Positions 1 through 34,653 of a DNA stretch of 34,653 nt are shown piece after piece. The notes beneath the pieces are model-generated. The model saw nothing but the letters and a program-made list of their open reading frames with translations. It ran no database searches and was not told the origin of the DNA. Source of the DNA: a virus (taxonomy: Duplodnaviria > Caudoviricetes); IMG/VR virus record IMGVR_UViG_3300020045_004995, positions 1 to 34,653 of that record; one strand, 5' to 3'. How positions within the stretch are numbered: position 1 is the first letter of the stretch; every line of letters starts with the position of its first letter. A program made the position numbers and the translations under genes.

Positions 1-123
1 ATTGGCATTCCTGAATATATTTTTATTGGTGATTTAAGATCAGTAGAAAAAATTAATGAATCATCAATGTGTTTAATATGATTAAGTTGTTCTTTGGATA
101 CTGGGGTAGATTCTAAAACTAAA

Positions 124-387
124 CATCATGAATCTGATCATCATGGAATAGTTTTACCAAACGCAAGACATATTCTCGAAATGCATTTCGATCATAACAT
201 TAGGCGAGCAGTATCGTTAAAAAATCATTCGTATTCTCCTGAAGAAGATGAAGTATTGTTAGGGAGAAACTATATGTTTGAATTACATCCAAGACCAAAA
301 CAAATTCTTCGTGAGTATAATCATCCAGTTTACATTTGGGAAGCCCATCAAGGGGCAATGGATATTGGGAAAGATTCCTTAAAATAA
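124..387 (+). CDS. C-terminal part of an ADP-ribosyltransferase-like protein (Alt/ModB-like), 5' truncated
   Basis: The + strand reads ...HILEMHF...AVSLKNHSYSPEEDEVLLGR, an ExE(V)LL catalytic-type motif of ART toxins. The upstream part of the fold appears inverted at 1..~125 (see findings), so the start coordinate is approximate. Confidence 0.55.
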   Translation, partial: HHESDHHGIVLPNARHILEMHFDHNIRRAVSLKNHSYSPEEDEVLLGRNYMFELHPRPKQILREYNHPVYIWEAHQGAMDIGKDSLK

Positions 388-407
388 CATTTCTTAAACT
401 TCTAAAC

Positions 408-430
408 AAGGGGGCTTTGCCCCCTTTTCA
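408..430 (+). terminator. Rho-independent terminator
   Basis: Hairpin AAGGGGGC-TTT-GCCCCCTT followed by T residues, just after the stop at 387. Confidence 0.75.
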
Positions 431-434
431 ATTT

Positions 435-839
435 ATGACTCTAAAATCTATCATCTTTTCATTACTTCTTCTACTTCCCCTATCAACCCTGACTAATGAC
501 ACCGAAGAAAAATGTATGGCTAATGCAGTCTATAAAGAAGCCAGAGGGGAATCTATTCAGGGAATGATTGGGGTTGCTTATGTGATCATGAACCGATTGG
601 AACATACCAAATTTCCTGATACTGTATGTGGGGTTGTATATCAACCAAGACAGTTTCCATGGGCAACCAAGAAAATTTCAATATCAGATCAAGAAGCTTT
701 TGAAAAATCTGTTACAATAGCGCAACAGGTTATGAATAAAACTGTAAAAGACCCAACGCATGGGGCTTTGTATTTCAGTACAAGCAAAATAACCAAAACA
801 TTAACAGCAAAAATCGGAAATCACTATTTTACTAAATGA
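435..839 (+). CDS. SleB-like cell wall hydrolase (Hydrolase_2) with N-terminal hydrophobic signal
   Basis: Motifs CMANAVYKEARGE, VAYVIMNR, FPDTVCGVVYQPRQF, DPTHGALYF and IGNHYF. ATG 435 (after the terminator) is preferred to 336. The stop overlaps the polymerase start (ATGA 836-839). Confidence 0.9.
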   Translation: MTLKSIIFSLLLLLPLSTLTNDTEEKCMANAVYKEARGESIQGMIGVAYVIMNRLEHTKFPDTVCGVVYQPRQFPWATKKISISDQEAFEKSVTIAQQVMNKTVKDPTHGALYFSTSKITKTLTAKIGNHYFTK

Positions 840-2497
840 CAAAATTTTATACATCAATTGAACGCTATGGTAATAACATCCTTTATCGGGGTTACGAAGA
901 TGGTCTTCCTGTTCAACAGAAGATTCCATATCGCCCCCATTTGTTTGTTGATTCTCAAGAAGAAAGTAAGTATAAGTTATTCAATACCAACAAGAATCTA
1001 ACAAAGAAGACATTTGATTCTATTAAGGATATGCGGGACTTTACTAAGTCATATGAAGGCATTTCAAACTTTGGAATCTATGGGTGTTCAGATATTGTTC
1101 GGCAGTTTACTGGAACAATGTTTAAAGATACTATTGATTGGGATTATTATCAGACTAAGATTTGGTTCTTTGATATTGAAACGACCGTTGGGGAAGCGAT
1201 TGATGAAAAAGGTAACACAATTCGCGGATTTGCGTCTGCTGAACAAGCAAATGAAACCATTCAGTTGATTACCTTGACTGAACATCATACAAACAAAATT
1301 TACACTTGGTCATACAAACCATTAGATAAAGACTCTGAAAATACTATAAGTAAGGAATTCCCATCCTTTGAGTATCGGGCATTCGATTCAGAAAAGGAAA
1401 TGCTAAAAGATTTCATTATGTTCTTTAGGCTTTCAAGGATTGATATTATCAGTGGTTGGAACTCAGAGACCTTTGATGTGCCGTATCTTGTTAACCGAAT
1501 CAAAAAAGTTCTAAATGAAACTGCTGTTCTTGGTTTATCCCCATGGGGAATTGTGAAACCAAGAACAATTAAGTTTGAAGATCGAGAATCCATCACTACA
1601 TATGATATTCTTGGGGTAACCCATCTGGATTATATTGATCTATACAAAAAGTTCAATCCTGGCAGTAAAGAATCATTCAAATTGGATTACATTGCTGAAA
1701 TTGAACTTGGTAAGAATAAGTTACCATTGCTTGGGGAATCATTCAAAGAATCGTATGATGGTACATTTGAAGTAACGAAGATCAACGAAAAATCCTCATT
1801 GATGGAAAAGTTAGCATATGAAAGTACCATTCTGAAACTATCAGGGGATACTTCATCCGATGAATACCTTACTTTGGATAAAGAAGTAAAACGTTTGGCA
1901 TGGGGACAATTCGTTCGATATAATATTATTGACGTAGATTTGCTTCATCATCTGGAACTAAAGATGCTTCAGGTACGTTTGGCAATGCAACTTGGATTTC
2001 TTGCTAAGTGTCCATTTGGCGATGTTCTATCTGCTATGCGTCTTTGGGAAAGTATTATCTATAATTACTTTCTTGATTTGAATATTGTTGAAGTATACGA
2101 AAAGGATCATAATGAACGGCATAAGATTATTGGGGCGTATGTACATGATCCAGTTCCCGGAAAATATGGTTGGTCAGTAAGTATTGATGCGACCGCACTT
2201 TATCCAAGTTTTATGATGCAAAATAATCTGTCCCCAGAAACTATTCTTGATTATTTCCCAGATGGGGTAATTGAAGATATGATTCGAAAGACATTAGAAG
2301 GTAAATATCCAGTTCAAGATGGCGCAATCCGTTCTCCAAATGGATTGATAACATCAAAGGATACTATTGGATTCATACCAATTTTAGTTAAACGAATGTT
2401 TGATTACCGTAAACAGACTAAGAATTTGATGTTGGAAAAGAAGAAAGAATTGGAAGTAATTCGGGAAAAATTGAAACAACTTGGGGTAACAATTTAG
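836..2497 (+). CDS. 43A: Family B DNA polymerase, N-terminal subunit (gp43A: exonuclease, motif A and first fingers helix)
   Basis: T4 gp43-like N-terminus (FYTSIERYGNNILYRGY), ExoI FFDIET, ExoII GWNSETFDVPY, ExoIII YNIIDV and motif A SIDATALYPS. It ends in the first fingers helix (RKQTKNLM...LGVTI*) with no motif B or C. Confidence 0.93.
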   Translation: MTKFYTSIERYGNNILYRGYEDGLPVQQKIPYRPHLFVDSQEESKYKLFNTNKNLTKKTFDSIKDMRDFTKSYEGISNFGIYGCSDIVRQFTGTMFKDTIDWDYYQTKIWFFDIETTVGEAIDEKGNTIRGFASAEQANETIQLITLTEHHTNKIYTWSYKPLDKDSENTISKEFPSFEYRAFDSEKEMLKDFIMFFRLSRIDIISGWNSETFDVPYLVNRIKKVLNETAVLGLSPWGIVKPRTIKFEDRESITTYDILGVTHLDYIDLYKKFNPGSKESFKLDYIAEIELGKNKLPLLGESFKESYDGTFEVTKINEKSSLMEKLAYESTILKLSGDTSSDEYLTLDKEVKRLAWGQFVRYNIIDVDLLHHLELKMLQVRLAMQLGFLAKCPFGDVLSAMRLWESIIYNYFLDLNIVEVYEKDHNERHKIIGAYVHDPVPGKYGWSVSIDATALYPSFMMQNNLSPETILDYFPDGVIEDMIRKTLEGKYPVQDGAIRSPNGLITSKDTIGFIPILVKRMFDYRKQTKNLMLEKKKELEVIREKLKQLGVTI

Positions 2498-3702
2498 AAC
2501 CAAGTTCTATCTATTAGAAGTTCATTACATAATTCCATTGTTAGTTCTTCTTTTGGATAAAATTTTATTGAATACACATCCTTTATATGTTTCCCCTTGT
2601 GGGTTTTGTTTAGCCCATTTGAAGATGTATGATTAGTGATCAATTTATTTGGGTCTAATAGAGCAGATTTTAAATATGTATTATCTAAATTTAATATATC
2701 ACATACTGTAGTTAATGAACTTGTAACTATATTTTTATTATCTGAAATAAATGTATATAATCCTTTTGATTGATGGGAAACCCATAATGGTATATCATCA
2801 ATCAATGATTTTACTTCTCTTGTAATAATGTGAGTCTTTATTTTTGTTCCAGAAAACGGATTTGCGAATGTTGCCCTACCACTAATCCAACCTTCAGGTT
2901 CTTGTCCTTTTGGGCATCTAATTTGTTCTTTTGTTTCTGGATTGTGGTAGAAAACCGTTCCTTTAGTGTGGGTATTGATTGTCCCATTCCCTTTGATAAA
3001 ATTATCTGGTTGTTCTCCTTCATGAAAATATTTTATTTCTTTAGTTATTGGAACATGATATGGAATGCCTTTATATTCTATTTGTCCTTTTATACTCATA
3101 ATTTGTCTACATTCAGCAGATTTGGTGGTTCCTTCTGACGTTGACCTATGAATCAATGGATCAAAATCTTTACACCAAATTCTTGTGGACACACCAGTTT
3201 CAATAATAATAACTGGTTGTTTTCCTAAAGAATCCTGTCTACTGACTTCACGCCTACGGTTCCTTTCTTCTTCCGAAACAGTTTTATACTTTTCGGATAC
3301 TGATGTACTCAAGCTTTTAGAAATATCAATTCTGGCTTCTTCATACCATTCACATATATTCAACAATTCATTTTCAGATAGATTGTGACCATGCTTTTTG
3401 ATGTATCTACGCATTTGATTGAATGCAAATGTCATTTTTATATCATTGATAGCTTTATATAGTAAATAGTGAGCGTACAAATGATCTTTACCTTGCAACA
3501 CAACTAAATTTTGGATGTCATTTGTGCCACCATGACTTACTGGTATAATATGATGCGTTTCGGAATATTCTGTTTTAGATTTTTTGAAATTGCGTATTTG
3601 ACTTTTTGTTTTAAAATCTATAAAATTTTTTGATATCAGTTGTTTATATTCTAAAAAGAAGGTATAATCAACAACATGTGGTTCGAGAATTGAAAAGTCC
3701 AT
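2494..3702 (-). CDS. Free-standing HNH homing endonuclease (Mob-like) inserted antisense between 43A and 43B
   Basis: HNH motif YSETHHIIPVSHGGTNDIQNLVVLQGKDHLYAHYLL, C-terminal repeats such as YHNPETKEQIRCPKGQEPEGWISGR, and an upstream SD (AAGGAA) and TAAATA on the - strand. Confidence 0.88.
   Translation of the reverse strand: MDFSILEPHVVDYTFFLEYKQLISKNFIDFKTKSQIRNFKKSKTEYSETHHIIPVSHGGTNDIQNLVVLQGKDHLYAHYLLYKAINDIKMTFAFNQMRRYIKKHGHNLSENELLNICEWYEEARIDISKSLSTSVSEKYKTVSEEERNRRREVSRQDSLGKQPVIIIETGVSTRIWCKDFDPLIHRSTSEGTTKSAECRQIMSIKGQIEYKGIPYHVPITKEIKYFHEGEQPDNFIKGNGTINTHTKGTVFYHNPETKEQIRCPKGQEPEGWISGRATFANPFSGTKIKTHIITREVKSLIDDIPLWVSHQSKGLYTFISDNKNIVTSSLTTVCDILNLDNTYLKSALLDPNKLITNHTSSNGLNKTHKGKHIKDVYSIKFYPKEELTMELCNELLIDRTWF
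3640..3668 (+). promoter_or_regulatory. Candidate sigma70-type promoter for 43B, embedded antisense in the HNH 5' end
   Basis: TTGTTT (3640-3645), a 17-nt spacer, then TATAAT (3663-3668), about 100 nt upstream of ATG 3768. Confidence 0.55.
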
Positions 3703-3724
3703 ATATTTCCTTTATTGTTATCTC

Positions 3725-3730
3725 TATTTA
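3725..3730 (-). promoter_or_regulatory. T4-like late promoter core (TAAATA) for the HNH gene
   Basis: The - strand reads GTAAATAGAGATAACAATAAAGGAAATATATG into the HNH start. Confidence 0.55.
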
Positions 3731-3767
3731 CTGTAACCCCAACCTACCATACACTCAATTAACCCAT

Positions 3768-3859
3768 ATGCAACAACAAATTGAAGAACTAAAAAAACAA
3801 TATTACACATTAGCAGATGAAATCGCTGCCCTTGATGTAACACAGTCATCATATAAGGT
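3768..3859 (+). CDS. 43B: DNA polymerase C-terminal subunit gp43B, exon 1
   Basis: MQQQIEELKKQYYTLADEIAALDVTQSSYK-GT| is the second fingers helix up to the motif B lysine. It ends in U at the predicted 5' splice site. Confidence 0.85.
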
Positions 3860-4110
3860 AAACTAAAACTGCCTGAATTATTGGAAACAATAATTTGTAA
3901 CCTGCTTAAACGGTGAAACTCCAGAACGGACAATACCGTGCCAAACCAGAAATGGTAGTGCGTAACGACTATGGTTGAAATACCAGTACATTCAAGTGAA
4001 TGGAAACAGCAGGGGTCTAGGAATAGATCAAGATATAGTCTGAACTTCTATAGGAATATAGAGCAGGGATAAATCCGGGATAATATTAACGACATTATCT
4101 GAACACCATG
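3860..4110 (+). ncRNA. ORF-less group I self-splicing intron (251 nt, IA2-like)
   Basis: 5' exon AGGU pairs with GCCU (3871-3874; U.G at the splice site). P2 is AATTATTG-GAAA-CAATAATT, P3 CCTGCT(3901)/AGCAGG(4008), P4 CGGT/ACCG and P7 GACTA(3967)/TAGTC(4036) within AAGATATAGTCTGA. Two extra hairpins (P7.1, P7.2) lie between P7 and P3', followed by P8, P9 and terminal G4110. Removal restores K-V-A-A-N-S-F-Y-G in frame. Confidence 0.93.
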
Positions 4111-5095
4111 AGCGGCCAATAGTTTTTATGGTATCCTCCTATTACCATATTTTAAGTATTATGATTACCGATTAGGAGAAGCCATTACTTCTGGGGGACA
4201 AGTATTTATTAAGAAAACACAACAAGTCGTGTTTGATATTTATAAACAAATTATTGGAATTGATAAAGACCCTGTTCTTATGATGGATACGGATTCGGTT
4301 TATTTTGACCTCCAAAAATTAGTCGATAAACATTGTGTTGGTAAGACTGATGCTGAAATCGTTGATTTCTTAGAAAAGTTTGTTATGAAAATTATTCAAC
4401 CAAAATTGAATGCTGAACTATCTAAATTTGCTAAGACAATGGGGATTGATGATTGTAAAATTTTCTTCAAACTTGAATGTATCGGATCATCAATTGTCAT
4501 CAAGGCTAAAAAGAAATACGCATTCGACATCCTATATTCAGAAGGTGTCCGTTATAAAGAAAAGAAAATGAAAGTCATGGGCATCGAAATTGTTCGTTCA
4601 TCTACCCCATCAGTGGTTAAAGATTCTCTGAAGAAAACTTTAGCATTAGTTCTTAGGGGAACAGAAGAAGATGTTCAGAAAAAGGTATCTGAAATCAAGA
4701 AAGAATTTATGACGTATGACTATCAGCAAATTTCTTTCCCAAGGGGTTGTAATGGTCTATCAACATATGCATCAAATTCTTCTATCTATCAAAAAGGATG
4801 TCCAATGCAAGTTCGGGGGGCGTTGTTGTATAACCATCATCTAAAGAAGAATGGATTGGATTCAAAGTATCCGTTGATTGGTGATGGGGAAAAGATTAAA
4901 TTTGTTGCTTTGAAGATGCCGAATCCAATTCATGAAAATGTGATTGCTTTTCCCGGTAAGTTGCCTAAAGAATTAGGATTGGAAAAATATGTTGATTACA
5001 AAGTTCAGTTCCAGAAAGCATTTGTAAAACCTATGGATGATATTCTGGAATGTATTGGGTGGACTTCAGTTCCTGTAATAACTTTAGACTGTTAG
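4111..5095 (+). CDS. 43B: DNA polymerase C-terminal subunit gp43B, exon 2 (motif B remainder, motif C, thumb)
   Basis: Reads AANSFYG...YFKYYDYRLGEAITSGGQ, MDTDSVYF, AKKKYA, MKVMGIEIVRSSTP and CPMQVRGALLYN. It is in frame with the listed ORF at 4229. Spliced 43B is 358 aa. Confidence 0.92.
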
Positions 5096-5190
5096 AATAG
5101 CCTTAGAACGCATCAGAACCTTCTACAATCCATTTAAACAGTCTAAGGTATACCAATGTAGCCTGAAGGCCATATAGACGATTGTAGGGG
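5093..5190. other. Structured / helically phased intergenic element after 43B
   Basis: YAGAA/YACAA units at 5093, 5104, 5114 and 5124, plus nested inverted repeats CTACAATC/GATTGTAG and GTCTA/TAGAC enclosing GCC-TGAA-GGC. Confidence 0.4.
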
Positions 5191-5193
5191 CTT

Positions 5194-5199
5194 TAAATA
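5194..5199 (+). promoter_or_regulatory. Late promoter core TAAATA for the gp2-baseplate cluster
   Basis: TTTAAATAG about 40 nt upstream of the first virion-related gene. Confidence 0.5.
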
Positions 5200-5236
5200 G
5201 ATCATGAAACAATATATTAATTCACCTAAGTAGAAG

Positions 5237-5836
5237 ATGGCGCGTTTAAATTTAGATCAATTATCCAAAAAGATTCTCTTTGACAAGGATGCAGCGAAGA
5301 AAAGTCAGGCTTGGTTTGCAGAACAAACCAAATATCTGACTAATCAAGTTTCCCCCAATTCATTGATGATGAATGCTGACCGTTTGAAAACGCGATTCAT
5401 TCCCGGTCAGATGTATATGTATTACTATCATCCCAAGGGCGCAGCAGAACTTCCTTACTATGATTCCTTACCATTGATCTTTCCATTTTCAACTGATGAA
5501 GAAACATTCACTGGTATCAATTTTCACTATCTACCAGTCAAGGTTCGGGTAGTTCTTCTGAAGAATCTATTGGACTTTGCGACTTCAACTAAGTTAGACG
5601 AAAAAACAAGATTGAAACTTCAGTGGGATTATATTGGGGGTATTTCACGATATCGAGGGGTCAATCTTGCTGTCAAGAAGTATAGATATGATCATGTTCA
5701 ATCGCAATTTCTTTTCATTCCAGCAAACCAATGGTTCAATGCTGTTATGCTTCCAATGGAAAGATTCAACACAGGTTCTAATATGGTTTACTTTGATAAG
5801 AATATTGTTTGGCGGGAAAGCATGAGGTTTCTGTAA
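5237..5836 (+). CDS. 2: DNA end protector protein (T4 gp2-like)
   Basis: Motifs SQAWF, PGQMYMYYYHPK, LPYYDSLPLIF, GINFHYLP, VKKYRYDHV and MLPMERF. Confidence 0.88.
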   Translation: MARLNLDQLSKKILFDKDAAKKSQAWFAEQTKYLTNQVSPNSLMMNADRLKTRFIPGQMYMYYYHPKGAAELPYYDSLPLIFPFSTDEETFTGINFHYLPVKVRVVLLKNLLDFATSTKLDEKTRLKLQWDYIGGISRYRGVNLAVKKYRYDHVQSQFLFIPANQWFNAVMLPMERFNTGSNMVYFDKNIVWRESMRFL

Positions 5837-6597
5837 TGGCTACATCATCATTCAATCAATTCGTTTCCCATATAAAAAATTCGGGATTGGCAAAACAATC
5901 CCATTATGTGGTCGAAATGATTCCTCCCCCTTTCATGGCAACATCTGATCTAAGTCTTGTTGCTAAGATTCCGTTCTATTGTGAACAGACTTCATTTCCA
6001 GAATTTGCTTTATTGACCCAAACAGTAAAAGATGCTGGTTTGAATCGGGAAGTCGTTTATGACAAAGCTTACGGTAATGTCAACATGACTTTTATCTGTG
6101 ATCAAGAAATGTTAATCAAGAAGTTCTTTGATACATGGATGGAAAAAATTGTTGTATCAAAAGGGGGCGTTTTTGCATATCCTGATGATTATACAGTTCC
6201 ATCTTTGACGATTGGGCAATTAAGTCAAGCGGATAACACAGTTTACATTGTGGAGCTTCAGAATGTTTATCCAAAATTGGTTAATGATATTCAACTATCA
6301 GCCCAATCAAGATCATATTCTAACTTCATTGTGTCGTTTACATATTCATCATGGTCTTCATATTCAATTGCTATTCCAGATGCATTAACCGAAGTTGTCC
6401 CAACCCAAGGGGTTCAAGTTGGAACTGGGTCTGATCCTTTTGCCACAAGAAAAAGCGAACCTAAAACTGGAGTGCGTCAACTTTGGGATATTATTAAGTT
6501 TGTCAGAACTGGTTCTACAAAACAAGCATTAGTATCATCTGTTCTTGGGGCTACTATTGAAAAACTACAGAATGTAGTTGGAAAGATTATCAAATGA
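5836..6597 (+). CDS. 54: Baseplate-tail tube initiator (gp54 / tail-tube fold)
   Basis: GLAKQSHY, YCEQTSFP, MTFICDQEMLIKKFFDTW, YPDDY and LQNVYPK resemble gp19/gp54 family motifs. ATG 5836 overlaps the gp2 stop. Confidence 0.75.
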   Translation: MATSSFNQFVSHIKNSGLAKQSHYVVEMIPPPFMATSDLSLVAKIPFYCEQTSFPEFALLTQTVKDAGLNREVVYDKAYGNVNMTFICDQEMLIKKFFDTWMEKIVVSKGGVFAYPDDYTVPSLTIGQLSQADNTVYIVELQNVYPKLVNDIQLSAQSRSYSNFIVSFTYSSWSSYSIAIPDALTEVVPTQGVQVGTGSDPFATRKSEPKTGVRQLWDIIKFVRTGSTKQALVSSVLGATIEKLQNVVGKIIK

Positions 6598-7043
6598 GCG
6601 ACAATATTTATGATGTCAAACCGAACAGAATCTATACTTCTTTGTCAAATACATTTGATGTGGATAATGTAATAGAATCTTCTGCTTTGGTTCCAGTTGT
6701 GACAACTGAAAAACCAGAAGATAATACTGCAACTGCCGATGCTGCTGCTGTTCGGGATACTATGTATTCCCTTCTTAAAAAAGGGGAAGAATCATTTGAT
6801 GAATTGAAACGTATTGCTATTGCTGAAGAATCCCCAAGGGCATTTGAAATTATGAACAATATGTTAGGGACGATTGCTGACATCGCAACAAAGTTAATGG
6901 ATGTTCATGAAAAAATGGCAAGGATCAAAGCCCCCAAGGGGAAAGAAGTTTCTGAAGGTAATACAACTATAAATAACAATGCGGTCTTTGTTGGAACTAC
7001 ATCAGAACTACAAGACATCATCAAGAAAATCAATCAACACTAA
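6594..7043 (+). CDS. 16: Terminase small subunit (T4-like gp16, cyanomyophage type)
   Basis: Signature segments ESPRAFEI and NNNAVFVGTTSELQ. Confidence 0.8.
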   Translation: MSDNIYDVKPNRIYTSLSNTFDVDNVIESSALVPVVTTEKPEDNTATADAAAVRDTMYSLLKKGEESFDELKRIAIAEESPRAFEIMNNMLGTIADIATKLMDVHEKMARIKAPKGKEVSEGNTTINNNAVFVGTTSELQDIIKKINQH

Positions 7044-7045
7044 TT

Positions 7046-7768
7046 ATGCAGAAAAAGTCCTTACCATCAGTTTCATCCCCAACATTATCTATTGTACTTC
7101 CAATTTCAGGAATCAAAGTTAAGTATCGTCCTTTTGTTATTCGGGAACAGAAAGCATTGCTTCTTGCTCAACAATCTAATGATATGGAAACTGTTAATGA
7201 TACCCTAAAAAGTGTTATTGATACATGTACAAACGGAACATTAGATTTTTCTAAAATTCCAACCGCAGATTTGGCATACTTCTTCATTCAACTTAGAATC
7301 TGTTCTGTTGGGGCTGATGTTCGGTTCAATCTGAAGTGTACCGAATGCAAAACTGACAATCTGATCGAATTGAATCTTGAAGGTATCAAGATTGACAATC
7401 CTAAGATTGATCCGATCATCAAACTAACGGATAAAGTTGGTATCAAATTTAGATTACCAACAGTTGAAGATACAATCAAACTGGATAAATTTCAGGGGGC
7501 AGATAAAGCAATCGCTATGCTCTACAATATTATCGAACATATCTATGATGAAGATTCTGTTTATACAAAACAAGATTATTCAGAAGAAGATTTTAAAACT
7601 TGGATTGAAGACTTGAATGATATTCAGATCAAGAAGATCGAATCCTTTGTAAAGGATATTCCTGATATTTCCCATCGTATTGACTATACGTGTTCTAAAT
7701 GTAATCATAAAAACAGCAGACTCGTGGAGGGTCTGCATAACTTTTTTCGATTTATTGATAATCCATGA
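7046..7768 (+). CDS. 26: Baseplate hub subunit / assembly chaperone (gp26-like)
   Basis: VKYRPFVIREQKALLLA, DLAYFFIQLRICSVG, two CxxC pairs and the EGLHNFF end. Confidence 0.85.
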   Translation: MQKKSLPSVSSPTLSIVLPISGIKVKYRPFVIREQKALLLAQQSNDMETVNDTLKSVIDTCTNGTLDFSKIPTADLAYFFIQLRICSVGADVRFNLKCTECKTDNLIELNLEGIKIDNPKIDPIIKLTDKVGIKFRLPTVEDTIKLDKFQGADKAIAMLYNIIEHIYDEDSVYTKQDYSEEDFKTWIEDLNDIQIKKIESFVKDIPDISHRIDYTCSKCNHKNSRLVEGLHNFFRFIDNP

Positions 7769-7928
7769 AAGCATTGAACAATATTATCGGCTCAACATGA
7801 AACTGATCTTAAATTACAGTATGTCTTTGGAATCCATTGAAGAAATGATTCCTTTTGAAAGGGAAGTTTATGTTGCATTAATTTTAGAAGAATTAGAAAA
7901 GAAGAAGCAACAAAATGGTGTTACCTAA
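7755..7928 (+). CDS. 51: Baseplate hub assembly catalyst (gp51-like); start uncertain, possibly reached by frameshift
   Basis: HESIEQYYRLNMKL...SLESIEEMIPFEREVYVALI. There is no ATG before the conserved part, only a TTG at 7755. Confidence 0.75.
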   Translation: MIIHESIEQYYRLNMKLILNYSMSLESIEEMIPFEREVYVALILEELEKKKQQNGVT

Positions 7929-9429
7929 TACAAATGCTGGTTCCCCCTCAGTTACCCCAAATTTAGGGATCAACCAACCAAATAGGGATGGTATCAATGC
8001 TAACGCATTGGCGAATACTAACAATGCAAATAAAGTGATGATTGACACGTTGAAAGGCATTGAAGCCAAACTTGGCAATATTACAAATCTTAAAACCAAT
8101 GTACAAAGTTCAATCTTTGAAGCGTTTGGTAATAACTTCATGACCCGTTCAACATCAGCTTTGATTGATGGGGTAGAAAGTGCTTTGGATAAATTCTTTG
8201 AAACACCAGAAGAAGTAAAGGAAGACCCAATTGTAGAAATTCTGAAAGGGCATACTGAACTTCTTACCCTTCAGAAAGACACATCCCTAAAATTATTGGA
8301 AAATTCAATGTCATCCAATAATAAACTTGATGCTGACTTGATTTCAGTTTCAAACATTATGGGGGAACAATCAAAAAAGTTTGATACGTTGATTGAGCTA
8401 ATGACCGAAATATTCTCAGGCGCATTAGAACATTCAAAAGCAGATGATACTGATCCATTACCAACAATTGGGGAAATAACAACAAACGAAATTCCAAATT
8501 CATTCAATGTGACTACCCCAAGTTCAGAAATCATTCAGAATGAAGCATCTGTAACCCCTGAAGTCACTAAAGCAGATACACCAATATCTGATATCAAACC
8601 AACATCATTCGTTTCTATGGAAGTAATGAATGAGTCGATGAATGATTTAGAAAATGATAAAAAACCAACAAAATCAACACAATTCTTATCTGATATTCTA
8701 AAACGTTTGACAGAAATGGCTGCTACGTTAAAATCTATGTCAGGGCCATTGAGTACCCAAGAATCTGATCTTGAATCAAAAAGAAAGGCTGAATTTATTG
8801 GCTCCATTAAACCCAATACTACAAATGCTTCTTCTTTGTTAGATGAAGCTGAATCTCCTGCCCCAAAATCAGAGGGTAATTCTATGGTTGAAAATGCTTT
8901 AGGGGCTGCTGGTCTGTGGGCAACAACAAAGGGAGTATTATCTAAAGGGAAGAATTTAGTTAAGGGGATTGGGGTCGGAAAACTTTCAATTGGAGGAATT
9001 CTTGGGGGGGCAGCATTAGATTATGGATCGGAACAACTAAAAGAAGCAGGACACGAAAAATCTGCTGCTGCAACATCGGTGCTATCCAATGCTGTTGGGG
9101 GCGCATCTTTAGGGGCTACCCTTGGTAGTGTTGTTCCTGGGATTGGAACTGGAATTGGGGCTGCTGTTGGGGGCGCAATTGGAACTGGGGTTGGTTTATG
9201 GGATAATCGGGAAACAATCTTTAGCAAGTCTGTTGAACCCAAAGCAGACGAAATCGAACAAAAACAAAAAGAAATTTTAGAAACCGAAAATAAAAAAGCT
9301 AAAGAAAGTGTTACAATTGCCCCAACAAACAACACAGTGAACAACAATACAACTGTTTTACCAACAAGAACAGTTGTAAAGAATCAAGAAGTGAGTTACA
9401 ATCGCTACTTAGATTCAGTTTTAGCTTAA
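7915..9429 (+). CDS. Probable baseplate hub / tail tape-measure protein (gp29-like)
   Basis: Follows gp26/gp51. Long low-complexity helical protein with a Gly-zipper segment (GASLGATLGSVVPGIGTGIGAAVGGAIG) and an N/T-rich C-terminus. Confidence 0.55.
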   Translation: MVLPNTNAGSPSVTPNLGINQPNRDGINANALANTNNANKVMIDTLKGIEAKLGNITNLKTNVQSSIFEAFGNNFMTRSTSALIDGVESALDKFFETPEEVKEDPIVEILKGHTELLTLQKDTSLKLLENSMSSNNKLDADLISVSNIMGEQSKKFDTLIELMTEIFSGALEHSKADDTDPLPTIGEITTNEIPNSFNVTTPSSEIIQNEASVTPEVTKADTPISDIKPTSFVSMEVMNESMNDLENDKKPTKSTQFLSDILKRLTEMAATLKSMSGPLSTQESDLESKRKAEFIGSIKPNTTNASSLLDEAESPAPKSEGNSMVENALGAAGLWATTKGVLSKGKNLVKGIGVGKLSIGGILGGAALDYGSEQLKEAGHEKSAAATSVLSNAVGGASLGATLGSVVPGIGTGIGAAVGGAIGTGVGLWDNRETIFSKSVEPKADEIEQKQKEILETENKKAKESVTIAPTNNTVNNNTTVLPTRTVVKNQEVSYNRYLDSVLA

Positions 9430-9445
9430 CCAAAGAAAATACATT

Positions 9446-10474
9446 ATGGCATTTAAAACGTGGAAAAAGATTAAAGAACAACCAAAGTTGGTATCTTCCT
9501 CATTTGCTTATGCGAATGATGACTATATTGAATATGTGAAAGCAAAATTTGTTCAGGATCATAGGGAAAAGAAACATTCAATTATTTCAATGCAAGTTGA
9601 AATCACGATTGATGCAAAAACTTTTGATACTTGGGTTCTGAATAAAGGATTCCAGAAGACTTCTATTTCTAAATCTGATTTTGTGTATGAATCAGATGAT
9701 GGTAAACTCATGTTTGAGTTTGAAAATAAGAAATGGAATCTTCGGGTTAAAGCAATTGGTATTCCTGAGTCTGTAAAAGCATTAGAAGAAGAAATTAAGA
9801 AAAAGTTTACCGTTAATCCATGCTATATCAAATGGATTTATGATCCTCAGTATCTTGAATCGATTACTATTCCTTTGGATTTCACCAATCTTCCTTGTGA
9901 TGAAATGTATCCATTCATGAATGAATCACTGACATCATATTATGATCGGTTCATGAAATCTCGTTCAAATATTCTTATTTTAATTGGGCCTCCTGGAACT
10001 GGCAAAACAACTTTTATTCGAGGTCTATTAGCTCATACTAAGAAATCTGCTGCGTTGACATATCATCCAGAAATTTTGAAACAAGATGCATTCTATGTGG
10101 ACTTCTTCCAGTCAAAAGAATCATTTTTGGTCATGGAAGATGCTGATCTATTATTGCTTCCAAGGTCAGATGGAAATTCTATGATGTCTCTGTTATTGAA
10201 TACTGGTGATGGATTGATTTCAGTTCAGGGAAAGAAACTGATCTTTTCAACAAATCTTTCATCTCATGTTGAAATGGATGATGCCATTACAAGGGCTGGA
10301 CGAGCATTTGATATTCTTTCATTTCGCCCTTTAGATAGGGATGAAGCAAAAGTTGTTGCCAATAAGTTTGATCATGAACTTGGGAATGGTTCTTCATTTA
10401 CTTTGTCAGAAATTTTTGCGGCAAAGAACAATGTAGTTCCATCAAACAATAGGTCAAAATTTGGGTTCATGTGA
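9446..10474 (+). CDS. AAA+ ATPase
   Basis: Walker A GPPGTGKT, Walker B LVMEDAD, sensor STN and arginine finger RAGR. Confidence 0.88.
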   Translation: MAFKTWKKIKEQPKLVSSSFAYANDDYIEYVKAKFVQDHREKKHSIISMQVEITIDAKTFDTWVLNKGFQKTSISKSDFVYESDDGKLMFEFENKKWNLRVKAIGIPESVKALEEEIKKKFTVNPCYIKWIYDPQYLESITIPLDFTNLPCDEMYPFMNESLTSYYDRFMKSRSNILILIGPPGTGKTTFIRGLLAHTKKSAALTYHPEILKQDAFYVDFFQSKESFLVMEDADLLLLPRSDGNSMMSLLLNTGDGLISVQGKKLIFSTNLSSHVEMDDAITRAGRAFDILSFRPLDRDEAKVVANKFDHELGNGSSFTLSEIFAAKNNVVPSNNRSKFGFM

Positions 10475-10537
10475 TTTTGAAGTAACTGGTAAAATCTTCA
10501 AATTTTTTTAATTGATTACCGAAAGAAAGAAAATATT

Positions 10538-10852
10538 ATGTCAGAAAAAGAATTGAATTTTGATGATTCAAACGAAGATCAAGGTTTTGGTTTCATTATG
10601 CCTTCATCTGAAGCAGATCGAAAGATCATTATGGATGCAATGCAAGAAATTTCCCATGCAAAATCTCGAATGGAAGGAGAACAAACTTTTGTGAAGGAAG
10701 CAATTTCTGAACTGGTTGATAAGTTCAAGATTCCTAAACGTCTTCTGAATCGATTTGCTAAGGCATATCATCGTCAGACATACACAGAAGAACTTGGTCA
10801 AAATTCAGATTTTGAACATATGGTTGAAATTTTGGTTAAGACTCAAGATTAG
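10538..10852 (+). CDS. dsbA: T4 DsbA-like double-stranded DNA-binding protein
   Basis: Pattern QEISHAKSRME...KFKIPKRLLNRFAKAYHRQ...F..MVE and a location near rnh, as in T4. Confidence 0.7.
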   Translation: MSEKELNFDDSNEDQGFGFIMPSSEADRKIIMDAMQEISHAKSRMEGEQTFVKEAISELVDKFKIPKRLLNRFAKAYHRQTYTEELGQNSDFEHMVEILVKTQD

Positions 10853-10854
10853 TT

Positions 10855-10890
10855 GTGCTATAATTCCTTATCAGCAACAAATAAGGAATT
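10855..10890 (+). promoter_or_regulatory. Extended -10 promoter overlapped by an RBS-sequestering inverted repeat
   Basis: TGCTATAAT (TATAAT 10859-10864) with a perfect 10-bp inverted repeat AATTCCTTAT(10862)/ATAAGGAATT(10881). Confidence 0.65.
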
Positions 10891-10893
10891 CAA

Positions 10894-11052
10894 ATGTTTA
10901 GCGTCAATTATGATCTGAAGGGAACTTTTTCAATGTCTTTTTCTATCAAGGCATCTACCCCCGAAGAAGCCCGTAAAATTGCAGATGGTTGGATTAAAGT
11001 AGAAGCTGCTGGTTATAAGATTAAGAAAGTAACAGTTCGGAAAACTTCTTAA
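10894..11052 (+). CDS. Small hypothetical protein (52 aa, not in the ORF track)
   Basis: MFSVNYDLKGTFSMSFSIKASTPEEARKIADGWIKVEAAGYKIKKVTVRKTS*, with an AAGGA SD and its own promoter. Confidence 0.7.
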   Translation: MFSVNYDLKGTFSMSFSIKASTPEEARKIADGWIKVEAAGYKIKKVTVRKTS

Positions 11053-11660
11053 TCTGGTTTAAACTTGAACAAGGCAGATTCTGTTTTAACTTTATTTAAA
11101 TAATCGATATTAGTTTTTCCTTTTTTAAAGTTGGTTATTCCTAGATTGTAGGCTTGGATAGCAGCATCTTTTGATCCAAGTTTCTTGTAATACGAATGAA
11201 GAATATCTGCCCCATGCTTGACTTGACCTTCAACAGTTGAAAGTTCAGCATGGGGTATATTCCAAATACCCGGTCGAATTTGGGTCAATCCTTTAGCAAC
11301 ATCATGTTTTAGTTTCCCACTTCGAGCATTTTCATTAAATGAACTTTCTGTTCCAATTAAGCCCAATAGATGATGTTGTTGGGGAAAATCAAGTTTAGCA
11401 TGTTTCACCACTGCTGATACGATTTCTGAAGCTTTGTCTTTAGTTATTGCTTTATACTTGTCAGTAATTTTTGATACATAACTTTGGGTAATTGCTGGAT
11501 CAAGGGTAACTGCCCCTCTTGATGTTCTCATTTCTTGAGAAGATGGAACATTAGTCATCATACTTGATGCTACTAAAGCAGTTCCAATAATAGTATTTGC
11601 AATCTTACCCTCTTCCAATTGATTAGAAGAAATTTGCTGGTATGCTTCGAAAATGTTCAT
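11049..11660 (-). CDS. Lytic transglycosylase (SLT domain), probably virion-associated
   Basis: LIGTESSFN (catalytic E), AKGLTQI and AIQAYNLG. The N-terminus MNIFEAY...QLEEG resembles prohead-protease-processed proteins. TAAATA lies at 11690-11685 on the - strand. Confidence 0.85.
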   Translation of the reverse strand: MNIFEAYQQISSNQLEEGKIANTIIGTALVASSMMTNVPSSQEMRTSRGAVTLDPAITQSYVSKITDKYKAITKDKASEIVSAVVKHAKLDFPQQHHLLGLIGTESSFNENARSGKLKHDVAKGLTQIRPGIWNIPHAELSTVEGQVKHGADILHSYYKKLGSKDAAIQAYNLGITNFKKGKTNIDYLNKVKTESALFKFKPD

Positions 11661-11710
11661 GTTTCTGATATAATAGTTATCGTATATTTAAACAACGCAA
11701 AGGACAAAGC

Positions 11711-12229
11711 ATGAAATTATTTTTAGACTTAGATGGGGTTCTTGTTGATCTTGAAAAGGGGTTAGAAGATCAACTGAACTACCATTTTCCCATCCTTCGA
11801 AACAAACAAGGTCAGACTGAAGTTGATGCCCTTTGGATCAATATTTTCATCAATCATCCAACTTTTTGGATTGATCTTCCTCTAATGGAACACGCGAAAG
11901 AACTTTATCAAAAAAGTCTTGAATTCTGTGATAAACCATTCATTCTTACTGCTTCCCCTGAAATCTATGGGGAAACCACTATGCACAGAATGTGTACAAC
12001 CCAAAAGAAATCATGGGTAGAAAAACACTTTGGAAAAGATCAAGCTAATCGAACGATTGTCACCAAAAGTAAAAAGAAACAAGAATATATCGGAAACTTT
12101 AATAAACATGATTATGTTCTGATTGATGATCATTCTGGTAATATCAATCGCTGGAATGCAGCAAAGGGAACCGGCATTCTTTACAAAGAACTAAATAGTA
12201 CCCTGAAACAATTGAAAGATGCTTCATAA
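11711..12229 (+). CDS. HAD-family 5'(3')-deoxyribonucleotidase-like protein
   Basis: FLDLDGVLVD, FW..LP, ILTAS, K..WVEKH and LIDD. Confidence 0.85.
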   Translation: MKLFLDLDGVLVDLEKGLEDQLNYHFPILRNKQGQTEVDALWINIFINHPTFWIDLPLMEHAKELYQKSLEFCDKPFILTASPEIYGETTMHRMCTTQKKSWVEKHFGKDQANRTIVTKSKKKQEYIGNFNKHDYVLIDDHSGNINRWNAAKGTGILYKELNSTLKQLKDAS

Positions 12230-13125
12230 TGGCTATTGTGGTTGATTATTCTGGGGTTGGGATTGCTGCTGTAACCGCTTGTGTTGAAGATTTGAAGATG
12301 GGGGAAGAACACCTAAAGACATTCATTCCAACAGTTATCATTTCATCCATTTTGAATATCAAGAAGAAGTTTTCTAAGGAATATGGGGAAGTGATTGTCT
12401 GTACTGATTCGTCCCCCTATTGGCGAACTGAAGTCTTTCCATATTATAAAATTGGAAGGGATGCCGCTAAAGAAAAATCTGATCTTCCATGGGAATTGAT
12501 TTATAAGTATCTGAATATCACTAAGATTGCCCTGAAAGAACATTTTCCATATAAGGTTCTGATGGTTCCCAAAGCAGAAGCTGATGATCTAATGGCGATT
12601 GTTGTTAGGGATATTATTCCCCAATTTGCTGTTCAAGAAGGATTGTTTTCTGAACCAGAAAAATGTCTGATTGTATCTAATGATAAAGATATGTCTCAGT
12701 TAATGTCTTTGGGTCACGTAAAGCAGTATAGTCCAAGAAAAAGGATGTATGCTAAGTTGGATTGTTCCGTTAAAGAATATTTGCGACGATTGATCTTAAC
12801 TGGTGACGCGGCGGATTTTATTCCCAACGTTTTTTCCCCAAATGATTCATTCTATACCAAGACAAGACAGAAAGCAGCAACTGAAAAAAAGATGCTTCCC
12901 TTTCTTGAGGCTAAAAATCTTCTTGAAGGAACTGATGATCCAATCATTAAGAAAAGAATCATCGAAAATAACCGTTTAGTTAACTTCAATGCTATCCCTT
13001 CATTCATAATCAATGATACAATTGATGCTTACAATATTGAACCAGTCGGTAATAAAATGTCGATGCTTAAATATTTTTCAGAAAATCGAATACGATTGCT
13101 TATGAACGAACTTGACAATTTTTAA
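12229..13125 (+). CDS. rnh: T4-like RNase H (5'-3' exonuclease)
   Basis: YWRTEVFPYYK, EADD, IVSNDKDMSQL and LTGDAADFIPNV. Confidence 0.92.
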   Translation: MAIVVDYSGVGIAAVTACVEDLKMGEEHLKTFIPTVIISSILNIKKKFSKEYGEVIVCTDSSPYWRTEVFPYYKIGRDAAKEKSDLPWELIYKYLNITKIALKEHFPYKVLMVPKAEADDLMAIVVRDIIPQFAVQEGLFSEPEKCLIVSNDKDMSQLMSLGHVKQYSPRKRMYAKLDCSVKEYLRRLILTGDAADFIPNVFSPNDSFYTKTRQKAATEKKMLPFLEAKNLLEGTDDPIIKKRIIENNRLVNFNAIPSFIINDTIDAYNIEPVGNKMSMLKYFSENRIRLLMNELDNF

Positions 13126-13137
13126 CAAAGGAAACCT

Positions 13138-13356
13138 ATGAAAAACATCGTAAATTTTAAATCTGGTATTCTGAAGTCTTATGTTGCATCTAATGGAGCA
13201 TTCATTCCTGCTGGGGATGATGTGGATATGTTTGTGGTGGATGAAGGCATCAAAAAGACAATCAAGATAGTGGATTATCACAAGACCAATACTGTTACGT
13301 TTCCGTTTGATGAAACTATTATTAAAACAATCCTGAAAGAACAAAATGAAGAATGA
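13138..13356 (+). CDS. Hypothetical protein
   Basis: AAGGA SD and operon-like spacing. Confidence 0.6.
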   Translation: MKNIVNFKSGILKSYVASNGAFIPAGDDVDMFVVDEGIKKTIKIVDYHKTNTVTFPFDETIIKTILKEQNEE

Positions 13357-13591
13357 TCTACAAAATGCCCTGAATGAAAACAAAACTGTTTCTGTTGTAT
13401 TCAGGACAAAGAAAGGAAGTTATCGAACGATGGATTGCACATCAAATCTTGCGTTCGTTCCTTTGGAACAACAAGATGGACGTTTGAATCCTGATCTAAA
13501 TCAACCGGGGGTAGCGTGTGTATACGATCACATGGTCCGTCAATGGAGGGCATTCCGATTTGATACTGTTGTTGATTGGAATATCATCTGA
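13346..13591 (+). CDS. WYL_2/DUF2693-like SH3-fold protein
   Basis: Pattern VVFRTKKGSYRTMDCT...VYD...WRAFR. Confidence 0.7.
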   Translation: MKNDLQNALNENKTVSVVFRTKKGSYRTMDCTSNLAFVPLEQQDGRLNPDLNQPGVACVYDHMVRQWRAFRFDTVVDWNII

Positions 13592-13797
13592 TGAAACACG
13601 ATTATCCCGAAGACTTTGAACAAAATAACGGACAGTATTTTCATATTTGCCCAATCTGTGGGTCTGAATTTATTGGTCATAAGTATCGTCGATGTTGCAA
13701 AGTATGTCTCGAAAAGACTACAAAAGCATTTGACGATCTGAGTCAAAAACAAAAAGACGATATTTATTCTGTTCTTGCTGAAAATCCAGAATTTTAA
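13591..13797 (+). CDS. Small zinc-finger protein
   Basis: CPICGSEFIGHKYRRCCKVC. The ATG overlaps the preceding TGA. Confidence 0.65.
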   Translation: MKHDYPEDFEQNNGQYFHICPICGSEFIGHKYRRCCKVCLEKTTKAFDDLSQKQKDDIYSVLAENPEF

Positions 13798-13842
13798 GGT
13801 TATAATTCATTCATCCAAATGAAACCGAAATATTTCGGTTTC
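13798..13842 (+). promoter_or_regulatory. Early-type promoter with perfect 22-bp palindrome in the leader
   Basis: TATAAT 13801-13806, then GAAACCGAAATATTTCGGTTTC at 13821-13842. Confidence 0.65.
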
Positions 13843-13861
13843 TCCTCAAAGGAACTTTAAA

Positions 13862-14107
13862 ATGACAACCATCAAACGATTTCCCAAAACAACCAAGTTC
13901 ATAGTTCAATCTGGTAACATCAGTATGTTTGCGACTGCAAATGCTATTCGTTCAGGACTTGGAACATCAACCAAGTTCAATGCAGCTACTCAAAAAGCAT
14001 TGGAAGCATTGGAACATATTCGTTCTGGTTCTGGTATTGCTGATCAATGTGCAGTTGGGGTGTGTGGTACTTGGGAAGGTCTGCAAATTCAAATTGACAA
14101 AATTTGA
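13862..14107 (+). CDS. Hypothetical early protein
   Basis: Promoter plus AAAGGAA SD. Confidence 0.7.
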   Translation: MTTIKRFPKTTKFIVQSGNISMFATANAIRSGLGTSTKFNAATQKALEALEHIRSGSGIADQCAVGVCGTWEGLQIQIDKI

Positions 14108-14145
14108 AATAATTTTTCGTTAGTCTTATTTTTAAAAGGTATATT

Positions 14146-16098
14146 ATGTTTAAATCGCTGAAATCAAAGGTAGATGCCCGATTCAATGAATTGGCTTCGG
14201 GGGAAATGTTTGTCGTAAGTCTTGAAAAGAATGAACTGTTCAATGCTTACATTGCTGCGTTGCCGGAAAATGAACGGGCTGAACATGTGTGTAATTGTTG
14301 CCGTCATTACTTGAATAACTATGGGGGTATCGTTGGGATCAAAGATGGTTCGCTTCAAACCCTATGGGATTTTGAAACTATTGCCCCATATGATAAGGTT
14401 CCAAAAGCATTGCGGGAACTGATCAAGTCTAAGCAAATATCAGGCGTATTTTTGTCTGATGTGCAAAAATTGGGGACTGATTTCAATCATCAGAAACTTG
14501 AAAATGGGGAAATAATCCGTTGGGATCACTTCTATACCGTTTTACCAAAGGGTAAGGTGATTAAGTCTGCTAAGTCGCTGGACACGATCCAAGGCGAATT
14601 CAGGGCTACCCGTGATGTATTCAAACGTTCATTGGAAACCATTTCTACTGAATCGACTGAAACTGTACTTGATTTGATTGCTCAGAATGCATTGTATCGG
14701 GGAAAAGAATCTGAATCAATGCTGCAAACATTCTTGAAACACCAGAAATCCCATAAGAAATCAAAAAATAAAGATTTGTATGTTTGGGCTAACTTCAAAG
14801 AAGGGGGTCGGGTTCGCAATACTGCTATCGGAACATTGCTGGTTGATTTGTCTGAAGGCAAAGAATTGGAAAAAGCTGTTCGATCATTTGAATCAATGGT
14901 AGCACCTGCTAACTACAAACGTCCAACTGCTTTGGTTACTGAAAAGATGATCAAACAAGCCCAAGAAACAATTGTTGAATTGGGTATTGAAATGTCCCTG
15001 CATCGTCGTCATGCAAACAAAGATGATATTCTTGTATCAAATTTGCTATATGTTAGTCGGGATTCAAAGGATATTTCCGTGTTTGACTCAATGAAGTCTG
15101 AAGTTCCTGTAAACATGAAGTCTTTTGCCCGTTCAAAAGAAATATCTTTGGATGATTTCATTAAAGATATCCTACCAACTGCTACGAAGATGGAATTGTT
15201 GTTGGAAAACAACAGTGCCTTCATGAGTTTGATTGCGCCCGAACATTCAACATCCCAAAATATGTTGGCATGGGATAATCCTATTTCATGGACTTATCAA
15301 AACAATATGACTGATGTGATCAAAGAAAAGGTCAAGAAGGCAGGGGGCGCGGTTGAAGGGGAATTGCGGGTTAGCTTGGAATGGTTCAATGATGATGACC
15401 TTGACTTGTATGTGACTGAACCAAACGGTAATACTATTTGCTTCACCTCAAAACGTTCCAATTATTCTGATGGATTTCTGGATGTTGATATGAATGTTGG
15501 GCATGGGTGCACTTCGCGTTTGCCTGTGGAAAACATTATTTTCAAGGGCAAATCAAAGATCATTGAAGGAAATTACACCGTTCGGGTGAACAACTATTCC
15601 AAACGGGAAAATGTTGATCTTGGATTTAACGTTGAAATTGAATGTCAAGGTAATGTCCATACATTAGCCCATCCAAAACCAGCAGTAGGTAATGAAGCTG
15701 TGGCAACATTTAACTATACGAAAAAAGATGGGATCACCAATTTTAAAACATCACTTTCTGAATCCCTGACTCAAAAAGAAGTTAATAAAGTTTTGACGAA
15801 TCGGTTCCAACCTGTTACGATGATGATGTATTCCCCGAACCATTGGACCAACAGTATTGGAAACAAACATGTATTCTTTATCATTGATAAAGCTAAGGTA
15901 GAAAATACATTGCGACCTTTCTTCAATGAATACCTGAAACCATCGCTTCAGGAGCATCGAAAGGTATTTGAAATTCTTGGTAGTAAGTTGATGGTAGAAG
16001 AATCGGAACAACAACTAACAGGAATCGGATTTTCCTTGACCCAAAAAAGTCAAGTGATCGTTCGGGTTAACAATTCAGTAATTAAAGTAAACATCTAA
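14146..16098 (+). CDS. Large conserved phage protein with YfaP/DUF2135-like domain
   Basis: N-terminal EHVCNCCRHY and the C-terminal pattern LRVSLEWFNDDDLDLYVTEP...LDVDMN...PVENI. Confidence 0.65.
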   Translation: MFKSLKSKVDARFNELASGEMFVVSLEKNELFNAYIAALPENERAEHVCNCCRHYLNNYGGIVGIKDGSLQTLWDFETIAPYDKVPKALRELIKSKQISGVFLSDVQKLGTDFNHQKLENGEIIRWDHFYTVLPKGKVIKSAKSLDTIQGEFRATRDVFKRSLETISTESTETVLDLIAQNALYRGKESESMLQTFLKHQKSHKKSKNKDLYVWANFKEGGRVRNTAIGTLLVDLSEGKELEKAVRSFESMVAPANYKRPTALVTEKMIKQAQETIVELGIEMSLHRRHANKDDILVSNLLYVSRDSKDISVFDSMKSEVPVNMKSFARSKEISLDDFIKDILPTATKMELLLENNSAFMSLIAPEHSTSQNMLAWDNPISWTYQNNMTDVIKEKVKKAGGAVEGELRVSLEWFNDDDLDLYVTEPNGNTICFTSKRSNYSDGFLDVDMNVGHGCTSRLPVENIIFKGKSKIIEGNYTVRVNNYSKRENVDLGFNVEIECQGNVHTLAHPKPAVGNEAVATFNYTKKDGITNFKTSLSESLTQKEVNKVLTNRFQPVTMMMYSPNHWTNSIGNKHVFFIIDKAKVENTLRPFFNEYLKPSLQEHRKVFEILGSKLMVEESEQQLTGIGFSLTQKSQVIVRVNNSVIKVNI

Positions 16099-16108
16099 AG
16101 GAAATAAA

Positions 16109-16480
16109 ATGTCAATTTTTGAACAAGCAACAAAATCAGCCCTTCGCTTCAAGGCAACAAATGGTCTTATCTCAACTGAAGATTTGTGGGGTCTGCAACT
16201 TACCCAATTGGATACGATTGCAAAAAGTCTCCGTAAGGAACTTCGGGAAGCCGATGATTCATTCATCGATACTAAATCATCAAATGATCAACTGGAATTG
16301 AAATTTGAGGTAGTGAAACATATCATCGCATCAAAAATTGCAGACCGAGATGCAAAAAATGTTGAACGTGATAAAGCAGCCCGAAAACAACAGATTCTTG
16401 GGGTGTTGGCTCAAAAGAAATCAGATTCTTTACAAAATATGTCTGTTGAAGCTTTGGAAGCCGAATTGACGAAGCTGTAA
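16109..16480 (+). CDS. Conserved coiled-coil phage protein, partner of the upstream gene
   Basis: MSIFEQA...LRF...G.ISTEDLW..L pattern, an SD, and a terminator downstream. Confidence 0.7.
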   Translation: MSIFEQATKSALRFKATNGLISTEDLWGLQLTQLDTIAKSLRKELREADDSFIDTKSSNDQLELKFEVVKHIIASKIADRDAKNVERDKAARKQQILGVLAQKKSDSLQNMSVEALEAELTKL

Positions 16481-16485
16481 TATTC

Positions 16486-16520
16486 CGAATACCCCTTTTA
16501 AAAGGGGCATTTCGTTTTAA
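16486..16520 (+). terminator. Rho-independent terminator
   Basis: Palindrome CCCCTTTTAAAAGGGG (16492-16507) with an extended CGAA/TTCG stem and a T-run. Confidence 0.65.
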
Positions 16521-16531
16521 TAAATACAAAT

Positions 16532-16852
16532 ATGACTATATGTAAAAAGGATGATATCGCTTTTGTAAAGAAGGCATTAAGACCAAAAAACATAGATAAA
16601 GTAGTAACAGTAAAGACTTATCTTGGGTATTATGAACGGGCTCAACCTTATGTCTGGAATGGGGAAACATTTCTTGCCTTTGATTCGGATGACCATTGGA
16701 TTATCGAATGTAATTCTGGCTTAGAAACTCAGTTTGGTTCAAGCCTTCAGGCAGTCATCATGGATTCTTGGCTATTCCCAATTCGCGGAGATGAACAAGA
16801 AGATTTTGAAGACAACAAAGAACTGATTGATGGAGACTTAGTAGACGCTTAA
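16532..16852 (+). CDS. Hypothetical protein
   Basis: ORF preceded by TAAATA (16521-16526). Confidence 0.65.
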   Translation: MTICKKDDIAFVKKALRPKNIDKVVTVKTYLGYYERAQPYVWNGETFLAFDSDDHWIIECNSGLETQFGSSLQAVIMDSWLFPIRGDEQEDFEDNKELIDGDLVDA

Positions 16853-16879
16853 AGGAACGACTAATAAATAAGGAGAATA

Positions 16880-17926
16880 ATGAGACGAAAGAAAACTACA
16901 CAAGAAAACATATTGGAAGTAGAAACAAAGTTCGATGCTAACATCACATTACTTGATAATGGTAATGGCCCAGATATGATAGGATCAACATGTGATAAAC
17001 ATGGTGTTTTTACGTCATTACTGTTTGGACTGAAACACAAGAGATATCTATGCCCATCATGTGGAATTGACGCAAGAAACGCATCAAATATTAAGCAGGC
17101 AAAATTAGTAAAAATTCCGTTTTCCCAGCGCATTAACGAATATAGAAGTATTCATGGTGATAGATATGAATATACGGAATCAAATATAAGTAGAAAGGTA
17201 AATGTTCATTGCACAATACATGGTATATTCACTATTTTTATGCATTCCCATATGAAAGGGGTTGGGTGTCAATTATGTGAAAAAGAAGTCAGATTGACAG
17301 AAAAGATTGAACGTGATGAAATCATTAACAAGAAAAGGAATGATGGCATAAATCGTAGAGCATTAGCTAATATTAAGCGTGCGATGTCAATATCAGACAT
17401 TCAAACTTTATTTGATAATAAACATGGTGCAAAATATACATATGAATGGGATGACTTTACTGGCAAAAAGGGCAAGGTAACTGTAATATGTCCTTTACAT
17501 GGAAAAAGCAGACAAATTATATATGAACATACCAAGGCTAAACATGGGTGTCCAGCTTGTGCAAATACAAACAAATCGAAAAAAGAAACTGAATGGATCG
17601 AATCTTTAGGTATATTAGATACTCAAAAAATAATTTATCATGAACTTGGAAAATATAAAGTTGATGGGTATAATAAAAATACTAACACAATTTATGAATA
17701 TTTTGGTGATTATTGGCATGGGCATCCAAGATTATGGGTTAATAATGTGACTAAATGTAATGGGAGAAGCAAAAAATTATTCAGTGTTTTGTTTGATGAA
17801 ACAAATCTACGATTGGCAACATTATATAAAATGGGATATACAATAAAATACATATGGGAAAGCGAACTTCATATTCTCACATATACAGGAATACTTGAAT
17901 ATTCATTACCATCAAAACTTCAGTGA
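16880..17926 (+). CDS. Putative homing endonuclease: CxxHG zinc repeats (DUF723-like) plus Vsr/PD-(D/E)XK-like nuclease
   Basis: Three CxxHG...CxxC repeats and C-terminal YKVDGY...IYEYFGDYWHG...GY.IKYIWESE. Preceded by TAAATA (16865) and an AGGAG SD. Confidence 0.78.
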   Translation: MRRKKTTQENILEVETKFDANITLLDNGNGPDMIGSTCDKHGVFTSLLFGLKHKRYLCPSCGIDARNASNIKQAKLVKIPFSQRINEYRSIHGDRYEYTESNISRKVNVHCTIHGIFTIFMHSHMKGVGCQLCEKEVRLTEKIERDEIINKKRNDGINRRALANIKRAMSISDIQTLFDNKHGAKYTYEWDDFTGKKGKVTVICPLHGKSRQIIYEHTKAKHGCPACANTNKSKKETEWIESLGILDTQKIIYHELGKYKVDGYNKNTNTIYEYFGDYWHGHPRLWVNNVTKCNGRSKKLFSVLFDETNLRLATLYKMGYTIKYIWESELHILTYTGILEYSLPSKLQ

Positions 17927-18150
17927 AGCCAAGCAAGTATTATACTTATATCAGGTATGATGAATACTTGTTTGAAGATGAAGTCTTTATGACCATAAAA
18001 TACAAAGGAAATTATCTCTGGATTCCTTTGAAGATCATCAGAGAACATGACAAGGTACATCAGACGATTTATGTTCATGAAAATATATTTCATTCAATTT
18101 TAGGAAAAGCAACTGAATCTTGGAATAATCTTTGTGAAATCTATTTTTGA
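17923..18150 (+). CDS. Hypothetical protein
   Basis: GTG start overlapping the preceding stop. Confidence 0.55.
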   Translation: MKPSKYYTYIRYDEYLFEDEVFMTIKYKGNYLWIPLKIIREHDKVHQTIYVHENIFHSILGKATESWNNLCEIYF

Positions 18151-18188
18151 TGTTATAATTTAGACTTCCAAATCACAAAGGATATCAA

Positions 18189-18485
18189 ATGAACACCATC
18201 ACTGCTACCATCTTCGAACAACTTGGGTCTAACAAATTTGTTGCAATGACGGGCGCTAAGAATTTCTGTTCTGGCTCTAATATGCTTCAGTTTGACATTC
18301 CAAGAGGTGCAAAGAACAAAGCAAACAAGATTCAGATCACATTGATGACTTCTGATACATATATGATTCAGTTTTACAACTATAGGAATCTTTCTTGTAA
18401 ACTTGTTGGACAATCCGACAATGTTTATTTCGATCAACTTCAATCCGTATTCACTGAACAAACTGGTTTGGATACACATCTGTAA
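18189..18485 (+). CDS. Conserved hypothetical early phage protein
   Basis: TIFEQLG..KF.AMTGAKNF pattern. Promoter TGTTATAAT (18151-18159) and an SD. Confidence 0.75.
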   Translation: MNTITATIFEQLGSNKFVAMTGAKNFCSGSNMLQFDIPRGAKNKANKIQITLMTSDTYMIQFYNYRNLSCKLVGQSDNVYFDQLQSVFTEQTGLDTHL

Positions 18486-18487
18486 TC

Positions 18488-18862
18488 ATGGACATCACCA
18501 AAACTATCCCTTATCGGGTTCGGGTGTCAAAAATCCGAAATGAATTTTCCAAACTGAAGCAATCCAGACTTGATCGGGATGATGCTTATATTACTGATCA
18601 TGCAATTCAAAGAATGGCTGAACGTGATCTTCATAAAGATGTTCCTTTTGTGTTCTGCGCATACAAATATTTTGTTACTGAAGTTTTTGATAAGATTACT
18701 TATACAAGCAGAAACTACAGAATTAACTTTCGGGGATTGGTTATCTGTTGTTCTATTGAGTCAAGATACTTTTACGGTAAAACGAATCGGGTAGCAGTTC
18801 TGAAGACTGTATTTGATCATGATGTGAATTATGATGTTGATGAAGTGATCACGTTAAAATGA
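18488..18862 (+). CDS. Hypothetical protein (ITDHAIQRMAER motif)
   Basis: The TxHAxxRxxER motif plus C-terminal LKTV recalls RelE/BECR-like small nucleases; this is weak. Confidence 0.6.
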   Translation: MDITKTIPYRVRVSKIRNEFSKLKQSRLDRDDAYITDHAIQRMAERDLHKDVPFVFCAYKYFVTEVFDKITYTSRNYRINFRGLVICCSIESRYFYGKTNRVAVLKTVFDHDVNYDVDEVITLK

Positions 18863-19041
18863 AACGATATCCTTTATACCCATGTGTTGATGAAGCCCTA
18901 ATTATTACTAATGCATTATTTGGGGTTGACATCACAGTTAAAAAATTCCCAACTGATGAAGATCGGGAAATTGCCGAAAATTTTGATGTCGAAAAAGAAT
19001 TGAAGAAAGCCTTGGAACAAAGAAAATCCATGTTAGAATAG
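18859..19041 (+). CDS. Hypothetical protein
   Basis: ATGA overlap with the upstream gene. Confidence 0.55.
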   Translation: MKRYPLYPCVDEALIITNALFGVDITVKKFPTDEDREIAENFDVEKELKKALEQRKSMLE

Positions 19042-19067
19042 AAGCTTCTAAGCACAAAGGAAGCAAA

Positions 19068-19304
19068 ATGGAATCTACTGGTAAAGCTACATCACGGTCT
19101 GAAGTCTATTCATTCTTGAAACTGGCTAACAATGGTTATACATTCAAATCTTGTGTTCCTGCGAATTATCTTCGTCATGTTGACAAACTGGTTGAACTTG
19201 GTCTGGTCAAACAAGCTAAGTTTCTTAGTAGCCCTGATATGGGAACAGTTTTCTTCATGAAAGAACATTTTCATCTTTATGAAAACGCGATTTCTGCTGT
19301 ATAA
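19068..19304 (+). CDS. Hypothetical early protein
   Basis: Promoter TGTTAGAAT (19031-19039) and an AAAGGAAG SD. Confidence 0.7.
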   Translation: MESTGKATSRSEVYSFLKLANNGYTFKSCVPANYLRHVDKLVELGLVKQAKFLSSPDMGTVFFMKEHFHLYENAISAV

Positions 19305-19335
19305 TTCAGTCTTCTTAAACACAAAGGAAATCAAA

Positions 19336-19554
19336 ATGACAAAACTACACAATCAACACGTAGTTGCATTCAAAAATGAAGTTAAAACTATGTGGTATGC
19401 TTCGGTATATGCGTTTCGTGATCCTCATGGAAATATCGCATCCCCAACAAGGGCAATGTACAAATTTGCATGTGATGAACTGACGTATGAAATCGTTCGG
19501 AGTGTTTCGGGGGAAGCATTCTTGAAATTGCCGTTGCTGGTTAAGCCAGTTTGA
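19336..19554 (+). CDS. Hypothetical early protein
   Basis: TATAAT at 19300-19305 and an AAAGGAAA SD before ATG 19336. Confidence 0.7.
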   Translation: MTKLHNQHVVAFKNEVKTMWYASVYAFRDPHGNIASPTRAMYKFACDELTYEIVRSVSGEAFLKLPLLVKPV

Positions 19555-19560
19555 AAGAAT

Positions 19561-20580
19561 TCAAGGTAGTGGATTCGATTGAGTAAGCAGTAATTTGCGC
19601 CTATTGCGATTTCTCAGTTTAGCCGCACATGAATGCGAACATGTTAACGATCTGATGTTTTTATGCGTATTATCGATAATATTTTGACATATTGGACATA
19701 CATCAAGAATAGGTTCTTTGTTTGGTTTATCCTTTTTTATTTTAGATAAATGATTTTTGATACTCAAATTCCCTCGTTTCCAACCATCAGGAATAACGTC
19801 ATCCTTATTCAATCGTTTTGTAGTGATTCCATCATTGACGTAAAAACACCCTATCGTTTTTTCATTTGCTAATCTTTGGGTATCTTTTGTTTCAATTGAT
19901 TGTGTCATTCCATTTTCCCATCCAACAGGGATTGATTCAGTCTTTAATATTTGTTTTGAATCTATACCATTAGTAATCCATATCCGCTTACCAAATTGAT
20001 TTTTTGGTGCATGTGCTTTTGGTCTACCCCAAATCCAATCAGCAGGGGGTAGAACGATAGATGGTAGCATAGTTGATTCTAACGTGATAGGATTGTGCCA
20101 CCACAAAAACCATTTGGGTGATCTATTTGGTTTATTGATATTTCCTTCATACCATCCATCAGGAACAGGCATATCAAACTTTACTACAATACATTTCTTA
20201 GTTTCCAAATTGGATATTCGTTTTGTCTTGAAGTTGCACTGAATAGTTTTATTGGCTTGCTGATTATTGTCAAGATTAGCCGACATAGGATTAGATACCG
20301 ATTTAGTCTTTACTAATAATCGCTGTTCATATAATACAGTATCTTCTATACTATCAAATGTTTTTAGAATTCTGTATTCTACATCGCACATTTCTGAATC
20401 CGATAGCAACGATTGAATCAGCTTAGAACTGGTGAAGTAAGTTTTTAGGAATGTTGAAGGGTGCGCTGACTTAGCGTATTTTGATCCGATGTACCAAATT
20501 CCGGTTGGAAGATGTTTGATGTAGTAGACATATGGGACAAAGGGAAGATTTGATTGCTTGTATGAATTTTTAACTTTCAT
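19561..20580 (-). CDS. GIY-YIG-like (Seg-type) free-standing homing endonuclease with tandem DNA-binding repeats
   Basis: PYVYYIKHLPTGIWYIGSKY...YFTSS...E..LL...N, four repeats such as WITNG...IPVGWENG, and C-terminal CPIC...TCSHSC. Confidence 0.78.
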   Translation of the reverse strand: MKVKNSYKQSNLPFVPYVYYIKHLPTGIWYIGSKYAKSAHPSTFLKTYFTSSKLIQSLLSDSEMCDVEYRILKTFDSIEDTVLYEQRLLVKTKSVSNPMSANLDNNQQANKTIQCNFKTKRISNLETKKCIVVKFDMPVPDGWYEGNINKPNRSPKWFLWWHNPITLESTMLPSIVLPPADWIWGRPKAHAPKNQFGKRIWITNGIDSKQILKTESIPVGWENGMTQSIETKDTQRLANEKTIGCFYVNDGITTKRLNKDDVIPDGWKRGNLSIKNHLSKIKKDKPNKEPILDVCPICQNIIDNTHKNIRSLTCSHSCAAKLRNRNRRKLLLTQSNPLP

Positions 20581-20783
20581 GAGGTTCTCGCGTTAAATAG
20601 TTTGGGACAGCACGGTTCTCCGTTACTGTGTTGATTGAAATGGGAAATTTCAATCTAACCATCTATTTACGCAAACTTCGTTCTTTCCTCAAAAAATTTC
20701 CAAAAGTTCTAAAAGTTGTGATACAATTCATTCACTGAACGAAATTCAGTGTTTTAAAATCTTAACTTCAAAGGAAATTTATC

Positions 20784-21758
20784 ATGAGTCATGAACTTAC
20801 AATCCGCGAATCGGGTAAGGTAGAATTTGCATACACTGGGGATTCTAAAAAAATTTGGCACCGCCTCGGGAGCCAACTTGAAGAAGGCGCATCAATCGAA
20901 ACTTGGGTTCGTGAATCTGGCCTTGACTGGTGTATTCTTGAGTCTATGCTTACATATCAATCCATGAATGGCGAACACACATTCCCAGACAAGAAAGCTT
21001 TGTTCCGTTCTGATACAAAAGCTGCTTTGTCGATTGTTGGTTCTGACTATCATGTCGTTCAACCCGGTGAAGTTTTGGAATTCTTTCGTGATTTGACTGA
21101 ACTTCATGGGTTCAAATTATCAGCAGCAGGGTCAATTTTTAATGGTCGCCGCTTTTGGGCAACTGCTGAAGTTGGCAAGACATTTGAAGCAACTAAGGGT
21201 GATACCATTAACGGACAACTTTTGTTGGTTACATCCTGTGATTCATCATCAGCGACCGTTGGAAAGCTCGTTTCTCAAAGGTCGATATGTCAGAATACTT
21301 TGTCAGTAGCCCTTGCAGAAAAGAACAAACCTACTGTTCGTAAAACCCACGCTTCCCCCTTCGATCCACGGTCTTTCAAATTGGATTTGGGTTTAATTGA
21401 TCAGAGTTGGGAAAATTTCTCAAACAACATCAAGAAAATGGCTGAAGTTGAAGTTACTACGGATTTCGCCAAGAAATATTTTGAAACTAAGATTTTCAAT
21501 CCTGATCTTTCTGCTACTGATCAATCAACACAAGCGTACAATAGGGTAGAAAAATTAATGCAGCTTCTTCGGAATGGAGATGGGGCTGATATGGCAGGAA
21601 ACACTGCTTGGGGTGTTTTGAATTCGGTTACTTCCATGTTCACCCATGGTCCCCGTGCAAAACAAGACCCTTCCAAAAAATTCTGGGATTCCAATTTCGG
21701 AAATTGGGACAAACTGAAAAACGAAGCATATTCTGATATGCTTGCTTTGACCGCTTAA
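20784..21758 (+). CDS. DUF932 / phage-plasmid TIGR03299-like protein
   Basis: WHRLG, GLDW, FRSDT, VGSDYHVVQP, ICQNTL and TAWGVLNSVT. Promoter TGATACAAT (20719-20727). Confidence 0.85.
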   Translation: MSHELTIRESGKVEFAYTGDSKKIWHRLGSQLEEGASIETWVRESGLDWCILESMLTYQSMNGEHTFPDKKALFRSDTKAALSIVGSDYHVVQPGEVLEFFRDLTELHGFKLSAAGSIFNGRRFWATAEVGKTFEATKGDTINGQLLLVTSCDSSSATVGKLVSQRSICQNTLSVALAEKNKPTVRKTHASPFDPRSFKLDLGLIDQSWENFSNNIKKMAEVEVTTDFAKKYFETKIFNPDLSATDQSTQAYNRVEKLMQLLRNGDGADMAGNTAWGVLNSVTSMFTHGPRAKQDPSKKFWDSNFGNWDKLKNEAYSDMLALTA

Positions 21759-21806
21759 AAGGTATCCAGAATGCATCAGAATCGTCTTGGTTGACTTCTG
21801 ATGCAT
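21756..21806. other. Intergenic hairpin related to the 5093-5190 element
   Basis: Perfect 11-bp inverted repeat ATGCATCAGAA(21771)/TTCTGATGCAT(21796). AGAATGCATCAGAATC resembles AGAACGCATCAGAACC at 5105. Confidence 0.5.
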
Positions 21807-21861
21807 CTATCCTTACCAAGCCCTTATAAACTAAACTAATGAAGCGTAGGCTATTTAAATC

Positions 21862-22278
21862 ATGAACCTAATCTCTAAAATCAAAGAACAACAACTTGCT
21901 GCTAGAAAAACACATGCTTCTGTTGTAACTGCATTGCTTACAACCCTTATTGGGGAATCAGAAATGGTCGGTAAGAATGCTAATCGAACTGTTACTGATG
22001 ATGAAGTCATTGCTATGATCAAAAAGTTCATCAAGAACATTGATATGACTTTATCAGTTGTAAAAGAACCAACTGATAAAGCTAAATGTACTATCGAAAA
22101 ACAAATTCTCGAATCATATCTTCCTAAACAACTTTCTGAAGCTGATCTTCGTGTTATAATCACCAAACTTAAAGAAGTTCATTCAGGAAATGTTGGGTTG
22201 ATCATGAAGGAACTAAAAACTTCATATGCTGGTCTTTATGATGGTAAACTTGCATCTGAAATTTGTAAAGGAAACTAA
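21862..22278 (+). CDS. GatB/YqeY domain protein
   Basis: A.RK...LLTTLIGE, TDDEVIAMIKK, E..ILESYLPKQLSE and YAGLYDGK. Confidence 0.85.
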   Translation: MNLISKIKEQQLAARKTHASVVTALLTTLIGESEMVGKNANRTVTDDEVIAMIKKFIKNIDMTLSVVKEPTDKAKCTIEKQILESYLPKQLSEADLRVIITKLKEVHSGNVGLIMKELKTSYAGLYDGKLASEICKGN

Positions 22279-22491
22279 ATGTCAAAAATGAATACAATCT
22301 GGAAAGTTTCAGAAGATAGGGATTTGCTTTTTGTTGGTTCAGGAAAAGATTACTGGACTAATGTTTATGTGAGTGAACGACAGTTTCCAATGGAGGCAGG
22401 GGAAGTGGCATATCTTCTGAACAAAGCATTCAAACTTGGGGCAGAAGCAAAACAATCAGAAATTCAAGCTGTATTAGGGATCAAATCATGA
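22279..22491 (+). CDS. Hypothetical protein
   Basis: SD and operon packing. Confidence 0.6.
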   Translation: MSKMNTIWKVSEDRDLLFVGSGKDYWTNVYVSERQFPMEAGEVAYLLNKAFKLGAEAKQSEIQAVLGIKS

Positions 22492-22682
22492 CCAAGAAAG
22501 AACTAATTTCTAATCTTCAGAATGCCATCTGGAAACTTGATGCAGCCAAAGAACTGCTTGAAGATACATTCCCATCCAAGACTGAAGAAGAAATTTCCGA
22601 AATGTTTTCTGGTACAATTGATGGAATCACTGCCAAGATTGAAATTGCCATGAATGCAGTATATGAAAGTAAATCATGTTAA
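22488..22682 (+). CDS. Hypothetical helical protein
   Basis: ATGA overlap with the upstream gene. Confidence 0.55.
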   Translation: MTKKELISNLQNAIWKLDAAKELLEDTFPSKTEEEISEMFSGTIDGITAKIEIAMNAVYESKSC

Positions 22683-23110
22683 AAGTTGAACGTCGAGGAT
22701 TTCTTAAAGTCCTTTCTGCTATTCTAGGAACTGCTGCTATTGCAACTTATGTGGAACCTATCTTTACGTTTCAAGAATCATATTCTGATTGGATTGAAGA
22801 TAAAGGGGATTTCTTCATTGTTAGAGTTCCTGATTTTAAGAAATTTTCAGGGGAAACATTAGACAACCCAACAATCTTTATTCTTGGTCAAAAATCTACT
22901 GTTTCTGATGTTGTAGTAAACGGATATGCCAATATTTCTGCCCAATATGGAGGGCGTGTTCTAGATTCACGATTTGATGCATCAAAAATGACAACACAAA
23001 ATCCAAGGGAAGTCGTGAAAATTTCAGGAACAAGTTTTGTGCTTGATGGATGTGGGATGTATGGAAATAGGAATACCGCTGGAATTGGAATTGAAAGTTT
23101 AACATCATGA
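22676..23110 (+). CDS. Protein with twin-arginine-like N-terminus
   Basis: ERRGFLK followed by a hydrophobic stretch. Confidence 0.6.
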   Translation: MLKVERRGFLKVLSAILGTAAIATYVEPIFTFQESYSDWIEDKGDFFIVRVPDFKKFSGETLDNPTIFILGQKSTVSDVVVNGYANISAQYGGRVLDSRFDASKMTTQNPREVVKISGTSFVLDGCGMYGNRNTAGIGIESLTS

Positions 23111-23361
23111 AATCATTTGCACCTTTACTTGCCTACAAATGGACTTCTTCATCTATTAATACAGCTACCATTCATGGTAAGTATGCTGAAGATGGGTCTG
23201 AATATTATTTTAAAGTTCCTCCTCAACTTGTTAATTCTATTGTTTCTATGCAGAACTATGTTTTTGATCTTTACAAGGAAATTTCTGATCGGGAATCTTG
23301 TATTGAACGACTTCAAAAAGAACTGGATGAATACAAGAAAGCACGGGGATATAATGAATGA
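23107..23361 (+). CDS. Hypothetical protein
   Basis: ATGA overlap with the upstream gene. Confidence 0.55.
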   Translation: MKSFAPLLAYKWTSSSINTATIHGKYAEDGSEYYFKVPPQLVNSIVSMQNYVFDLYKEISDRESCIERLQKELDEYKKARGYNE

Positions 23362-23546
23362 ATCTAATCGAAATCGAATCAAAGATCAATCCTGCTACAT
23401 ATGAACCAATCTATACAGTAACATTTGAACTTACTGCTACAATGATTGACGACTTGAAACTTATTAAGTATACCGTTGGCGAATCTGATGCTGCAGAAAT
23501 GATTGGTATGGCATTTATTGAACAAACTAATCTTTTTACATTATGA
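23358..23546 (+). CDS. Hypothetical protein
   Basis: ATGA overlap with the upstream gene. Confidence 0.55.
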   Translation: MNLIEIESKINPATYEPIYTVTFELTATMIDDLKLIKYTVGESDAAEMIGMAFIEQTNLFTL

Positions 23547-23776
23547 GCATGCATAAAATTCCCCTGAGTGATCTTGAACGGATGGGTTTAGAAAAACATC
23601 ATCTTCCTATTGGTCATCCAAGTCAATTATCTGATTGCTTTAGGCTTGGAGTGAAATGGGCAATTGATCACCATGAAGACATTGGCGTACATGCTGCACA
23701 TTGCTTTCAAGATGAATATGAAGATTCTTGCAAATATGGCGATTCTGATTGTCCCATGCAAAAATCCGTGTTATAA
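23543..23776 (+). CDS. Hypothetical Cys/His-containing protein
   Basis: C-terminus HAAHC...CKYGDSDCP. Confidence 0.55.
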   Translation: MSMHKIPLSDLERMGLEKHHLPIGHPSQLSDCFRLGVKWAIDHHEDIGVHAAHCFQDEYEDSCKYGDSDCPMQKSVL

Positions 23777-23828
23777 TTACTTATCTTAACAAGACTTGAA
23801 CCTCAAGTCATCAACAAAGGAATTCAAA

Positions 23829-24161
23829 ATGACTAAATTTAAAATCGCCTTCCCAAAAGAATATGAAAATTATTCCAAAGTTCCAACCATCAAGGCAATT
23901 CGCATCTTGACTGGTCTTGGCTTGAAAGAAGCAAAGGATATGTCTGAATCAGAATCTACTATTATTTCTGTTGATATGGATTCTTGGGAAGTTAAGGATC
24001 ATATGTACACATTGACCGAATGTGGTTGCAAGGTTGACGAAATTGTTCCTGAATCTGATTACGCTGATGATCTTCGGAATGTTGCATTGAAAGCTCTGAA
24101 GAATAAAGATGATGCAATTGCTATGGAAATTCTTCAGTTTATGTTTACCCTTGGAAAATAA
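23829..24161 (+). CDS. Ribosomal protein L7/L12 C-terminal-domain-containing protein
   Basis: KVPTIKAIRILTGLGLKEAKDMSE matches the bL12 CTD motif. It has its own promoter (TGTTATAAT 23769-23777) and SD. Confidence 0.8.
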   Translation: MTKFKIAFPKEYENYSKVPTIKAIRILTGLGLKEAKDMSESESTIISVDMDSWEVKDHMYTLTECGCKVDEIVPESDYADDLRNVALKALKNKDDAIAMEILQFMFTLGK

Positions 24162-24162
24162 A

Positions 24163-24747
24163 ATGTCTAAATTCAAAATTGGAGATAAAGTTAAAATATC
24201 TGATGTAGCATCCTGTTTCTATGGTATAGACGGGATTCTTGTACAAGAATCTATGCAACCCAATAATTACAAGATGAAATCTAATGACGGGGGAATCTTT
24301 ATGGTTAACTCATGTAACATCGAACATATTAATGATACTGATGCTAAAATCAAGAGACTTAAAGACGACCTTGATGCTTGGGCTGATTGTTGGTTGGATA
24401 CACGAAAGAAAGAAGAACTTCTCAAGGAAGAAGTAAAAACTTTGAAAGAAGAACTTGCTTCTGAAAAATTTCGTCATGATCAGATGGTAAAATATAATGA
24501 ACAACTACAACAAGAATTAAATGCTTTATCTGAACGCTATGATCATATCTTAAACGCTTATGATAAAGAATCAAAGTCTTCTATTGCTTGGGCTGATCGA
24601 TGGTTACAGACAAAGAAGCAATTGGAACAAGAAAAAGAAATTGTTGGTTATGTTAATGGTGATGAACTTGATAACATGCTAAATGATCGTTGTGCTACAA
24701 TTAGTCCAGTTAGAAATACTTGGTACAAAACCCCTATTTATCGTTAA
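24163..24747 (+). CDS. KOW-like N-terminus plus coiled-coil protein with internal duplication
   Basis: KFKIGDKVKI, and the repeats AWADCWLDTRKK / AWADRWLQTKKQ. Confidence 0.65.
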   Translation: MSKFKIGDKVKISDVASCFYGIDGILVQESMQPNNYKMKSNDGGIFMVNSCNIEHINDTDAKIKRLKDDLDAWADCWLDTRKKEELLKEEVKTLKEELASEKFRHDQMVKYNEQLQQELNALSERYDHILNAYDKESKSSIAWADRWLQTKKQLEQEKEIVGYVNGDELDNMLNDRCATISPVRNTWYKTPIYR

Positions 24748-24765
24748 TTTTTAAAGGAAACTAAA

Positions 24766-25242
24766 ATGGAATTTCTATCTGGTATTTTTGTTGGTTACTT
24801 ACTGAACTGGTATGCTTTGGGTATCTTGATTTTTCTTGGTATCATGCTTGAACATAATGAATGGCATACATTATCAATCTTTATTGGTCTTGGATCAGCA
24901 TTCATTGCTTATTCTATGTTCAATCTTTCCCCTCTAGCAATTTTGTTCTGGTCAGTTGGTTATTTTGTTGTTGGTTTACTTTGGTCATTTTGGCGATACA
25001 AACGTTGGGTTCAGAAATGTATTAAAAGTCGTTCATTATCAACTGGATTATGCAATACGAAAGATTTGTTACCATCAAAGAATACAGATAAACTTGTTAC
25101 GTGGATTCTTATTTGGCCGTTTTCGATGATTGAAAATGTAACAGGGGATATTATTAACTTGATCACGTTGACTGTAACTACTGTATTCAAATCGACTTAT
25201 CAACGAATCTATGATTCAGCTATGAAGGATGTACAATCATGA
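24766..25242 (+). CDS. Multi-pass membrane protein
   Basis: Three or four hydrophobic segments and an SD. Confidence 0.75.
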   Translation: MEFLSGIFVGYLLNWYALGILIFLGIMLEHNEWHTLSIFIGLGSAFIAYSMFNLSPLAILFWSVGYFVVGLLWSFWRYKRWVQKCIKSRSLSTGLCNTKDLLPSKNTDKLVTWILIWPFSMIENVTGDIINLITLTVTTVFKSTYQRIYDSAMKDVQS

Positions 25243-25454
25243 GTTCAGTTATTCATGTTATCAACAAAATTAACACAACAGAATTAACAATATATGAAAC
25301 TGAATGTGGGGATGTAATATTTTCTGGCAAAATAGAAACTATTACCCCGTTCTATTTGTTTGATCTAATTTCTTCATTGATTGGAGTATATGATCATGCC
25401 GAATACCATGAACTAACATCAGATCAATATGACAATTGGCAAGACAACATTTAA
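25239..25454 (+). CDS. Hypothetical protein
   Basis: ATGA overlap and an SD. Confidence 0.55.
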   Translation: MSSVIHVINKINTTELTIYETECGDVIFSGKIETITPFYLFDLISSLIGVYDHAEYHELTSDQYDNWQDNI

Positions 25455-25464
25455 GGAAATAAAC

Positions 25465-26202
25465 ATGAACACTATTGAACAAAAACGCAATACCTACGAC
25501 AAATGGTTTAAAATTGGATTGATTGCCCTTGCAGCCCTGATCATTAGTCCGATCATCTTCATGGTAGTTCAGGGAATGATTGGGGCTATTATTGCAGGTA
25601 CTATTGGATTGGTTGCAGTTAATGTTGCCCCTATTGTTTCTATGAAACTTGCAAATTGGAAAGTCAAGGGGATTGTTTCTGAAGCTAAAGAAAATCCAAT
25701 TGAAACCCTTCAGAATCTATTGATTGCAAAGAAAGCAGCATTCAACCAGTTTACTGAAGATGTAACCAAAGCTGTATCTGCCCGAAATCTATTTGCTGAA
25801 AAGTGTAAGAAATTTGCCCTACAATATCCAGCAAGGGCAAATGAATTCAACCTTCAGTTGGCTAACATGACCAAGATGATCGAACAGAAGAAGGATGCCC
25901 TGCAACACGCTAAAGAAGCTATTGCTATGGGGGAATCAAAGCTTGAAGAGTGTCAGGCGTACTACAGCATTTCTTTAGCTGCAATGGAAGCAAATAAATC
26001 TGCTAAGATGGACACTGGGGATATTTATGAAAAACTGAAACTGGATACCGCAATGGATTCTGTGTTTACATCAATGTCAACCGCATTTGCCCAAATGGAA
26101 GTTGCATCAGCTTTGGTTGATGAACCCTTGCAGATTGAACAACAAAGAACTACTGGTTATATTGACGTTGCGATCAATACTCGATCAAACGTCGTGATAT
26201 AA
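25465..26202 (+). CDS. Membrane-anchored coiled-coil protein (two TM helices, PspA-like helical body)
   Basis: Two N-terminal hydrophobic helices, NPIETL, then long heptad helices. SD AAGGAAA before ATG 25465. Confidence 0.65.
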   Translation: MNTIEQKRNTYDKWFKIGLIALAALIISPIIFMVVQGMIGAIIAGTIGLVAVNVAPIVSMKLANWKVKGIVSEAKENPIETLQNLLIAKKAAFNQFTEDVTKAVSARNLFAEKCKKFALQYPARANEFNLQLANMTKMIEQKKDALQHAKEAIAMGESKLEECQAYYSISLAAMEANKSAKMDTGDIYEKLKLDTAMDSVFTSMSTAFAQMEVASALVDEPLQIEQQRTTGYIDVAINTRSNVVI

Positions 26203-26230
26203 TTACTCATCTTAATAAACAAAGGACTAT

Positions 26231-26377
26231 ATGAAATCCCGAATCATTGGATCAATCCTCATCATTCTTGTTGTTGGATTCTTGTATGTAATGACATTAG
26301 AAACCAAACCCCAATCAGTTCCTCTTGCTGCCCCATCTCAAAATGATGCTGCCCTTAAATCCTTGTCTATTAACTAA
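26231..26377 (+). CDS. Small single-TM protein (48 aa, not in the ORF track)
   Basis: MKSRIIGSILIILVVGFLYVMTLETKPQSVPLAAPSQNDAALKSLSIN*, with promoter TGATATAAT (26195-26203) and an AAAGGA SD. Confidence 0.7.
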   Translation: MKSRIIGSILIILVVGFLYVMTLETKPQSVPLAAPSQNDAALKSLSIN

Positions 26378-26391
26378 CTTAAAAATTTATC

Positions 26392-27294
26392 ATGAAAAAA
26401 ATCCTTACTGTTATCGCTCTGGCTGTAGCAACTGTTGCTTCTGCCCAATCTCTCAAAGTATCTACTGGGGGTAAAAGTGGAACCTATAGCAAAATGTTTT
26501 CTGAATTATCTTCTGTGTGCATGAATGAAGTACAAATGATCGAATTGAATTCTACTGGTTCGGTTCAAAACATTGATCGAATTGTTGGGAACGAATCCCA
26601 TGCAGTTTTTTCCCAGACGGATGTTGTTTTCTTTAGGGCACGAACTGAAGACTTTTCCAACATCAAAACATTGGTTGCTTTGCATCCTGAAGAGGTTCAT
26701 GTAGTATCTTTGGTTGATTCAAAAATCAAAGAAGGGGGTACAATGGGATTTGGGGCAAAGCCAGTTCAATTCAATACAGTTAATGACCTTGCGGGGCGTA
26801 CTGTAGTTGCTGCGGGGGGTTCTTATATTACTGCCCAAGTTATTCGTCTTCAGACTGAAATTCCATTCAATGTGGTTGAAGTTACTAAGAATGAAGATGC
26901 ATTGGCTGCTGTTGCTAATGGTTCTGCCCAAGCAGCAATTCTTGTTGGGGGTCAACCATTGGGAACCATTACTGCTTTGAATAAGACTTATAAATTGTTG
27001 TCGTTTCCAGATGCAACAATGGCTAAACTGAAGAATGTATACAATCCAGCTAAGGTAACATATTCTTCTGTTGGGGCTGCTGGGGTTCAAACTATTTCAA
27101 CATCAGCGTTGCTTATTGCAAGGGAATACAAGACCCCAAAAATGGTTGATGGATTGGCTAAACTTCGTTCGTGTATTCTGAAGAATGTTCCTGAACTTGC
27201 AGAAACGATATCATTTCACCCCGCGTGGTCTAAGGTTGATGTGAATAATCCGGGAAAATGGCAGTTTATGCAACTGCAAAGTACAAAGAAATAA
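26392..27294 (+). CDS. TAXI-family (TRAP) periplasmic solute-binding protein
   Basis: Signal peptide ending ASA-Q, then STGGKSGTY, STGSVQNI, QTDV, LHPEEVHVV and DLAGRTV. Confidence 0.82.
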   Translation: MKKILTVIALAVATVASAQSLKVSTGGKSGTYSKMFSELSSVCMNEVQMIELNSTGSVQNIDRIVGNESHAVFSQTDVVFFRARTEDFSNIKTLVALHPEEVHVVSLVDSKIKEGGTMGFGAKPVQFNTVNDLAGRTVVAAGGSYITAQVIRLQTEIPFNVVEVTKNEDALAAVANGSAQAAILVGGQPLGTITALNKTYKLLSFPDATMAKLKNVYNPAKVTYSSVGAAGVQTISTSALLIAREYKTPKMVDGLAKLRSCILKNVPELAETISFHPAWSKVDVNNPGKWQFMQLQSTKK

Positions 27295-27298
27295 AAAC

Positions 27299-27514
27299 AT
27301 GAAACTCACTATCAAAAATAATGATGAATTAACATCATGGATGAATGCTAGAATGCTTTTGGATCATGATTTAATTGGAATACCGGGTCAACCTCCTATT
27401 GGGGCTACTTATAGCGATGGGGTTACTGTTATCGTTCATCCAGTTAATGTTGCATGGGTTGATTCTGTAACAGGGGAACGATTTGATATTGAATATGAAA
27501 AGGATAATAAATGA
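27299..27514 (+). CDS. Hypothetical protein
   Basis: Operon packing. Confidence 0.55.
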   Translation: MKLTIKNNDELTSWMNARMLLDHDLIGIPGQPPIGATYSDGVTVIVHPVNVAWVDSVTGERFDIEYEKDNK

Positions 27515-27984
27515 GTATCGAAATTGAACGTAAATTCCTTGTAACAGATGATTCATATACAGCAGAAGCATCTGCTGTATTTGGACTCAAGCAAGGATAT
27601 CTAAGCAGGGATATTAATCGGACAGTTCGGGTCCGAACGCTTGAAGTAAAGCGAAGTAAAACATGGGATAGTTTCTATAGAACTGCGTACATTACCGTAA
27701 AGGGTCTTACTGTAGGTTGTTCAAGACCAGAATTTGAATATGAAGTTCCATATGCAGACGGTATTGCTATGTTGGAACTTTGCGATTCAAAAGTCATTGA
27801 AAAGACCCGCTATGTGATTTCTAAGGAAAATTGTATGTGGGAAGTTGATGAATTTCATGGAACTGATCAAGGTTTGGTCATTGCTGAAATCGAACTGACG
27901 AACGAAACTGATCAATTTGAACTACCATCTTGGGTTGGGAAAGAAGTAACCGGAAATATTTTGTACTATAATTCGAATATGTGA
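27511..27984 (+). CDS. CYTH domain protein (adenylate cyclase / triphosphate tunnel metalloenzyme)
   Basis: EIERKFLV, QGYL, VRVR, RPEFEY, IEKTRY, WEVDEF and AEIEL. Confidence 0.92.
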   Translation: MSIEIERKFLVTDDSYTAEASAVFGLKQGYLSRDINRTVRVRTLEVKRSKTWDSFYRTAYITVKGLTVGCSRPEFEYEVPYADGIAMLELCDSKVIEKTRYVISKENCMWEVDEFHGTDQGLVIAEIELTNETDQFELPSWVGKEVTGNILYYNSNM

Positions 27985-28011
27985 TACAATTTATGTTAAC
28001 CAAGGAATAAA

Positions 28012-28785
28012 ATGATTAAATTAAATTCACCAACTAAATTTTGGAAATTTCCTGGTGGGGAAGTTGGGGTAAAACTTGAAGATATTCAATTCCCATGGTG
28101 TATTATCCATATGGATTTTGAAGGATCGGATGATATTCTTCAACTAATGAATCTATGTGATGCTCTACAAAGGGAATATGTATATGATATTCATCTGAAA
28201 ATGCCATATCTTCCCTATGCTCGACAAGATCGAAAATGTCATTCTGGTGAAGCATTTTCGTTAAAAGTATTTGTGAAACTCCTTGCTTCTATTGGTATTA
28301 AAAGTGTAGGATGTACTGATGTCCACTCAGATGTAGCCAAGGAATTGTTTGACGCATACGATATTGAATTTTGTAATATTGAACAGTGGCAAATTGCTAA
28401 AAATTTACCAGAATTTGATTACTTGATTGCCCCTGATCTTGGTTCCCATGGAAAGGCAAGTAAAACTTGGGAAAATTCATTTTCAAATTTAGTAACCCTG
28501 ACGAAAACACGAACCGAAAGCGGAATTGTGTATGATGATCTGGAAGATACAATTGATGGAACTGCTATCATTTTAGATGATATTTGTGATTTTGGGGGGA
28601 CGTTTTTAGCGTGCGGGGCTATGCTCAAACGCACCCAGCCCCGTATGACTTCATTAAACTTGTATGTGACCCATGGATTGCTTGGTAAAGGAACTGATGC
28701 TTTGTTTGAAATCTATGATAAAATCTATGTACATAATCTGATGAATAAAAACTTATCTTATTCTGATCGACTTATTGAAATTTAA
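28012..28785 (+). CDS. Ribose-phosphate pyrophosphokinase-like protein (putative Adps of NARP1)
   Basis: FPGGEV, PYLPYARQDR, DVHS, IAPDLG, ILDDICDFGGTF and LYVTHG. Promoter TGATACAAT (27982-27990). Confidence 0.9.
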   Translation: MIKLNSPTKFWKFPGGEVGVKLEDIQFPWCIIHMDFEGSDDILQLMNLCDALQREYVYDIHLKMPYLPYARQDRKCHSGEAFSLKVFVKLLASIGIKSVGCTDVHSDVAKELFDAYDIEFCNIEQWQIAKNLPEFDYLIAPDLGSHGKASKTWENSFSNLVTLTKTRTESGIVYDDLEDTIDGTAIILDDICDFGGTFLACGAMLKRTQPRMTSLNLYVTHGLLGKGTDALFEIYDKIYVHNLMNKNLSYSDRLIEI

Positions 28786-28808
28786 CTTAACACAAAGGAA
28801 ACTATATT

Positions 28809-30518
28809 ATGAAACTTTTCGCACCACACATTACTGACGGATACAAGTTGGGGCATCCCAGTCAACTAGACAAAGGAACCGAATATATCAGTTCCAATTT
28901 TACCCCAAGGGATTTTTCCCATGCAGTGACATTACCATCAACAAAAACTGATCGTATGGTTTTTGTTGGACTTCAGTATGCTATCAAAGAATACTTGATT
29001 ACCCAATGGAATGATTCATTCTTTTCTAAACCAAAAGAAGAAGTTCTGGCAAAATATGCCCGAAGGATCAAGAACTATCTTGGAACTAATCAAGGTGTTG
29101 CTGCTCAGAAAATGATATCTGGCCTACATGATCTTGGATATCTTCCAATCAAGATAAAAGCATTACCAGAAGGATCAAAAGTTAATGCTGGTATTCCAGT
29201 GTTTACGGTAACAAATACTGTATCTGGGTTTGGGCCTTTGGTTAATTATATTGAAACTGTTCTATCTGCTGTAGTTTGGCCTATGTGTAATTCTGCATCT
29301 CTGATGGAACAATATTATCTCCTTGCCAAGAAATATGGTCAACTAACAGGCGCTTCAGAAGAATTCTGGTTACCTTTTGCAATCCATAATTTTGCTATGC
29401 GTGGGCATCGCGGGGTCGAAGATGCTATCATTTCTTCATTTGGTCACTCGCTATTCAATAAAGGTTCTGATACTTTCGCTGTTATTGACTTTATTGAAGA
29501 CTATTACAATGGAAACTCAGACAATGAATTCATTGCAGGGTCTGTAAACGCATCAGAACATGCTACAGTGTGTCAACAGATTGCATTCAACGGTGGCGGT
29601 CATGATGGGGAAGTTGCTGCCCTGAAACACTTTTTGACCAATGTGTATCCAACTGGTATCTTTTCATATGTAAGTGATTCGCGGGATTATTGGGATGTGA
29701 TTGGTAATATTGCGTCTGAACTTAAAGATGTGATTCTGTCACGGGGTGCTAATGCTGACGGTCAACCGGGGGTTCTTACATTCCGCCCCGATAGTTCAGT
29801 TGATACACCATATGAAGTTATTCTTGGGTACACTTGGGTTGAAGTTGATACGTTGGAGGGGCAAGATGTTTATGATTTTGTTGATGAATCAGATGCCCAA
29901 GTAGTTCTATATCAAGGTAAGTTTTATCGAGTATACGCTGCGGTTGATACTCAATATGAGTATGGTGAGTCATGGAATACAAACTATCATCTAGAACTTG
30001 GGCGTGAAATGAGCAAGGGTGAAGTACACGGCACACTGCAAACTTTGTGGGATACGTTTGGAGGTGAATATGTGTATGGAAAATTAGGTGCGTTTAGATT
30101 GTTAGATTCTCATGTGCGAATTATCTACGGTGAAGCCATTAGTTTGCCCATGGCAGAAAAGATTTATAAAGGTATGGTTGAAGCAGGTTGGTCAGTGGGT
30201 AACGTATTTTTTGGGGTTGGTTCATGGGCATTTATCGGTAATTCGAGTAGGGATTCGTATGGTATTGCTTGTAAAGCAACAAATTCTGTTGTGAATGGTG
30301 TTGAATATGCCCTTCAGAAAGAACCAAAAGGAACATCAACATATAAGAAATCTGCTAAAGGTCGGCTACGGGTTGAATATAAAAATAACAAATTTGTTCT
30401 GTATGATGAACAAACAGTAGAACAAGAAAATCAAGGATTACTGGTTACTGTTTTTAAAGATAGCAAAATGATAAAAGAAACTTCTTTTGTAGAAATTAAG
30501 ACATTAGCCCGTAAATAA
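28809..30518 (+). CDS. Nicotinamide phosphoribosyltransferase-like protein (putative Namat of NARP1)
   Basis: TDGYKLGH, FTPR, GYLPIKIKALPEG, ASEH, SYVSDS.DYW, FRPDS and KKSAKG. Confidence 0.92.
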   Translation: MKLFAPHITDGYKLGHPSQLDKGTEYISSNFTPRDFSHAVTLPSTKTDRMVFVGLQYAIKEYLITQWNDSFFSKPKEEVLAKYARRIKNYLGTNQGVAAQKMISGLHDLGYLPIKIKALPEGSKVNAGIPVFTVTNTVSGFGPLVNYIETVLSAVVWPMCNSASLMEQYYLLAKKYGQLTGASEEFWLPFAIHNFAMRGHRGVEDAIISSFGHSLFNKGSDTFAVIDFIEDYYNGNSDNEFIAGSVNASEHATVCQQIAFNGGGHDGEVAALKHFLTNVYPTGIFSYVSDSRDYWDVIGNIASELKDVILSRGANADGQPGVLTFRPDSSVDTPYEVILGYTWVEVDTLEGQDVYDFVDESDAQVVLYQGKFYRVYAAVDTQYEYGESWNTNYHLELGREMSKGEVHGTLQTLWDTFGGEYVYGKLGAFRLLDSHVRIIYGEAISLPMAEKIYKGMVEAGWSVGNVFFGVGSWAFIGNSSRDSYGIACKATNSVVNGVEYALQKEPKGTSTYKKSAKGRLRVEYKNNKFVLYDEQTVEQENQGLLVTVFKDSKMIKETSFVEIKTLARK

Positions 30519-30558
30519 AGTGCTATAATTAGTCATCTTAAACAACAAAGGACTTACC

Positions 30559-30762
30559 ATGATGAAATCAATATTTTCCAGAATGACCCCCGAACAAGTT
30601 GTTCTGAAATCTGGTTATGAAATCGTGGAAGTTCTTCCTGATGATGAAAATCAACCAGCTAAGTATCGTTGGGAAACATATTCCCGCGAAGGCAACATTT
30701 TTGATACTTATGAAGAAGCAATGGATGATGCTATTGAAGACTGCAACTATTTGGAAGATTAA
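30559..30762 (+). CDS. Acidic hypothetical early protein
   Basis: Promoter TGCTATAAT (30521-30529) and an SD. Confidence 0.65.
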   Translation: MMKSIFSRMTPEQVVLKSGYEIVEVLPDDENQPAKYRWETYSREGNIFDTYEEAMDDAIEDCNYLED

Positions 30763-30765
30763 ACT

Positions 30766-31098
30766 ATGAGCGTATATACCCCAGATGCATGGGTGATTCT
30801 TGAACTTGTTACCCCCGAAGAAACAATCTATAAATTGCTCGCGGGATGGATCGGGGGTTATCTTGGTTCTGATTCATGGAAGCTAAGTTCTGGTATTGAA
30901 TCAATGAATGAATTTGATGATCGTTATGAATTTCCAAACTATTCTGGTTCTTTGTATGTTTGCTATAAGAACAATGAAGGGATGACTGGATATACATCAA
31001 CAATTTTCAATGGATTTGTTAGGCAGATTGAAGGAATTGAAGGAACTTCAATAAGTCGGATTGGTATTGAAGAATATAAAATGAAGGAAATTAAATGA
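30766..31098 (+). CDS. Conserved hypothetical phage protein
   Basis: Pattern YTPDAWV...YK..AGW.GGYL..DSWKLSSGI...SGS.Y.C. Confidence 0.75.
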   Translation: MSVYTPDAWVILELVTPEETIYKLLAGWIGGYLGSDSWKLSSGIESMNEFDDRYEFPNYSGSLYVCYKNNEGMTGYTSTIFNGFVRQIEGIEGTSISRIGIEEYKMKEIK

Positions 31099-31099
31099 A
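31080..31099 (+). repeat. 20-bp direct repeat, copy 1
   Basis: AATGAAGGAAATTAAATGAA, identical to 31915-31934. Confidence 0.9.
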
Positions 31100-31637
31100 G
31101 GAAACTATCATAGAAGCATATATGGGAATGTTGACTGAATCCCCATATCTAAACTATTCAGATACCCCACAAGTATTGTCTGATGGTTCAGTTCCAATTC
31201 GAACTTTTATACATAATAATCATAGTAATACTACTTCATTAGGTAATAATCAGTTTCATATGAAGCATTTATCGGGGGCAGATATTTATTATCATACAGT
31301 AAATGATACACCTGTAGAATTATCATTTATAAGTAAAAACATTCAGACTGGCGTAGAAAAAAGCAAGGATGGAAATTCCACACATCTACATGACTTTATG
31401 CGACATCATGTAGATAAAACTGGCGAATTGAAAAGTTCAAATTCGAATACAAAGGGGTCCAGAAATTTATGGGTCAACTTTATTAAGAAGAATCCAGACT
31501 TGAAATTTCATTCTGAAAATACAGTGACTAAAGATAAGAAGAAGCTAAATGCTAATAACATAGATGCAGTATCCCCTTCTTTATGGGGAACGGATAAAAC
31601 GAAGCATTCCAATATCATTATTGTCGCTAAAAAATGA
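31095..31637 (+). CDS. His-rich putative head-internal protein, possible GNAT-like fold
   Basis: N-terminus MKETIIEAYMGMLTE is similar to the SLT protein leader. Contains the segment LKSSNSNTKGSRNLW. Confidence 0.55.
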   Translation: MKETIIEAYMGMLTESPYLNYSDTPQVLSDGSVPIRTFIHNNHSNTTSLGNNQFHMKHLSGADIYYHTVNDTPVELSFISKNIQTGVEKSKDGNSTHLHDFMRHHVDKTGELKSSNSNTKGSRNLWVNFIKKNPDLKFHSENTVTKDKKKLNANNIDAVSPSLWGTDKTKHSNIIIVAKK

Positions 31638-31933
31638 TAGTTTATCCAAAGAATCCAGATTTGATAGAAGATGCAAATAAACTAATATTTGATGTCATTG
31701 AATATCGGGTTGACCCAAAAGAATATAGAATTTTGAACTATATTTTTATCGCAACTACATACATTCAACAATGTTTAGTGTTTGATTCATCATCCAAAAT
31801 AATTGATGGATTCATTGTCAATAGGTTAGATGAATTCAAGTATAATGGGTATTCATTCTATGATCTACTGACAAAATCTATAGTGTTTGATGAAGACGAA
31901 AAATTTAATGATATAATGAAGGAAATTAAATGA
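31634..31933 (+). CDS. Hypothetical protein
   Basis: ATGA overlap. Ends MKEIK*, like 30766..31098. Confidence 0.6.
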   Translation: MIVYPKNPDLIEDANKLIFDVIEYRVDPKEYRILNYIFIATTYIQQCLVFDSSSKIIDGFIVNRLDEFKYNGYSFYDLLTKSIVFDEDEKFNDIMKEIK

Positions 31934-31934
31934 A
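31915..31934 (+). repeat. 20-bp direct repeat, copy 2 (contains the RBS and start of the thyX-like gene)
   Basis: Identical to 31080-31099. Confidence 0.9.
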
Positions 31935-32829
31935 TAATATTTACGCAAAATGTCTAAAAGATTCAATCGCCCCTAATGGTAAACGGCTAACAAGTTTTGA
32001 AATTCAACTCCCGAAAGTGCTTCTCGCAGAGAACAACACGCATCGTGCCACTTCAAAAAATTTCATGTCAAGCAGGGCTATCCCAAACGGAAAGTTCGTT
32101 GATATTGAATCATTTGAACCTCAATTCTATGGTAAAAATATTTCTGGTATGCAATCATCAAATATTCTTGTTGATGATGTAGATGAAGTTCGGAAAGTAT
32201 GGAATCAAATCATTGATTCATGTAAAGAAGGGTCTAAAAAACTTGCTGAACTTGGGTTACATAAACAATGGACTAATCGGCCAAATGATTGGCATGTAAT
32301 GGCTAAGGGAGTAATAACAGCAACTGATTGGGATAATCTGCTTTGGCTTCGTAACGATGATTCCGCTCAACCAGAATATAGGGAATTAGCTAAACAATTT
32401 CAAGCTTATTTTGATCATGGGGTTCCTGCGTCACTAAATGTAGGGGAATATCATTTACCGTATATCAATACTGATAGAACACGTTCTGGCACACTGATAT
32501 ATCTAGATTCAAATGGTGAATACCTATCTTTGGATGATGCGAAGAAGATTTCTGCGTCTTGTTGTGGGCAAGTTTCTTATCGAAAACTTGATGATAGCAA
32601 AGAAAAAGCTATTGAGATTTACGAAAAACTTTTTTCTGGACCGAAACTTCATTTATCGCCGTGCGAGCATCAGGGAACCCCGATTGGGGAATGTGAGCCA
32701 TTCAACGTAAAAAATTGGCAAAATGGCGTTACACATGTTCGCAAAGATGGTACACTATGTTCAGGTAATTTTGCTGGATGGATTCAATATCGGCAAACAT
32801 TACCCAATAATGTATACACTAAGGATTGA
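31930..32829 (+). CDS. thyX: Flavin-dependent thymidylate synthase-like protein (phage ThyX/Thy1)
   Basis: AENNTHR..SKN..SSRAIP, LHKQ..NR, LR.D..AQPE, VSY and HLSPCEHQ. Confidence 0.8.
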   Translation: MNNIYAKCLKDSIAPNGKRLTSFEIQLPKVLLAENNTHRATSKNFMSSRAIPNGKFVDIESFEPQFYGKNISGMQSSNILVDDVDEVRKVWNQIIDSCKEGSKKLAELGLHKQWTNRPNDWHVMAKGVITATDWDNLLWLRNDDSAQPEYRELAKQFQAYFDHGVPASLNVGEYHLPYINTDRTRSGTLIYLDSNGEYLSLDDAKKISASCCGQVSYRKLDDSKEKAIEIYEKLFSGPKLHLSPCEHQGTPIGECEPFNVKNWQNGVTHVRKDGTLCSGNFAGWIQYRQTLPNNVYTKD

Positions 32830-32831
32830 TC

Positions 32832-33290
32832 ATGGCCCCAGAACCCCGTAAAACGCTTACTTTGAATAGACCTAAGACATACACAGTAGTTCCAGTAAAA
32901 CCTGCTATACCGTCTTATACGCCCCCTGCTGCCCCTATTAAAAAGACTAAGCCTAAACCTATGTCCAAGAAGGAAAAGGCCGAAATCAAACGGAAGCAGG
33001 AAGAAAAGGTTAAATCATGGAAGGAAAAGTATCTTCCCCCCGTTTCGGTATATTCTGAAGGATCAAAATTAGGTAAGTTTGCAATCTTCAAGGTAATTGA
33101 ATGTAAAGCGGGGGCTTTCTTTGTGTCCCTTCATGAAACGGAAGAATCTGCCCGAAAAGAAGCTGAACGCATTAAGGATAAGATTCTTGACAAAGAAAAA
33201 ATTATCACGTTTACCTTGTTTGTGATTGAAATCAAGGGGGAACTTAGTTGTACTACCGATTATGAACCAAATTCTACATGGATAAAGTAA
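32832..33290 (+). CDS. Lys/Pro-rich hypothetical protein
   Basis: AAGGA SD before ATG 32832. Confidence 0.6.
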   Translation: MAPEPRKTLTLNRPKTYTVVPVKPAIPSYTPPAAPIKKTKPKPMSKKEKAEIKRKQEEKVKSWKEKYLPPVSVYSEGSKLGKFAIFKVIECKAGAFFVSLHETEESARKEAERIKDKILDKEKIITFTLFVIEIKGELSCTTDYEPNSTWIK

Positions 33291-33309
33291 ACTTTAAAGG
33301 GGAACTAAA

Positions 33310-33561
33310 ATGACTTGTCGTAACTGCTGTGATTACGAAGACGAAGATGATTATGGATATGATGACGATGATGGAAATCTTGATAGATTTTCGGATGAAG
33401 CCATCAAAGATGAATATGTTTCCCGTTTTTGGGATGATTTTCAATTAGCTGAAGAAATCCATTCTGATATTAATATGTCTAAGGATGTATCAGATAAGCT
33501 AAGAACATTGATTCAGAATATGACTGGTAAACTTGTTCTTAATGATATTAAAACAAAATGA
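33310..33561 (+). CDS. Acidic hypothetical protein
   Basis: SD and a D/E-rich N-terminus. Confidence 0.6.
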   Translation: MTCRNCCDYEDEDDYGYDDDDGNLDRFSDEAIKDEYVSRFWDDFQLAEEIHSDINMSKDVSDKLRTLIQNMTGKLVLNDIKTK

Positions 33562-33613
33562 AGAAAGGGGCTATCTTGTGGTACAATTGATAATTATCAA
33601 CAACCATGACCAT

Positions 33614-34012
33614 ATGTATACATTCTACCCATTAGAAACAATCGATACCCTTCATGACCATACCGGGTTGATTGCCCTTATCATTGGAATGGCCTTTTTC
33701 TGCTATTTGATGTATGAATCAGACATCGATTATAAATTTTCATTGTTTGTTACCATTATTACGATTTCTATCGGGTCATATTTTAGTTTTACTGATGGGG
33801 AAATTAAAGTCTTTCCTAACGAACAGGTAGTTGGAACATTGGTTGGATTTCAAGCTGAAGGGTATTCAACGATGGAACAACAAGGTAAGATGACGAAGAC
33901 GGTTGAACATAGAAAACTTTATGTTGTTTATGAAGTTCCGGGAGGAAATACAATTTTTGAAGCATCCAAACAAATTGTTTATCCAAAACAAGCGATTCTT
34001 TACAAAAATTAG
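33614..34012 (+). CDS. Membrane protein (two TM helices)
   Basis: Two hydrophobic segments, with TGGTACAAT (33579-33587) upstream. Confidence 0.65.
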   Translation: MYTFYPLETIDTLHDHTGLIALIIGMAFFCYLMYESDIDYKFSLFVTIITISIGSYFSFTDGEIKVFPNEQVVGTLVGFQAEGYSTMEQQGKMTKTVEHRKLYVVYEVPGGNTIFEASKQIVYPKQAILYKN

Positions 34013-34050
34013 GTTACAATAGCATCATTCCAAACTTCAAAGGATTTTAA

Positions 34051-34503
34051 ATGACTTCTTCCTACATTCGTCCAATTTCCAAAGGCGCGACTTCCCCAAT
34101 CAATGGGGAACGTAAAGATTGCACAGTTCGTGCCCTTGCTAATGCGGCGAATATGCCATATTTGGAAGCCCATCAAATCATGAAAGAACATGGTCGATTG
34201 AATGGTTATGGGGCGTATAACAATCAGTGGACCCCAGCATATCTAAAAAATGGATTTGTTGTGAATGCAGTTCATGGGACTACCCATACTGCCCAACAAC
34301 AGAAAACCTACTACAATATGAACAAGATTCCATTTAATGTTCAAGCGGGAACTTCTTTGAAGAAGTTCATGGAACAAAATCCTGAAGGGACATTCATTTT
34401 GGTAAATAGAAACCATACATTCTGTGTGATCGATGGGGAATTGATTGACAAAGGGATTCTGAAAGAAAACACATACATTGCGGTATCTTTTCGTAAAATC
34501 TAA
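34051..34503 (+). CDS. Conserved hypothetical phage protein (DCTVRA motif)
   Basis: RKDCTVRALANA...H..C..DG...D suggests a Cys-His-Asp (papain-like) fold. Promoter TACAAT at 34015-34020. Confidence 0.7.
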   Translation: MTSSYIRPISKGATSPINGERKDCTVRALANAANMPYLEAHQIMKEHGRLNGYGAYNNQWTPAYLKNGFVVNAVHGTTHTAQQQKTYYNMNKIPFNVQAGTSLKKFMEQNPEGTFILVNRNHTFCVIDGELIDKGILKENTYIAVSFRKI

Positions 34504-34555
34504 GGAAAAATCATGACCATGTTTGTCACATTCACGTTAGCAGTAATCATTCAAT

Positions 34556-34653
34556 ATTTTCATTGTTTGTTACCATTATTACGATTTCTATCGGGTCATA
34601 TTTTAGTTTTACTGATGGGGAAATTAAAGTCTTTCCTAACGAACAGGTAGTTG
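34556..34653 (+). repeat. Exact 98-bp copy of 33736-33833 running to the contig end
   Basis: Base-by-base identity at an offset of 820 nt. Confidence 0.9.

What the first reader, a model, noticed from the sequence alone, without database searches (positions are those of the whole stretch)
836..5095. DNA polymerase interrupted twice: split by an antisense HNH gene and by a group I intron
Seen: 43A stops at 2497 in the first fingers helix and 43B restarts at ATG 3768 with the second helix. Between them lies a 402-aa HNH gene on the opposite strand, and 92 nt into 43B a 251-nt intron interrupts motif B. Known: some T4-related Aeromonas/Acinetobacter phages encode gp43 as 43A/43B split at the fingers tip, and MobE splits nrdA in Aeh1. 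Inference: active polymerase needs both RNA splicing and assembly of two polypeptides through the fingers coiled coil. I do not know of this combination in one gp43 locus, but cannot search to confirm.
Basis: partly seen in the sequence, partly recalled or inferred. Interest (0 to 1): 0.85.

Follow-up and report, generated by a model that had tools for sequence, protein, structure and literature searches.

The report
Twice-interrupted T4-like phage DNA polymerase
An uncultured T4-like phage encodes its DNA polymerase as two genes with a backwards-facing HNH nuclease gene between them and a group I intron in the second, so the enzyme likely needs both RNA splicing and assembly of two proteins; this layout is already published for Aeromonas phage 25, and here it differs in nuclease family, nuclease orientation and intron position.

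Summary
Removing the intron restores motif B. 43A plus spliced 43B is 63% identical to an uninterrupted homologue, lacks only 2 of its residues, and keeps all 17 key residues checked.

The combination is not new. Aeromonas phage 25 has 43A, a free-standing endonuclease and an intron-bearing 43B. Cultured Providencia phage PSTCR6 and one IMG/VR contig carry the same layout with a homologous antisense HNH. The scan noted this layout before on other genomes.

What differs from phage 25: the nuclease is a MobE-like HNH, not GIY-YIG; it is antisense; the intron sits 26 nt further upstream; and the polymerase lineage is distant. All 6 near-full-length HNH homologues whose loci I read lie in a split PolB, and the associated introns occupy four sites within 26 nt of motif B. 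Splicing, dimer formation and homing are inferred, not shown. Reads did not test the junctions.

Verdict: new variant of a known kind.

The parts
836..2497 (+). 43A: N-terminal, exonuclease, first palm segment (motif A) and first fingers helix of a T4-type PolB, 553 aa, ending in an amphipathic extension shared with other split alleles
2494..3702 (-). Free-standing HNH homing-endonuclease gene, 402 aa; N-terminal catalytic domain related to MobA/MobE; H50, H51, N65, H74 and H78 invariant in 9 of 9 close homologues aligned
3703..3767 (.). 65-nt divergent spacer between the HNH start and the 43B start; holds an AAGGA Shine-Dalgarno and a TAAATA late-promoter-like motif on the minus strand for the HNH; no Shine-Dalgarno for 43B
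   Evidence: promoter function untested; the late-promoter consensus is recalled
3544..3668 (+). Two TATAAT boxes (3544, 3663) inside the HNH 5' end, candidate internal promoters for 43B; unverified
   Evidence: promoter-like sites in the region are not above shuffle expectation (20 found, 23.2 expected)
3768..3859 (+). 43B exon 1 (92 nt): N-terminal extension and start of the second fingers helix, up to the motif B lysine
3860..4110 (+). ORF-less group I intron, 251 nt, IA2-like (two hairpins between the P7 5' strand and P3'), inserted after the second base of the codon equivalent to T4 gp43 residue 558
4111..5095 (+). 43B exon 2: rest of motif B, palm with motif C, and thumb

Best explanation
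The locus is a split T4-type polymerase gene (43A and 43B) that likely makes a working two-chain enzyme after the group I intron is, as predicted, spliced out of the 43B message, and the antisense HNH gene is likely a homing nuclease that spreads itself and carries the nuclease-less intron along. Shown in sequence: the three elements, a complete set of polymerase residues across the parts, and a unique splice that restores motif B. Inferred steps: (1) the split was present without either passenger, as in relatives L007 and L012, which have only a 44-46-nt spacer; (2) the HNH gene settled in that untranslated gap, where it costs no coding sequence; (3) 43A and spliced 43B assemble through the shared palm and the two fingers helices, lengthened by extensions on both chains; (4) in mixed infections the HNH nicks or cuts intron-less gene 43 alleles at or near motif B, and repair copies the HNH gene, the split tip and the intron, which lies 157 nt from the HNH start (collaborative or trans homing). 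Steps 1-3 about 0.85-0.9; step 4 about 0.7; a cut exactly at the intron site about 0.4.
For: Completeness: 62.7% identity over 824 columns to uninterrupted P0017, 2 of its residues unmatched, 17 of 17 T4 key residues checked are conserved. Intron. The split is a maintained trait: 44 of the 119 best non-self homologues end at the same fingers tip with a similar helix. Precedent: split 43A and 43B co-purify and have polymerase activity (PMC2988022 passage); an engineered fingers split leaves Pfu polymerase active (PMC3061061 passages). HNH association: 4 of 4 opened phage records (of 17 listed with 70-75% coverage) and 2 of 2 IMG/VR loci have the homologue directly upstream of 43B in a split PolB. 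Three of those six also have a group I intron in motif B. Split and whole alleles are interspersed on the tree: 15 changes among 61 rows, one clade rejected at p-AU 1.5e-6, which fits lateral spread.
Against: No splicing, expression, cleavage or homing data exist for this locus. Three Acinetobacter phages carry the homologous HNH with no intron (3 of 6 loci), so the pairing is not obligate. The intron sites differ among HNH carriers, and those HNHs are only 25-37% identical to this one, so a shared target is unproven. Interspersed split and whole alleles could equally reflect repeated re-fusion, since the counts cannot tell gain from loss; the tree is a quick LG+G4 search. 43B has no Shine-Dalgarno motif, though 22 of 41 starts examined lack one, and no clear promoter. 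No close relative with HNH plus an intron at this same site was found.
Confidence: 0.7

Rival explanations
1. Split enzyme and splicing as above, but the HNH gene and the intron are independent passengers. The HNH targets something else or is inactive, and the intron arrived on its own (for example by reverse splicing) at a conserved motif.
For: HNH without intron in 3 Acinetobacter phages. An intron in gene 43 without this HNH in phage JSE, at motif A. Four different motif B intron sites among carriers.
Against: Motif B introns were seen in 3 of 6 HNH-homologue loci and in phage 25, whereas 151 of 160 other gp43 loci fetched have an uninterrupted motif B and none of the 4 split ones has a group I match. 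The catalytic residues of the HNH are intact.
Confidence: 0.22
2. The parts are joined at the RNA or ribosome level into one polypeptide, with the whole HNH region removed as an intron or bypassed, so no heterodimer is needed.
For: The GenBank record of phage AB-Navy4 joins its polymerase across the equivalent region as 'interrupted by intron'.
Against: No group I match in that region of three Acinetobacter records, nor in window 3400-3849. Relatives L007 and L012 have stop, short spacer, Shine-Dalgarno and ATG. Published biochemistry describes two chains.
Confidence: 0.04
3. The locus is a pseudogene or a chimeric assembly.
For: Single metagenomic contig; no read bridges any junction.
Against: All three ORFs are intact and the catalytic residues are conserved. 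The same order and orientation occur in cultured, lytic phage PSTCR6 and in L169. The break point is shared with 44 of 119 homologues.
Confidence: 0.04

Closest known systems
Gene 43 of Aeromonas phage 25 (43A, seg43(25), 43B with intron 25.g43B; NC_008208; Petrov, Ratnayaka and Karam 2010, cited in PMC2988022 and PMC2993671)
   Same: Split at the fingers tip (T4 ~508-510), free-standing homing endonuclease gene between the halves, ORF-less group I intron in motif B of 43B.
   Different: Phage 25 has a same-strand GIY-YIG gene (267 aa) and a 347-nt intron in the codon for T4 L567. Here the nuclease is an antisense 402-aa HNH and the 251-nt intron lies 26 nt upstream, in codon 558. The polymerases are about 29-32% identical and fall in separate clades.
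Gene 43 of Providencia phage PSTCR6 (MW057858)
   Same: 43A, antisense HNH homologous to this one (30% over 323 columns), 43B exon 1, group I intron (71.8 bits), exon 2.
   Different: The intron is 447 nt at the phage 25 site, and the polymerase is of the T4 lineage. The layout is not annotated in the record; the phage's paper has 0 occurrences of polymerase, intron, split or endonuclease in its main text.
Split gene 43 of Acinetobacter Lazarusviruses (AB-Navy4, Lazarus, AM101)
   Same: 43A/43B split with a homologous antisense HNH (annotated MobE or HNH) directly upstream of 43B.
   Different: No intron found; five further small genes lie between 43A and the HNH.
Collaborative and trans homing (free-standing endonuclease mobilising an ORF-less or defunct intron; T4 mobE with the nrdB intron)
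   Same: Free-standing HNH within co-conversion distance of a non-autonomous intron (PMC2790892 and PMC3984707 passages).
   Different: The target site and homing are untested here.

Membership tests
Split gp43 (43A/43B) | T4-type PolB in two cistrons broken at the fingers tip, each with its own stop or start | tested here: met
Split gp43 (43A/43B) | All exonuclease and polymerase motifs present across the parts | tested here: met
   17 of 17 residues checked; 2 residues of P0017 unmatched
Split gp43 (43A/43B) | The two chains form an active complex | not testable with these tools
   needs co-expression; no complex prediction was obtained
Group I intron | Catalytic core matching RF00028 above the gathering score | tested here: met
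   62.7 vs 50 bits in a local scan; missed by the whole-window fast scan
Group I intron | 5' exon ends in U paired to G in P1, intron ends in G, removal restores the frame | tested here: met
   P1 helix in the fold; G4110 is the only site restoring motif B
Group I intron | Self-splicing activity | not testable with these tools
   no RNA data
Subgroup IA2 | P7.1 and P7.2 hairpins between P7 and P3' (definition recalled) | tested here: met
   two hairpins at that place, alignable to the phage 25 intron annotated IA2
Mob-like HNH homing endonuclease | N-terminal HNH motif with conserved His, Asn and His | tested here: met
   partial hits to T4 MobA and Aeh1 MobE
Mob-like HNH homing endonuclease | Site-specific nicking or cleavage of alleles lacking the element | not testable with these tools
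   needs a cleavage assay
Phage 25 element (seg43(25) plus 25.g43B) | Same-strand GIY-YIG endonuclease and intron at codon L567 | tested here: not met
   HNH, antisense, intron at codon 558: works like it, not a member
Collaborative homing pair | [quoted passage not shown] | not testable with these tools
   only circumstantial co-occurrence

The most novel reading that the evidence does not exclude
This HNH belongs to a family dedicated to the PolB fingers tip. It jumps between very distant T4-like lineages, spreads the split allele with its helical extensions as a cassette, and has been joined independently by group I introns at several sites packed into 26 nt of motif B (T4 codons 558, 562/563, 563, 567). 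The set of loci (split only; split plus HNH; split plus HNH plus ORF-less intron; split plus HNH plus nuclease-carrying intron) would then be a natural series of replicates of the proposed path from free-standing nuclease to mobile intron, testable in a cultured phage (PSTCR6).
Probability: 0.35. Interest if true: 0.55.

Novelty: new variant of a known kind. Interest (0 to 1): 0.3.

Why it matters
It extends a layout published for one Aeromonas phage to a distant, uncultured T4-like lineage, with a different nuclease family and a different intron site. This suggests that nucleases and introns converge on the fingers and motif B region repeatedly. The practical value is the comparison set: one HNH family found with no intron and with introns at several neighbouring sites allows a direct test of whether introns insert where a neighbouring nuclease already cuts. 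For gene callers it is a reminder that the 30-codon exon 1 of 43B is missed, as in the PSTCR6 record. A specialist would find it neat, not surprising.

Tried and rejected
Reads: no RNA holder listed. The one run listed has a 0.06 share of words and covers only short pieces of 43A, so it says nothing on junctions, habitat or expression.

Complex prediction of 43A with the 43B parts: the queue was full and no result was obtained. A fold of the HNH had not finished.

Single-sequence scans for close relatives in viral contigs gave 1 distant locus and none. The HNH alignment found none in genome contigs. A pattern for this intron's 3' end followed by motif B found 0 in viral contigs. None of the 8 loci at 44% identity or more to 43A has the HNH: 2 split, 5 whole, 1 cut by the contig end.

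A look-alike of the intron-less junction near the HNH start (operator or invasion footprint; lead from e1-10029900) is absent: best matches are at chance level in 5 of 5 window sizes.

Internal promoter for 43B: the TATAAT boxes fit the phage's other TATAAT sites poorly and are not enriched; left open. The idea that the HNH N-terminus conserves such a box was dropped, because the residues encoding it are not conserved in the family.

The JSE gene 43 intron lies at motif A, not at this site. The blastn search of the intron against phages gave only partial core matches, 0 of 321 records covering 80%. Petrov 2010 is not held in the library.

Full report
Observation. The window is part of a T4-like phage genome: DNA end protector, tail tube, small terminase and baseplate hub genes follow the locus. 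ORF 836-2497 (+, 553 aa) is the N-terminal part of a T4-type PolB and matches RB69 gp43 up to residue 505. ORF 3702-2494 (-, 402 aa) is an HNH homing-endonuclease homologue whose stop codon overlaps that of 43A. After a 65-nt spacer, ATG 3768 opens 92 nt of coding sequence, followed by an insert matching the group I intron model at 62.7 bits (gathering score 50). A whole-window scan with faster filters missed this match. With the 5' site after U3859, 3 of 15 candidate G residues give an open frame and only G4110 keeps all of motif B. The junction then reads as in uninterrupted homologue P0021. The P1 helix and two IA2-type hairpins appear in the predicted fold (z = -2.6).

Completeness. 43A plus spliced 43B is 62.7% identical over 824 columns to uninterrupted P0017, with 2 of its residues unmatched; 17 of 17 T4 exonuclease and polymerase residues checked are conserved. 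The motif A aspartate is in 43A and the motif C aspartates are in 43B, so the active site is shared between the chains. The interface is therefore wider than the fingers helices (inference from the recalled RB69 domain layout). Between shared anchors on either side of the tip, the split form has 39 residues against 12 in short-tipped whole alleles: both chains carry helical extensions.

Relatives. Of the best 120 homologues of 43A (2033 found; only lengths 304-968 were searched), a motif test called 69 whole, 48 short and 3 other. After dropping the window's own protein and three irregular fragments (P0076, P0079, P0082), 44 of 119 end at the fingers tip. Of 160 gp43 loci fetched (mostly 30-37% identical), 151 are whole, 4 split and 5 uninformative. 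The two close split loci, L007 and L012, have only a 44-46-nt hairpin spacer, no HNH and a continuous motif B, like phage 44RR as described in the review. On a quick tree of 56 of the 120 homologues plus 5 references, the window's clade is separate from T4, phage 25 and PSTCR6 (SH-aLRT 100). Split and whole alleles are interspersed (15 changes; one clade rejected, p-AU 1.5e-6). The labels were set before the tree and the test was run after seeing it; gain and loss cannot be told apart.

The HNH family. tblastn matched 234 phage records; 17 listed rows cover 70-75% of the protein, and the other listed rows cover at most 34%, the MobA/MobE-like catalytic part. I opened 4 of the 17. All four have the homologue antisense and directly upstream of 43B in a split gene 43. 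Three Acinetobacter phages have no intron; Providencia phage PSTCR6 has a 447-nt group I intron in motif B. Both IMG/VR loci found with the family alignment are also split PolBs. L169 has an antisense HNH and a 237-nt intron (81 bits). L170 has a same-strand HNH and a 774-nt intron-like insert (40.2 bits, below the gathering score, E 1.6e-8) that carries another HNH ORF. In T4 numbering the introns lie in codon 558 (window), at 562/563 (L169), in 563 (L170) and in 567 (phage 25, PSTCR6), all within 26 nt. I inferred these boundaries from the U|...G rule and frame restoration. The window's intron is closest to that of L169 among these (76% over 151 nt).

Mechanism. The most likely reading is a working two-chain polymerase whose second chain needs self-splicing, with the HNH as a homing nuclease that occupies the untranslated gap and mobilises the ORF-less intron 157 nt away. 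Completeness and the splice solution are shown in sequence; splicing, assembly and homing are inferred. Against an obligate nuclease-intron link: 3 of 6 HNH loci lack an intron, the sites differ, and no target look-alike lies near the HNH start. How 43B is transcribed and translated is open: it has no Shine-Dalgarno motif (22 of 41 starts examined lack one) and no convincing promoter. Reads do not test the assembly.

Prior art. The phage 25 record shows 43A, a same-strand homing endonuclease and 43B 'split by group IA2 intron'. PMC2993671 (passages) describes intron 25.g43B as lacking its own nuclease and predicted to use a free-standing one. PMC2988022 (passages) describes seg43(25), the 44RR spacer, and co-purifying, active 43A and 43B. 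PMC3061061 (passages) covers natural and engineered fingers splits. PMC3984707 and PMC2790892 (passages) define collaborative and trans homing. PMC4177764 (passages) notes a split gene 43 in phage ZZ1. Petrov 2010 itself is not held; from recall of its abstract only, the phage 25 nuclease cleaves intron-free 43B DNA, the intron self-splices, and the complex was shown for 44RR, whereas the review names phage 25. Six library searches listed no paper describing an antisense HNH plus intron at gene 43, or this intron site. The PSTCR6 paper's main text does not mention it (term search; supplements not read). Subscription papers are largely missing from the library, so absence from print is not established. 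Earlier agents of this scan reported the same layout on other genomes; these are unchecked notes and not independent support.

Verdict. A real, probably functional locus; a new variant of a published arrangement; interest 0.3. The family-level pattern, one HNH family at the PolB tip with introns at several neighbouring motif B sites, is the part worth following up.

Noticed in passing
L063 about 2262-2274 and L072 about 2621-2633; also L173, L174 (L171 and L172 duplicate L072 and L063): In a distant freshwater split-gp43 group, 43B carries a 10-nt insertion just after motif B: two matched glycine codons flank a 7-nt gap that begins with a stop codon and lies in a small predicted hairpin. About 50 nt around it are identical in 4 of 4 distinct sequences whose flanks differ at synonymous sites; no group I match. 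It looks like a very short ribosomal hop of the T4 gene 60 type, or an intron relic. The bypass preprint 10.1101/2022.08.31.505936 has no mention of polymerase in its main text. Possibly more novel than the assigned finding.
   Followed up: partly
L072 1698-2495; L063 about 2050-2135: L072 has a same-strand GIY-YIG gene between 43A and 43B, as in phage 25; L063 keeps only its 3' remnant.
   Followed up: partly
MW057858 (L006 1777-6183): Cultured phage PSTCR6 has an unannotated 43B exon 1 and group I intron; the record lists them as a hypothetical protein and a gap.
   Followed up: yes
OL770259 (L003 2221-7822): The AB-Navy4 record joins the polymerase across six genes as an intron; sister records annotate a 43A/43B split and no group I match was found.
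   Followed up: partly
L007 about 7820-8310; L011 about 8015-9565; L170 from about 6300: Intein-like inserts at the motif C DTD-S site in relatives; in L011 the insert is broken by a stop, with a second long ORF in another frame. Intein identity read from sequence, not scanned.
   Followed up: no
window about 1735-1900: 43A carries an insert of about 55 residues near the end of the exonuclease domain, absent from 496-aa relatives but with counterparts in P0022, P0025 and P0037.
   Followed up: no
window 16880-17926 (+) and 19561-20580 (-): Two further endonuclease-like genes (PHROG HNH and homing endonuclease hits).
   Followed up: no
window 28012-30518: Adjacent ribose-phosphate pyrophosphokinase and nicotinamide phosphoribosyltransferase genes, an NAD salvage pair of the kind recalled as a phage counter-defence module.
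   Followed up: no
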